Source of the DNA: Podarcis erhardii
Taxonomy: Eukaryota
Assembly: GCA_964252035.1 (NCBI GenBank)
Contig: OZ176200.1
DNA length: 64,000 nt
Strand: one strand, 5' to 3'
The notes under the pieces: model-generated
What the model was told of the DNA's origin: nothing
Databases searched by the model: none
Seen by the model: only the letters and a program-made list of their open reading frames with translations
Made by a program: the position numbers and the translations under genes
In this document: positions 1 through 64,000 of the stretch, piece by piece
Position numbering within the stretch: position 1 is the stretch's first letter
How the letters are laid out: every line of letters begins with the position of its first letter

Positions 1-1730
1 ATATAATACCTGTGTGTTAGGACTTTGCCTTGGGTTCTGAGTAATCTACATCCAGCCTCTAGGAACTGAACCCATGCTCCTGAACCAGGTACATTATTTC
101 TGTACATTGGTTCAGTGTTGAGGTTTCCCCATCCTATCCTTGTCACTTGGATTCTGACTATTTCACTGATGGTTTAGGAATAGTGAGGGTTGTGGGTTGA
201 ACTTGGACTAGGGAGACCTGGAGTTCAATCTCCACTCATCCACAAAGCTCTTTGGGTTGCATATCACTGGGTGGAATCCATCTGTTGCTCATGCGCTCAC
301 AGAAGAGCTCTTGATTTAGCAGAGGTGTGTCCACCAGTAAAAGAGGAAAGCAGGCAATTCCCCTCCCCCTGATACCTGCAGGCAAAAGTGCCCTCTGAAT
401 TTCTGTTCCAGATTGTTGGGGGACCCTCCAGAACAGGGTGGAAAGTGGTATGGAAGTCTACATGAGGACAGTGGAATCAACAGAGATCCCCTCACCCTTT
501 TCATTAGCTGATGCCTTAATCCAAGGCTCTTCTTTCATGCAAGGGCACTAGTTGGATTTCACCACCTCTCTGTCTTACGTTAAAGGATGAAATGAGAACA
601 TCTCATTTATGCCAGCTTGAACTCAGCTGGGGGCAAGGTGGAGGTAAAATGTAGCAACTGAAGAAGGCACTATGATGAAGCTACAGGAATAGCTTGGCCT
701 CAGTAATCCATGCTCTGATAACCTTTCATTTTTATTCCTGCCATACATACTATGCAGGGCTGCCCTTGAGGACCACTTGGAAATTGTGGCTGGTGCAAAA
801 TGTGGTGGTTCATCTCTTGAGCAGAGTCTCCAGTCAGATTAATCTTTCTCCAGTTCTTAAATATTTGCAGTTGTTTCCAATCCATTTCCACTCTGAATTC
901 AAAGTTTTACAAATGGCATAAAAAGCCCTGGATTACTTGCATGAGGGAAATCCTCTTCCGGTATGTGGCAGTCCAGGGAGTTCAGATCCTCTATGGAGGC
1001 TCTCCTTAATGTCCTAACCTTGGGAATTACACGTAGGCAATCCTTTCCCCTGGCAGCATCCCTGCTCTGGAATGCCTTCCCATCCACTGTTTAATCTGTC
1101 TGTTTGTTTGGAGCTTTGGCCTGCTTAATGTGAAACTGTTCACGTCCTGTTTTTATTGTGCTTTGCTGTGACTTTAAATGAGATTACTTTGTCTTATTGA
1201 ATATCATTGTTGCCTGCTCAGAGAATGTTTGGATGTAGAGCAGGAGATCAATGAAACTAAGTACAGTATGTAGATAGATATCTAGTTGTTCTATGAGATG
1301 CAGTGACATTGCTCTTCATGCGCTTAAAGAATTGCTGTAGTTTAAGGGTCAGGATCCTTTCAGAACAAACCTTGGTTACAGCTTAGTGTGCCGCAGCAGG
1401 AAACTTCATGTCCAGGAGCCCACATGTTTGTGTGATTTCGCTCAACCAAATAGTGGCTTAGTATCATCCCTTTGTGCGCAAGTGGAAGGATTTTCCACTA
1501 ATGCACGGGGGGGGGGGGGGTAAGGTGCTGGATCTGCCCTGAGCACCTATGCTCAGGAATTGGCAAAACAAGAACTCAGAATTCTGATTCTGGTAGTGCT
1601 TACCCTTTGGAAACATTTCCCATATCTTAGTTCATGTGAAACTGCATATGTTTCATTTTGAAAGTATCTGTGCGCCATAGAATGGGATCACACTTGGTGA
1701 CAGCTGATCTGCTTTTCCTTCCTGTGCTAG

Positions 1731-1865
1731 ATTGCCTATGCTGCAGTGGACTGTGCCAAAGAACAGAACCACGACCTGTGTAAGCAGGAAGGTGTGGATG
1801 GTTACCCAACCTTTAACTACTACAACTATGGAAAATTTATAGAAAAATATAATGGAGACAGAGGG
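1731..1865 (+). CDS. PDIA5: Protein disulfide-isomerase A5, penultimate coding exon (C-terminal thioredoxin domain)
   Basis: AG acceptor at 1729-1730 and GTAAGT donor at 1866. The 135 nt read IAYAAVDCAKEQNHDLCKQEGVDGYPTFNYYNYGKFIEKYNGDRG, matching recalled human PDIA5 (IACAAVDCVKDKNQDLCQQEAVKGYPTFHYYHYGKF). Synteny with SEC22A/ADCY5. Confidence 0.95.
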
Positions 1866-4800
1866 GTAAGTACATGGTGCTGTTCTAAAAGATGTACTGG
1901 TGTGGGGAGGGAGTATCTTTTTTAAGTGGTTTCATCAGCAAACAGTAAAATCACCAGCAGCAACAACAGGGACACAATACAGAGCCAGTTATTTTGCCAA
2001 TGAGTTTAATGCTTCTATTATGAATTCCTCATGACTGTGTCACCTTATTCCACACATAATGCATGCATTTAGCATCTGGAATTAACTCAGTAGAAAATTT
2101 TGGAGGCTTTTATTTTGAGTCTTATAATTTATTAAAAATTTAGCACTAATGAAAATGCAAAAATTGAACGTCTGCCAATTCCACATCAACTCCTAGCCAA
2201 TGTAGTGCAGAAGCTGTTCCAATGGGCTCTCCATATTCATTAGGAATCTAAGCCTTTGGTTGCCCTGTACACATTTGGAAATTCACTACACACAGCCAAA
2301 TGATAATAGATTGTTTGTTGGTTTTGTTTTGTGACCAAAACCCACATTTTCTGGGCAGTTTGCACTGGGCACCTTTAGCTTATGACCTTGATGTCTCCTT
2401 ACATTTCAGGTTTTGCAGAGATAGATTATTAGCAGTTCACTTGTATCTTGAAATGGAGGAAACAAAAGTTTACCAGCTACTCGAGAATGCTCAGTTTAAA
2501 GTTCCATAGCTAGGTTGTTAATAATTGCCTGGAGAAGATGGGGACCTAATGTGAAAGAATGTTTTGTATATTAATATGGCCAGTAAACGTTGTTGAGAAA
2601 CATTTAGCTGCAATATTATTGCTGCTGGTACAAAAAATCTGTAGATATATAGAAAGAGAGGATTTGTGGTATGATCCTGTGGGTCTTCACTGAGGCTTTT
2701 TATTGAGGTTGAGGTGGTTCATGTGGGAATTCTGTCAGGATAACACCTCCACAATTTGATCCTTAATGAACTAAGCCATACTGTAAACTTTGTCATGGAT
2801 CAAGTGTTGTGCTTTGCTTTTAAAATGAAGCTTTATCCGCCTAAATATAAATAACAGGGAATTGAGTTTAAGCCACAACATCTCTTTGGCTTTATAAATG
2901 CGCTTACAAAAGTAAAGGGATTTATGAAAACCAACAGATCTTGTTTGTTTGGCTAAGGAAGAAAAAAGCAAGTGTACACTTGCTCTTTCAAAATCACACT
3001 TTTGGGGGTGGGGAATCTGGCTAGTTGTCCTAGTGTTCAATTGTCCTTTTCGTTTCTTAACATCTGAGTTAGCACAGAGTGCCTCTCCATCTTCATTCTC
3101 TCAGTTACTAGCAGAGGGCTGCCTGCCTCTACCCCGCTGGAACCTATGTGCTCAGAGGAGACTGTAACTGCCAAGTGCTTAGTGGGAAATTGGAGATTTT
3201 GTTAAATCCTTTCGTTAGTTTAAAAATATTTCTATTTGTGGCGATGAGCAACTTGCCCCCACCCCCAGTCTCTTCCCTCCTAGGCCAACATTTCAGCTTA
3301 TGTTAGGTAGTGTGATCCCTGTTAAGAGTAACTCTAGCAGTGCATCTTTGGTACAGCAGCAAACTGCTAATATACTGTCATTATACTCATATGTTGCAAG
3401 GCTGTATTTATTACATTGAAAATAAGGATACAATCTCTTACTAGCTCTCATTAAAAAAAAGTAGTCGGCTTCTTATATGCAGTGAAAGAGAACGTTCCCT
3501 GTGAAGTCTCAGTGGGACTCATGGCACTCACTTTGGCTCATCTGTCTTACAGGGCTCCAAAGAGCTTTCATGCTTTAGGCACAGGGCATGTCTAGTAGAA
3601 TATTTATCTGGGGTCTTTCAACCATTGAGAATAGATTTAAGATAGATGTAGGAGGAAGGGGAAATCGCTGAAAATTACATTCCTGGTTGTTTTGGTGATG
3701 AATTCCTTCTCTCAGTCACCACTAGATACCACCCCCAGTCTTTGAACCACAGGCCCCATATCGTACAGCAGTATTAATGGTCCCTTCAGTTTTAAAAGTA
3801 ATAATTCACCATGTGATGGTGGCTGCTGTTCAATAAATCCATGCTCCTAAACTTCTTTGGATCCCAGACTGCTTCTACACTGCAGTGAGCCTGGAGAAAG
3901 GCAGATAACAGACCAATGCAATGTTGCTGTGTTGAAAACAAGACCTGCTAAACACATCTTGAAGTGGAGCACTAAAAAAGAGTGGGGGAGCTTATTTTAA
4001 TTGTAGTTATATATCCTTTTCAACAGTTACTTGGGTATTGGACATTTGGTTAGAAATGGAGAAAGAAACATCACACACAGCTTCACTGAGCTGGATAATG
4101 TGTTTCGGATAACACTTGTAATAGCAGGTACATTGCTAATAAAAAGCTAGTTCTTTGGGGTGTTTACTAGGATCTCAAATTTTGCAACTAGTGATGCGGA
4201 ACATTCTGAATTAAAATTGACAGATGCAGCCGACAGAATAGCAGTGGTTCCATTCCCTCTGCATCATGTGCCCAAATAGATCAGATGAGTTGTCAGGTCT
4301 AATCTAAAGCCCTTGGAAATTAATGGAAAAGCTTACAGACTTCTGTGGTAGTTTGGCTCAAACTCTCACTGTTTTGGGAGCATGACCTCATTATTTTGAT
4401 CACTTACAAAGAGACAATATGCTGCAGATTAAAGGCATAGTTCTTTGCTGCAGAATTCTCAAAGACATGGCAGAATAACAGCAGAACTCCCCTGCCCTGC
4501 AAATTTCACGTTCATTTTTAGTAATGACTTGTTTCAGAATGTGGTTACACCTTTCAAGTATTTTCACATTGGGGAGCCTTCACAAGGCGGTTTAATTATC
4601 TGATGAGTTTAGCTGGAAGCTTTTCCTTGTAGTGATTATTCCATCTCAAAAATGGCTCGGCAGCAGAGGAAGCTTTTAAGAGGGGACTGAGATAATGAAG
4701 GACATATGACCAGGTGTGGGCAGTGTGGGGACTGAACTGTGAGATTACCACTCTGAGGAAGGAAGATTATACAGTTTCTAGTGGTGGAGGCCAGGAGGCT

Positions 4801-5221
4801 TTTGAAAATAGTGTTCCAAGACCAGGAGCAGGTGTTAGCAGACTGGAATTGGGGGAAGTTGTGTGGCAAGAGTGAGCCAGGGGAGAGGAAGGCAGCAGCA
4901 GCAGCAGTGTGCACCATACATCCTTCACATAGCTGTCCACTTAGGATTCTGGAAGAGTGATGAAGCACTTAACACACACTCTGACCCCATCCATCCATTC
5001 AGAGCAACCATGATGCTGTGGAGTGTTTCTTTTACTTAAGGGAAGTGTTCAGTTTGTGACCAGATGGTCACTTGTCATATAAATATGAGGACCTGCCTTA
5101 TCTGCTCCTTTTACCTCTGCCTGCACTACTGCATGCCCATTTGCCTGTAGAAGACACGTTGGAGTCCTGTGTTCCAGTTTCACTATGCAACCAATGTCTT
5201 TCTTTACCTCTCACATTCTAG

Positions 5222-5302
5222 GAGTCTGGATTCTCGACTTTCATGCGGACGCTCAGAGAACGGGACCATGAAAAGATAGGGAAGAGGAAAGATGAGTTGT
5301 AA
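5222..5302 (+). CDS. PDIA5: PDIA5 last coding exon, ends in the KDEL ER-retention signal
   Basis: Pyrimidine tract plus TAG acceptor; reads ESGFSTFMRTLRERDHEKIGKRKDEL-stop, in phase 0 with the previous exon. Confidence 0.95.
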   Translation, partial: ESGFSTFMRTLRERDHEKIGKRKDEL

Positions 5303-5444
5303 TTTCTGCCTCACACAATGATTTCCACTGCACTGTGAATGGTCTCAGGGCCACTGGTACAATGCCTGGGATTCCACATCTTTTTAAAAAGAGAGACTTT
5401 GGTTTTTTTTACAAACAGCCATTTGCCATTTTGTACAATTTTGA

Positions 5445-5486
5445 AATAAAGTGAGATCATTTGATTTTTAAAAGGAAAAAAATAAA
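5445..5486 (+). terminator. PDIA5: Candidate PDIA5 polyadenylation signals (AATAAA at 5445 and 5481)
   Basis: Two AATAAA hexamers 140-180 nt after the stop, followed by T/GT-rich sequence. Confidence 0.6.
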
Positions 5487-7183
5487 TGACATCATTGTTG
5501 CCATATTCTGTTATGGAAAACGAAAAGAAGAGCGTTTTCTATCCATTTGATGCACCTATGCCCACTTGATACTCCTATGCAATCTTTTTTGTAATCTGTA
5601 GGTTTGATAGTGATTTCCCCTGACAAGGTGATTTCTGCATTTTTTTTTTTATTTTTGAAGAATATTATATGTGAAATGGCTTTTAAAAATTGGAGGGTGA
5701 GGATGAAAGGAAGGTGCAATGGATCCATCAGGAGCAAGTTCCATGGAAACAGACAGAGCTTTGTGGTCCCGGTGGACTCTGCCTCAAGCCTCGTCAGGTG
5801 CAGTTGTGTGCACAGCACTTATTTCAGGAACCAGGTGTGATTAAGTGCACTTTCAGTCCTTATAGTCCACGTACTAAGCAGACATCAGCCTGCACTGCTC
5901 ACTCCCGCTCTGCATGGCTAATGGGACATCTGCCAGAACAGGGTAGTGTGTGGAGTCTGAATGACAGATCTGCCACAATTATCACGCAAGCATCTTTTGT
6001 AAGTGGGGCCTTTTCCAGGAACAGTGTGTGTGCGTTTCTAGTTGTGCTCAGCAGTGCCAAACTGGTAGAACGACTAGTTGTGAATGGGACATGCTCTTGC
6101 GGTCTTGCTAGGTTACACTTCCTTCCTAGAGAGATTGGGGGGGGGGCAATTTTTAAGGTGCTCAGGGATAATAGGGAAATAATGAAGAAGCATTGATTGG
6201 CCATTTCAGATCTTAATTGACTGTAGTGGTGGTTTTTGTTTTGTTTTTGTTTTTTTAATCTGCCGTACTGTTTACATATCTTTATAGAATGTGTGGGTTA
6301 TTTCAAACAAATGTCTCTGCATTCGGCACATATCAAGCACCGAATGTCTCTCAGTGTATGTGTTTGCTCTCACGTTGTCCAATGCTCCTGTAAGCATAGG
6401 AGTGGTGTAGTGCAGGTATAAATAAGGTTCTACTTAATTTATGATCTGACCATAGGAACTGCGTATTTGCTAAGCATTCCATTTGACTGTTGACAGAGGC
6501 ACTGATATTTTTGATATGAGGAAACATCATGCAACAATACTTGTTTACGTTCCAAAGGCTTGTCTATGTGAGTTAACTACAAAAGGAAAGTATAATTTTT
6601 TTAGAATTCTATAGAAGCAAGTTGTGCTTAAAAAAAAATAAAAAATTGTTTAGCCCCTGTCAGTGATGTAAGAAAATAACAGCATTACTAGAACTAGCTT
6701 TTAAAAGTCCGTAATTATGTGCAGATTCTGTGAGGTGAGGGTGATCTGGACATTGTGTCTCCATGGGATTTATTATATTTTGTGATTTCCAATTTGATCA
6801 AAAAGAATAAAAGATTGAAAATATGCTCTAATTGCTGCCTTTATTCAACATTTTGTAGGCCAGATTGCCTGAAGCTGCTGTGCTGGTGACCAAAAACCAT
6901 TTCTGCTAGCCGTTCTCGCTAGCCACACCGGAAAGGTCAAGCATCTCCAGTCTCCTCTTCCATGATTTCAAAGTCCCTGTGGGGAAAGAACAAAAGTCTC
7001 CTTGCCACTGTCTTGCCTAATTGTTAAGGCAAGTTACAAGTAACAAAAGAGTCTTTGTAAAGCTGTTTCTCTTGACTCCTCTGCTCCATCTAGCGGAAGA
7101 TGCAGATAAATTCGGGAAATCTGTAATGAAATAAAACCCACAGCCTCTCTACCTGGGCTACTTCTTGCCAGTACACAGATCTG

Positions 7184-7321
7184 CAGAATTGTAAAGTTGG
7201 AAGGGAATACAAGGGCCATCTAGTTCAACCCCCTGCAATGCAGGAATATTTTTGCCCAACATGGAGCTGAGCCCCACAACACTGAGATTAAGAGTCTCAT
7301 GCTCTACCAACCAAGCTATCC
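7184..7321 (-). mobile_element. tRNA-headed SINE with a CR1-type 3' tail
   Basis: Minus strand starts GGATAGCTTGGTTGGTAGAGCATGAGACTCTTAATCTCAG (tRNA-Lys-like) and continues into a CR1-like end (CCTGCATTGCAGGGGGTTGAACTAGATGG...TTCCAAC...ATTCTG). Confidence 0.7.
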
Positions 7322-8077
7322 TGCAGGAAATAACAAGCTGTAGAAGAGTACATAGGTGCATGGGAAGTGATTAGAGCCCATTGGTTAACTGAAATCTGGT
7401 GTTCTTCCTTACAACCTTGTAGAAACTTCTCAAGTGCAAGCAGAGGCACTGTAGGTCACCTGAAGAGGTTCTGTGAGATGGGTTCTGCTTGAGGATCACC
7501 TATAGAAAGATCAGGGTTTTAAAGGAATGTTCCTTCCTTCATAATAGTCTCAGCTCCATCAAAGGAGATAAAAATTCCCTTACTTCACTCCATCAATCTG
7601 GGGTGTCCATTAGCAATGAAAGTTGGATCTAGCAACTCTAACAAACTTGCTGTGGAATACTTAGAGGATCCATGCGTAGAAAAGGGGCAGTAGTGGTACA
7701 GTATGACCCACATACACTGTCACTTTTGAATATAGTATGCGTAAAACGGCATGTATGAAGCCGAGAGTGTCACTGGAGTATTCTCAGTGGAGAAACAATC
7801 TCTACTCACTGTCTGCTTGATCTTGCTTCTTTTCACTCTTGTTCGGGCTCCACGTTTTCTCTGGTGTGGATTCTCACTTTTTAACAAGCTACCAGTGGCC
7901 TGGTTTTCCTCTTATGTGTTCCTTTGAATGCTAGCGAGCAGGGTGGTCTGCATTAATGACCTGCTGTAAAGCCCAGTTGTCATTCAGGTGATCTACAGCT
8001 GGGAGGGGAAGTGTGTGTGGGGGGGTCATCCTTCCCACCTGGACATTTAGCAAAGTTATGTGTTTAACTGACATCAA

Positions 8078-8278
8078 TAACATCAGAGCCCTGCTGGATC
8101 AGGGCCCAAGCCCATGAGCCCAGAGTCCTGTTCTTACAGTCGCCAACCAGATGCCTACAGTAAGCCTGCAAGCAGGACCTGAGAGCAACAGCATCATCCC
8201 CATGTGTGATTCCCAGCAAATAGTATTTGGAAGCATCCTACCGCCCAACAGTGGAGCTGCAACATTCCCATCATGGTT
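8078..8278 (-). mobile_element. CR1 LINE 3' UTR fragment
   Basis: AGAGCCCTGCTGGATCAGG...GTCCTGTTCTTACAGTCGCCAACCAGATGCC resembles recalled reverse-strand squamate CR1 3' ends; degenerate. Confidence 0.6.
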
Positions 8279-8334
8279 CCTTGAATATATTCAATTAAAC
8301 TCAATGGGAATAATGCTTAATTTTAGTTTGATTG

Positions 8335-8362
8335 GTGTGTGTGTGTGTGTGTGTGTGTGTGT
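8335..8362. repeat. (GT)14 microsatellite
   Basis: Read directly from the sequence. Confidence 0.95.
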
Positions 8363-8862
8363 GGTGCTTTGCCAGACTTATTAAATCATATGTGATTTTC
8401 TCCTGGCCTTCGCCTTGTTAGTGAAACACTAACTCTCAAAACAGTGTGCTTTTGTGCTGCTGAGGGAGACTGTGGGAGGAGACCTCACAGGAGTTCCCAC
8501 TCCGCTTTTCATTCTCAATGCACTTCCTGCTTTTTCTCTGGCCCAATTATTGCTTCTATGTATTTGGCACTCATTAATCTGCTGGAGCCCCTGCTATGTA
8601 ATCAGTGAATGATGATAGGGTGATTTGCCTTGTGTGGTAGTAAGCTTGTTAACCATAACATAAATCTAAGCAATGGTTCCATGCCAAACAGGTTCTTTTA
8701 TTAGACTCCGCATGAACTTTCCTATTAGCCAGACAATTAGCTGTCTGGAAAATGAATGGTGTTTCTCCCCCCACCCTTCTTTTCTCTATAGAACCTGTCC
8801 TTACCACTTAGTACTATCTTCATTTTTCCTTTCTGTTGTTCTTAGGCTGATGTAGTTGTGAG

Positions 8863-9202
8863 TAGAGATGGACAGATCATTATTTCCAGTCTGGGACAGT
8901 TTCACACGTGTTCATTCCTATGTCCGTAAGTCCATTCAGACATGTTTCCACACAATATTTCCATTTTTAAACCACATGAAAAATCTGCATTTTATGTAAA
9001 GTATGTATCCAAAAATAACTCCTTTAACCTAAAATGCATATTTTAAAATGTATTTTTGTACTTTTCCCAACTGAGAACTGCAATGCAAAAATCAGGGAAA
9101 GCTGAAGCATAAATCTGTTCTGATCCATATATTAGTTTGGGAAGTGCTGTTAGGATTGTTTGATTTAAAATGGGGACTGAACAAAATGCTCAATGATCCC
9201 TA
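8863..9202. mobile_element. Old non-autonomous DNA transposon (hAT-like)
   Basis: Imperfect termini TAGAGATG...GATCCCTA around an AT-rich interior; no clean TSD. Confidence 0.4.
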
Positions 9203-10057
9203 CTTGTGGTATTTAAGTTTCAAGGGAGTTCCACTTCTGTGGTATAGCAGCAACAAATCCTTCTCTTTGTGGCTTGATGATATTGGCACGTAGGAGCCAT
9301 AAAGTAGGACTGACAGCTGGCCAACATTTCATTGGCTGAGTGAGCATTTAATCCTCCTTGCCAGTTGCCAGAATGGAAGGCAGAAAATAACTATGGTTGA
9401 TTCAAGATGTGTTCACCTACAAATGGAATGGTTCCTTTCATTTGCACAAATGACTGAGATACAGTGGAGGCCTCCACCACAAGTGGGATGGAGGTAACGT
9501 CCCCCAGTATTATCTGTTTTTTATTTGTTGGTTTCTTTATTAAATTTCTATTCTGCACTCCCAAAAGAGTCCCCATGTCACCTCCCACATGGAGGGTCCC
9601 CCAGTCAGCCACAGCAGCTTTCCTGGGGGTTTACAGACAGGAGGAATCTGCATAATTCACCTTCCTCCCCTTCAGCGTGTGGGCATGAGCACAACTCTGT
9701 TCATGGTTGGTCTGGATCAAACTGAATAAGCCCAGTGGTTTCATTGTAGTCCCTTCCTTCCTCCCTTCCTTGAAACAAATATGACACTTTTGTAGGAAAT
9801 ATTCTGCATATACATGAAGACATACTCCTTAAAATGAATTTCTTTGGGCAGTTTAGGGGGGAAGCTTCCTACAAATCTGACAGAAGATAAAAGGCACATA
9901 GTCCTTTAAAGAAGAAGAAAAAGTTCCCTTTAGGAAAAACTTGGGCATGTGTTGAGAGGCAGTTAGATGGAAGTACCAGGAGATAGATAGATTATAGATA
10001 GGTAGGTAGGTATTTAAGGAGCAAGCACTGGAAATTGTTTTATATGAAAAACAAATA

Positions 10058-10302
10058 CAGTGGTACCTCAGATTAAGTACTTAATACGTTCCGGAGGTCC
10101 GTTCTTAACCTGAAACTGTTCTTAACCTGAAGCACCACTTTAGCTAATGGGGCCTCCTGCTGCTGCTGCCGCGCCGCCAGAGCCCGATTTCTGTTCTCAT
10201 CCTGAAGCAAAGTTCTTAACCTGAGGTACTATTTCTGGGTTAGCGGAGTCTGTAACCTGAAGCATCTGTAACCTGAAGCGTATGTAACCCGAGGTACCAT
10301 TG
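10058..10302 (+). mobile_element. Tc1/mariner (pogo/Tigger-like) MITE, family A copy 1
   Basis: TIRs CAGTGGTACCTC / GAGGTACCATTG, TA on both flanks, three related copies in the window. Confidence 0.9.
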
Positions 10303-12668
10303 TACTAATTTGCATTTAATTTCTTTTTAAAGTTACTTCCCAAGTTTTTAATAAAGAGTAGAGCAGATTAAACTTTGTAAGCCAAACTCTCTTCACTTAG
10401 GTTTCCCCCCCCCTCCACCACCCCAAACTTGGTGGATTTCACATCGGATTTTGGCCTAGCCTTTCCTAATTAAACAGCTAAGGAGTTCAAGTTGATGCAC
10501 AGTGGTTTGTAGTGCCTAAAGCTTTTGCAGGCCATTAGAGTTTAATTGTTCATCTTGTTTAAAATCATCTCACTCAAAAGACATCTTGGCTGAGAATGAA
10601 ATGGGTCATGAAACTATAAATAGGAGGTAAATTATATTTGCACGTTAACTGAAACAGGGGAAGGAAGGGAGATCTTCCAAGGCCAATAGACTCCATTACA
10701 ATGTCCCAATGGGAAAATTGGATTCCACAATTTTCATGTCATTGTGGAGTAACCAGTTGAAAAGAATTACTTATCTAAAGCACAGTGAGCAATTGTCCTA
10801 GACATGCACTAAAGCCTGTGATTCGGAGCAATCCCAAGAGATGAAGTCACCATTGGCAAGTTCCAACTTATTTTTTTTTCTTAATAAATGTCTGCAGTTC
10901 TCAGCAATTAATACAAATATAGACACAGCCAATGGCACTGGAATCCACAGACGATGTCTGTTTATTGTAGACGAAAAGAGGGGTTGGTGGAGGTGGGAAA
11001 AAGCTACAATCGACGCTTCAGTTTAGGACTAATTGTACTTTTGTTCTTCCTGTGCTGATCAAAGCCAAAGTCCTTCCTATTTCAAATGTAAACACTGTTG
11101 GTGAGCTGATTTCTTAAAAGCAGAGATCAGGGCAACTTTTATATTTCACAGGCTAGTTTAAAACAAAAGACCTGGCCTGGATACCGGGGCTGTGTTTGTT
11201 CAAGAGAATAAAATGTGCACTTTGAAAGGACATTGAGTTCACTGTACATACATCTAAGCTTTGACATAGTTGTCACACTTTGATTTTTTCCCCCATTTAA
11301 TTTCCCTCTGACCTTTCTTTCTTTGCACCTATATGCCTGCGAACTGAGAAAAACGCTCCATGCAACTGATGATGGGTACTTCAATACAGGAAAGCTTCTG
11401 CTGTAACAAATGTATTAGTCTTTTGAGGTAGCGTAAAAATCCTTGTTCTTTTCATGATGGCCTGCCCAATTTGAGGAAGAGTGTCTGCTCTGCATCTGAT
11501 TTTTCCCACAAGCCACCCCTAAGCATCTGGTGAACTTGTCAGAATAGACTCTGGTCTAGAAAAGCAGGCTGGCTTTCTTAATTCATTCCCACAACCAACA
11601 ACCCCTTACCTGCTTCTCTGCTCAGAAAATAGGGGGTAGTAGTGAGTGGGAATGGAGTAGTAAAGGATTTAGTTAGAAGTGGTGCATAAGCATAGGAAAA
11701 GGACCGACCTTACCCACCACTTCATGATTGATGGGCCCTTAGCTAGTATATGGTATACATAGATGTATGCACATGTACATCCATGCATTAATTTATATAG
11801 ATAACATCTTAATCGTTTTGCACAACTGTAAAGACAGCATAGCTTTCTCTTCTCAGTATGATATGCAAGGTATTCTGCCAAACCATGGCTGATTTTACAG
11901 GTTTGGACCTTAGTAGAATTTCCAAATAAAAAATTTCATGAAATATATATTTCACTATCTATATGTAGGTTACTGGCATTCATCTTAATATTCCTTAGAA
12001 CCAGATCAATGGAAGAGAAAGAAGCCATTATGTGTGCACGTATTTATTAAAATGACATAAGAAACTTGCCAATATGAGTTTTTACATCTCAGTAGCACAT
12101 AGAGTAATAATTGTGTGTCGCCTTTTAATAATGCAAGGGACAGATACATGTAAGGAACTAGAAAATATCTATACCAACCTCCGAGACATTATGTAAATGT
12201 TTCTGAAACATTTTTAAGTCGTGCAAGCCTTTTAACTCTCTCTTAGAAGTTGGGTTTTAAAAGCGCAGGGATTTTGTTGATGTCCAGGACAACCTACCTT
12301 GGGGTAGGTTTTCTGTAATCAAACATCCCAATAGATTAGCTCATACGAAAAAAGGTTGTTTCTGCTATATAGGCCACAACAAGCCCTACAATCATGAGGG
12401 TGCAGCAGCTGATTTTTTTAGGTGTCATGAAAGGACAGCCAATTGTTATTTACTTTAATATTATTATTTTACTACCCAGAAGGATGAGGAGCTTGTGGGT
12501 TTTGCTGCCACCTTACATAACTGTATTTTCCCACAACACAAACATGGGTGAACATGGAATGTTCAAAGATTTGTTCTGGGATAAATAATATCCAAGCTAT
12601 GATAAAATTGGCTGCTACAGTATAATGCTGGCTCTTCTTCCACCAGGTAGTGGCATACATAGGCATTA

Positions 12669-12910
12669 CAGTGGTACCTCAGGTTACATACGCTTCAGGT
12701 TACATACGCTTCAGGTTACAGACTCCGCTAACCCAGAAATAGTGCTTCAGGTTAAGAACTTTGCTTCAGGATAAGAAAAGAAATCGTGCTCTGGCGGTGC
12801 AGCGGCAGCAGTAGGCCCCATTAGCTAAAGTGGTGCTTCAGGTTAAGAACAGTTTCAGGTTAAGAACAGACCTCTGGAACGAATTAAGTACTTAACCCGA
12901 GGTACCACTG
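12669..12910 (-). mobile_element. MITE family A copy 2 (opposite orientation)
   Basis: TIRs CAGTGGTACCTC / GAGGTACCACTG with TA TSD; reverse complement of 10058-10302. Confidence 0.9.
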
Positions 12911-14645
12911 TATTTCACAGGGGTAGAGTTACATAACCCATGTATCCATACTTTGCTTCTTTCAGCATAGACTACCAAGAACCATATCAGGTAAATTAGA
13001 CTGATGAAGATGGACTGATCCAGCATCATATGATGAGCTTCTTGCCTGGACAAATATTTTAATGTTACTCTCTGGGGTCAAGGTCCAGCACTCTGGCCAC
13101 TAGATCACATTGATCACATGAGGATAAACCACTAAATAAACAATGTTCCATAATGTGCTTACTGAATTTACATGGGATAAAATTATCCCTGATCATTTGA
13201 GCTGGAATAATTTAAGCACATATAAAAGATTTCTCAATGGCAGTTGCTGCTCATTCATGACTGCCCACTGCAAAGGGCTGAGCTACATGGTATCACGCCA
13301 AGGGTGTGTTTTGAGATCTGCGTCTGCTGAGGTAATTTGGAAATTGGAAGGAAAACCCTTCTCCATGCCCACTTATTCTCCACTGAAAACATTTGCTCCA
13401 CAAACAAGGTAAATTCACAATTTGAATTATTAATTCAGAGCTAGGGTGTGGAGGGGAAAGCTTTAAAAACAACTGTGGGAAAGTATTTGCATGGGAGAAT
13501 TGGTAGGCAGGAGATGGACTATGTGTTTCTCCTCTACAAGTGTTCTCTGCATTTGTGTTATGAGCAAAACATAAGGCAGGGAACTAACTACATGTTTCTC
13601 TTGAAAATTCTACCTCCGTCAGTGAATATTGAAATTTTGGGTGTTCTAATTTTGTGATGCACTAAGAGGCCCAAAATACTAGAACCTACAGATCAGCTCT
13701 ATCATTAGAGGGATTCAGCCTGTCTATCAGAAACTGTTCAGAGATGTCACAGATGGAAATAAATTACCCTCTGTTGCTTGGGATTATAGACCTCTGTTTG
13801 CAAATAAACCAGACTATCATTACACTTTCTCTTGCTTTTCTTCAATTTAACTGTGTACATATTTGGTATGTGGGATGTGGTGCCTTTATACATTTGCTGC
13901 TAAATGATCTGTAATAGCTAATCAGATCATCATGCAGAATTGCACATGTTAATGAAGTTGGGGCTCTCACTCGAATGCCTATTACAGTAAAGCTTAATTT
14001 ACCCACACAATTCTAGTTCAATGTCATATGTATTGGATATACCTCACAATTTTCTGTGTGCCCTCTCTGCTTCTTCTCTTTATGTGCACACTCATAATGC
14101 AACTCAAGAACATATTTCTACTTCGCTCTCTCTCATCCATCAAATCCCTCCTCAAAACCCACTTCAGCACACTTTAAATATGTGTAACACAACTCACTCA
14201 CCTTCTATCCCCCCTGCCTCTGCATTTTTCTCACTGCCTGAATTGTAAGCTCCTTGTGAGCAGGGACCTTTCGCTAGTGCCAGTACTGTGTACAGTACTG
14301 TGCACTCTGATGATGTTATATAAATAATAACCATACCTGGCTGTAGGTAGAAATTTCACACCAAGAAATGGCTTGTAGCTACAACTCCTGTGCCTTATTA
14401 GAAAGAAATTTATTCTGCCTTTGCCCAGTTCATAGAGTCACACTTGACTGGCTGAAACACCATATAGTAGCAGCCAAGGGCTGTGGAAGATTTCCTGCCA
14501 ATAAGGGGCACCTTCTCTGTTTTCTAGTCCACATGTGATAACCCCCATTGCTGCAAGCATACCTATGACTGACTATATGCCCTCTCAATCCCTGCCCATT
14601 GTGACTCATCAAATCTAGCTAGCAGAGCCTAGATGCTTCGGTGTA

Positions 14646-14917
14646 AAGGTAAAGGGACCGCTGACCATTAAGTCCAGTCGTGACCAACTCTGGGGTTGCA
14701 ATGCTCATCTTTTACCAAGCAATGCAATGCATTACCAAGCAATTGCAATGCATTATTGGCCGAGGGAGCCGGCGTACAGCTTCCGGGTCATGTGGCGAGC
14801 ATGACTAAGCTGCTTCTGGCGAATCAGAGCAGCACACGGAAATGCCGTTTACCTTCCTGCTGGAGTGGTATCTATTTATCTACTTGCACTTTGACGTGCT
14901 TTTGAACTGCTAGGTTG
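14646..14917 (-). mobile_element. 5'-truncated Sauria SINE
   Basis: Reverse of the (ACCTTT)n tail at left; body matches the other copies. 11-bp TSD GCTTCGGTGTA (14635-14645) / GCTTTGGTGTA (14918-14928). Confidence 0.9.
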
Positions 14918-15173
14918 GCTTTGGTGTAGTGGGTAGTTAACGCATCTTTGTGCCAGTGATGTACTTCCCCCTTGTCTTTTAAAGAGCCACTGGCATAGTG
15001 CTAGTTTGTGACAACTACTGACCACTTACAAATACCCCATTTTGCTGGGCGTTGAGCGAGAGGGTGATGACATGGCAATTGCATTCTTGGAAGATGCCAA
15101 CTTTTATTTGGGGAAAGATTTTGCAGGCAAGCTTGGTAAAAGTAAAGCAGAGAGGAGCACAGCTGAACAACTG

Positions 15174-15222
<49 letters not shown>

Positions 15223-15750
15223 TATTACGGCCATAGGCCCATATTCAATAGATCATGCAGCAAAACAGGTATAACAAAGTAAAATTAATAAATTAAAATA
15301 CGTTTAAATCAAGTACATCTCAAACCGTAAATTTCTACATTCCATTAAAATAAGAACAATATAGCGCTTAAAATATGAAATTATCAATATAAATCAATAT
15401 TATTTAGGCAAAATCAATAATCATAGAGTAATCCATTTTTCCTCTTATAAGCTAATACTGTTATCAGAAATCTGGCAACAGAAAGAGACCTGCTCGGATC
15501 AGAATCTTGCAGTAAATGTATTAGCTGTTTTTCCAAGGAGTCACCCAAGATTTCCAATAATAAAGGGGACAAAAATCTGATCCGAGAAACTGAATGTAGT
15601 GAACAACAGAATAGTATATGTTGTAAGGATTCTATAGATCTATTATCACATACACACGCCGCTGAGATCTGACCATTGGAAAATCTATTATTCAAGACAT
15701 TGGAAGGAAAGGCGTAACTGTAAAAAGGGGGAAGACACAAAAAGGGCAAG
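15174..15750 (-). mobile_element. Non-LTR retrotransposon 3' fragment (ORF2 C-terminus, 3' UTR, (TCTA)n tail); clade unresolved
   Basis: ORF 15414-15749 contains a CCHC-type motif (CVCDNRSIESLQHILFCC). The 3' UTR ends GCCGTAATAA, followed by a (TCTA)n tail seen as (TAGA)n at 15174-15222. Confidence 0.7.
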
Positions 15751-17487
15751 GGTCTGCAAAACAGTATTTTGTCTCAAACGGAGCAGATTGCCTGTGCCTT
15801 TTTATGACAGGGTGTGCAAGATAAGCAGGATACACTGTTTGCACAAAACCTTGAATTCCGCTTTGTTGGCAGAGTTAAAGGTAGTCAAGGACCCTTATAG
15901 CAAAGTGTCTGTGTACGTCTACTCAGTTTTCATTTTTCTCCTAGGTTTGTTTAATTTGCTTGCCTCTTTCTGATGGAAAAATAAATAAATATGAATTATA
16001 TTTCTGAGTTATTAATTATATGCAGCCTTTAGAAGACAAGCCATCACCCACCAACTCAGACTTTTCCCCCTTTTCTTTCGGAAACAGCACAGGCTTCAGA
16101 CTAGTTATCTGCTATACAGAAGAAAAGGGTAAAGATATCAGTAAACTGCTAAAACTGCAAAATGCACCTATTAGAATGCTTGGGCAATGCAGTTTTTGCT
16201 TGACTCATCCAACACTAAATTCATGGAAGAACTTATCTTTTTACCTTACTGTTTTTCACAAGGGTGAATCTGGAATATTGACTCCACATTTTTAATATAT
16301 ATACTTTGATGTTGTGCATTTGTTTTGTTTGCTTTTTTATGGAAGAAAAATAAAAATGAGAGAATGAGTTATTTTATATGTCAAAAACTTACCGGTATAT
16401 AAAAAATTATAATATGAGAGGAGTAGCGTGGGTATGGGCATATATGGTGGCAAATCGGAATGCGCTTGAGTTTGTTGAGAGGTCATAAGATATGCAAGGA
16501 GATAAAAGTCTAATATCCTGGTCACCAGACACCTTAGCAAGTTCTGATGAATTTGCATGAGGGTTAGAAACCCTTTTTAAAAACACAGTTGAGCAATTTT
16601 CTTCTATCCTTGGATTCCTAAGCTATTTCCCCCTTCCTGCTTGTGCATTGCTTGCTGCCGGTATTATTTTTACTGGCCTTAGGGCTGTTTGACTATAAAT
16701 TGTTTATGGGGCAATCTTATTTACAATGAATGCTTTTCTCATTTACTTTAATTGTTTAAATGAAATCTAATTAAGTTTGGTGGGGAAGAATGATACATGA
16801 AACAATCAGGTTGGAATGAGTTTTTCTCTCTCCAAAAATATCTGAATGTAAACAAAATCTGACAATGTGTTCCATTACAGTAGCAGGAAATCTAAAGGGA
16901 CTGCATGAGCTAGGAGTGTATTAATGTGGTTTTCGGATTCAATTTCATTCCCAGAGAAGGAAGAAAGCAAGTGGTGGGTGGAAAGACCCGAAGAGAGACC
17001 TCTGTGATTGGATCGGCCCCGTTACTTGATCACCAAAAGAAAACAGACCTGCTTTATTTGTGTAACAGCCAAAGTGGCTGTGACCCTGAAAATGAAACGA
17101 TACTAATAATATATCACCCTAACGGAAGCTTGTTGCTTTGCAAGCTAAGAGAGATTCACTGTGAGGAAAGACTGCCTTTGCCATGCACAAGGATGCAGAG
17201 CATCACCGCGGTAAGAGTCTTTCCATAAAATGCAGCTACTGCTTCTACAAGCAGAGATGGGTTTCCTCTCTGAATTGTGTGGTACAGTTAGGGCAGGAAT
17301 ATAGGGCTTAGGGCCACCACCCAGTGGGATGATCAGAGAGTGGGCGTAGTGCAATTTGAATATAATACATGCTGGTTTGTTTATTTATTTACACACAACT
17401 GTATATCCCATGTAGCTATAATCCCATTGCCACCTGAAGAGCCCACCCGCTTCCCTGTGAGACTACTAAATCCAGAGGGTAAAATTA

Positions 17488-17834
17488 CATACCCTCCAAC
17501 ATTTCTTTGATGAAAATAGGGACGTCCCATTCCATAATGATAATCTTACAATTTATACTCCACACATCTTACTGGGTTGCCCCAGCCACTCTGGGCAGCT
17601 TCCAACATATATAAAAACATAATAAAACATTAAACATTTTAAAAAAACCTTGTCTATATAGGATTGCCTTAGACAGCTCGGGGGTCAGATAACTCCATAG
17701 CCTCCAACATTTCTCCAATGAAAAAATTGATATCCTGAGGAAAAGAGGGACATTTCAGGTACAAAATGGAAACTGGGACGGATTCTCTAAATCAGAGACA
17801 TCCCTGGAAAATAGGGACACTTGGAGGGGGTCTG
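17488..17834. mobile_element. Composite hAT-like MITE enclosing an L2-type 3' fragment
   Basis: Termini CATACCCTCCAA / TTGGAGGGGGTCTG, with a second CATAGCCTCCAACATTTCT start near 17696. The interior 17540-17690 resembles 37583-37680. AAATTA on both flanks. Confidence 0.55.
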
Positions 17835-20498
17835 AAATTACCCAAGTGCACCACTGTCCAGATTTATTTGTGAAAATGGCAGGTCTAGTAAGTCTTCTTT
17901 CTCTCCTCACTTGATTCAGATAGTAACTCAGCTTGTGCACTGCACCCTCCTCTTCCTTGAAATGTTTTCTAGCTCCATTCTTATTCAACCCCCAAGCCCT
18001 TAAGAGGACAAAATAGTCTGTGTGGGAAGAAGGTTGCTTCACACACTCTATACCCCATCCCAAGGTTGACCACCACAAGGGCCTTTAAGGTACAGTTCTC
18101 TCACCTCTTCAACCGGCTTTGCAGACAAAGATTTGTTTTTAGTTCCAGATCCTCACCCTCCACCACGAATAGTCTGGTCTGGAAGATAACGTATGGTCTT
18201 AAAGTCATATGAAGCAGCAGTTCTGGGTCTGGTCAGTGCCTAGGTAGGAGGTCGCCTGGGAACTCTGTGCTGGCTGCCCCAAGTTGCATCATAAAAAGGG
18301 AGGGATATAAGTGTAGCAAATAAATTATAAATGTATAAGAAGTCAGGAAACACCTCATCCTTCCCTAGACCCTCACTTCCCATTTCCTTTTCCAGATCCT
18401 ACATACTAAACACTGGTTCCTAGCCAAGTAACCAATCTGCACCCACCTTAGCAGAATATTATTCGTTTCTTTACTTAGACCGTTTTAGACTACTTAATAT
18501 ATTAAATTATCTCTAAGTGGTGCATGGAAAACTAAGGTCACATTAGACAACAAGAAATTTTTACAAAAATGAACAGTTACATGGGGGGGGGGAATGTTGC
18601 ATTAGTACATCATTACTAATGCATATAAATCAATATCAGTTCCAACTCTCCCACAAAATTTAACAAGGAATAATGATTCTACAAAACAGCTGATATCACC
18701 CTAGTCTTTTACTTTAGGCTTGCTTTTTATGAGCAGGCCCGCAGGTGCATGAAACAACCTCAGGCTGCCCACAGCTGTGTCCTATTCATCAGTCATCTGC
18801 CGTCTTCACACAGGTACAGCAGACTTGGTGAGCTTCCTGGGGGGTCCATGTGGGTGAGAAAATGACACCGCTTCACTCACTGTCCTTTTCTCCAGCCTCT
18901 GCTCACTTCCCCTCCAGCTGCATTCATGAATACTGCATTTATGTCTATCCCAGATTTCCTTGAACCTTGCTATCTGCTCTCTCTTTTGGTCCAGGGACTC
19001 TTTGGCAGCCAGCCATGCCCCCCACTCCCCCCCCCAACCTGCAAATTGGTTGATTGGCTTGTTGTTTATGAGAGAATTTTCCCCTTCAACAGTCTGGACT
19101 CATGATTTGCCTTTTTAAAGGTCACATTTGCATGATGCATGCCCTGCCCTTGGGGTGTATGTGAGTTCTTCTGACTTGGAAATTTGCGAGTAGATTGATT
19201 GCTGCAGTCAAAAGGACTCAGGAGTCAGGATATTGTTCTATAACATCCAAGTCAATTTCAGCTATCAACAAACATGTGCCAACACAGCAGCTGGCAGCTG
19301 CCTTTCTGAATGCCTGGACTGTGGACTGGAAACTACAATAGGCAGCAAATAGGTACATAAATGTATAATATTCTTCATTTAAATTATGAGTAGGAGACCA
19401 TTTTTAGGGGTGAGGGACCTCACCTTGAAATGCATTTGTGTATTTTTAGATGGGTCAATTTGCCCTATGGGCCCCATATTTTTCAATTTTAGCAACTTCA
19501 CTAGCAAGACTTGATACCTCTTTTTCCAGATTCAGGAAGTCATATGTGATTAGCCCCTAAGTGGCTATTCCTTTGAAACGGGACTGTTTTCTGCAGCCTT
19601 CTGCAACCCACTGAAATCTTCGTTAAGAAATGCAGGTAATGATTGAAAGCATTGGGGGGGGGCAGGTTGTTTTGAACCTAAATCTGCAAGTGCTAGAACC
19701 CCAAGTATCTACAGTACTTCATGACATCGGCCATAAGCTCCCTTAATATTCTCTGTTGAGCACTTAAATGTGAAAAGAAAAATGGTAGCAGGTTTGTTGG
19801 ACCACTGCTTGTCCCCTGTCATTGGGAAGAATCAAGATATCCTTATTTTTCTGCTGATACACTATAGAACCAAGTGTTTACAATAAGAGTCAGTGTGGTG
19901 CAGTAGTTAATTCAAAGTCCCACTTGGTGGTGAGGTGCTGACCCTGCATGCTGCCTGAATCTCCTTAGAGGAAGAACAGGATAAAACTACAGTAATAAAA
20001 ATGTCATTCTAACCAACCCCTGTTCAGTTGCTATCCAGTGACTCTTCCTGTCATCTCCACTTTTCCAGGGAGTGACAACAACTCCTTAACAGAGAACAGA
20101 TTCATACAATTGAAAGGGTCACTGGATGTTCTCAGGTCCTACCTGGTGCTTTGATGTGGAGAATATTATTCCTAAACACGATAACAAGGATTACTGTCTT
20201 TTTAAAATTATTGGCTCTAAGGAATAGTCCATTTAAAATAATCAGGGACTGAGCATTTAAAAACCTGACAGCCAGCAATTCTAATAGTAACAAGGCTGAC
20301 AGTCCTGAGAAGAAATCACGATGGAAATAAATTGGAAATTGAGAGTGGAAATAATGGGTAGACAGTGGTCTTTAATTATTTGAAAACCAATGAGGACATA
20401 TAGTGTCTTTTTGCAGTATTTGGTTCAGTAACTATGTTGCTGCTATGTGTTTACAGTGCAGACATCTTTCTTCATAGCTTCACAGTATTTGTGCTTAG

Positions 20499-20677
20499 CA
20501 TAGGAGCCAACTCCTAGGGGCCGAGGTCCCTCCGCCCCCTCCCCAATAAAATATTTGAGGGGTCTGGGCGCCTCAAAGTTGATGGGCATTGCCATTCAAA
20601 TGGTGTGCTTGTGATCAATAATGCAGGGCGGGGCTAACCTAGCCCTGCCCAATATTTTATTGAAGTTGGCACCCCTG
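20499..20677. mobile_element. Short TIR element (hAT-like MITE)
   Basis: Imperfect termini CATAGGAGCCAACT / AGTTGGCACCCCTG; no TSD seen. Confidence 0.5.
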
Positions 20678-20956
20678 GTTGGTTCTTAGGCAATTGTGAT
20701 TCATCTGCAGGTTGCTCATATTGTGATTATTGTCTTGCATGTCATTATTAAGTAGTAAAATAAAATTACAGGTACATTTGATGAAAATTTAAAATCATGT
20801 TAAAACATTAAAGTAAAAGTAAAATTCAGCATTTCAAGTAAAAATGTTCAATTGCCATGGTCCGCCATTCCACACTACCACATGCATTCCTGATAAATAC
20901 ATGGAGATGTGTTGTTATGACATTGATGCGAAATCAGAGATTGCAAATACACAGTA

Positions 20957-21182
20957 CAGTAATACCTCGGGTTAAGTACTTAATTCATTCCGGAGGTCCG
21001 TTCTTAACCTGAAACTGTTCTTAACCTGAAGCACCACTTTAGCTAATGGGGCCTCCTGCTGCTGCCGCTCCGCTGCTGCACGATTTCTGTTCTCACCCTG
21101 AAGCAAAGTTCTTAACCCGAAGTAATATTTATGGGTTAGCGGAGTCTGTAACCTGAAGCGTATGTAGCCCAAGGTATCACTG
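20957..21182 (+). mobile_element. MITE family A copy 3
   Basis: TIRs CAGTAATACCTCGGG / CCCAAGGTATCACTG with TA TSD; interior matches 10058-10302. Confidence 0.9.
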
Positions 21183-22944
21183 TACAGCACATTTGGGAGA
21201 CACAGTGAGCAGCCAATTGGTAAGTAGATGCCCATGGCACACATACATACATATATTGGAATCCCAGTTGAAACATTTGTACATTTTTCGCCTGTATGTA
21301 GGCACAGGTTAGCACTGGTGTCACTTTCCATGCCTGGCTAATGTCATATGGTTTAATTATTAATGTTTGAAAATATCAGCATGTCACCTGTCATGAAACA
21401 GCATAATTTAATTTGCTATGGGGCATTTGGGTGCATAGGCTCACTTGAGTATTTGTTGATACTGAAGATCATGGCAGGAATGGAGGGGTGGTGGCAGCAG
21501 CATGAAATATTTCAGGGGAAAGTGCCAGATTTTTGCACTTTGGCACTTTTATGGGGAATATAAGCTGCACAAAATGAGAAAAATGGGTGAATTTGCTTAA
21601 TGTATAGAGAGGATGCAGATCATGCTGATAGTGCAGAATTTGGATTACCTTTCAGCAGAATTTGAAGTTTGCAAGCATGGAATACACACAACCCAGCTTA
21701 CATAATTTTATCTATAATAGGAATGGTTTTATTCACACACATTCATATGCAGTGAAAGAAGTCAAGTCATAAGCATAAATGGGACTGTTGATGAATGTAG
21801 GTCATTTTATTGTATTAATTTATAGGAAAATTTCTTTTGCCTAGCCCTTACATTGCACAAGAGGAAAATGAAAGGCTGGATGTCAGCTTCCTCTAAGCCA
21901 GCTGCAAGGTTCTCAGATTTATTACAGGGCTTAATTCTATATTCTCCACTACCATAGACTTCACTTCTGTTTACTCCCAGAGTTCATTTGCTACAGAGTC
22001 TCCTTCACACAGTCTCACCACAGCTGACATTCTTATCATCTGTGGTGGCCACTTCTCCGCCTCATCAACTCTCTATCTCATTTCCAGTCTCATGTGAAAA
22101 CAATTTTTCTCCCTTGCCAGCACTTCTTAGTTTCTTTCTCCATCATAGTTATTATTGCACTCTACAACTGTATTTAACCTTATAACAAATTTTTGAAATG
22201 CACTCAGAAGGGAAGACCCTGGGGGGTAGATATCATTAGCTCAGCCAAATGGTTTTGAAGAAGGGACTAAAGGTGAGGAGATTCAAAGGACACTTAAATT
22301 TGTTTATTAGATTTGGGTACTCTTTCCCCACTCCTACTCTCCCTCATTTGTTCAGTTTCTTTTTAGCTATTCCTCTTCTCCCTTTCTCATTTGACAAAGA
22401 TCCTATGTGCATAAATGATTTTGTATTTTTTAAAAACTGGCTTGTTTTTTTAAAGTCTGAGTGGGTAATAAAATAGTACCACTTTTCTAAAAAAGAAATA
22501 AAAAGAGACCATGGGTGGGATTCACCTCACCAGTCCTGTAAGTAGAAGCTTTGCATGAGAACACCCACTTGCTCAGCTGGGCCTTCCCTTTCCTCCCTTG
22601 CACCCCACCTGCACCCCCCAAAATTAGCTTGTAGGGCATCAGGAAAGCTGAAATGCTTGGGCAAATTGAACGCTTGGAAGAGCTCAGTGTTGAATTTCAC
22701 CCCTGGCCTTTCCTGTTTTCTTTGTCACGTGCTATGAAAGTTTACCCGTCAGTGTTTCATTTTTAAAAATTATAATTAATTTACAATCAAAATGCCTGTC
22801 TTCTCTCATTACTGTGAGACTCTAGGGCCACATCCGCACCATATATAGAAAATAGTATTGTACCTCTTTAAACAGTCATGGCTTTCCCCAAAGGATCCTG
22901 GGAAATGTTAAGGGTGCTGAAAGGGGAATAGAAGGTCTGAGTTC

Positions 22945-23112
22945 TCTGGTCCTGTTAGCTAGGGATGATGGGAGTTGTAGTCCCAAAACATCTGGAGGGC
23001 CGGGTTTACCTATGCCTGTTGTAGCCCTATGAACTCCAACTCCCATCAGCCTTAGACAGCACAGCCTAATGGTCGGGATGATGGGGCTAGAATCTGACAA
23101 CACCTGGAGGGC
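22945..23112. mobile_element. Two adjacent degenerate hAT-type MITE fragments
   Basis: GGGATGATGGGAGTTGTAGTCC...CATCTGGAGGG module occurs twice (once ending ACCTATGCCTG), as recalled for squamate MITEs. Confidence 0.5.
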
Positions 23113-25315
23113 TCTAGGTGAAGGCAGGAGACTTGTGAGGAAGAAGGGAAGAGAGCCTCAATAGCTTAGTAACAGGGAGTTTTATTCCATTCTTCTATGG
23201 ACATGTGACTGGCCTTTTCCCTCCATTCCTGCTGCCAGCCCTTGAGGGAGGAAAGCCAGCCCCTGTTGACACTTGTTTCCCTGCCAGTCCAGCCTAATGT
23301 CAGCTGCTTTCCTCTTTCGTAACAGGGCAGGAAGCAGAACCTTGAAGGGTTTTGTGTTGTTGACAGCCATCAGGGGGTCCCCAGGGTTCAACTCTAGCTC
23401 GGCCTAGCTTGATGAGCTGAATGTAGCTCTCAGTCCTTTTAATATAATCAGCAAATAGCCAAAATTCCTTCTACAATTAAATATATTCAATTACATGGCC
23501 AAACACTAATTTAGATGGAGGGAGAAATTAAGAAGGCAACGGTCTCCTGTGAGAACAAAAAGGCCAAAAATGAGATGAGGAGTAATGGAATAAAAGTTTT
23601 ATTTGATAGAAGGGAGTGCAGGCAAGTTGCAACCCAGCTGAAGATGGGAGGGAAGAATCCTCTCATCACACTTCAGAAGGCAGAGCTTTCAGATAAACAT
23701 TGAGCTCATCAGGGACCTGGGTAATTGGATATGGAGAATCCTTCTTCAAAGTTGTCAGTTCAAATCTAGTGCAGCTCAGTTATGATGGGGAGTTACTAAG
23801 ATCTGAAGATTGTTTGTCGGCCTTTGTGAGATGTATTAGGTGGTCGAGCTCCACTCCCCAAGGACAACTGTCTGTATAAGAAAAAACACCACTGTAATTA
23901 GTACAGATTCTCAGACTTCTCTTCCAAAGATGATTATATATGAAGTTTATATAATGTTTAAAGAAAAATTATTCTAGGCATTTACAAACAAGCAAATAGC
24001 TCCATATTAGAGATGAGGAATTCACAACAATCATAATTGGTGGTAAAACAGTTTCCATTTTAACTGTGATCTTTGGTCAGATCTGTTCCATTCAGAATAA
24101 AAATGTCTGCATAGTTCACCTGCGAGCCTGTTGTCAAATAATTAATTCTGGGTATATTTGGCACATTTAACACCCTAAAATATCTGGTTGCTTGGTTTAT
24201 ATAGAAGCTGCTATACATTGATGTTGCTGGCAAATTTCCCACTGACTTCAGTGGTGCTGAGCAGCAGTTTCGATGTTTGAAAATAACAGATTATGCACCA
24301 TAAAATAATGAGTTTGTCATGATACTTAAAAAAATATAGATATCAATGGACTGATTATTTTCCTGTGGTTCCTCTTCTGTATGCAAAATTTTGTTGCATA
24401 CTTTTTTTCAGACATTTGGAGGAATATTACTTTAAACATACTTGATATATATAAAAAGCATGTTTAAACAGCAGAAACACAATTTAGCATAATTTTAGGC
24501 GTTTCGACTTTTAAAAGATGTACAAAATCATGACATACATGATGATGTGTTTACATGAGCTAATTGCCTTAGCTACACGTGCATATTAAAGATTCGCTTT
24601 CTTTCAGGGCGAGTATAATGTTGAGCACTCACCTGCTATATCACTCTTACCATAGCAGCACATATGTAGTTTTTATTCTTAAAAGATGGCAAATGCTGGC
24701 AAGGCTGCTCCTTCCTCCTCCCCAACAGGAACCTGACAGTTTGTCAATTTTTCTGCAGGTTGTACACTCTTCTTCTTTGTGAGCCACAGCACACATCAAC
24801 CTTGGTGCTTTGAAAGCAATACAAACAGGTACATATTGAAAATATTTGAAGAAAAATATTGTCATACATCTCATCCTTAGGTTTTTCTGTTCTCCCAGTG
24901 TATTATATAGGGAAATCCTACCACTGTCTTTGAATTTTACTTCGGAAATTATCACAAAAAGGATAAAAAGCAGGTGGGAATGGGTCATCTACTGACATCC
25001 CTATTGATGCTGACTTGGAAGTAAGTCCCAGAATGTTCAGTGGGACTTACTCTGCAGCAAGTGCATTTAGGATTGCAGCCTAAGTGTGCATCCAGATACC
25101 TGTAACTTGAGTTGTGAGTCCGCTGTGGATGAGTATTCATCAGTTTTTGTTCACCTTTTCCTTAAGGAAAAACCATCCTATTTATAGCTGAACCTGGCTG
25201 TGCTGTGTTGGCTAGCTGCTTACAACATCGTGAGGCCACTTATTCCCCTTTTAAATTTTTCAGCTTTTTAAAAAAAGAATGGCTTTACAAAAAACAAAAA
25301 AAGCAAGTGAAGAGT

Positions 25316-25533
25316 CACATCAAAGTGCAAGTAGATAAACAGGTACCGCTCCGGCGGGAAGGTAAATGGTGTTTCCGTGCGCTGCTCTGGTTCGCCAGAA
25401 GCGGCTTAGTCATGCTGGCCACATGACCTGGAAGCTGTACGCTGGCTCCCTCGGCCAGTAAAGCGAGATGAGCACCGCAACCCCAGAGTCGGCCACGACT
25501 GGACCTAATGGTCAGGGGTCCCTTTACCTTTAC
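25316..25533 (+). mobile_element. 5'-truncated Sauria SINE
   Basis: Body matches 63281-63620; ends GGGGTCCCTTTACCTTTAC. Confidence 0.9.
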
Positions 25534-26559
25534 GTCTGTCCATAGCATCCCAACATAAAAAGAAAGCAGACACACCCCAATGGGAAATTTGTGCTATGAC
25601 GCCAGTTTTTAAATATGTCTGTAGGTATCCTGATGCTCTCCATAAACCCTTAACCAGACTGTTAGGCTTTTAGATTTGTGGAGAAACCACTCAGATTTAA
25701 TAAAGAAAAGTTTCTAAGTCATGTGCCTGTGGTTTATATATTAGGCTCAGCAATCATAAAGCTAATATAATAACTATCAAACAGTATTGAAAGGACTATC
25801 ACTGCAGTGGTGTAGGGGGAAATAACCTCTTGCAGATAGTATTGGCTTTGGCCCCATAGCCTTAGCCCTCAGACTTGTCCACAGAAATAAATATAGTGAG
25901 TACTTCTGGGCATATATACAGAATACCTTACCTTTCCTGTCTCCACACACTTAGAATGAAGGAATACCGTAGATGTGCATTCTTCAGTTCAGGTTGGGAT
26001 CCTAGCATACCTTTAAAGGCCGCTTGCCCTCATTTCCACAGACAATATTTTGAGAACACAGTGTTGGAGGAAGACATGTCATTACATATATTGCAGGAAG
26101 TTTATGAACAGAACCATCTTGGCTCACTTCCACCGGTGTCGATTATTCAAAGAGAATTAAGATGTTAAGGATTTAGCTCTTGGTTTAAAGGCATTTTTGA
26201 GTGAGCATGAAAGTTTATTAAAATGACATTATCTGCTCATATTCTAGGTCAATTACAATTTTTTTTTTAATCCATATACCACTGTGCAACACCTCAAATT
26301 ATATTTTACTATTTTAGAAAGTACTAATCAATATCCAGTTAACTGTATACAGTAGTTTATTTATTTCTTTTGGGATCTTTCGATTTACAATTGCCATGTA
26401 AACCCCGAAATTAGGCGAAATTTACAATTGCCATGTAAACCCCGAAATTAGGCGCTAGTCCCTAATAAAGACAATACGATTAAAACCAATTAATATCCCT
26501 CCTAGTTTCAAATCCAGATGTACCGTTTTTGTTTCAACCTCCCAAAATCATGGTTTGGA

Positions 26560-27420
26560 TTATACAAATTCTCGGGCGGGGTTTTTTTTTTTTAAAGGTA
26601 TTCGGCAATTTAATTAGCCAGCGGCACCACTTACTTGGGAGCAAGCCCCGCTGAATTCAGTAGGTCTTTACCTCTGAGCAGTATTGCGCCGTTCCACCAT
26701 TATTCCCATAGGCAAATTCAGACCACACCCGCGACTGCGTAGACCAATGGCTGCTCCCGCAGCCACATAGCCCCACAAAGCAATGGCGGCTTAAGCTACG
26801 CCTTCCCCTCCTTACCCCCGCAGAGCAATGGCGACTTTTACGCGCCGTCATGTGACGTCGCATTCTACAAGCGAGCGCTGTTGAGTGTGACGTGTCAAGA
26901 CGCCCAAGAACGCTATGCGCGAGGCTGTGGAGCCGCGGTCCGGCTACGGATGCTGCCGGGTCGATTAAGCAAGGTAATTCCGATTCCCTCTCCGCGCGCT
27001 CGCTGCAGCCCCGAGTGGTTGCCTAGCAACTGAGCCAGCTTGCGCGTAGGAGCGCGGGCCCTGTCTTTGTGGGCCTGGGCGAAGGTGCGCCCTTCCTGTG
27101 GAGGAGGGAGCAGGCATAGGGCTCCCTCCCCAGGGACGTCCCCACAGCTGCGCCCTTTGGCACGGTCCTCGAGACCTGGGAGGGGACCTCTGCGGCCTCC
27201 AGTTGCTGCTGCTTCGTCTTCCCTTGTGGCGTTTCTGTGCCTCAAGAGCCCCTTGACCAGGTGGAACTTCACCAGGGGAAGTTTTCTCTCTAGGGGTGGG
27301 AGGGAAGCGCTGCAGCTGTTGGATGTTTTGCCCGCCATGCAGCAATTCAAGGCACTGTAACTGTGCCAGAGGGCAAGGCGGGGGGGGGGGGAGAGAGAGG
27401 GAGTGACTCCGCCCTTAAAT
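26560..27420 (+). promoter_or_regulatory. SEC22A: CpG island / SEC22A promoter
   Basis: Sharp rise in GC and CpG against a CpG-poor background. Contains CAATGGC x3, GTCATGTGAC, TGACGT x2 and a splice donor at 26974. Confidence 0.8.
26860..26973 (+). other. SEC22A: SEC22A non-coding exon 1 (start approximate)
   Basis: AAG|GTAATT donor at 26973/26974 inside the CpG island. The first coding exon has a strong acceptor upstream of its ATG, so an upstream exon is required. TSS not determinable from sequence. Confidence 0.6.
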
Positions 27421-27579
27421 ACCTGAGCTAATGTAGCTGGGTGTGTGTTTGTGATTCGCATACCCCCCTCTAGGGTTTTGGCAAAAGGCGTATTAGGGAG
27501 GATTTGGAGAAGACAGTGCTCTCGCATAATGAGCTTTGGGAAGGGATGTGTATTTAGGATTTTAGGCTACCACTAAAAA

Positions 27580-27674
27580 CTGAAGAAGTGTGCATGCACA
27601 CGAAAGCTCATACCAAGAACTGACTTAGTTGGTCTTTAAGGTGCTACTGGAAGGAATTTGTTTTGTTTTGACTA
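27580..27674 (+). mobile_element. Solo Neptune-type PLE pLTR fragment starting at the hammerhead core
   Basis: Near-identical to the reverse complement of about 42048-42144; flanked by an 11-bp direct repeat ACTAAAAACTG (27572-27582, 27671-27681). Confidence 0.85.
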
Positions 27675-27960
27675 AAAACTGCATTCCTGAGTGCAAGGCC
27701 TCTTGGTAGTTGTGGAAAAGAAGGGTGCCCTTTGGTTTTCCCCCCTTGCCCTTCAAAGCAGGGTGCTTCTAGTGGGGGATTTAATGAGACTATTAGTTTG
27801 ATGCTTTATGATTTATTAAAATAAAAGGGGGTGAGGGAATCCTTCCCTCAGCCTTCCCTTATATGATACTGGGGGGGGGGGGGGAATGCTGTGACGTTTT
27901 AGGGCAATTGTTGTAGGTATGGCTGTGGAAAGTTATTAAGTGGTTAGTAAAGGTACAGTA

Positions 27961-28321
27961 AAGGTAAAGGGACCCCTGACTGTTAGGTCCAGTCACGGAC
28001 GACTGGGGTTGCAGCGCTCATCTCGCTTTATTGGCCGAGGGAGCTGGTGTTTGTCCGCAGACAGCTTCTGAGTCATGTGGCCAGCATGACTAAGCCGCTT
28101 CTGGCAAACCAGAGCAGCGCACGGAAACGCCATTTACCTTCCCGCTGGAGAGGTACCTATTTATCTACTTGCACTTTGACATGCTTTCGAACTGCTAGGT
28201 TGGCAGAAGCAGGGACTGAGCAATGGGAGCTCATCCCCTCATTGTGGGGATTTAAACCGCCGACCTTCTGATCGGCAAGCCCTAGGCTCTGTGGTTTAGA
28301 CCACAGCGCCACCCGTGTCCC
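27961..28321 (-). mobile_element. Full-length Sauria SINE
   Basis: tRNA-like head at right (box A TGGCGCTGTGG on the minus strand), (ACCTTT) tail at left, 12-bp TSD AAAGGTACAGTA (27949-27960, 28322-28333). Confidence 0.92.
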
Positions 28322-28332
28322 AAAGGTACAGT

Positions 28333-28520
28333 AGAATCATAGAATTATAGAACTGCAGAGTTAGAAGGCAACCCAAGGGTCATTTAGTCCAACCCCCTGC
28401 AATGCAGGAATCACATCTAAAGAATCCCTAATGGATGGCCATCCAGCCTCTGTTTAAAAACCTGAAATGAAGGAGAGTCCACCACATCCTGAGGGAGTAC
28501 ATGCCAGGAAGTTCTTCCTT
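28333..28520 (-). mobile_element. CR1 LINE 3' fragment
   Basis: AGAATCATAGAATT tail, GTCCAACCCCCTGCAATGCAGG and GGCCATCCAGCCTCTGTTTAAA, as recalled for the reverse strand of CR1 3' ends. Confidence 0.75.
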
Positions 28521-28938
28521 ACCACTGTGGGTTAGGCCTCAGCTTCTTGAGCATGCTGTTATTGCTTAATGAATGTAATAATACTGTGGTAATTACTGAT
28601 TTGGCCATATGGTACTCTGAGCTGTGTATCCCTGAGGTTACATTAATAATGTAACTCTCTTCAAATGGTAACAGTATTCTATAGTGTTAACTCAAAAAGC
28701 TACAAGTGTATTCCTTTAAGGTTGCTAAGAGGAAGTTGTTCAATCAAGGAGAGATCACTCTATTTCTTACATGTTGTTGCAAATAAATGGTGCTGCAGTG
28801 TTAAAAATGGTGTTAAAGTGAAATAATTTTTTCTCCTTCAGTGGTTTACATGAGATTCATTGTTATCTTGTCCTATAAAAAACTTTTCATTTGACTCTTC
28901 TGAAATTTTATTGACTGTCAGTGGGATTGCTAAATGTA

Positions 28939-29256
28939 CAGTGGTGCCTCGCAAGACGAAAAGAATCCGTTCCGCGATTCTCTTCGTCTAGCGGTTTTTT
29001 CGTCTTGCGAAGCAAGCCCATTGACGGCTTAGCGCTATTAGCGGCTTAGCGGCTTAGCGGATCAGCTGATAAGCGGCTTAGCGGCTTCGAAAAAAGGGGG
29101 GGGAGGAAAAAAAACCGCAGGAACTCGCAATACATTTTCGTCTTGCGAAACAAGCCCATAGGGAAATTCATTTTGCGAAGCGCCTCCAAAACGGAAAACC
29201 CTTTCGTCTAGCGGGTTTTCCGTCTTGCGAGGCGTTCGTCTTGTGGGGCACCACTG
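28939..29256. mobile_element. Tc1/mariner-type MITE, family B, young (CpG-rich)
   Basis: TIRs CAGTGGTGCCTCGCAAGACGAA / TTCGTCTTGTGGGGCACCACTG, TA TSD, internal (TTAGCGGC)-type repeats. Confidence 0.9.
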
Positions 29257-29862
29257 TAGTTTGATTTTAAGTGCAATCCTGTGTATATGTACTCAGAAGG
29301 AAGTCCCAAAGAATGAGTTTGTTAGTTTATTTAAAGGTATTTATACATTGGTTTTCAGCTAAGTAAAACCAGAGCGGTTCACAAAATACATATTAAAACC
29401 ATTATAAAATTATACCCACTGCAGCCAGCAATAAATACTATTTCAAGCTGGGTCTGATTTATGGAATATAGGGTTCTTTAATTGTTATGTATTGTTACTT
29501 TTCCTTATTTTATGCTCTGCTTTATGTTTATGCTCTTAAAATTTTGCAAGTTGCTTAGGAAGTCCTTACGTAGCAAGCAGTTATTAAAATGAAATAATAA
29601 TAGCAAAGGTTGAGGTAAAGAGCTAAGTCTGAAGCAGGTGTTGAAATCCAGCACAATATCGGCACCAAGCATATTTCAAGGCAGAGGGAGTTCTGTGAAA
29701 CGGATGCAACCACAAGAAAGGCCCTTGCTTAGGTTCCCGCATTCTGTGCCACAGCCAGTGGTGACACCATTAGGAGAGCCTCCTTTGATGATCTTTACAA
29801 ACAAGTACGGTAGGTCTGTATGGAAGCAAATGCTCCTTCAGATATCCAGGCTCCAACTTGTA

Positions 29863-30095
29863 CAGTGGTACCTCTGGTTACATACTTACCGTAATTTGTT
29901 CTGGAGGTCCTTTGTTAACCTGAAACTGTTCTTAACCTGAAGCACCACTTTAGCTAATGGGGCCTCCCGCTGCCACACGATTTCTGTTCTCATCCTGAAG
30001 CAAAGTTCTTAACCCGAGGTACTATTTCTGGGTTAGCGGAGTCTGTAATCTGAAGCGTATGTAACCTGGAGCGTATGTAACCAGAGGTACCACTG
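29863..30095 (+). mobile_element. MITE family A copy 4
   Basis: Perfect 23-bp TIR CAGTGGTACCTCTGGTTACATAC with TA TSD. Confidence 0.9.
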
Positions 30096-30169
30096 TATTG
30101 GCAATACAATGACTGACTTCTAGGTGGGACTTGCTCATAGGTGCATATGATCTTAGCTTCGGTGTTGCT

Positions 30170-30299
30170 CATAGATAGGGAACCTATAGCCCTCCATATG
30201 CTGTTGGATACCAGCTCCCATGAGCCTCAGCCAGTCAGGGACAACTGTAGTTCTAGTCCAGCAACATCTGGATAGTAAGTTACAGGTTCCCTATCCTTG
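30170..30299. mobile_element. Degenerate hAT-type MITE
   Basis: Termini ...GATAGGGAACC / GGTTCCCTATC...; interior resembles the 22945-23112 module. Confidence 0.5.
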
Positions 30300-31548
30300 C
30301 CTTAAAGTATGGGGCTGTCTTCCACCTTTCAAGATACGAGCATTGAGACTGGAAACGTGAGCATAGCCTAGTGAAAATATGGTTCAGAGCTATGGCAGCT
30401 GCATTTGTGGTTATAGCTTCAAAGCAATGGAGATTCAGCTGGGACCTTGGAGTCAACCCTTAGTCACCATGAGGCAAACAGGCAAGTGGCTGATTACAAG
30501 CCTATTTTATTGTAAATAATGAAAAATAACATAACAATCCGTTGTTAATGCAAGCCCCTTTTAGGTTGCTGAAAGGACTGCCAGTCAACACAATTGAACA
30601 CATTATTAAATAACAGATTTCAGCCATTATACTTGCCTATGTGGGCTTATGAAGAACAAAATAATAAAATGTTAGCCAGACAACTGTAATATCTGCCAAT
30701 ATTGGCACATGATTTATTGCCTTCTGTGTATCACTATGTACCATAATACAGGCTGTCTATCCACAGTATTATTTTAAAAGCAATTGTCATGCATCCCATT
30801 ACTTTATTTATTATGTTTCTGAGAAAGCCAAAAGTTTTTAAAAGGATGTATTCATACATATCTCAAATTTAAATAGGAAAAAAATCATTAAAACATAAAC
30901 ATAAGGACACTAAAGGAGAAACCTTATAATAAGGAAAAGGATTTTGCTTAATAATACTTCGTTCAGCATTCCAGCAGTTTCTAAGCCATTTCCATTCTTC
31001 TCCAAACACATCAATTTTGTTTCTCTTCTCTAACACAAAAATATATTATGTAATTTTATTCATGATTTCTTTGCCCCATAATTTTCTATACCATTCTTTC
31101 AGAGATGGAAAAAGAAATTGTCTCCTTAGTTTTCCAGTACAGTATGTTGCAAATAAAAGTATAGCTGTAACAGTGCTCTTTTCTTTCAGGAATAGTTGTT
31201 TCAGAAAACCTTTAGGCATAATCCTAAACACACTCACAAGGGAGTAGGCCCCACTGAACACAATGTGTTATTAAACTTAATTTTTGGTTTGGAGAAATAT
31301 GAGCTTAAGTATATTGTTATATTATTAGCAGAATGTGTGACCAATAAGTTTTGTTCTTACACACATGTCCCCCAACAGTCTGCAAAACCCACCTTTCTTT
31401 CATCTTGCTTTGAACTTATTTCACTACCATTAGAGTGTTAGACAACACTGTGATAGTAATTTATAGAAATTGTCTGAGTACAAAATATTTTCACCCAAAT
31501 ATATTTCTGCAAGATTACTGACAGCTTAACTTTTAAGGTCTCCCATCA

Positions 31549-31595
<47 letters not shown>

Positions 31596-31599
<4 letters not shown>

Positions 31600-31795
31600 T
31601 TTCGTAGATTTTCACGGGTACAGGAATGCAGGTTTTGGTGTCCTCGGGTGTCTTCCCGTGTAAAAGTTGGGGTGTCTAGGCGACGTTTCGACGAGGTCTC
31701 ACTCACCAGCCTGAAGATGACGAGTGAGACCTCGTCGAAACGTCGCCTAGACACCCCAACTTTTACACGGGAAGACACCCGAGGACACCAAAACC

Positions 31796-31800
<5 letters not shown>
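31596..31800. mobile_element. Fold-back, pLTR-only Poseidon-type PLE insertion within (TA)n
   Basis: Minus-strand pLTR end 31596-31704 joined to plus-strand pLTR 31705-31800. 79-bp inverted arms (31626-31704 / 31722-31800), identical to 39583-39862. (AT)n on both sides (31552-31597, 31799-31844). Confidence 0.92.
31706..31749 (+). ncRNA. Minimal type I hammerhead ribozyme motif (PLE pLTR)
   Basis: CUGAAGA 31711-31717, stem II GACGAG/CUCGUC, then GAAACGUC; predicted cleavage after 31744. Stem I is weak. Confidence 0.65.
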
Positions 31801-31846
<46 letters not shown>

Positions 31847-33719
31847 CCGGACCCTCGGACCCTCTTCTGTCCCGATATGTAAGCCACCCTTACTCTGAAC
31901 CAACTTGCAAGGCTTCTTCAATACTTTGCTGTGCATGTTTCATTTTCTGAGGGGCAAACTAAATATGGCAGTCTTTGCCTTTAACATACAGATTTTTAAA
32001 AAATGCTATTAGCAGCTGTCTGGATGGCTGATAAATATTGGGATGGAGGACATGTGGAGGGAGAATTTACCGTACCCATTTTCTGCCTTGCAGTTACAAT
32101 GGAAATAATTTCGTGAAAACCTGTAAAGTTCCCATCGGCACTTTGGGAGCTTTCCCTTAATGCAGAGAGCACATCTGGAGAATGCTCCACATCTGCTGTG
32201 ATCCCAGTGATTTTCAGTCCCCTCCCAAGTGGATGGTTAGTACATTTTAAAAGGAATTTAAATCAGACACACATTTAACATTGCATAGTTTATCCCTGAG
32301 CAGAGGCCAATTTAGCCACACATTTGGAGGTGTAATGCCAAGGAAACTGACCAAGTGATTGAGGAGTGGTGCTCCAAAGCAAATATGGAGTGCTGCAGCC
32401 TGTGAAGATGTCCTCACTCTCTTGAGTGGAGCTGTCTTCCCCACAGAAAAAAACGGGGATGATTATACACGTAGGAGCTCTGCTTGTGGGTAGCAGCGCA
32501 TATGGTAGTCTGTCTCAGAGGGAGCTTTTTAAACTGTTGCTATTATTTCACACACTGGCAAATCCAAGTTATGCAATTCAAGTTGATGAGGACTCTTGCA
32601 TGACAAACCCACTCTTTCCCCCAAATCAGACATTTCACAATAAGGAAAGTCATTGGATGCACCGGAAAGTGGAGAATGATGATTGCTTGATGTCATGTAA
32701 CTTCCCCGTATATTAATCAAAATGAATGCTCGATAAGTAGCCAACATCTTCTAACCTCTCCACAATCTTTGTGCATATTAATAAGGATAAATGCTCAATA
32801 AACAGTTCATCTGGAAGCAACCAGAGTATTTCTAAAAGTGCAAGATGTAAGGATGGAGATAACAGGATAATAGCATTCTCAAATGATATACATAATAGAG
32901 GAGCAGCTCACAGGCGAATTTAATCCACAAGCACATTTTATATCATGCAATGAGGTATGAACATGGTTTCACTTAGAACCCCTTTGACTAATGATATGAG
33001 ATAGGGCTGTAGCTAAATACAGCTTTGTGCTACTATCATCTGGTAATGCATGGAAAACAGCTTGCCGGTTTTAGGGAGGCTTATCTTTTGGAAGAGTGAC
33101 TAATTTGCCTTTGCATAAATAGGAGTTCAAAGGAAATGAATGCTGTTTATCCAGGATTTAGGGAAGATTTTGTAAAATAGATCTAGTCCTGTGAAGCTCT
33201 AACCACCTCCAGTTCCCTAGTATCTGGGATTTTTTTTGTTTTGTATCTCTGGTCCTAAAATACAAAAACCTGAGAGAAAAGGAGATTCTGTACTAGCTTT
33301 ATACGTTGCAGAATTGTTTCAAAATAACAGAAATTGCATTATATAATAAGGTCACCAGAATTATACCTTGTTTTGTCATGTAAGATTAATTTTGATTTAT
33401 GGAAATTTGGATAAGGATAGGAGAAATCTCTTTCTAGGTAGAATAGTATTAAGACTGAACTCATTGACTTTTTTATTGTAGGAAATTTGTTTATACAGTA
33501 TGCAATCTTGTAAGTGAACTGTTGGAACACATGTTGCATCTGTGAATTACAGATTACATTTAAACTGACAGATGTGCAGTTAAACTATTTTAGCCTCATG
33601 AACAAAACTAGTCTAGTTCTAGTGTCCTACAGAACACACCATTACATTGCCTTTTAAAAATTGTTTTTATTAAAGGATTTTCATGGTTAACAAGGGTACA
33701 TACAACGTCTCTGTTTTCA

Positions 33720-34810
33720 GAGGTATGTGCCTGTAATGGTGCAGCCTCTCCAGCATTTAGGTGAGGTTCCTGGGTGTATCAGCGCCAGCTTCCGAGGTGG
33801 TAAAGGTAAAGGTAAAGGGACTCCTAACCATTAGGTCCAGTCGCAGACGACTCTGGGGTTGCAGCGCTCATCTCGCTTTATTGGCCGAGGGAGCCAGCGT
33901 ATGGCTTCCAGGTCATGTGGCCAGCATGACTTAAGCCGTTTCTGGCGAACCAGAGCAGCACACGGAAATGCTGTTTACCTTCCCGCCGGAGTGGTACCTA
34001 TTTATCTACTTGTACTTCGTGCTTTCGAACTGCTAGTTGGGCAGGAGCTGGGACCGAGCAACAGGAGCTCACTCCGTTGCTGGGATTCGAACCATCGACC
34101 TTCTGATCAGCAAGCCCTAGGCTCTGTGGTTTAACCCACAGCGCCACCCACATCCCGAGGTGCTAGGTACCATCTATAAATTAGTTTCAAAGTCAGTTCT
34201 CTTCTTTTGGTTGAGATGGACTTAAAGGGTGGTTTAGATCATAGTTTAAACAGAGTTTTAAACACAGTTTTGAAGGGTCTTGAGTAGTAGTTTGTATATT
34301 GTGGATTCCATCCCCTTGCTGTGTCCCTCTGTTGTTAGAAGTTTATCGAAGGTGTTCAGAGTCCTTTGACTGCTGGGTTATTTAAGAAGGTGTGCAGTTG
34401 GTGTTGGGTCAGCCAGGGTATACAAACTAGGGGACACCTAGTTTTCCCTAGTTTGTCTTTTATTTTTTGTGTTAGTATGGGTTTGTCATTTTTGTAGAAG
34501 TCTGTTAGGCTGTGTAAACCTTTGACTTGCCATGCTTTTGTTTGGAAGCTGTGGGCTGCATGGTGGAATAGTGGGTGGTGGCCAGGGGGATTAATGGGTT
34601 TGGGGGCAGTTTACCTGCTTTCTCCTTCCACACTTTAAGCATGGATTGTGTGAACCTGTTTAGTGTTGTGAGGATTTTCTTTAGTTTGTTTTCAAGGAAC
34701 GGATACACTGGTACTTCCAGTTGCATCTCTCTCCCTGTGCAACCATTGTTTTCTTTAAAAAAAAGCTGACAAAAATAGCTTTGTGTTAAACACTTTGGCT
34801 GGCGCATTCA
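33720..34810 (-). mobile_element. Degenerate L1-clade LINE ORF2 C-terminal fragment, split by a Sauria SINE
   Basis: With the SINE removed, the minus strand reads L*SKPPFKSISTKRRELTLKLIYRWYLAPRKLALIHPGTSPKCWRGCTITGTYL, the RWY...CWRGC signature of vertebrate L1 ORF2. ORF 34505-34807 is the upstream part. Boundaries approximate. Confidence 0.75.
33800..34154 (-). mobile_element. Full-length Sauria SINE nested in L1
   Basis: (AAAGGT)n at left, box B GGTTCGAATCC on the minus strand, 8-bp TSD CCGAGGTG (33792-33799, 34155-34162). Confidence 0.92.
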
Positions 34811-36665
34811 TAATGCTTCTTAATCATTCATAATGGTTTAAGAATTCATGCGTGCCCCACAGGTTCAGACACTTTTCCCTCTTGGATGTGAATTTTCCTC
34901 TCCCTTTCATTTTCAAAGCTAACCCATGTTACATCTGTACTGTATCAAACTGCAATTTGCAAATATGTTTCTAACCGTGGTTGCAAACTGGCTTGGCACT
35001 AACCATTGTTAAAAGTGGGTTCGTGAGCGGTGGTTTGAGCTAAACGTGGCTTTGTTCCATTAATGGCATTTAAAAGTAACTTGCTACTATTCATTCTTAG
35101 GGCAGTGTTTTGTACCGCTATACATAAGAAATTGGGCAGGCAGACTATGGTATTTAGTGAATAAGTGACATATTTGCATCTGATCTACAATTTTGGGCTG
35201 GCTTGGCAGCTATGTCAAAAAATTTAGTTGCCCACTCCCTGCCTATCATTCTCCTGCCACCTTCTTTCCATCCCTCTTCCACCCACTGGCCTTTCCCAAG
35301 GGAAAAGAGAAATGTACATGCGGTTGAGTGTACTTGAGTGCTGCTGCTTTAATGTACTTGCAGCATCTTCAGGGAGCAGCATGCAACCCTGGAGCTGGGA
35401 AGCAGTGCAGATGACAATTCACAAACTGTGATAATCCTTGCCCAGCTCTCCAGGTTGACTGACTTTAGGGTGGTGACCGAGTGGAATTGTGGGAGTCTGT
35501 AGATACCAAAAGCATTCTGTTTGGTAAGTTTCACAATGTTCTCCTAGTTTTATGAGTACTTTAAAGAGAAACTTGAGTGTTTCTTAATTACAGTTTGGGA
35601 TATTTTACAAAAAGACTGCCTAGTAGGCATTTTAAATGCCTGCTATGAGTTATTACTAGAGATACCTTCTGCATTATGAATGTTTTAATAAGCTCTTCCT
35701 GTTTTCCACATATTATGAAGTATCATATATCTCACTGCTAGGAATAATATCCAGCTAGGAGCAAATCCCATATGCTAAGAGCAAACTCATTCTCCAACTT
35801 GTGTAGCCCCCAAAAGCAAAAGAGGAAGGTATGGGCAGGCTGTGTGTTTAAAGGAGGGAGGCTAAGTCAGCTCAGTGTACCGTGCAGTGCTGGTTGACTG
35901 CTGGAGTTGGGGAATGCAAACTAATGCGGAGGGGAAATGGAAAGGACTGTTCTGGAATAGGCCATGATTGATTGGCTGGCTAGAACTCTGAACAAGAGCA
36001 CTCCACACTGCAATATTTGTGGCAGGAGTTATAAATGAATGCAAGCAAGCAGGATGACAGCCAAAGCTAGGACACTGTGAAACAGGAGGGGAGGCACCAG
36101 CATGTTCAGGAGAACCCCAATGTTAGCAAAAAATTCATAGGGACCATTCGGTCTCCACCAAACAGTTCAGTTAAGGCTGAGTATGCTTAGTGGTCACTCA
36201 TTGAGTGAGTGAATGGAAAAGTGGGTGAAACAGAATAGAGCAGCCTGGATGAGGCTATGGCTGGCTGGAATATTGTACAGAAACACTTTACAACATTTTG
36301 TTGCAGGGCCCACTTATATATATTTCAGTGGTGATGCAGTTTTGTGGTTGGAACAATTTGTGACTGCTCTTCTTCCCCCAGTTGTGGTGACAGAATTACT
36401 TTTGTGATGGTTTGCTAAATGCCATATGAATATAAGAAATAGGATTAGGTGCATACGAAGTCAGCTCTAACTAGCTCAGTTTTGTGTATAGTACACTGTC
36501 TGGTTGTGGCACTCCAGAGTTTCAGATGGGATATTCTCAGGGGTTGAACCAGGGATTTTACTAGAACCCCGAGATGCACTTACTGGAAATGTAGTGAATG
36601 AAAGCAAAGGTAAATCAAACTCTCTATGTATGTTCTGTTTCAGATTTTCCTTGTGCCTGCTGGCA

Positions 36666-36847
36666 ATGTCCATGATCTTGTCTGCCTCGGTGGTCCGTGT
36701 GAGAGATGGACTTCCTCTATCTGCTTCTACTGATTATGAGCAAAACGTTGGTGTGCAGGAGTGCCAAAAATACTTCAAAACTATTGCAAAGAGACTTTCT
36801 CAGCTTCCTGATAGATGCACACTTCATGCAGGACTGTATAACCTAAA
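36666..36847 (+). CDS. SEC22A: Vesicle-trafficking protein SEC22a, coding exon 1 (longin domain)
   Basis: Acceptor TTTCAG ends 36643, ATG at 36666, donor GTAAGT at 36848. Reads [26 protein letters not shown]..., matching recalled human SEC22A. Confidence 0.97.
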
Positions 36848-37339
36848 GTAAGTATTATTTGGGATTTTATCTTGTTTTAATCTTGTTTCATATACAACTG
36901 TTGGCTGCTATAATAGGGAGTGAAACAACTATTTGTTTTTTTTTTTGGGGGGGGAACTAGGTTAGCTTTAAGTGATGATGTATTTTCATAAATCTTAAGT
37001 ATGAAGGCATTTGTACAACTGCTTCATTCCTCATATAAGTAAGCACATAAATTGTGGTAATCCTCAGAGATCCCGTTTTGCATTCCACTGCCATGAGACA
37101 GGGCCTTTTTGGTGGCAGCATCTCAACTGTGGAACTCCCTCCCAAAGAAGGTTAGACTGGCCCCATCTCTGATATCTTTAAAACAAGAGGTTAAGACATT
37201 TTTCTTCTGTCAGTCTTCTAGTTTTAAATTTGTCTGTTCGGATCCCCATTTTTGTGGGGAGAGGAGAATCTGTTTTATGTAGCTCTTCAATGCTCCCCAG
37301 TTTTTAATTGTAATGAAATTTTAATTGTTATAAATACAG

Positions 37340-37440
37340 TAATAATAATAATAATAAAAATTTTTATTTATATCCCGCTCTCCCCAGCCAAAGCCGGGCT
37401 CAGGGTGGCTAACAACAATAAAACAGTACAACAGTACAAC
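37340..37440 (-). mobile_element. L2-type LINE 3' end with (TTA)n tail
   Basis: (TAA)n then TTTATATCCCGCTCTCCCCAGCCAAAGCCGGGCTCAG; same family as 58949-59100. Confidence 0.65.
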
Positions 37441-37582
37441 ACAACACAATTCCTTATAAAATTAATTCAAATAAATTTTGTTTTTTTGATATTTATAAAT
37501 CATTTTATAAATATATTTATATTTTTTATAAATATTTTTTATAAATATTGTTTCAGTATTGCTTAACAACAACAACAATTTG

Positions 37583-37860
37583 CATCCTGCCTATCTTACT
37601 GGGTTGTCCCAGCACTTCTGGGTGGCTTCCAACACATATAAAAACATAGGAAAACATTAAACCTTAAAGAGCTGCCTTCAGATCTCTCCTAAAAAATATA
37701 TAATTACTCATCTTCTTGACATCTGGTGGTAGGGCATTTCACAGGGTGGGAGCCACTACCGAGAACGCCCTCTTCCTGGTTCCCTGTTGCTTCACTTCTT
37801 GCAGTGAGGGAACTGCCAGAAGTCCCTCTGTGCTGGATCTCAGTGTCCAGGCTGAACCAT
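37583..37860 (-). mobile_element. L2-type LINE 3' fragment
   Basis: CTGGGTTGTCCCAGCACTTCTGGGTGGCTTCC...GGGCATTTCACAGGGTGGGAGCCACTACCGAGAACGCCC; shares sequence with 17540-17690. Confidence 0.6.
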
Positions 37861-39347
37861 GTAGGTGGATATATAAGGCATATAAGGGCAGAGTCATCAG
37901 AAGGCAAATCAAGTGATTATCTTGATATAGTGGTCTGACATAAACCCTAGTATATCATAGGCAGCCAAGCCTTGGACTACCCTTCTGGAAACAGAGATGC
38001 TTTTCCTTTGAAGTGTTTATGAAATGAATCTAATGCGGCAAAATATGCTGTGAACACACGGTGGGAGCAGTAGTGTGATGTCATAGCACATTATGCCATT
38101 TTGTTCCATTGGTTGTTTACCTTTAGTTTTTGAAGCATATCAGTTGGGACTCCACCTGCTGAGAGTGTTGGGTCACTCCTCCCTATAGTTTTTATTTCAT
38201 TTTCCTACAGACTTCAATATATTTTGTGTCTAAGACCATGAGTTTGTTGGCAGTGCTTTTTCTTTTTGTCCAATAGGTTATAGAAAAACCCAGCATGCCT
38301 TATGCACACCTAGATGGGCTATGTTTATCTGGATTAAATTACAGCAGTGTACAGCAGCCATAAAACCATGTGTATCTTTAAGCTGAAAACATAAATTTCA
38401 AGCCTTTCTCATTGCCTTCATTTTTCTTGTACCAAAACCATACTTTGGAATGGTTTATTTGAAATGAGTTTGTATGTGTGCTACAGTGTGTGTGTTTCAT
38501 GATCTTAATAATTAAGTGGGCCCTAGACCAAATGGGGAATGAATTATTTGTACGTAGATGCAAATGGAGTTGGGGAGAGAATCAATATTCACAGTTCAAA
38601 ATTAGATAATTCATATTATTATCTGATGTGTACATTTCTGGCACTGACCTTTATAAACAAACTTCCCTAAGTACTCTTGATAAATCTCTGGTGTTTAGTA
38701 TATCAGTATATCAGTCTAATTATTTTTAAAGTGTCAGATGTACAGTATGTACCTAAAATTGTCCTAGAATTATTGTTTTGAATTGCACAAGGAATGATGA
38801 ACTAATGCAGTGTTTTAACAGAATGTTTAATAAATAAAGAGTGTAAGCATATGCCAAAATTTCAATTAGATCTGGGGAGTTTTCCAGCTTCTGATGAGTT
38901 CCTTTAATGCCATCACTGAATACTGACGAAGAAGCATCATTGCTAGGGCAGGATTTCATTCTCTGGCTCATAAAGATAATTCTGAAGAGCTTTTTTGTTT
39001 TGGGTTTTGGAATGAAGATGTCCTTTTATGCACAACCAATAATTAAAACATTCAGAGGTTAAAGAGGGGAAGGCCACCTGCCCTCTTTGATCTGTTTCTT
39101 TCTTCTCACTTTAGAGAGGAAAAATCTTCATACTCTTCTGCTTTTTACTTGTGGTGGGACACACCTGGGACTTTTTCCTTTTGAAAACAATGTTACAATT
39201 TCTCATGAATATTGATGCTTTCATTACACTCAGAGCCATTTTTCTTGTTCTTACAGCTCAGAGAGCTGCTCTAGTCAAGCTGTAGATGCATGAATTTAAT
39301 TTTGAAGCATTAAACACATTTTAAAATGTTTTTGTTTTGTTTTGTAG

Positions 39348-39511
39348 TTTTATTAGTTCCTTGGGAGTGAGTTACATGATGCTCTGCACTGAAAATTACC
39401 CCAGTGTCCTGGCCTTCTGTTTCCTGGATGAGCTTCAAAAGGAGTTCATCACCACATACAACATGATGAAGACAAATACAGCTGTTAGACCATACTGTTT
39501 CATTGAGTTCG
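39348..39511 (+). CDS. SEC22A: SEC22A coding exon 2
   Basis: TAG acceptor, GTAAGG donor; reads (N)[54 protein letters not shown]; splice phases consistent. Confidence 0.97.
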
Positions 39512-39553
39512 GTAAGGAGGATTCACCACTTTCTGTAATGATGGACTTGTTTT

Positions 39554-39584
<31 letters not shown>

Positions 39585-39663
39585 GCTTTCGTAGATTTTC
39601 ACGGGTACAGGAATGCAGGTTTTGGTGTCCTCGGGTGTCTTCCCGTGTAAAAGTTGGGGTGTC

Positions 39664-39707
39664 TAGGCGACGTTTCGACGAGGTCTCACTCGTCATCTTC
39701 AGGCTGG
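39664..39707 (-). ncRNA. Minimal hammerhead ribozyme motif
   Basis: Reverse complement of 39768-39811; core spans 39669-39702. Confidence 0.65.
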
Positions 39708-39767
39708 TGCTTTCGGCTTCTTGTTACTGGAACAGAGCTCTGTTCCAGTAACAAGAAGCCGAAAGCA

Positions 39768-39811
39768 CCAGCCTGAAGATGACGAGTGAGACCTCGTCGA
39801 AACGTCGCCTA
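39768..39811 (+). ncRNA. Minimal hammerhead ribozyme motif
   Basis: CUGAAGA 39773-39779, stem II 39781-39786 / 39793-39798, GAAA 39799-39802, CGUC; predicted cleavage after 39806. Confidence 0.65.
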
Positions 39812-39857
39812 GACACCCCAACTTTTACACGGGAAGACACCCGAGGACACCAAAACC

Positions 39858-39896
<39 letters not shown>

Positions 39897-39973
39897 TTTC
39901 GTAGATTTTCACGGGTACAGGAATGCAGGTTTTGGTGTCCTCGGGTGTCTTCCCGTGTAAAAGTTGGGGTGTC

Positions 39974-40017
39974 TAGGCGACGTTTCGACGAGGTCTCACT
40001 CGTCATCTTCAGGCTGG
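39974..40017 (-). ncRNA. Minimal hammerhead ribozyme motif overlapping the PLE stop codon
   Basis: Core 39979-40012 on the minus strand (CUGAAGA...GAAACGUC); the TGA stop at 39996-39998 lies in the stem II loop. Confidence 0.7.
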
Positions 40018-41711
40018 TGCTTTCGGCTTCTTGTTACTGGAACAGAGCAGGATCTCAGTGTTTGAGTTCCTATAAATACTGTAGAGGGGGTGTGGTGTAT
40101 AGCCTCCAATGTTCTGGGCAGAGAGGAAGTTCCCAGGTTAGTGTGCCTTTTCTTCTTTTGTTCCTTAATTACTTGAGAGATATCTTGAGTGATTTCTTGA
40201 GTGATATCCTGAGTACCACTTAGGTGGGTCATTAGGTGTGGATTAGTTGTTAAAGTCTTTGTGTCTTGACCTCTTGAACTTTGTGAAGAGTTTTCCTGAG
40301 AAGATGGCTGTACTGTACTTAGTTGTGCTCTGGCTTGGCTTCGTGTATAGGGGCGAGCTGTGGTTTTGTGGCTTGTGTCAGCCAGATCTGTGTAGGGATT
40401 GCAGGGGGGTGCAGCATCCGGAGGTGCCACCATGGATTGGCTACTGGATGGTGTCTGTAATTCATCTGTGGAGAGGGTCTGGGTTTGGGTCTGGTGTGGT
40501 TGATTGGTGTTGGCGTTCTGTGTGCCTCTGGATCTGGTGTCAGTTTTTGTGGGGAGGGCTAATTTCCAGATGTCTGGCAAGCGGGATGTGTCGTCACGCT
40601 TGTTCATGTTGTGAGGGTGTTTCTCTATCTCGATGGCTTCCATGATTATTCTCTTGTGGTGATGTTCCGTGTTAAAGAGCAATTTGGAATCTGCAAAATT
40701 AATTTCGTGTCCTGTTTCTTTCATGTGTTGGAAAAGAGAGGAAGTTTTTTCTTCTTTTTTGACGGCATTCTTGTGTTCTGCGATACGTGCATTTATTCGT
40801 CTGTTTGTTTGTCCAATGTACGTGGCTGGGCAGACTTTGCAGGGTATTTCATAGATCCCTTGGTTTTCCAACTGGATTTTATCCTTGGGGTTTCTGAGGA
40901 TATTGGCTATTTTTTGGTTGGTGCAAAAGGCTGTTTTGATATTGTGTTTATGGAGGATTTTGCTAATTTTATCTGTAGTGCCCTTGATATAAGGAAGGAG
41001 GGCCATGCCATTGTTTTCTTCTGTGTCTTGGTTTTTGGGGGGTGTTTCCTTTTGGATTAGCTTCGTAATCCTGTTTTGCTGGTATCCATTGGCAATTAAC
41101 ACGTTTGAGAGATTCTGTAACTCAGTTGTCAAGTGGTCTTTGTCAGCCAGGCGTTTGGTTCTGGAGATGAGAGTCTTGGCTACGGAGTTTATTTGTGCAG
41201 GGTGGTGGTGTGATTGTGCATGTAAGTAGCGGTTGGTGTGTGTTTTTTTCCGGTAGATAGTGTGTCCTAGGGAGCCATCAGGTTTTTTGTAGATTAGGAC
41301 GTCAAGGAAGGGAAGTTGGTTGTTGGCTTCTATTTCCATAGTGAATTGTATTTTGGGGTGTAAGTTGTTGAGATGTGTGAGGAAGCTATCCAGTTTTTCC
41401 TTCCCGTGTGGCCAAATTACAAAGGTGTCGTCAACATATCTGAGCCAAAGTTTGGGTTTGTGTTCTGACTTGTCTAAAGCATTGGTTTCAAAGTGTTCCA
41501 TGTACAGGTTTGCGATGACCGGTGAGAGGGGTGATCCCATAGGTGCTCCTTCTATCTGTTTGTATCTTTGTCCATTGTGGATGAAGTACGTGTTGGTTAG
41601 GCAGTGGTTGGTCAGGTCCAAGATGTATTCGGGGGGATTGTATTTGTTTTGAATAGCTGTCAAGGCTTCATTAATGGGCACTTGTGTGAAGAGAGATACA
41701 ACATCGAAGCT
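39996..41711 (-). CDS. PLE ORF (5'-truncated): reverse transcriptase, GIY-YIG endonuclease and low-complexity C-tail
   Basis: RT motifs SFDVVSLFT, GAPMGSPLSP, LRYVDD, LPFLDV; PLE thumb YRKKTHTNRYL; GIY-YIG GIYEIPCKVCPATYIGQT...RIAEH. The ORF-track start MWLKQ lies in flanking DNA, so there is no real start codon. Confidence 0.93.
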   Translation of the reverse strand, partial: SFDVVSLFTQVPINEALTAIQNKYNPPEYILDLTNHCLTNTYFIHNGQRYKQIEGAPMGSPLSPVIANLYMEHFETNALDKSEHKPKLWLRYVDDTFVIWPHGKEKLDSFLTHLNNLHPKIQFTMEIEANNQLPFLDVLIYKKPDGSLGHTIYRKKTHTNRYLHAQSHHHPAQINSVAKTLISRTKRLADKDHLTTELQNLSNVLIANGYQQNRITKLIQKETPPKNQDTEENNGMALLPYIKGTTDKISKILHKHNIKTAFCTNQKIANILRNPKDKIQLENQGIYEIPCKVCPATYIGQTNRRINARIAEHKNAVKKEEKTSSLFQHMKETGHEINFADSKLLFNTEHHHKRIIMEAIEIEKHPHNMNKRDDTSRLPDIWKLALPTKTDTRSRGTQNANTNQPHQTQTQTLSTDELQTPSSSQSMVAPPDAAPPCNPYTDLADTSHKTTARPYTRSQARAQLSTVQPSSQENSSQSSRGQDTKTLTTNPHLMTHLSGTQDITQEITQDISQVIKEQKKKRHTNLGTSSLPRTLEAIHHTPSTVFIGTQTLRSCSVPVTRSRKHQPEDDE

Positions 41712-42110
41712 CTGTTTGAGCCACAAACCTTAGTGTGATATATAGCCCATTCTTCCAGCACCTTACAAAAAAAGAGAGCTTTCACCTGTCTCACCTCTCC
41801 TCCCCCTGTGTGCTGTGCTGGGGATTCACCAATTTCTTAGATTCCATTTTTTTTTTTATAATATTTTTATTGAATTTATGAAATACAGAAAAAAAAGAAT
41901 AAAAGACAGATATAACCAATTTCTTAGATTCCAGATGCCCTAAGAATATGTCGAAAATGAAGAAGCCTGTGGGCTTTCCCCTTTAAGCACGTATTTTGCT
42001 CTTACATATGTATAGTCCCAGTTACAGATAGGTAGCCGTGTTGGTCTGCCATAGTCAAAACAAAAAATTCCTTCCAGTAGCACCTTAAAGACCAACTAAG
42101 TTAGTTCTAG

Positions 42111-42148
42111 GTATGAGCTTTCGTGTGCATGCACACTTCTTCAGATAC
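42111..42148 (-). ncRNA. Minimal type I hammerhead ribozyme (Neptune-type pLTR, inverted copy)
   Basis: GUAU-CUGAAGA-A-GUGUG(CAUG)CACAC-GAAAGCUC-AUAC: 4-bp stem I, 5-bp stem II, complete core. Confidence 0.8.
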
Positions 42149-42316
42149 ACTGAAACAGAAGTCACCAGACCCTTCTATATAGTGAGAAGGTGGGGAGGGG
42201 TATTACTCAGAAGGGTGGTGGGAATGGGTGATTGGCAGATAGCTGTGATGAGCCTGTTGATGACTCTTAACGACTGCAATAGGTCTTACAGGAAAAAGCA
42301 AGGGGTGAGAAGGTGA

Positions 42317-42712
42317 CACATACACCCGGACAACACCATTACTGGCCCCAACAACATCACACATACCATCTCGGGACTATTTAATTGCTCATTGTCTAAC
42401 ATTGTGTATGCCATCAAATGCCAACAGTGTCCTTCAGCTCTCTATATTGGACAAACAGGCCAAACCTTACGCCAAAGGATAAACGGACATAAATCTGACA
42501 TCAGGAATCACAAGACTGAGAAACCAGTAGGAGAACACTTCAATCTCCCAGGACATTCTATACAAGGTCTCAAAGTAGCTGTTCTATTACAAAGGAATTT
42601 CAGAAATAGACTGGAAAGAGAAGCTGCTGAATTGCAACTTATTACCAAACTTAAAACCATGGAGAAACCTGGTCTGAACAAAGACATTGGATTCTTATCT
42701 CATTATACATGA
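42317..42712 (+). CDS. PLE GIY-YIG endonuclease C-terminal fragment (no start codon)
   Basis: Open frame HIHPDNTITGPNNITHTISGLFNCSLSNIVYAIKCQQCPSALYIGQTGQTLRQRINGH...ELQLITKL...GLNKD; the NCxxxNIVY context is recalled as Neptune-like. Confidence 0.88.
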   Translation, partial: HIHPDNTITGPNNITHTISGLFNCSLSNIVYAIKCQQCPSALYIGQTGQTLRQRINGHKSDIRNHKTEKPVGEHFNLPGHSIQGLKVAVLLQRNFRNRLEREAAELQLITKLKTMEKPGLNKDIGFLSHYT

Positions 42713-42890
42713 CAAAGCCATTTTTCACCTTCTCACCCCTTGCTTTTTCCTGTAAGACCTATTGCAGTCGTTAAGAGTCGTCAACAGGCTCATCACAGCT
42801 ATCTGCCAATCACCCATTCCCACCACCCTTCTGAGTAATACCCCTCCCCACCTTCTCACTATATAGAAGGGTCTGGTGACTTCTGTTTCA

Positions 42891-42932
42891 GTGTATCTGA
42901 AGAAGTGTGCATGCACACGAAAGCTCATATGT
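42891..42932 (+). ncRNA. Minimal type I hammerhead ribozyme at the element 3' end
   Basis: CUGAAGA 42897-42903, stem II 42905-42909 / 42914-42918, GAAA 42919-42922, GCUC; predicted cleavage after C42926. Confidence 0.8.
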
Positions 42933-43361
42933 ATAGTCGTATGCTTTTGTTGGGAAAGAAAGTTCATCATTATGGATGCTGTTAATTCTCATATTATGTG
43001 TGTCGAAGTAAAACAGGCTTGTTTTATTTTGTAAGAATATATTCTGAATTGCATGAAAAGCTAAACAAAATGCAATTCATTAATTATATTAGCCCTACTT
43101 TCAGGCTTGTCAATGCATGAGTCATTAGTTTATTTATAATTAGATTCCTAGCGCTTAATTTTTTGGTGCTGCAAAATTAATTAGCCCATGATATATTAGT
43201 TATAAAGTAGCAACAATATTAAAACCTTCCACAATGGATGTAAGAATTCCAAATAATGAATTTAAATGTGTCTCAGAGACTTATATTGCCCATAAAGCCA
43301 TGGGGTCTCAGATGATTTTATTAACATATGTCTAAGGGGGTTTTGTTTTAATTTTACACAG

Positions 43362-43556
43362 ATAATTTCATTCAGAGAACCAAGCAGAGATATAACAACC
43401 CACGGTCTCTGTCGACAAAGATAAACCTTGCTGACATGCAGACGGAAATCAGGCTGAGACCACCTTATCAAATTTCCTTGTCTGAATTGGGTTCAGCCAA
43501 TGGGTATCCACATGTACCTCTTCCAGAATACAAAGGTACTGGGAAAATATCTACAG
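43362..43556 (+). CDS. SEC22A: SEC22A coding exon 3
   Basis: CAG acceptor, GTGAGT donor; reads (D)[47 protein letters not shown]...KIST. Confidence 0.97.
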
Positions 43557-45650
43557 GTGAGTTTGTTTCCTTTAACATAATTTTGCTTGGAAGGTTCAAA
43601 ACTGGAGCAATTTGCTTATACCAGTCTTGTAAATCTTGGGACCAAACTAGATGTCATTCTTGTTGTTTAGCCTGTCTTAAAATAAAATAAATGGCCATTG
43701 CAATGGGCCTATTCCGGATCAGGAGTGTGGCATGGAGAGATTGCTTTAACCCTTTGCCCCTGCTGCTTTCCTGATTAGAATCTCTCCCACCCACAACACA
43801 GCACATTCAGTTTGCAGTGGGAGGAAAGGTCCCATTGTTTCCCTCAAGGTCAAATGACATGTCTAATTTGATCCTAAAATTTTGCTAAATCTGAGGTCTT
43901 GCTAATGGCTCCACCATATTATTCCACTCTTGTAACAATCAACAAGCTTGAATTTGTGAATATAAGTAAAAAGCCACTGCAAAATTTCACTTGTCTCTAG
44001 AATATGTGATTCTGGATTAGAATGATGGACGTGAATGTAGGGAGGAAGCTACATTTAACTATGAAGCTGACTGAGGTTTGATGGAAATTGTTATCTCATA
44101 TAATCTGTTTATTCCGACATGTTTGTTTTAGAGTAAAATACATGTAGAATAGAAATCTGTATTTTTTAAAAAACATGTTTCTTCCAAACAACTAAGATGT
44201 GCACAGATTAGTGTGTTCTTTCCAGAGTTTGGAAACAGTGATGCTCACAGTGTCTAGTTTTCTTCTTCTGGAGAAATTCCCTTTGTCGCTGCTGTGCTTT
44301 CTCTGACTTTATGAACTGCTTTGGAGAGCCTTTTTCTGCTGCAGCTGTTCAATGCAAACAACATGGAATGACACCCCTCTCAATATTAATGTTCCAGCTC
44401 ATTAACTTCATTGTTGGCACCTTTACACTTCACTGATTTAAACAGAATGATTTAAATATGGTTCAGTAACCTCATTGTCACTCTCTCTGTGTTGCCTAGA
44501 CTACTGTGGATTTTGCCCTGTTTTTTCATATTCATTTTCTGTCACTTGTTGCGGAATAGCACAGTAACTGCTTGTACGCACATTCACTATGAATTGGCAG
44601 ACATTTGTGTGTACCGTTGGCTCTCCAGTAGCACCGATGAATGTCTGCATAAATGCTTATTTTCAGCCACCTCCTCCGCATCTTTTAGCGTCACTATAGT
44701 TTGTAAGAGAATTGTGCAGTGGGCCCCTCTCTGGATTTGCCAGTGAAGCTAGAAGCTTTCATACTTAGCCTACCTCTCCTTCTGCTTCACAGTGCCCCAT
44801 TTAGCAAATACACTAAGGCACTAAGCCTATGTACATTTACTTGGGAGGAAGTCCATTAGGATTGATTGGACTTCCTTGTGAGAAACAAAGGAGTGTCTGA
44901 TTAAGGGGCTAAAAGTGCTGGAGGAGGATAAACTGACAATAGTTTTTGGAAGACTTTTAGGAGATGAAAGGACCCCATTCATTGCCTCCTAGAATACCAA
45001 TTATGGGTATATTACTTTTCATTTTTTTGTAATATTCCACATTGCTGTCAATTAAAAATATGGAAAAGGATCAGGCTGTCAACTTCTGTGCACTTACTTG
45101 CAAGTAAGTACCATTGAGCCCTACTTCTGAGTAAGCATGTTTAGGGTCGGCTATAAGTCATTCTTTAAGATCTGTAACTTATGCATTAGTAGAGCAGAAA
45201 AGCAAACTCTGAGAGCCCTATTTCAAGGGTGAGGCTTAACTACTCAGTGGCTAATTGCAGACTAATTTCACCAGCTAGTTCTATATTTTGGAGATTTACA
45301 GCTGTGCTCCCACAATCCAAGCCTAATAATGAAGAACTTGGGTGCATTAGTTTCAAAACTTATTTTTAACCAGGCCTTGGAGAGTTTCAGTTTTTGCTCA
45401 TGCAAAATATATTTTTTCCAATGTGCTCTGAGAGTTATGCTTCTTCAGCTTGCTGTTATATATTCTCTAAGCAAGTACTCAGTTTAAAATAAATGGAAAG
45501 GGAGTCTCTTAAGCTTATGAGTATTTTCTCATTTAAGTTACAGAATCTTGAGCAGGAAGACACTGAAAAATAGCATTAACATTTTTGGCGCAAACATTAA
45601 GGAACACATCTTTAAATATTGATAAGTGTTTTTCCCCCTCTGCCTTCCAG

Positions 45651-45769
45651 CCCCTCACCAGCGACTGGAACCAGTGACTCTGTCAGGGATTGTTTCCTTT
45701 CTACTCAGCCTTTTATGTGGGGCTTTGAATTTAATTCGTGGTTTTCATGCCATAGAGAGTCTTCTGCAG
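45651..45769 (+). CDS. SEC22A: SEC22A coding exon 4 (first transmembrane segment)
   Basis: Pyrimidine tract plus CAG, GTACTG donor; reads (A)[39 protein letters not shown]. Confidence 0.97.
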
Positions 45770-45807
45770 GTACTGTAGCCATGTTTATGACTTTGTAGCA
45801 GGGAAAA

Positions 45808-45880
45808 CAGGAATGCCTGGCGTGTTCTGGTGCATGGGGTCACAAAGAGTTGGACACGACTAAACAACTAAACAACTACA
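45808..45880 (+). mobile_element. Bov-B (RTE) LINE extreme 3' fragment
   Basis: GCCTGGCGTG...CATGGGGTCACAAAGAGTTGGACACGACTAAACAAC matches the recalled Bov-B 3' end; 11-bp TSD AGCAGGGAAAA (45797-45807, 45881-45891). Confidence 0.85.
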
Positions 45881-46703
45881 AGCAGGGAAAAACAAAAGCC
45901 CAGTCTTGGAAGACTTACCTATCAATTTCTTTTAAAAAAATGCTCTTGCAATAAGTGGTAGTGTTAAATCATTCTCTGAATATTGTTTGGATAAGGAGAA
46001 CCCCCTCTTTTCCCACAGAGGGCTGGCAAGTATGGCCTGCAGGCTGGGTTTGTCCTTCCGAGCTAAGCTGTTTGACATCTCAGCTGGTGGAGCAATATAT
46101 CTTTCTGTTACTGACATGTTTCAGACCTATGTTGCTAGCTTTTTTTTGTAGGGAAGCTGAGCCAGTAGAGAAGTCCGGAATGTTTCACATGTAGACTTTA
46201 ATAAGATTCTTTGAGTTGGTCTAGCTATTAAACTTTACAACAGAAGTAGGTTTTCTCTGGTATGTTTCTGACCACCTCATTATTTCTGGGCCGTTTACAT
46301 GGTGAGTTTGCCTGCCTGCCGTGGATGTCAATGACATTCATTGTTGGTGGTGGAGGAAGCTCTCAGTGTGATAGCACTGAATCATGTGACAGGTTGTTTG
46401 GGGACAAGCAGCTTTCTGTGGGGATGTTGATCCACATAGCCAGTGAACTGTTTTCTTGCATCAGGGAAATCCATGATGGAGTACCTTCTCTCAGTGAATC
46501 CCTTTAGAACACAGAATTGCTGCAAATACTCTCTGTATGCAGAGGATCATAGAAAGATGATGAGAGAAGGATCTGGGAAGTTCTACAGTTCACTTACAGC
46601 AATCCAAGCTAAAGCTCTGGATGCACTAGTTAAAACTGTTCTTTCCTATATTCTCCACTCTGGGAAAATGTTTTGGAGGACTGCACTACACATTGGGAGC
46701 TCC

Positions 46704-46818
46704 TAGAATCATAGAGTTGGAAGGGACTCACAGAATTCTAGGCCAACCCCCTGCAATGCAGGAATTTGCAGCTGGGCCTTATGGAGTTATCAGCTCCATG
46801 TTCTAACCAGCTGAGCTA
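46704..46818 (-). mobile_element. Degenerate tRNA/CR1-tail SINE
   Basis: TAGAATCATAGAGTTGGAAGGG...CAACCCCCTGCAATGCAGGAAT...TCTAACCAGCTGAGCTA, related to 7184-7321. Confidence 0.6.
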
Positions 46819-48211
46819 AATGGCAGGTGTGAGTTCCAGTCCCATTTCAGATGAATTTCACCACTTTTTCTTTTCAATTCAAATGCAAATGTTTTCAGTG
46901 AAATTTAAAATACACTTTTGAAAAGTCATTTTGAACTGCACACACTATTCTGGATTTCTCTTCTGGCTCAGGATACTAAATTATAATATAATACGAAAGT
47001 AATATATGAATGTTATTACTACCCATGCAACGGTTATAACAAATGAGATGTCCTTGAGGTCTTGTTTCATTTTTCAATATTCCACTAAGCATGTAACAAA
47101 GTTATATTGACTTGTACTCTATAATTGCCCACAGATTACAGTTAGAAATTACACCTTCCCCATTATCATTGAAGAACCTTCTGATTTGCATGCAATTCTA
47201 GTCTTTATTGTTCTTCCTTTTGAAAGTGGTCTTCAACAGCCATTGTTGTCTTTTCATTTTCTCATAAGGAACTCTTATTTCAGTTAAGAAAGTGTGTTGC
47301 TTGTGTGTAACAATTGCTTTTGTTATGTGCACATATGTTCTGGGAAGTCAGGTTTTCTGTAATGTGAGAAACAAACCAAAATCCACTGTGGAACAGAAAT
47401 GGAACCCAATCTCCCAGATCCAAAGCTCCTGCTCATACAACTATTAGATATTACAACTTAAGGAAAGTATATTGTATAATATTTAGCTGCCATCTGTGTA
47501 AATACTGCTTTGTGGGTTTTCTTCATTACCCATTTACTTTTTACTTTGCAGGAGCTGAGCACCATCTAGTGGATGCGTGTGATGGCAGCAGATCAGTCTC
47601 TTTAAATGTTGATCTGTGGCAATCACTGAAAATGGGCTGCACATTTTGCTTGTTTTAAGAGAAAAAGGGGCACATTTGTGAGAGATGCTAAGGCCCTACA
47701 TCAGCCTACCTCTTCATAGTCTGTCTCCTGAATTTTTATTTCCAAGTGTTTCTACGTAGTCTGGCTAGAGAAAAATCAAGATTGGCGGGGACAGGCTGCA
47801 GGGAGATAAAAAAATGGATGGGGGGGAGGAGTTTAGCACTTGTCACCCATGTACCTCATTTGGTCTTAAATTGAGATCTCTGCTGATCTGCATTTAAAGA
47901 GAGGAAGAGTTTTCCCCCAATGATAGCTGTTGTACATTGGAAAAAAAGTGGTCCAGTGGGAATATTTCAGATACCAATTTCAGTAAATGCAGAATATAAC
48001 ATTAATTTGATGGTGAACAGATGGCAATACTTACTAGATTTTTGCTAAATGAATGTAGACATATCTATTTAGCTGTTATTACTTAAGCAATACAGTTAAA
48101 TGTGTTTTACTGCCTTGCATTTATCATGACCTAAGTGCTGGCTGCTTGGCTGACACTGGGACCAGTTGTGCAACTTCTGTTACTAAATAAGGACACCAAT
48201 TTTTCCCCCAG

Positions 48212-48277
48212 AATGACAGAGAGGACCTCAGCTATGTTATTGCCTTTTTCCTCGGCACAGCAGCTTGTTTATATCAG
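48212..48277 (+). CDS. SEC22A: SEC22A coding exon 5
   Basis: CAG acceptor, GTAGGA donor; reads [22 protein letters not shown]. Confidence 0.95.
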
Positions 48278-49605
48278 GTAGGATCTTCCTCTTACAAGTC
48301 TGAATGATTTTTTAAAAGTTGTAATCCCTTTCTGACTTAGGGTATGTGAGTCCAAAATTAAATGAGCGTGAATAGATTTATTTCAAAGTTTCCTTCTGAG
48401 TTCGGTTGGTAGTGGGTGAACTGTACTGCAACTCTAGTTTAGTCTTTCTGGACATTTGCATTGAAGTCTACAAAGTACGTAGCTGGTGGATTGCAATAGA
48501 GGCGTGACTCCCCCACATTGTCACAATAGATAAGTATCTGAATTTTGGGCAGGGAAAACTGAAGGTGGTTGGGCCTAATGTGGAGCTGTTTGAAAATATA
48601 GAGCTGCCTTATAACAAATCAGACTATTAGTCAATGTATCCACAGATACATTTTCCAGAGTCTTTCTGAGCCCTATCTGGCAATTTCTGCATATGAAACA
48701 TGTTCTGCCCCTCCCCACAGATGTTATCTCATAATATCACACAAACTAGTCCATGATGAGGCATAACTTAAATCAAACTATGCTTTTATTCTGGAATTTA
48801 TGGGACAGAATGACAGATTGTTGCCTGCATTTTTTGGTTAAGATTTCTTAGCATGCAGAGCTTGTCTGAGGCCCAGGGTGAGAGTATTGTTAGAATCAAG
48901 TTATAAACTCAAACAAAAAAGCACCTGGTCCCAGGTGGAGGCCCCTGGCTAAGACCCTGAGGCTCAGTGTACCTGGCCACCCACACCCTCTGCACAGGCC
49001 TGCTGAAAATTTCTGTATTTTCATTAATGATTTTATGGCCATGCAGTAAACAGGTAAGCTTAATATGCTAACTTTCCTGAGAGAGCATATTCTATCTTCT
49101 TAGTGGAGATATTTGTTGCTTCAGGTAATATTTAATCAAAATAGCTGGTAACAGACAGCTTACTTTCAGCTGCTGTGGTATTTTATTTATTTTAAATATT
49201 TATTATTATTTTTAAAGGGTTATACAAGATTCATATGGCTCATAGAAGACTCTTGTGTAGACTTCAACTGCATCTCCAAGATGCAGGGGGCCGGGACAGA
49301 TGTTCAGAAATTGGATCGTACCTCCACCTATGGTAGGGTTGTACTACAGTGCACAAATTTTGGGCAACGGTAATTTGATAAGATATTAAAATGCCACAGC
49401 AAATGGTAGATTTAAACTGAAAGCCATAGCTTTTGTCAAGGGAGCTCACACTGTGGAGGTAACATTTGCACTCCCCTTCTTACCCTTGTCGAGTGGAAAG
49501 GTATGAAAGGAGTCTCTTGGCACATTAGCTGGATGCCGCTTGCTATAGAAATATGAGAAAATTCAACAGGTTACTTACATCCTTGTGACTTTTTTCCCTT
49601 TGCAG

Positions 49606-49806
49606 TGCTATCTGTTTGTGTATTGCACAGGCTGGCGGAACATCAAATCCTTCCTAAGTTTTGGCTTAATCTGCCTATGCAACATGTATCTCTATGAACT
49701 ACGCAACCTCTGGCAGATCTTTTTTCATGTGACTGTGAGCGCTTTTTCAACGTTACAGATCCGATTGAGGCAGCCACAAGGGAAGGCCCCTGATTACAAT
49801 GTGTGA
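49606..49806 (+). CDS. SEC22A: SEC22A last coding exon
   Basis: TGCAG acceptor; reads [44 protein letters not shown]...QGKAPDYNV-stop. The six exons sum to 927 nt = 308 aa + stop. Confidence 0.97.
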
Positions 49807-50149
49807 TGGCTGTCCTCCAGCAAGTCTCAAGGCAAACTTGATCCAAGCAGTATTCCTCTCAGGAATGAAACACTTTTCTGCAAGACAGACGCTTCCCATA
49901 GTCTAGGGCATTAATGACAGAGAAATTCTTCTTCAAAGAAGAGCTGGAAATGGTTCAGGACCCTGTTGCGGGACAAATGAAACCCTGTGCAGGAGAATGT
50001 ACCTCAAGGGCAACGTGAGAAGTTTGGAGGGGCAGCATGAAAATTCCACATCCAGAAGTATGAAAATGGCAAGGAGCTTGTTCTGCATATCAAGTGATTC
50101 CTTCAGTCCCACACCAGGTTTCCCTTTGTGAGATAGTAGAAAAGTCTGA

Positions 50150-52073
50150 AATAAAAGGATGGTGTTGCATATTAACAAACTGTTCAATATGAATGAATTT
50201 CTAAATGCGAGATTATTGGATGCACATAAGTTTAATGGTGTGTGTCTGCATTTTCCTTAATTAAAATCTAACCCAGAACCATCTGTTCATGGGGATTAGT
50301 TCCTGGGCCCCAAAGGCCTACCATCTAGTGCAGTGCTCATTCTGAATTGCTTTGTTTCTACCCCTCCCCAACTTTTTCTGTGTAATTTGCTTTGAAAGAA
50401 ATTTGGAAAGTGACCTCTCTCTTCTGCAGCCCCAATAGCAATCTCTAATACTTCAAGGATGAAAAGAAGTTGACTAGTCTCATCTAGGAAAGAGCCTAAC
50501 TTCTACTAATTTCAATTCAATTGTCTAAGAAAAACTGTTCTGGGAACAAAGGAAATAAAAAGTACTGGTTGTGGACAACAGATCTATTGTAGAAGAGGTG
50601 AGCAACCTGACAGAATCCTACAGTGGACCAAAATAGCCTGCTAGCAGCAGACCAATGAGGGAGGTTGATGGTTATTCATTTCCACCCTCCTCTAACCCTC
50701 TGGAGCAGATTTGGGGTTAGCTGCAGGGAGGGAGATGGGGGGGGACCCATGTTTCCTTCCCTATTCCATTGGTGGCCACCTTTGCTGACTCAATGAGCCT
50801 CCCTCATTTTGAGGATTATCACTGGATACAACCCTACTAATTTCACCTTAATGAGAAAAGTAAACCTGCTGGATTGCATTGCATCCTGTATGTTAAGTAG
50901 CAGCCATGAGAACAAAATGCCTTCACAATGAAGGTAGTTGTGGAAGTTTCCTCATATCCAGATAAAAGTTGTTCAGGGTTTGTGAGGATTTTAGCAGCTG
51001 GGGGTTCAAGAGATCTGTACTGTTAGCATCCACTGCCATTCTAAACACACGTCAGTCATGAGATGAGGAGGATTTTCTCCCAGAGACAAACTTAAGATTC
51101 AAGAGAAGCCTGTTCTATGTTTACGCTTGTATTTAATAAACTCTACAATCTACTCCCACTGATCTAGGCACAAGCTTTCAGTGTGAAAACTTTCTGTAGA
51201 GATTCTAGCAAGAAAGCGACGATGCCAGACTGAAGTTATATTGTCCTACCTACCACATCTCTAATGTTTTATGATCCTCCTAGTCTTTAATTGTAAGAGG
51301 TCACCTACACAAAAGTGGTAGGTTTTTTTCAGTATTCTCCCGCACTACTTGGAACACCCCTGCCCTTGAATTAGATGCTGTACCCCAGAAGTGGCTGACT
51401 GTTTTTGTCCCAGCGGCAATTTTGACCCTTGACTAACCTCTGGACAGTGGCCACCCAAAACCATTGCATGCACACACAGGAGCTCCCTAAAACTACATAG
51501 ATCAGCAGAGGAAGGGTTAATCACCCTCTCCCTGCTCATCAAATGATTGCTAGGGAGATTTGCACCCACACCAGAGTGGTGAGCTCTACCCACTGTAGTG
51601 CTAGGTCTATTTTTTTCTTTCTGCCACTGCTGCCAAAATGGATGAAGCTTATTGGAGGTGTGGGTAGAGGCAGATCAGGCCCTAGATCTGGAGGTCAGAC
51701 ATTATTTTGAAACCACATGCAAGTAATGTGTGAAGTAGCCCAAGTATATTTGTTGTAGACCCAAATGTTAATAACGATACACACAAATTCTTCATTTATC
51801 ATGATAGGAATACAAACAGTCCTAAACTGGGTCTTCCAGTTGCCCTGGTCTAGTTGTTGTTCTTGTATGTTATGTTTTCTTTACCTTCATGATAATTTAA
51901 AATATAAGTAAAGGAACTCCTCCTGCCAAATGAGGGAAAGACTCACTCTGGTTGCCATGGGACGCTGTGTATGATGACTCTGGGCATCAGTTTCCTAGCT
52001 GCAAAATGGGAATACTGATCATTTCAATGAAAAAGTAAAGTGCTTTGTAGAATAAAAGTGCTGTATAAATAAA
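50150..52073 (+). terminator. SEC22A: Candidate SEC22A polyadenylation signals (AATAAA at 50150, 51135, 52051, 52068)
   Basis: Hexamers only; which one is used cannot be told from sequence. Confidence 0.35.
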
Positions 52074-54611
52074 TGCAGAAGCAGCTATAAGATGGTCAAG
52101 ACTTCTGAAGTGAGGTCACTGCAACTTACACAGGGGTCTTTGTGGATTTTTTTTTATGAAGGTGTTTATCACAGCCAACACTTCAAGATTGGGACATTAA
52201 TGATATATACTTTAGGATAGAGGGGTGGTGGGTATACAGCTAGCACTATAGGCAATTGGAGCCTGCCCTAAATAATTTCATGTCTGTAAAGAGTCATAGC
52301 CAAGGGCTGAGCATGAAGATGTTCAGGGCATGCAACTTTGCTGAGGCTCTGACTTCTCCAAAAAGTAGTAAGCCTTCATCTTGGATTTCATACATGTGAC
52401 TAGAAGCACTGACATAAAGTATGCTTACAGATGCATATTGCAGGCACACAATCCAAGGGTGAAAAGCTAGCAGAATTTGTTTAAGGATTAAAAAAAATCC
52501 CATCACAGAACACAGTGTTATCTATCATAAGTCCCATTAAGTGACTGTGCTGGATTGTGGCCCAATTTGGGGGGGGGGGGGACTAGGAAAGATGCTGAGA
52601 GTTATGCAATAACAAATGATTTAATTATCCTAACTGAAAAGATCTATATCTAGCAATCCCCCTAATGATGTGTTATGTAATGGCTCCCATGATTTCTAAG
52701 TGCAAATCGTGTTCATGACCATACTCTTAGCTAGCATCTAAAATATTCCTCATCTGTGCTGGAGACCACCACTGTGCTTAAAAAATTAACAACTAAGGGC
52801 AATTTGCCTGTCTGCTTTCCCCACTCACCTTAACAGGGACTAGCACAAGGAAAAGCAGCATGCAGGGACCCCACTGATGACTTAAATATGAGTTCAGGAT
52901 GAGTTTCTCCCTTATTGTTGAGCCAGCAACCTTCCCTCCCAATATCTAGAGACTACCTTCAGAGATATTGAGCACCTGTGTTATTATCTTAAAACAGAAG
53001 AAAATATGTTACAGTGATCGGAAAATATAACCAGTTCATTTCAGAGTATTTTATCCTAACAATATACAGCCAAGCACCATAATTTCAAACAGAGACTTAC
53101 CATTCCAGTGAAGGAGATCCATATGTGGGTGAAGGCTCCTCTACATGCACAGGTAACATAGATTGAATCGGGCACTTCTACGTAAATCCAATTCTGCACC
53201 ACGTTGCTCATCTGTACTGAATTACCCAGACCTGTATTTAAATGCAGATGGCTATGCTCCTGTGCACACACAAAACTACTAGCTCAATTAGTTGAGTAGG
53301 ACTAGACCACAGCCTACTGCTTCCAGCTGCCAAAGTTCTCCCTAAAATACAGTTTTGTTGAATCTGACATACAAATGAAATATCCAAATCAGCTCCTTCA
53401 TTTAGAACCCAGGGGCTGAGATTAATAACCACCTTCGCTGTATTCATCTGAATATTTTACCATTTTTCATCCAGTCACAGAGAAGTGAAGAGGCGCCATT
53501 GTACAAAGTCCATTCTCTCCTTTCTGTGATGCAGCAGGCACAAAATATCATCCAGAAATTCATAGGTGAGCAGGACTATTTGTTGGGACAAGTTACACAA
53601 GTCTGGACCTGCCTTACTGAACTGATGAAGCATACCTTTGTGGTGCACAAAATTCTATTGTTACTCCCACCACAAAACATTAAATTACATTCCTACTTAA
53701 TTTTGTAGCTTTTAAAAAACCAACCAGACTCTAATGAATAAATAGAAACATTCACAAGTGAAACAGTGTTTTAATATAATTGTTAAATTACTTAAACAGA
53801 TTGCAATTTCCATGGGAAATCATAACTGTATCACCTTTTGCAAGAGCCAGAAAAAAGACTGCATACCCCTTGAAATGATCCTGACACAGTCATCAATCAC
53901 AGTCAGAGATACAGGTAACTGAAAACTGAATTGACAACACAATTGCGCAAGGTGGTCTGCTCAAATGTTAAGAATGCACATTTCAAAGCAGGAGGCAAAC
54001 CTAAAACAAAATGATCCTATATTGTGCTATTAATTAAAATTTGGAAGTGGTAAATGACGGTAAGAATGAAGGGTGGAAGGTGATGAAGAACAAGCTGCAG
54101 TACTGTGTAAATAAAGACCTTTGCAAATCAAATGGCATTTCTTGAAAAGGTTCAAAAATATAGTACAAGGACAGACTTGGCAGTTTTCTAGGAATCAGGC
54201 AACTATACTATCCAAGGGTGTGCCCTATTAGAAAGGGAGGGGATGAAAGGAAAGTGGGATGCTACTGACACACTAGTCTGAAACAGTTTAATAGCAATAT
54301 TACACATATCACTGAAACCATGGATTTTACCTTATTTTTTGGTCAAAGGTGACACTAACCCCCGCCCCCTCTCCAATGTCATAATTGCCAGTGCTGGGTA
54401 ATCATTAGGTAATGGAAATTCTGCCCTGAGAAGAGTGGAAAAAGTATGTGTCAAAATGTTTGAGTCATTTTTGAAATTGCCAAATTCAATATCAAAAGTT
54501 TTCCCCTACTGAAATATAAAAATATAGGTTTTTATGCTTTTATACTTTTTAATAAAATATGAAGGGGACCTTGATTTTAAAAGTTGAAAATGTGTTTAAC
54601 TCACTTATACA

Positions 54612-54710
54612 TTTATTAACAGTCCCCCTCTTGTTTAAAAAATAAGTATTGTTCAGCAGGATAGGCCACATCATTATCTTTAGAGAATCAATCAATACAT
54701 ATGTTTTATT
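54612..54710 (-). terminator. ADCY5: Candidate ADCY5 polyadenylation signals (TTTATT on + at 54612 and 54705)
   Basis: Minus-strand AATAAA about 1.9-2.0 kb after the stop, in an AT-rich region. Confidence 0.4.
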
Positions 54711-56608
54711 ATGGAAAAAAACTTGCCAAAGTCTTCAAACTGAAATTCATAATATATGAAATGGAATTCAGCTCCCACAATATCAATCCAGAAGAGTAAA
54801 ATTTCTAGGTAATATTCAGCGGCACTTACTTGTACCGACAGTTGTTACATAATATGTAAACATTCTTTCAAAAAGAAATTCTTGATTTGATTGTTGTTCC
54901 TCTTATGCTACTGTCCAGAGGCACACTTGAAGTGGCCTCAGGCATAATACCCTTGGTCAAATAACTTTCAGAATTTTGAATACACAATTTACCTATTGCA
55001 TTCAGCTCCTTCTGACGTTAGGAATGAGCACAGCTGTTCTCATTCTTCCTATTTCATCTTTGTCTAACTGTAGGTTTTCCTCACTTTATTTCCTCTTTAA
55101 AAAATCAAACTTGAGCCCCTGCATTATTATTATTACTTCAGCTTGTTTTCTGGACTGTACAATATTTATTTGAAAACTGCCAAGTCTGCAACTCATAGAT
55201 AATGAAAAGAATATCAAACAATTCTATAGCTTATATACACCTCCCAATGTACCTGGCGTCCGATCCAAAGAACTCTGAGCTCAGCAGAAGACTTCACACC
55301 CATTGCTGGACTCATGGAGACAAACAGAGCTGCAGGGCAGAAATATCCCATAGCCCTGATCAACCTTCCGACAGGGAAACAGAAGTGCTTGAACTCAGCC
55401 TGGGTGCCCGTTCCCTTCTTCCTAACAGTGACTATCAGCTTCTGTGTCAAGGGCTGACTGCCTGATAAGGGATTCAGGATTGTGTCAAGGTGCCCCTGCT
55501 CTTGTCCTGCCTAACAGTTGACAGGTGCTTTGCTGGGTGCTCAGTTCTGGATATGAGTCTCCTTCAAACAGCTGTTCTGTGAACTTCACTACAACAGAGC
55601 TACACATAGATCGCTGTTGCTCCATTGGGGCAACCGTTTAATACACAGAACGTTCAAAATATAGAATTTTGGTGTATTTCTTAGATCTCATAATCTTCCA
55701 TATTAAAAAATACAAAAAACTGCACCTCAAAACCAACAACCCTACACATTTCAGAGAAATCTCCTTGTGTTTCTCCATGTGTTTCACGTTGGCAGCTAGT
55801 CTTTCATGTGTAAACCAAAATATGCTGAACAGAAGTGAGAAGGCCTCCTCATTTAATAAATATGCTTGAAGCATCATTTCCCCCTCACCTTAAGAACTAT
55901 TTCTCTCCTTTCGCTTTCAGTATATCAGTTCTGGTAAAAAGAAGGAACCTCCTATCTGTGTAAGGGTAGGGATGGCAAGAGTACATAACAAGGCATCTTT
56001 TCCATTAAAAAACCATTACTGGTGATGTCATTAAAAAAGGCCCTTTTTGTAGAGCAATCGTGGGTGGTGTTTTTAATTTCAAAAGTCCACTCAAACAGCT
56101 AATAAGAGAACAGTGGCACACTTCAAGGAGTTAACAGCATAGACCAGAAATACTACGAGACTGCACAGCCTTTCCAGAGTAATGCTGTTCCTTTTTGTCC
56201 TTTTGTTGCAATGAATCAAACTTTCTTTCAACCAAGTAAAAAACATTGTGTTGCTTCAAATAAATACTTAAATATCTTAAGTCCTGTGTAGCAGCCTCAC
56301 TGAAGATCTCAAATCCACGTCTTCATTTCGAATTCCATTCAGCAAAAAATCTTTGGTCAATTCATTTACACTCAACCTAGAAAAAATCCACAGCAGTGCT
56401 AGGTAACTTCCGAATGGTGTGCCACATAGCCCAAACTGTGTCCCCCCCCTCCCCCACTTCTTGCACACACTCCTGCTAGGAAGGCATCATATGAAATACT
56501 CAACTGTGCCTTGGTATTAGATTCGCTGCTAAGCAGCAGCAGATTTTTTTTACCAACTCGTATTTAAATCAAACTGAGCCATTCTTGAGTCATTCTTGCC
56601 CACTGCTG

Positions 56609-56740
56609 TTAACTTGCCAGTGGGGGGCCTTCGTTTAGGAAGTAGGTGGTCATTTCTCCTTTACCTTTGACCTTAACAACCCCTCGGCATTCTAGTTGAT
56701 AGTTGTTGACTGTTAAAACTTGGTACATGTCTGTGGTCAC
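56609..56740 (-). CDS. ADCY5: Adenylate cyclase type 5, last coding exon
   Basis: CCACAG acceptor; reads [43 protein letters not shown]-stop. Confidence 0.97.
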
Positions 56741-57691
56741 CTGTGGAGTTTTAAAAAGAATGGATCAGAAAAGAGTTGAATAAATTGCAATTGACACAAT
56801 TCAACACAAGTCTGGTATTCTCAAGCAGCGCTGATGGAAGAAGCACTGTCATTTCACTAAAAATTACTATGATTGCACCCATAAGAAAAAGGGCTGATGA
56901 CATTAAAAGTGAATTTCAGATCATTTCGGAGAAAGACTCATAGTATTCACACGTCCCCTTGGGCTCCTAAAAGGACAATGGCAAGTCAGAGACATGTGAG
57001 TAAGGAGAAGGAATAGGTGAATCTATCAATTTTGGTTTCTCTCAGTATCTTGTTTTTCAGCTTTGACAATGCCAATCACCTGTTGTAGAGGACAAGAGAC
57101 TGGATCAAGTTTCCCATTCTCTTCCCACCCTGTGAGCATGATCCATGTTAGCTCGAAATTGGGCCATCTCTCTCAAAGAGATAATAAACAGTGTGGACTA
57201 TAACTGCGTGAATAATGTACTAGGTGGCTAAGTGTTCAAAGCACAGTATCACATAGGTATGTATCTCTGGATCAGAGCAAGGTGAATTATCCCATCTTCT
57301 GGTTATCGCTCAGCAAGAACAACATGAAAATACTCAGGGGGTTTTACAAAAGAAGAAACAGATGCAGAGGTTCACAAGGAGCTCTGTTCTGTACTCCATG
57401 TTACATGATAACATAGATTCCTTCATATTTCACCCCCTACCCCCAACACAGAGATGAATCACTAAGCTGGATAAAACATGAAATATGTAAAGTAAGAAAG
57501 GAGGACAAGTTACATGGATCTGAAGTGACTTCATGTGTCAGCTGCCATATTTTGTATGCTTGGTTAAAAGTTTTTGCTTGGGGTGGTAAATATCTACCCC
57601 CAAGTAGAATACATAAAATGTACATATAGATTACTTCTCACTTCTACTAGTGGCTTGTGTAAATACTCATAGGAGAGAAAAAAAAGTTTTA

Positions 57692-57865
<174 letters not shown>

Positions 57866-58947
57866 TTAGACATGAGTGTATAAAGTACATCTTATAAGTT
57901 ATCACTACCAGATCACATATGCAGGAGCACTGCAACTATCTGATTCCTCCCCAGGCATAAATTGACCATAGCTAATTTTTGAATGGCCAACCTTTTGAGG
58001 GCTATATGACAAAACGTGCCATGATTCTATGATCAGGTATTATTATAAATGAACAAAGTTTTAAAGCAGACTCCATATGGTGGCTGTAAAGTGTGTAGCA
58101 CTCCTAAGACTTTGAAAGATTACCAGTTGAGAGTGAGGTAAATTTATCCAGTGCTACCTTCCCTGGTCTTTGAAATCTGTGATATCAAAGATTTGTAGGC
58201 TTTGAAATTTGTGATATCTGCATATAAATATCCTACACTGATGATTTCTCTGCCTGTTGTAGCAATTGCAATGCACCACGCTAGATGCTGTAGGATTTTT
58301 ATTGCATGCATATATAATTTTATTGTATTACAATTTGAATTCCATAGAAGTCATACGGCAAGTGTTCTTCACAGGCACACCTCAGACCATCTGAATGAAG
58401 CTTAGGGACCACAGTTTGGGAACCCCTGTCCTACACTATCTAACTGCTTCTCAGAAAACTCACTGGAGCTTATTTTTTACTTGATATCAGTATACTGTAT
58501 CTTGATATCCAGAATTATGAAGATGAGTAACAGTGTGCCAAGAACACTCATGCTCTACACTCAAAAAAAATGATCTATAAAAAATGTTATAAAATCTGCT
58601 TCTTTGGCAGACGTTCTCAATTTACACATTACATTCTAAGCTTAGTTGGTCTGTGGAGCATGGAGCATACCTGGAGTAAGAAGCCTCACTCCAGACATCC
58701 TTGTGAATCAACTGACTGAACCTGAGGCATTCCCAGTGAAAGAGATAAAAATGTAGCATATAAGAAGTGACTTGCTGGATCAGGCCCAAAGGCCCATGTA
58801 GTCCAGCATACTTTTCTCACAGTGGTCAGCTTCAAAAAAGGGGCCTGAATGCAAGATGGATGGCCTTGTCGGTTTTGACTGAGTGGAAAGACGTACGGGT
58901 GCTTGACTCAGTTCATCCCAAGCAATGGTGATGGCTCTAGGAATCCA

Positions 58948-58948
<1 letters not shown>

Positions 58949-58995
<47 letters not shown>

Positions 58996-59100
58996 TTTTA
59001 TTTATACCCCGCCCTCCCCAGCCAAGGCCGGGCTCAGAGCGGCTTACAAGCAATAATAAAAACAAGATGAATGATTACAAACTTAAAAACAAAAATAAAA
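58949..59100 (-). mobile_element. L2-type LINE 3' end with a long (TTA)n tail
   Basis: (TAA)n 58949-58993, then TTTATACCCCGCCCTCCCCAGCCAAGGCCGGGCTCAGAGCGGC; homologous to 37340-37440. Confidence 0.7.
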
Positions 59101-59476
59101 TAAGTAAGAATGAAGGAACCCAGTGTCAAGCACCTGCATGCATGCTGATTGGCCTTACAGGATCAGGTTGAAAGAGCTCTTGCTCTGCCTCCACTTCAAG
59201 TGTGTGTGCATTTATCCATTTCAGATTCAAATAGGAAAAACAGTTTTCCAGTGTTCTACAAAACAGTTGTAACAGCCATGTCCTTTCTAAAGCACTAATG
59301 TGGGCAGAAAGCTAATTTTGTTTGGCTTTAGATCTTCCCATGTTCAATTGGCTACTAACCTCCAGTTGGGAATGTTATGTAATGGGGTCAAATTTCTGCA
59401 GGAAACACAACCAACACTGCAGATCAAGAATACTCCATTAAGTGCTAATTTAATTCAGTAGAGGCAGCACCAATTA

Positions 59477-59809
<333 letters not shown>

Positions 59810-60657
59810 TCAATATACACTGTTTGAGTGATCTGTATAAGACCCAGATATGATCATGCACACTGTAGCTTGCATAACACATGTTCTAATGTGCTTCCCA
59901 TATGAAAAGAAAGTTCATGAACTGTTTTGATCCTGCACAGAGACATGATGGTGTCTTAGACCCTATTTTTGCTTCTTCAAATTGATAAGGAAAGAAAAAT
60001 AAGATTTGCACTAGGATGTCAGGTCACGGGATGCAATGCCCTTTCAGTTTGGATCTACATCACGTCCTGGCATGAGTGTATCAGTACTTGCTGTCAGGTG
60101 ACTGAGTTAGGACCATTTGCACTTTTAATCATAGATTTCTGAGTAATAAAAGCAACAGTGGCCAGTGCCACTGTAACTGGTAACCATAGAGGAGGTAGAA
60201 CTTTCCTAGGAGCCTCTGCACAAGCATGAGACCATTTCAGCTGACCTGGACAAATTATTGTTTCGACTGCTGCACTTACACAGATCCATGGGAGCAGAGC
60301 ATGAGGTGATTAAAACAGCTGTTGACCAGGAAAATAAGTCAAAAGACTAGGATACCAAGAACTAGGAAACTAGATCTATGAGCTGAGGAAGGCTTGCAAG
60401 CCAGGTAGCTTTCTGGGTCCTACCCATAGCCATGGATGAAGAGTTTATTTAGGAGTGTATTGCAAAGGCTCAGCAGCACCTTTCAGTATATAGTACTTCT
60501 AGGAAAGAAAAGTGTAGTACTGAGATATAGAAAAAAAAAAAAAGTGTAGTACTGTATTTCTATTGATACCTCTGGCATATGAAAGAAACCTAGCACATAA
60601 AACACAAGTGTCAGAGACGACTGGTGTTGTGTGCATCAGGACAATACAAAAGGGTCA

Positions 60658-60736
60658 GTCATAGATTCACAGCATTGTAGAGTTGGAAGGGACTCCAAAG
60701 GCCATCTGGTCCAACCCCCTGCAATGCAGGAATCAG
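60658..60736 (-). mobile_element. CR1-type 3' end
   Basis: GTAGAGTTGGAAGGGACTCCAAAGGCCATCTGGTCCAACCCCCTGCAATGCAGGAATC; same motif as 28333-28420. Confidence 0.65.
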
Positions 60737-60767
60737 TTAAACATGAACTAGACCACACTGAGGTTTA

Positions 60768-61265
<498 letters not shown>

Positions 61266-61469
61266 TCAGCAATCACACCTGCCATTGCATTAACCCTGGT
61301 GCAAGGTGTAGAGGCCTTGAGAGTATGTGTGCAGCTTTTGGAGACAGAGCAGAGGTGGCTGGATAGACTTTAATTGTTTTTAAAGGGTTGTTTTGACTAT
61401 GCGATTTTGGCTTTGTGTGCTATCCCTGGAAAATAACTCTTGCATAAGTTGCGCATCTATTGTATAAGG

Positions 61470-61909
61470 CCGTGGTTCCCAACATGGGGCACATGCCCCG
61501 CAGGGGGGCAATTTGATTTTTAAGATTTTTAAGGAAGCCTAAAAGGCCATTAACTGTTAATAATTCGAGAATGAGTCATTAACAGTTAATGGCCTTTTAG
61601 GCTTCCTCCTCATGAATAGGAGTTCACTTTTTGAACAATACCGTAATTATATGTCATGGGGGAGGGCATCAGGATTTTAGAGTTGCTTAGGGGGGGCAAT
61701 TTAATTGGGGGGGGGGGTTAATTCGAGAATGAGTTATTAACAGTTAATGGTCTTTTAGGCTTCCTCCTCATGAATAGGAGTTCACTTTTTGAACAATACC
61801 GTAATTATATGTCATGGGCATCAGGATTTTAGAGTTGCTTAGGTGGTGCATGGGAAGAAGCAAGAAGAAGTGGTGCATGGGTGGTGCAAGAAGAAGCTGG
61901 GAACCACTG
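61470..61909. mobile_element. hAT-type MITE with internal rearrangements
   Basis: TIRs CCGTGGTTCCCAAC / GCTGGGAACCACTG; 8-bp TSD GTATAAGG / GTATAATG (7 of 8 match). Confidence 0.8.
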
Positions 61910-62236
61910 GTATAATGTCTAAGATGTAACCCATCAATACATGCTAGCAACAGAATGTGATTTTGCACACACTAAGGGTGCCTCCGTCCAAACTATATGC
62001 ATGGGATGGATACACACATGCATGGACAGTATTCTTTACAATACAATATAAAACAAAACTAAGAGCACAATCTTTGTGATCCTCAGCTAAAATTGATACC
62101 ATAGGAGTTTCCTTTGTGCCAGTGCTTCTAGCTCGATATAATTTATGAGCACAGTACGATAACACATTAACAGCGTGAATAGCAACTGTTTGCTGATTAT
62201 AAATGGCATTTTAACATTACACTCAAAAACACACAC

Positions 62237-62369
62237 CTGAAGCTTCCAGAGGAAATCAAGTCTTGCTGTGGATTCCACTTGCTGCGCATGAAGATACACC
62301 GCCAAGACAAAAACAGTGATAACTACGGGAGTCACAATCTTCAAGGCCACCCTGGACACACTTGGAGGA
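62237..62369 (-). CDS. ADCY5: ADCY5 exon (last transmembrane helix of M2)
   Basis: Pyrimidine tract plus CATAG acceptor, GTGTGT donor; reads [45 protein letters not shown]-terminal residues across these exons match recalled ADCY5 rather than ADCY6; synteny agrees. Confidence 0.93.
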
Positions 62370-63280
62370 CTATGCAGGAAAAGAAAATATATAAATCTCT
62401 GGAAGTTCTAGGATGCCAGTTGCTAAACTGGAGGAGTACGTACAATTCAAAGCAAGCAATTTCTTGACCTCTTTGTGTAGCAACAGGCTGATCAAGGGGT
62501 GGGCTCTAGCTGCTGACCAATAAAATCCACTGACTATTTTATTCTGTGCAACTCTGAATCATTTAGTTTTTGCTTTTGATGCAGCGTGAACAGCAAAGTC
62601 CAGGTGGCCATCTTTTACTTTGCACGAGGCCGCCCCATCAATCTTTATTTTTTGTGTGCTTCAATGGCTCTAGAAGTGAGGCACACTGTATCAAAACTGC
62701 CTCTTAGGCAAGGAAGGGAGACAAAGGGCCACAGCAGAGTCAATTCATTCCATTACTAAATCATAGGGGATTTGTGAGAGACCACTAGATTCTATTCTTT
62801 TCTCACACTCTCCCTGCCTTTATGAGGTCAAATTCTTCTTACCCTTGAATACAACGAAGGCTAGGTAGCAGTGCTACTAACTGTGATTGACATTAATTTG
62901 CATTTCAAGTTTGTTTCAAATTCAAACTCTGGCAAGCATTCAAAATGGTTAACAGTGCTTCAGACAGCAAGGGAGGGGACTTGTGTTTGAGAAGAGAGGG
63001 GTGTGCCCATCCCATATCCCTTAAGCACCATTAAAGGATGAGCCACATTATGTCTGCAACAACCCAAACCCACCAATGGCTGAATCCACTTAATATTTTT
63101 TAAAGCAACCTCAGGCTACCTGCCCCCTCAGTAACTCACCATGTTCCATTCTCAGTCCCATTGGAAAATACTCTGAAATAGCAAGAGATATGTTTTAGAC
63201 AATGTACATAGATTGCTATGCTATATTTATAAATCACTGACGCCATTGCTTTCTTCCCAATTCCACATTTAGTGCCTTCC

Positions 63281-63620
63281 CGCTGTGGGTTAAACCACAG
63301 AGCCTAGGATTTGCCGATCAGAAGGTTGGTGGTTCGAATCCCTGCGATGGGGTGAGCTCCCATTGCTCGATCCCTGCTCCTGCCGACTTAGCAGTTCGAA
63401 AGCACGTCAAAGTGCAAGTAGATAAATAGGTACCACTCTGGCAGGAAGGTAAACAGTGTTTCTGTGCGCTGCTCTGGTTCACCAGAAGCGGATTAGTCAT
63501 GCTGGCCACATGACCCGGAAGCTGTACGCCAGCTCTCTCGGCCAATAAAGTGAGATGAGCGCCGCAACCCCAGAGTCGGTCACGACTGGACCTAATGGTC
63601 AGGGGTCCCTTTACCTTTAC
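63281..63620 (+). mobile_element. Near full-length Sauria SINE
   Basis: Box B GGTTCGAATCC at 63331-63341; 3' tail CCCTTTACCTTTAC. Confidence 0.92.
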
Positions 63621-64000
63621 TTTTATACCGCTAGGAGTATAAGCAATGAGCCAGGAACACCCTGGTTCAGAGCTCAGATTGCCTTATCAAGCAATCATCT
63701 TCTAAAGAATACTGAAATAATATATGTGAAGAAGTCTGAACACTAATGAGATATGATATAAAAATTTTCCTCCTCCTCATTACTATTATGATTATGCTGT
63801 TTCGTTTATTTGTTGCACAAGCTGCCTTTTTAATTTTTCAGTATTCTTCCCAGCTGGCAAGGAACTGCTGACTTTGGATTAAAATCAAGGTGTACATTTC
63901 ACTGCTCCAATGCTATCCAAACAAAAGTGCCTCTCTAATACTTCAGCCAGTTCAAAGGTCCATGTCTCTTCTGGATCACTTGCCCGATGTTAATCAAATG

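Follow-up and report, generated by a model that had tools for sequence, protein, structure and literature searches.

PAc, a Poseidon-type Penelope-like element (PLE) of Anolis carolinensis, cuts and extends both DNA strands, with a preference for AT-rich targets (Frangieh 2024, PMC11167929). Its reverse transcription begins at two internal sites, and the interval between them forms an optional tail (PMC11167929). The starts lie at +111-118 and the hammerhead cut 26 bp past the start codon (PMC11167929). In vitro, the start site of PAc was the same for both strands and was not homologous to the target (PMC11167929). Features reported for PLEs as a class include an inverted copy truncated at its 5' end, a tail of 30-40 bp on just one end and a bias to microsatellites and (TA)n (Craig 2021, PMC8557442). 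In Naiads, where the (TA)n preference was noted, it was tentatively tied to an extra CxxC upstream of GIY-YIG (PMC8557442). Animal non-LTR retrozymes are short, hammerhead-bearing and related to PLE terminal repeats, and they are found as direct tandem monomers with circular RNA (Cervera & de la Pena 2020, PMC7229834; Li et al. 2026 preprint).

Two miniature PLE units are described here, both of which sit inside an intron of a gene of the lizard Podarcis erhardii, within a window of 64,000 nt (the whole stretch of DNA that was analysed). Their layout, with mirror arms, a 30-nt offset and an AT-rich site, is already known for the PLE class, and they do not represent a new kind of element.

Anatomy of the two inverted units

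Element positions were numbered backwards from the 3' end, with -1 as the last nucleotide of ...CGAAAGCAT, and the arms were compared with the adjoining RT/GIY-YIG copy (39893-41712, minus strand) as reference (Table 1). The initial annotation had placed head-to-head, terminus-only insertions between (TA)n tracts at 31596-31800 (unit 1) and 39583-39862 (unit 2), and both were present. The arms of both units, 97-156 nt in length, were built solely from the last 109-156 nt of the element, and its last 156 nt contain 10 CpGs. The claim that the shared bases carry no difference at all held for each of the four arms. It had also been observed correctly that one arm is 30 nt longer and that GCAT leads into (AT)n at each outer end. 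The 30 extra terminal nucleotides belong to the minus-strand arm in both units, and GCAT occurs in the last 200 nt of the element only at -34..-31 and -4..-1.

In unit 1, the arms were joined with a 1-nt overlap (C) at 31704, giving the junction -109/-127. The 17-nt spacer proposed at this place is actually element sequence, since the sense arm runs to -127 and the antisense arm only to -109, which leaves the former extending 18 nt beyond the latter. In unit 2, the arms overlap by 2 nt (GC) with the junction -156/-156, and this makes a perfect palindrome with no spacer. The internal junctions differ and the two loci have unrelated flanks, so the units occupy separate insertion sites and were rightly taken for separate events. 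An origin by successive independent insertions in opposite orientation was rejected, with the arms overlapping by 1-2 nt and no target sequence between them.

Table 1. Features of the two units and the neighbouring PLE copies (positions in the window)
Feature	Position	Strand	Remarks
(AT)23 left of unit 1	31552-31597		final AT common to tract and element end
Unit 1 antisense arm	31596-31704	-	element -1..-109; 100% identity to reference
30-nt tail in unit 1 antisense arm	31596-31625	-
Unit 1 sense arm	31704-31800	+	element -127..-31, without tail; 100% identity to reference
Complete hammerhead-like core, unit 1 sense arm	31711-31744	+
(AT)23 right of unit 1	31799-31844		length equal to left tract
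TA tract left of unit 2, 23 nt	39562-39584
Unit 2 antisense arm	39583-39738	-	element -1..-156; 100% identity to reference
30-nt tail in unit 2 antisense arm	39583-39612	-
Hammerhead-like core, unit 2 antisense arm	39669-39702	-
Unit 2 sense arm	39737-39862	+	element -156..-31, without tail; 100% identity to reference
Hammerhead-like core, unit 2 sense arm	39773-39806	+
(TA)17 between unit 2 and third copy	39861-39894
Third copy, 5'-truncated PLE, 1,820 nt	39893-41712	-	RT C-terminal part, GIY-YIG and tail
30-nt tail of third copy	39893-39922	-
Hammerhead-like core of third copy	39979-40012	-
Second-family PLE unit	42018-42925	+	sense GIY-YIG-bearing copy joined to inverted arm

Identity of the element and its hammerhead-like core

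The third copy, which lies across the (TA)17 from unit 2, begins where the span of the initial annotation ended and was missed there. Its truncation point at 41712 was set by reads of other copies continuing beyond it (563 + 487, one consensus). The ORF at 39996-41726 on the minus strand contained RVT_1 above the Pfam cut-off (E 2.4e-11) and a weak GIY-YIG match (E 4.8e-4, 20.8 bits versus a Pfam cut-off of 22.6). The closest relative of the element protein was a Podarcis muralis protein with 93% identity. A total of 1,360 homologues were found, mostly with PF00078 and PLE-associated families, and the matches from Anolis had only ~48% identity. Judged from its sequence, the element is a young Penelope/Poseidon-type PLE, whose single ORF would encode an RT followed by a C-terminal GIY-YIG nuclease. 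No extra CxxC motif upstream of GIY-YIG was visible in this ORF on inspection by eye.

The window contains neither a full-length nor a tandem copy of the element, and we infer how far the pLTR extends and where the ORF starts. An AUG at -114 lies inside the hammerhead box; when numbered from it, the element end (-1) becomes +114 and the hammerhead is predicted to cut after +28. The 38-aa peptide from this AUG matched the N-termini of related PLE proteins no better than shuffles did, so the equation of the terminus with the ORF start is drawn solely from positional analogy with the Anolis element. The units had been called non-coding, but the long ORF of the element ends at -104 and the arms thus take in coding sequence.

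The hammerhead-like core is located at element -120..-87. By inspection, it is composed of CUGAAGA, one bulged U, a 6-bp helix II, GAAACGUC with loopless ACGU, and a 2-bp helix I, and this motif fits a published atypical PLE hammerhead variant (PMC4209133). No hammerhead was returned by Rfam for 31000-43500 (E<=1) or for 39890-40320 (E<=10); the miRNA-precursor matches in these scans were discarded as spurious, due to the long hairpins. The description of the units as ribozyme-bearing therefore stands at the motif level only and has no Rfam hammerhead match behind it, and in unit 1 it applies to one complete core, the core in the antisense arm being truncated. The RNA fold of the terminal 158 nt was of ordinary stability (z = -0.13), and no structural account of the -31 site is claimed.

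Origin of the units and abundance of the family

Each unit very probably arose dead on arrival, from a single attempt of the young Penelope/Poseidon-type PLE to integrate at an AT-rich (TA)n site. The element protein would cut both DNA strands, and each freed 3' end would prime reverse transcription near the 3' end of the element RNA, with the start sites fixed at -1 and -31 and the intervening 30 nt corresponding to the known tail. The head-to-head meeting and joining, with an overlap of 1-2 nt, may then take place between a pair of short cDNAs or follow the jump of one cDNA onto the other as template. In the product, the two 3'-terminal arms would be inverted, each with its 3' end facing out to (TA)n, and only one of them would bear the tail. 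The literature supplied three parts of this scheme, namely that both strands are cleaved and extended, that there are two internal start sites and that AT-rich DNA is preferred for cleavage; the order of the steps and the mode of arm joining are what we infer. The anatomy, sequence identity, abundance, genome-wide -31/(TA)n end and 5'-truncation gradient were observed directly.

In this layout, the units are a miniature form of the usual PLE arrangement, i.e. a main copy plus an inverted 5'-truncated copy, and one option of the initial annotation, a stereotyped abortive product, agrees with ordinary PLE integration. The 30-nt offset between the arms equals the published PLE tail between two start sites (PMC11167929; PMC8557442). 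AT microhomology, which had been offered as the cause, is doubtful and not needed, as the only PLE assayed in vitro starts at a site that lacks homology to the DNA it cuts; it might still act here since both start sites read GCAT.

The equal arm ends at -156 in unit 2 would be a coincidence under two independent cDNAs, and a template jump or copy-back fits better. Exactly one tail per unit is not predicted by plain independent priming, and this speaks against the explanation preferred here. The units might record a coordinated two-protomer reaction, in which a dimeric PLE particle starts at -1 and -31 and leaves one tail per event. One staggered cut would then expose the entire (TA)n as two 3' overhangs, and the two (AT)23 tracts bordering unit 1, alike in length, would be a 46-bp target duplication. 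This reading goes further than the in vitro result of no strand difference, and we hold it to be rather unlikely. All five 3' ends of the PLE in the window adjoin (TA)n. As all four (TA)>=6 tracts in the 64 kb touch PLE 3' ends and the sole 5' end has no tract, a weaker variant is that, at each 3' end, the telomerase-related RT synthesised or lengthened part of the tract.

The family was followed in raw-read runs X24 and X23, from two related organisms other than the assembled one (~1x), and in contigs of X15 and X1. The element had been thought recently active, and the family indeed proved young and highly repeated, with ~2,000-4,000 copy equivalents in the two related organisms (reads). Read depth over the 3' part of the element was ~2,100-2,460 in X24 and 3,500-3,900 in X23, with flanks at ~1. 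Depth dropped from ~2,400 to ~600 toward the 5' side, which formed a 5'-truncation gradient. Two fixed termini 30 nt apart, as initially proposed, were found at -1 and -31, with (AT)n at -31 in hundreds of reads and ~19 contigs from four runs. Immediately before 39613 and 39923 (both equal to -31), (AT)n was seen in 161+329 reads of X24 and 380+722 reads of X23, together with 10 contigs of X15 and 9 of X1. Single contigs in X15 and X1 had additional joints between arm positions. The proportion of tail-less ends (~1/4-1/3) is rough and was not relied on, with TA tracts masked and multi-mapping reads split.

These depths bear on the suggestion that the hairpin units form a non-autonomous, retrozyme- or SINE-like family, whose members would be transcribed whole and copied by the PLE machinery. 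The units do contain the hammerhead-like core and the reverse-transcription start region, and a 2026 preprint derives animal retrozymes from PLE pLTRs (10.64898/2026.07.22.740005). However, their junctions and arm lengths differ, so neither unit was copied from the other and they do not go back to one master, and the unit sequence equals that of the adjoining autonomous-type copy. The summed depth of the terminal 156 nt was ~2,500-2,700 versus 2,100-2,460 for the interior in X24, and similar in X23. Since this excess is 10-20% at most in the two organisms, no amplified hairpin class is present, and the reads flag no favoured internal start or end. A non-autonomous class is thus very improbable.

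Palindromic tracts that are long and AT-rich break easily and favour repair by fold-back. A simple 5'-truncated insertion could have been inverted-duplicated later, when the cruciform-prone (TA)n underwent template switching during replication or repair of a break. Both units lie within (TA)n and the tracts of unit 1 are equal in length, which would fit such a rearrangement. Copy-back, however, would include the tail, whereas the second arm always ends at -31, a genome-wide terminus. The same layout is seen across PLEs generally, and also in the neighbouring unit of a second PLE family, whose outer ends are unequal, the inverted arm's being ~94 nt longer. That unit lies outside any microsatellite and is bounded by a clean AT-rich target duplication of 13 bp, CATATGTATAGTC (42005-42017 and 42926-42938), and we give a rearrangement after insertion only a slight chance.

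Palindromes could also be produced in the assembly from mis-joined or hairpin-chimeric long reads at (TA)n, and PLE tandem and inverted structures are known to disrupt assemblies (PMC8557442). Unit 2 is a perfect palindrome without a spacer, and independent contigs break off in the TA tracts flanking units 1 and 2, short of the central junctions, so the junctions here come from one assembly. Against an artefact, the units are asymmetric, with the 30-nt tail one-sided and the arms of unit 1 offset by 18 nt, and they lie between differing unique flanks, which would not be expected from fold-back reads. The -31/(AT)n junction was found in four independent runs, and the layout is the signature of the PLE class. 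Moreover, the annotated Podarcis muralis protein P0001 begins with 37 aa of the element's antisense translation, which implies a head-to-head junction at another locus and probably in another assembly. An assembly artefact is therefore highly unlikely.

Taken as abortive products of ordinary PLE integration, the units are a natural counterpart of the test-tube results, with both strands primed and two fixed start sites. Given the youth of the family and its thousands of copies, the lizard genome could be mined for the rules of PLE integration in vivo, such as which end receives the tail, the length of the target duplication and whether (TA)n pre-exists. If the coordinated two-protomer reaction is true, the origin of the PLE tail and inverted repeats could be tested with genome data only. 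In annotation, perfect palindromes of this sort beside a splice donor are a source of hairpin RNA and of assembly trouble.

Comparison with known systems

Unlike retrozymes, each unit is one inverted pair with a junction of its own, and no excess in copy number was seen. In L1 twin priming, the second target strand reportedly primes as well (Ostertag & Kazazian 2001), and an inverted 5' segment is joined by microhomology. Priming by the second target strand would be shared with the units, but the segments in L1 come from different parts of one RNA, whereas both arms here span one terminal sequence, which would call for two templates or for a jump from one cDNA to the other.

The units share the general PLE architecture (Evgen'ev & Arkhipova 2005; Arkhipova 2006; PMC8557442), namely strong 5' truncation, an abutting inverted copy, a one-ended tail, a microsatellite or (TA)n bias and a hammerhead-like motif in the terminal repeat. 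They differ from usual PLE insertions in that both arms are only 97-156 nt and nothing but the terminus remains.

The element here belongs to a different family from PAc. Compared with PAc, the lizard units are flanked by true (TA)n tracts and not merely ATT sites, both start sites read GCAT so that a 2-nt overlap with the target is possible, and each natural unit has exactly one tail, while PAc in vitro had no strand difference. As in PAc, an RT is combined with a C-terminal GIY-YIG, the target is AT-rich, and two start sites ~30 nt apart give an optional tail. The AUG is spanned by the hammerhead in PAc and by the hammerhead-like core here, and across the two elements the cut falls about 26-28 nt and the start about 111-118 nt past it (predicted at +28 and +114 here). 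PAc primes both strands, and this would yield head-to-head products as found in these units.

Anatomy of the hairpin units

Arm positions were counted back from the 3' end of the element, where ...CGAAAGCAT ends at -1. The longest copy (39893-41712) served as the reference for all pieces, its sense strand being the minus strand of the window. Reading of both loci in this way confirmed the layout of the initial annotation, two head-to-head pairs of 3'-terminal arms of a Penelope-like element (PLE) bordered by TA tracts. All arms were 100% identical to the long copy, and the flanks of the two loci were unrelated.

Features of the two units, the third copy and the second PLE family (arm positions relative to the element 3' end)
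Feature	Coordinates	Strand	Remarks
Unit 1, left tract	31552-31597		(AT)23
Unit 1, antisense arm	31596-31704	-	-1 to -109
Unit 1, sense arm	31704-31800	+	-127 to -31
Unit 1, right tract	31799-31844		(AT)23
Unit 2, left tract	39562-39584		TA
Unit 2, antisense arm	39583-39738	-	-1 to -156
Unit 2, sense arm	39737-39862	+	-156 to -31
Tract right of unit 2	39861-39894		(TA)17
Third copy	39893-41712	-	1,820 nt; starts directly after (TA)17
Second PLE family, unit	42018-42925		sense GIY-YIG fragment and inverted arm; with duplication 42005-42938
Second PLE family, fragment	27580-27674

The arms overlapped by 1 nt (C) in unit 1 and by 2 nt (GC) in unit 2, which is a spacerless palindrome; with these different internal junctions the two insertions are separate events, as had been proposed. 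The supposed 17-nt spacer of unit 1 is element sequence, its sense arm extending 18 nt further. The units had also been called non-coding, but the element ORF stops at -104, so that the coding sequence reaches into the arms. Both tracts of unit 1 are exactly 46 nt long, and those of locus 2 are 23 and 34 nt; the equality in unit 1 may be due to chance or to duplication of the whole microsatellite as a 46-bp target. An apparent host exon (39400-39512, +) ends 72 nt before unit 2 and is followed by GT, and the palindrome with one hammerhead-like core lies in the sense of the host gene's intron.

Third copy and hammerhead-like core

The third copy, overlooked in the initial annotation, is oriented as the antisense arms and carries the same 30-nt extension (the tail, between -31 and -1). 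In its open frame of 576 codons Pfam revealed RVT_1, with GIY-YIG slightly below the curated cut-off. With 93% identity, an 'uncharacterized protein' of Podarcis muralis was the best relative, and more than 1,000 animal RT/GIY-YIG proteins came next. The element is a PLE with C-terminal endonuclease, in the genome of a lacertid-type lizard. Reads of other copies continue beyond 41712 with one consensus (563 and 487 reads), therefore the third copy is 5'-truncated at 41712, and the initial 14 nt of its nominal ORF are flank. Past GIY-YIG no stop interrupts the frame over about 240 low-complexity codons (39996-40650, -) until the one at -104, 8 nt beyond an AUG (-114 to -112); this long C-terminal extension may be translated or may be an open pseudo-LTR. 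In the Podarcis muralis relative (P0001, LOC144326219), residues 1-37 are an antisense translation of the same element (41500-41610, +). What follows in the protein is sense PLE, and a head-to-head PLE junction seems to lie within this gene model.

A hammerhead-like core was found at -120 to -87, composed of CUGAAGA, one bulged U, a 6-bp helix II and GAAACGUC with a loopless ACGU, and only 2 bp of helix I were found. These traits are those published for atypical PLE mini-hammerheads (PMC4209133). None of the Rfam models detected the core, therefore the description of the units as ribozyme-bearing is valid at the motif level only; of the cores in unit 1, one is complete and one truncated. The AUG at -114 lies inside the hammerhead box. 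Counted from it, the predicted hammerhead cut comes after +28, the -1 end corresponds to +114, and the second site, -31, is 30 nt upstream of -1, immediately past an AC-rich hairpin. By analogy only, the terminus may encode the ORF start; the 38-aa peptide from this AUG had no significant similarity to the N-termini of relatives.

Termini and copy number across the family

Two contig runs (X15, X1) and two raw-read runs from related organisms at about 1x coverage (X24, X23) were aligned to 39100-41900. Depth on the 3' part of the element was about 2,100-2,460 (X24) and 3,500-3,900 (X23), against about 1 in unique flanks, and dropped to about 600 close to 41.7 kb, a profile that points to thousands of copies, 5'-truncated in the usual graded manner. 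Among the loose ends, support was strongest for (AT)n immediately before 39613 and 39923, the -31 positions of the two antisense copies (161+329 reads in X24, 380+722 in X23, 10 contigs in X15 and 9 in X1); this scoring covers the tail-less end, the tail-bearing end being masked since the reference has TA there. Thus the tail-less end on (TA)n is a recurrent terminus of the family, beyond these loci.

The summed depth of the terminal 156 nt exceeded that of the interior by at most 10-20%, and the alignment flagged no position inside the element as a preferred start or end; therefore the hairpin units are not an amplified class. A non-autonomous family, one of the two options first offered, is very improbable in view of the differing junctions and the missing depth excess. 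Given their different junctions, the units are independent abortive products, the other option. The original observation stood and its interpretation was partly right. Single contigs show other arm-to-arm joints, giving a hint of further units with different junctions.

At both loci the contigs end inside the TA tracts, and the central junctions are thus read from the assembly alone. An assembly artefact is nevertheless hardly to be expected, since the units are asymmetric and lie between unique flanks, the -31/TA junction was seen in four runs, and the Podarcis muralis gene model seems to contain a head-to-head junction. One X1 contig of unique depth from organism A (record 8, 3,280 nt) covers the right flank at 41712-41846 and stops matching at 41712, before the third copy, with 143 further letters placed elsewhere; this copy may be missing from organism A, which would be an insertion difference between organisms.

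Proposed mechanism and known PLEs

In each unit of the window a single arm is longer than its partner, also in the unit of the second PLE family, whose inverted arms (205-210 nt) are 99% complementary, the inverted arm being about 94 nt longer at the outer end, with a 13-bp AT-rich target duplication (CATATGTATAGTC). All four tracts of (TA)>=6 in the 64-kb window touch 3' ends of the family of unit 1, unit 2 and the third copy, and the sole 5' end (41712) adjoins unique sequence without TA; the tracts may have been there beforehand, or insertion may have made or lengthened them. Together with the one longer arm and the equal tracts of unit 1, this allows a coordinated-dimer model with long target duplication, or a tract made at insertion. 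The (TA)17 points to repeated insertion, with the TA tract at the 3' end of an earlier copy as the target; a single complex event producing unit 2 and the third copy is a possible alternative.

From the observed anatomy and genome-wide termini, with enzymology from the literature, a series of three steps is the most economical explanation. A PLE particle would cleave both strands within the AT-rich tract, and each 3' end would prime cDNA close to the RNA 3' end, one at -1 and the other at -31. In the last, inferred step the two very short cDNAs would be linked head to head through an overlap of 1-2 nt, with an end-to-end template jump as the probable route. Two independent cDNAs of the same length would hardly yield the spacerless palindrome seen in unit 2. 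Fold-back repair at (TA)n after insertion would copy the tail too, and has very little probability.

PLE clades have in common a strong 5' truncation, a main copy adjoined by an inverted 5'-truncated one, a 'tail' of 30-40 bp that is often confined to one end, and a bias to microsatellites; a preference for (TA)n as such is reported for Naiads (Craig et al. 2021, PMC8557442). The purified Poseidon PLE of Anolis carolinensis cleaved and extended both DNA strands, favoured AT-rich cleavage sites and initiated reverse transcription at two positions inside the RNA that share no homology with the target; the stretch between these positions is the tail (Frangieh et al. 2024, PMC11167929). The element described here has the same geometry, with a predicted cut after +28 and the -1 end at +114; the published values are 26 bp past the start codon for the cut and +111-118 for the starts (PMC11167929). 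The units are an already described PLE signature, here unusually small and clean.

Follow-up and report, generated by a model that had tools for sequence, protein, structure and literature searches.

The 64,000-nucleotide stretch of Podarcis erhardii DNA analysed here (the window) carries, within an intron, a young, 5'-truncated copy of a Penelope/Poseidon-type retrotransposon (PLE) at 42005-42938. The inverted arm of this insertion is entirely normal; the end of the sense arm alone is unusual, as it falls on the predicted cleavage nucleotide (C17) of a candidate minimal hammerhead ribozyme. An earlier note on this DNA had made that observation, which is confirmed, and had read it as priming from a self-cleaved RNA 3' end, with the inverted arm copied from an uncleaved or circular template; this interpretation is partly supported. 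Our own preference, held at a little below even confidence, is that the sense-arm end arose by microhomology-guided mis-priming on uncut RNA in a twin-primed TPRT insertion. The C17 coincidence amounts to one confounded data point, so far indistinguishable from chance pairing over four bases.

Anatomy of the insertion

A 13-bp TSD (CATATGTATAGTC) flanks the insertion at 42005-42017 and 42926-42938, and its two copies are 100% identical by repeat search and by direct reading. The 908 bp between them comprise an inverted arm of 299 nt (42018-42316, minus strand) and a sense arm of 609 nt (42317-42925, plus strand), which meet bluntly at 42316/42317. An inverted repeat search paired 42112-42321 with 42720-42929 at 99% complementarity, across a unique spacer of 398 nt. 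Exact re-alignment of 42115-42316 against 42725-42926 left 1 mismatch in 202 positions, so the insertion is young.

Read in the sense of the element, with plus signs counting nucleotides past the scissile bond, the inverted arm runs from just past the stop codon (the equivalent of 42725) through the hammerhead to +97. It includes the candidate minimal type-I hammerhead in intact form (42115-42148, minus strand; C17 at 42115, C3 at 42144 and the helix I 5' strand at 42145-48), an ordinary 3' segment from +1 to +58 (42057-42114, minus strand, delimited by arm comparison) and the canonical PLE tail from about +59 to +97 (42018-42056, minus strand), which contains the AC-rich CAGACCAACACGGCUACC. 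The ordinary segment is kept in all other arms of this family (family 1) and is missing from the sense arm of 42005-42938.

The sense arm begins with a 5' truncation inside the ORF and ends in its own hammerhead (42893-42926, plus strand), which begins with the helix I 5' strand and reaches C17, target DNA having supplanted the helix I 3' strand. The right TSD starts at C42926, the predicted C17. CATA at 42926-42929 (plus strand; C17 and +1 to +3) is common to element and TSD, forming a 4-nt microhomology at the 3' junction, and as it fits both, the position of the junction is ambiguous over C17 to +3. Past C17 (42115) the inverted arm continues for 97 nt down to 42018, or for 94 nt when the count begins beyond the shared CATA.

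A 5'-truncated inverted arm, a TSD and a tail of about 34 to 39 nt (measured from the family-1 proximal end) together make up a PLE insertion signature. In the canonical PLE layout an inverted, 5'-truncated copy is accompanied by a tail of 30 to 40 bp at one end (Craig et al. 2021, PMC8557442), and the present insertion resembles canonical ones in its inverted 5' arm, its tail on one arm, a TSD of variable length and a pLTR hammerhead (Evgen'ev and Arkhipova 2005; Craig et al. 2021, PMC8557442). It differs from them in that its tail-less arm is another ~60 nt shorter. The earlier note had drawn much of this anatomy (the 13-bp TSD, its start on C17 with up to 3 nt of ambiguity through CATA, a PLE with minimal hammerheads, and an inverted 5' arm with the ribozyme intact), and all of it is confirmed: both TSD copies are perfect, both hammerheads were found, and the C17 assignment and PLE identity agree with the ribozyme register, helix covariation and coding remnant described below.

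Coding remnant and relatives

The C-terminal 131 codons of the PLE ORF and its stop were identified by translation at 42317-42712 (plus strand; TGA at 42710-12). They encode the GIY-YIG nuclease domain found at the end of the ORF (Pfam PF01541, 28.1 bits against a cut-off of 22.6), and the translation of 42317-42712 also shows a CCHH-type motif, CQQC...H-x6-H, upstream of and around YIGQTG. A 3' UTR of about 214 nt separates the stop codon from the ribozyme cut site. On its GIY-YIG end, its candidate hammerhead and its insertion signature, the sequence is classed as an EN+ PLE of Penelope/Poseidon type. The RT domain is absent from this truncated copy, which starts at 42317.

Homologues of the protein are PLE fragments from Zootoca (87-89% identity), Podarcis (81%), geckos, agamids and turtles. 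One DNA relative, Logan contig L007, is 98% identical to the sense arm over 610 nt; at 233 aa it is the longest relative that was fetched, and it likewise ends before the RT. Longer homologues exist, none of them linked to the 3' end of family 1. The more distant Logan copies L003 and L006 have degenerate 3' regions with no recognisable ribozyme, and similarity to L004:24116-24541 fades about 20 nt past the stop codon. A start of the ORF at the ATG in the tail (+62), as would be PAc-like (see below), was unsupported, as no homologue opens with such a peptide.

A candidate minimal hammerhead and its predicted cut site

From its 5' end, the ribozyme of the sense arm reads GUAU (42893-96), CUGAAGA (42897-903), a bulged A, GUGUGC-AU-GCACAC, GAAA (42919-22), GCU and C17 (42926). 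The inverted arm holds the same ribozyme intact on the minus strand, and only there is helix I (GUAU/AUAC, 4 bp) complete. Both arms and six other copies carry the conserved core (CUGANGA ... GAAA with H17) in the form CUGAAGA, GAAA and C17. In standard hammerhead numbering GAAA represents G12 to A15.1, the three bases that follow it end in U16.1, and the next is H17, with cleavage 3' of it. By this numbering the sense arm has its C17 at C42926 and the inverted arm at C42115.

The predicted cut register, GAAA plus three nucleotides plus H17, is the same as in the cleaving ribozyme of Poseidon_Ac (PAc), a PLE of Anolis carolinensis. In PAc, GAAACGUC ends at ORF nucleotide 29 and the cut is placed at 29/30; the mutations C3G and G8C each abolish cleavage and the double mutant restores it partly (Frangieh 2024, PMC11167929). 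Self-cleavage after H17 was demonstrated for PAc only with PLE protein present (Frangieh 2024, PMC11167929).

Covariation supports the same fold. Helix II is GUGUGC/GCACAC in family 1, GUGGAC/GUCCAC in a relative from Phrynocephalus, GACGAG/CUCGUC in a second PLE family of the window (family 2) and GCCUGC/GUGGGC in PAc; for helix I, AUAC/GUAU stands against ACAU/AUGU, GC/GC and AGG/CCU. As the independent families are few, the support is qualitative. Helix III is absent, and the bases from A15.1 to U16.1 are palindromic and so able to pair from one copy to another, AGCU in family 1 and ACGU in family 2 and PAc. Such a palindrome is a mark of PLE minimal hammerheads, which are thought to be dimeric (Cervera and de la Pena 2014).

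Rfam scans of the whole window and of 41900-43000 returned no hammerhead at gathering score or at E ≤ 10. This silence is expected and does not exclude a minimal hammerhead, since the Rfam hammerhead models include helix III. The minimum free energy fold of the inverted-arm hammerhead as a monomer shows helices I and II. When two copies of the ribozyme were cofolded, the palindromic helix II formed a duplex between the molecules and not the dimeric hammerhead, a result that is uninformative on activity. A 21-mer of the ribozyme, used as an exact pattern, had 0 matches in metagenome and prokaryote genome collections. From its sequence, the family-1 motif is a candidate minimal type-I hammerhead with a predicted cut after C17.

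Where the arms of the family end

The ends of family-1 arms were mapped relative to C17 in the window, in Zootoca and in Logan/ENA contigs, giving about eight ends. A second family-1 copy in the window (27572-27681, plus strand) is a fragment of about 88 to 95 bp (27580-27674), which extends from the hammerhead core to +59..63 within an 11-bp TSD (ACTAAAAACTG) and reads through C17. Its 3' junction, too, has a 4-nt microhomology (ACTA), which was counted for pairing between DNA end and template.

An old mini-palindrome from Zootoca (L004:8144-8319), flanked by a 9-bp TSD (CCACTTCCT), has a sense arm that covers -1/+1 to +58 (3' end at about +58) and, in the same insertion, an inverted arm that covers +1 to +92 (3' end at +92). 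On the inner side, both of its arms stop within 1-2 nt of the C17 scissile bond. L007 ends at about +58..67, L009 at +96 and the inverted arm of 42005-42938 at +97. Both arms of L005, L008 and the Podarcis contig L001 cross C17 and then leave the contig or decay, their ends being unmapped.

Family-1 ends thus cluster at +58..63 and +92..97, and every other family-1 arm crosses the cut site. The sense arm of 42005-42938 halts 58 to 60 nt before the proximal start site, at C17 to +3. Family 2 is represented by three insertions in (TA)n tracts of the window, with ends at +55 and +85. Only 1 of the ~8 ends mapped in family 1 is at C17, and 0 of 5 in family 2; the peak of 3' ends at C17 that the earlier note had anticipated did not appear in this small sample, where ends instead cluster at the two known internal start sites. 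Most of the canonical junctions that were mapped have 0-1 nt of homology.

These positions also bear on the 94 nt that the note had taken as one downstream tail of the inverted arm. The stretch is real, and since other copies end at +58..63 or +92..97 it is made up of about 58 to 63 nt of ordinary 3' sequence followed by a canonical tail of about 34 nt. The canonical tail matches the stretch separating the proximal and the distal internal RT start sites, as does the PAc tail at +56..+90.

PAc provides the closest comparison. Its protein nicks and extends both DNA strands, and its RT starts at two internal sites on uncut RNA, the tail being the stretch between them (Frangieh 2024, PMC11167929). 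The PAc tail is about 34 nt long and occupies nt 85-119, which is +56..+90 from the cut. Ribozyme-dead mutants insert normally, the template is predominantly uncut RNA, and RNA-seq reads with an end at the cut site are absent (Frangieh 2024, PMC11167929). Because the family-1 ends match two such internal start sites, read-through of the ribozyme is the norm and no circular RNA is needed to account for it.

Family 1 and PAc are alike in having a GIY-YIG ORF and a minimal hammerhead of the register GAAA-NNU-C17, in having both DNA strands nicked and extended, in having start sites about 56 and 90 nt past the cut (+58..63 and +92..97 in family 1), and in placing the distal site in an AC-rich stretch. 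They differ in that the PAc ORF begins inside the ribozyme, with the start sites within the ORF, whereas the family-1 ribozyme lies in the 3' UTR, 214 nt past the stop, and the segment from +1 to +97 contains stop codons. A further difference is that neither genomic nor RNA-seq ends are seen at the PAc cut site, while one family-1 arm ends there. Three lizard PLE families thus have two preferred ends in common, one about 56-63 nt and the other 85-97 nt beyond the ribozyme cut. In its architecture the insertion at 42005-42938 is a textbook PLE case, and it is a second lizard example of the PAc two-start-site rule.

Origin of the sense-arm end

In L1 twin priming, both nicked strands prime cDNA and the products are joined internally, leaving an inverted and a direct segment within one TSD. 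The PLE insertion likewise has inverted and direct segments within a single TSD. Unlike L1, where one RNA supplies both segments from separate regions, its arms overlap by 202 nt, which implies that two copies of the template were read, either two RNAs or one tandem RNA.

Under the preferred explanation, TPRT primed on the two strands at a 13-bp staggered break would have made the insertion. The top-strand nick (...TAGTC-3') would have primed at the distal start site, 97 nt past the hammerhead, and its cDNA would have been copied backwards for 299 nt across the intact ribozyme, which would yield the inverted arm and its canonical tail. The bottom-strand nick (...CATATG-3') would have missed the proximal site (+58..63) and started 58 to 60 nt further upstream, where copying of 609 nt would give the sense arm, before the two cDNAs were joined bluntly at 42316/42317. 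The anatomy, the TSD, the ribozyme register, the two canonical ends of the family and the microhomology are shown; the succession of steps and the uncut state of the template are inferred. The odd start would be explained if TATG at the nicked DNA end paired with CAUA spanning the scissile bond (C17, A+1, U+2 and A+3); microhomology-mediated repair of the junction by the host at integration would have the same outcome. The coincidence with the ribozyme site would then be due to chance, or at most to this region being unpaired and near the bound RT.

The insertion reveals 702 nt of the template, in which CAUA is present at three sites (-564, -438 and C17 to +3), the last being the sole one in the terminal 430 nt. 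Uncut RNA with microhomology-guided priming therefore predicts the same junction as is observed. The cost of this reading is that a 4-nt block has to cover the scissile bond by chance, as it would in ~5 of ~270 registers between the stop codon and the proximal site (~2%), a figure about equal to the 2.3-2.8% that burdens the rival reading below. It also has to contend with PAc, which in vitro begins at sites without homology to the DNA end, and with most of the canonical junctions mapped, whose scant homology indicates that pairing is not the rule. Furthermore, the Zootoca mini-palindrome suggests that cut RNA is sometimes reverse transcribed.

A serious competitor, to which we give appreciable weight though clearly less than even, is that, inside the integration complex, the minimal hammerhead acted as a dimer and cleaved one template copy of the two. 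The bottom-strand nick would then have primed on the new 3' end of the upstream product (C17 with a cyclic phosphate), where the sense arm accordingly ends. The other copy would have stayed uncut and been primed normally at +97, and the shared ATA would be a chance match. The end of the sense arm on the predicted scissile nucleotide speaks for such a cut, as does PAc in two respects: a ribozyme of the same register cleaves only with the PLE protein, which places cleavage inside the RNP, and PAc gives a weak product primed off the template 3' end. In the independent Zootoca insertion, moreover, both arms of the mini-palindrome halt where the downstream cleavage product would have its 5' end, and two such coincidences among ~25 mapped arm ends would occur in ~4-9% of cases under a uniform null (a rough estimate).

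Against a cut template, homology extends 3 nt beyond the cut, which cut RNA could not have supplied; judged from the composition of the window, ATA would follow C in the target by chance with a probability of 2.3-2.8%. The protein-binding region would also be missing from an RNA that ended at C17. PAc template RNAs that lack the first 172 nt of the ORF give no extension (Frangieh 2024, PMC11167929), and a PAc RNA ending at C17 would lack 143 of those 172 nt. The normal insertion of PAc ribozyme mutants, the want of Anolis RNA-seq ends at the site and the rarity of C17 ends in both families weigh on the same side, and cleavage by the family-1 ribozyme is itself a prediction. As the two coincidences are equal in size, the sequence of the insertion does not decide between pairing on uncut RNA and a cut template.

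It is improbable that the sense arm once reached +58..63 and that slippage or end-joining later removed ~60 bp between two CATA copies, one at C17 and the other opening the TSD. CATA repeats ~62 bp apart would yield exactly today's sequence. However, the difference of 1 in 202 between the arms leaves very little time, and such a deletion must end exactly at the edge of the TSD, so that, on a rough estimate, a junction made during integration is at least 10 times more likely.

Still less probable, and in our view very unlikely, is the circular, retrozyme-like monomer RNA that the earlier note had invoked as template of the inverted arm, so that copying would have crossed the cut site. Circular PLE templates were proposed by Cervera and de la Pena (2014), and once ligated, a circle would read across its junction just as a tandem transcript does; the two are indistinguishable from sequence alone. 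A circle is unneeded, though, as every other family-1 arm reads through the site, tandem or pLTR read-through transcripts cross it too, and uncut RNA dominates in PAc. The two ribozymes are also inverted (42115-42148, minus strand; 42893-42926, plus strand) and do not form the direct pair bounding a unit that marks retrozymes, so the copy itself cannot release a unit. An assembly artefact at the inverted repeat can be virtually dismissed: PLE inverted structures do trouble short-read assemblies (Craig et al. 2021, PMC8557442), but the perfect 13-bp TSD, unique 398-nt spacer and clean flanks fit one real insertion.

Insertion boundaries and ribozyme activity

The in vivo role of PLE ribozymes was 'still a mystery' according to a 2020 review, and in the sole biochemical study cleavage is dispensable and cleaved ends are absent from RNA-seq (Frangieh 2024, PMC11167929). 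What the earlier note inferred is not new, being a special case of a hypothesis published in 2014, that of PLE hammerhead processing and circular templates, which reviews have since taken up again. A literature search on PLE hammerheads found, in the papers that could be read, no claim of boundary evidence for in vivo cutting, and such evidence would be new.

Other retroelements have RNA ends set by ribozymes: HDV-like ribozymes act at the 5' ends of R2 and L1Tc, and hammerheads lie beside reverse-complement telomeric repeats in the Athena/Terminon PLEs. A cut template would follow the same logic, in that a self-cleaving ribozyme would set an RNA end used in retrotransposition. In those elements, however, the arrangement is family-wide and functionally placed, whereas here it would concern a single arm against the family norm. 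Family 1 also has points in common with retrozymes and hammerhead circRNAs, hammerhead-bearing non-coding repeats for which PLEs have been proposed as mobilisers in animals (2020 review). It departs from them in having no direct ribozyme pair flanking a unit and no sign of a circle in 42005-42938.

It is conceivable, although we lean against it, that PLE minimal hammerheads cut in vivo inside the integration complex and that both products are occasionally reverse transcribed, one insertion thereby recording cut and uncut templates. If so, arms with a 3' end at C17, as in 42005-42938, or with a 5' end at +1, as in the Zootoca mini-palindrome, would be genomic 'fossils' of cutting, and ribozyme activity could be read from where insertions end. 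Should such ends accumulate at the scissile bond, the genome sequence would by itself show that cut RNAs exist in germline cells and enter reverse transcription. The single insertion at 42005-42938 does not establish germline cutting; its value is that of one candidate data point, and the C17 coincidence justifies a genome-wide census rather than a conclusion. The insertion is also a clean, young case that extends the two-start-site (tail) architecture to another lizard PLE family, the second.

Hammerhead ribozyme of the focal insertion

Helix II of the minimal hammerhead in family 1, the Penelope-like element (PLE) family of the focal insertion at 42005-42938, is a perfect 14-nt palindrome (GUGUGCAUGCACAC; 42904-42918 and 42122-42136 in the window). 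Pairing between two copies of this helix is predicted, with a dimer energy of -32 kcal/mol; such inter-copy pairing could, on this folding model, either compete with or aid folding of a dimeric ribozyme. In the sense arm (42893-42934) the missing 3' strand of helix I is replaced by target-derived AUAUGU, which can pair with the helix I 5' strand through three Watson-Crick and three G-U pairs. As a result, this copy may still be foldable as a ribozyme in same-strand transcripts.

At 41828-41933, closely upstream of the focal PLE, a 68-bp AT-rich segment lies between the two copies of a perfect 19-bp direct repeat (ACCAATTTCTTAGATTCCA), which looks like the target-site duplication (TSD) of a separate small insertion. 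AT-rich sequence resembling this segment also flanks the PLE copy in a Podarcis contig (L001).

Other PLE copies in the window and in related contigs

A family-1 fragment of approximately 90 bp lies at 27572-27681, extending from the CUG of the ribozyme core to +59 to +63 (nucleotides downstream of the predicted cleavage site) and carrying an 11-bp TSD (ACTAAAAACTG). Its 5' junction shows 3 nt of microhomology and its 3' junction 4 nt.

The second PLE family of the window also has a minimal hammerhead (CUGAAGA ... GAAACGUC). Its copies at 31578-31815 and 39562-40048 are pLTR-only fold-backs within (TA)n tracts, each composed of an inverted arm with a tail to +85 and a sense arm without a tail to +55. 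At 39613-39862 this family forms a perfect 250-bp palindrome with no spacer, after which comes a third copy.

In Zootoca vivipara (L004, OY735914.1), an old mini-palindromic family-1 insertion with a 9-bp TSD occupies 8135-8328. Its arms cover approximately +1 to +58 and +1 to +92, and the scissile bond of the hammerhead is at most 1-2 nt from the inner boundary. On the same contig (10001-24541), CARD-domain gene isoforms (LOC118078985 and neighbours) have the GIY-YIG end of a family-1 copy as their annotated C-terminal exon, reflecting either exonisation or an annotation artefact.

In an ENA contig (L009; ERZ27260045 k141_16740, reverse complement, approximately 500-530) the final ~11 nt at the tail end of the PLE copy, CCTGTAACTGA, are present as a tandem duplicate. 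Reverse transcriptase may have re-initiated or slipped at its distal start site; alternatively, the duplicate may be a TSD that overlaps the end of the element.
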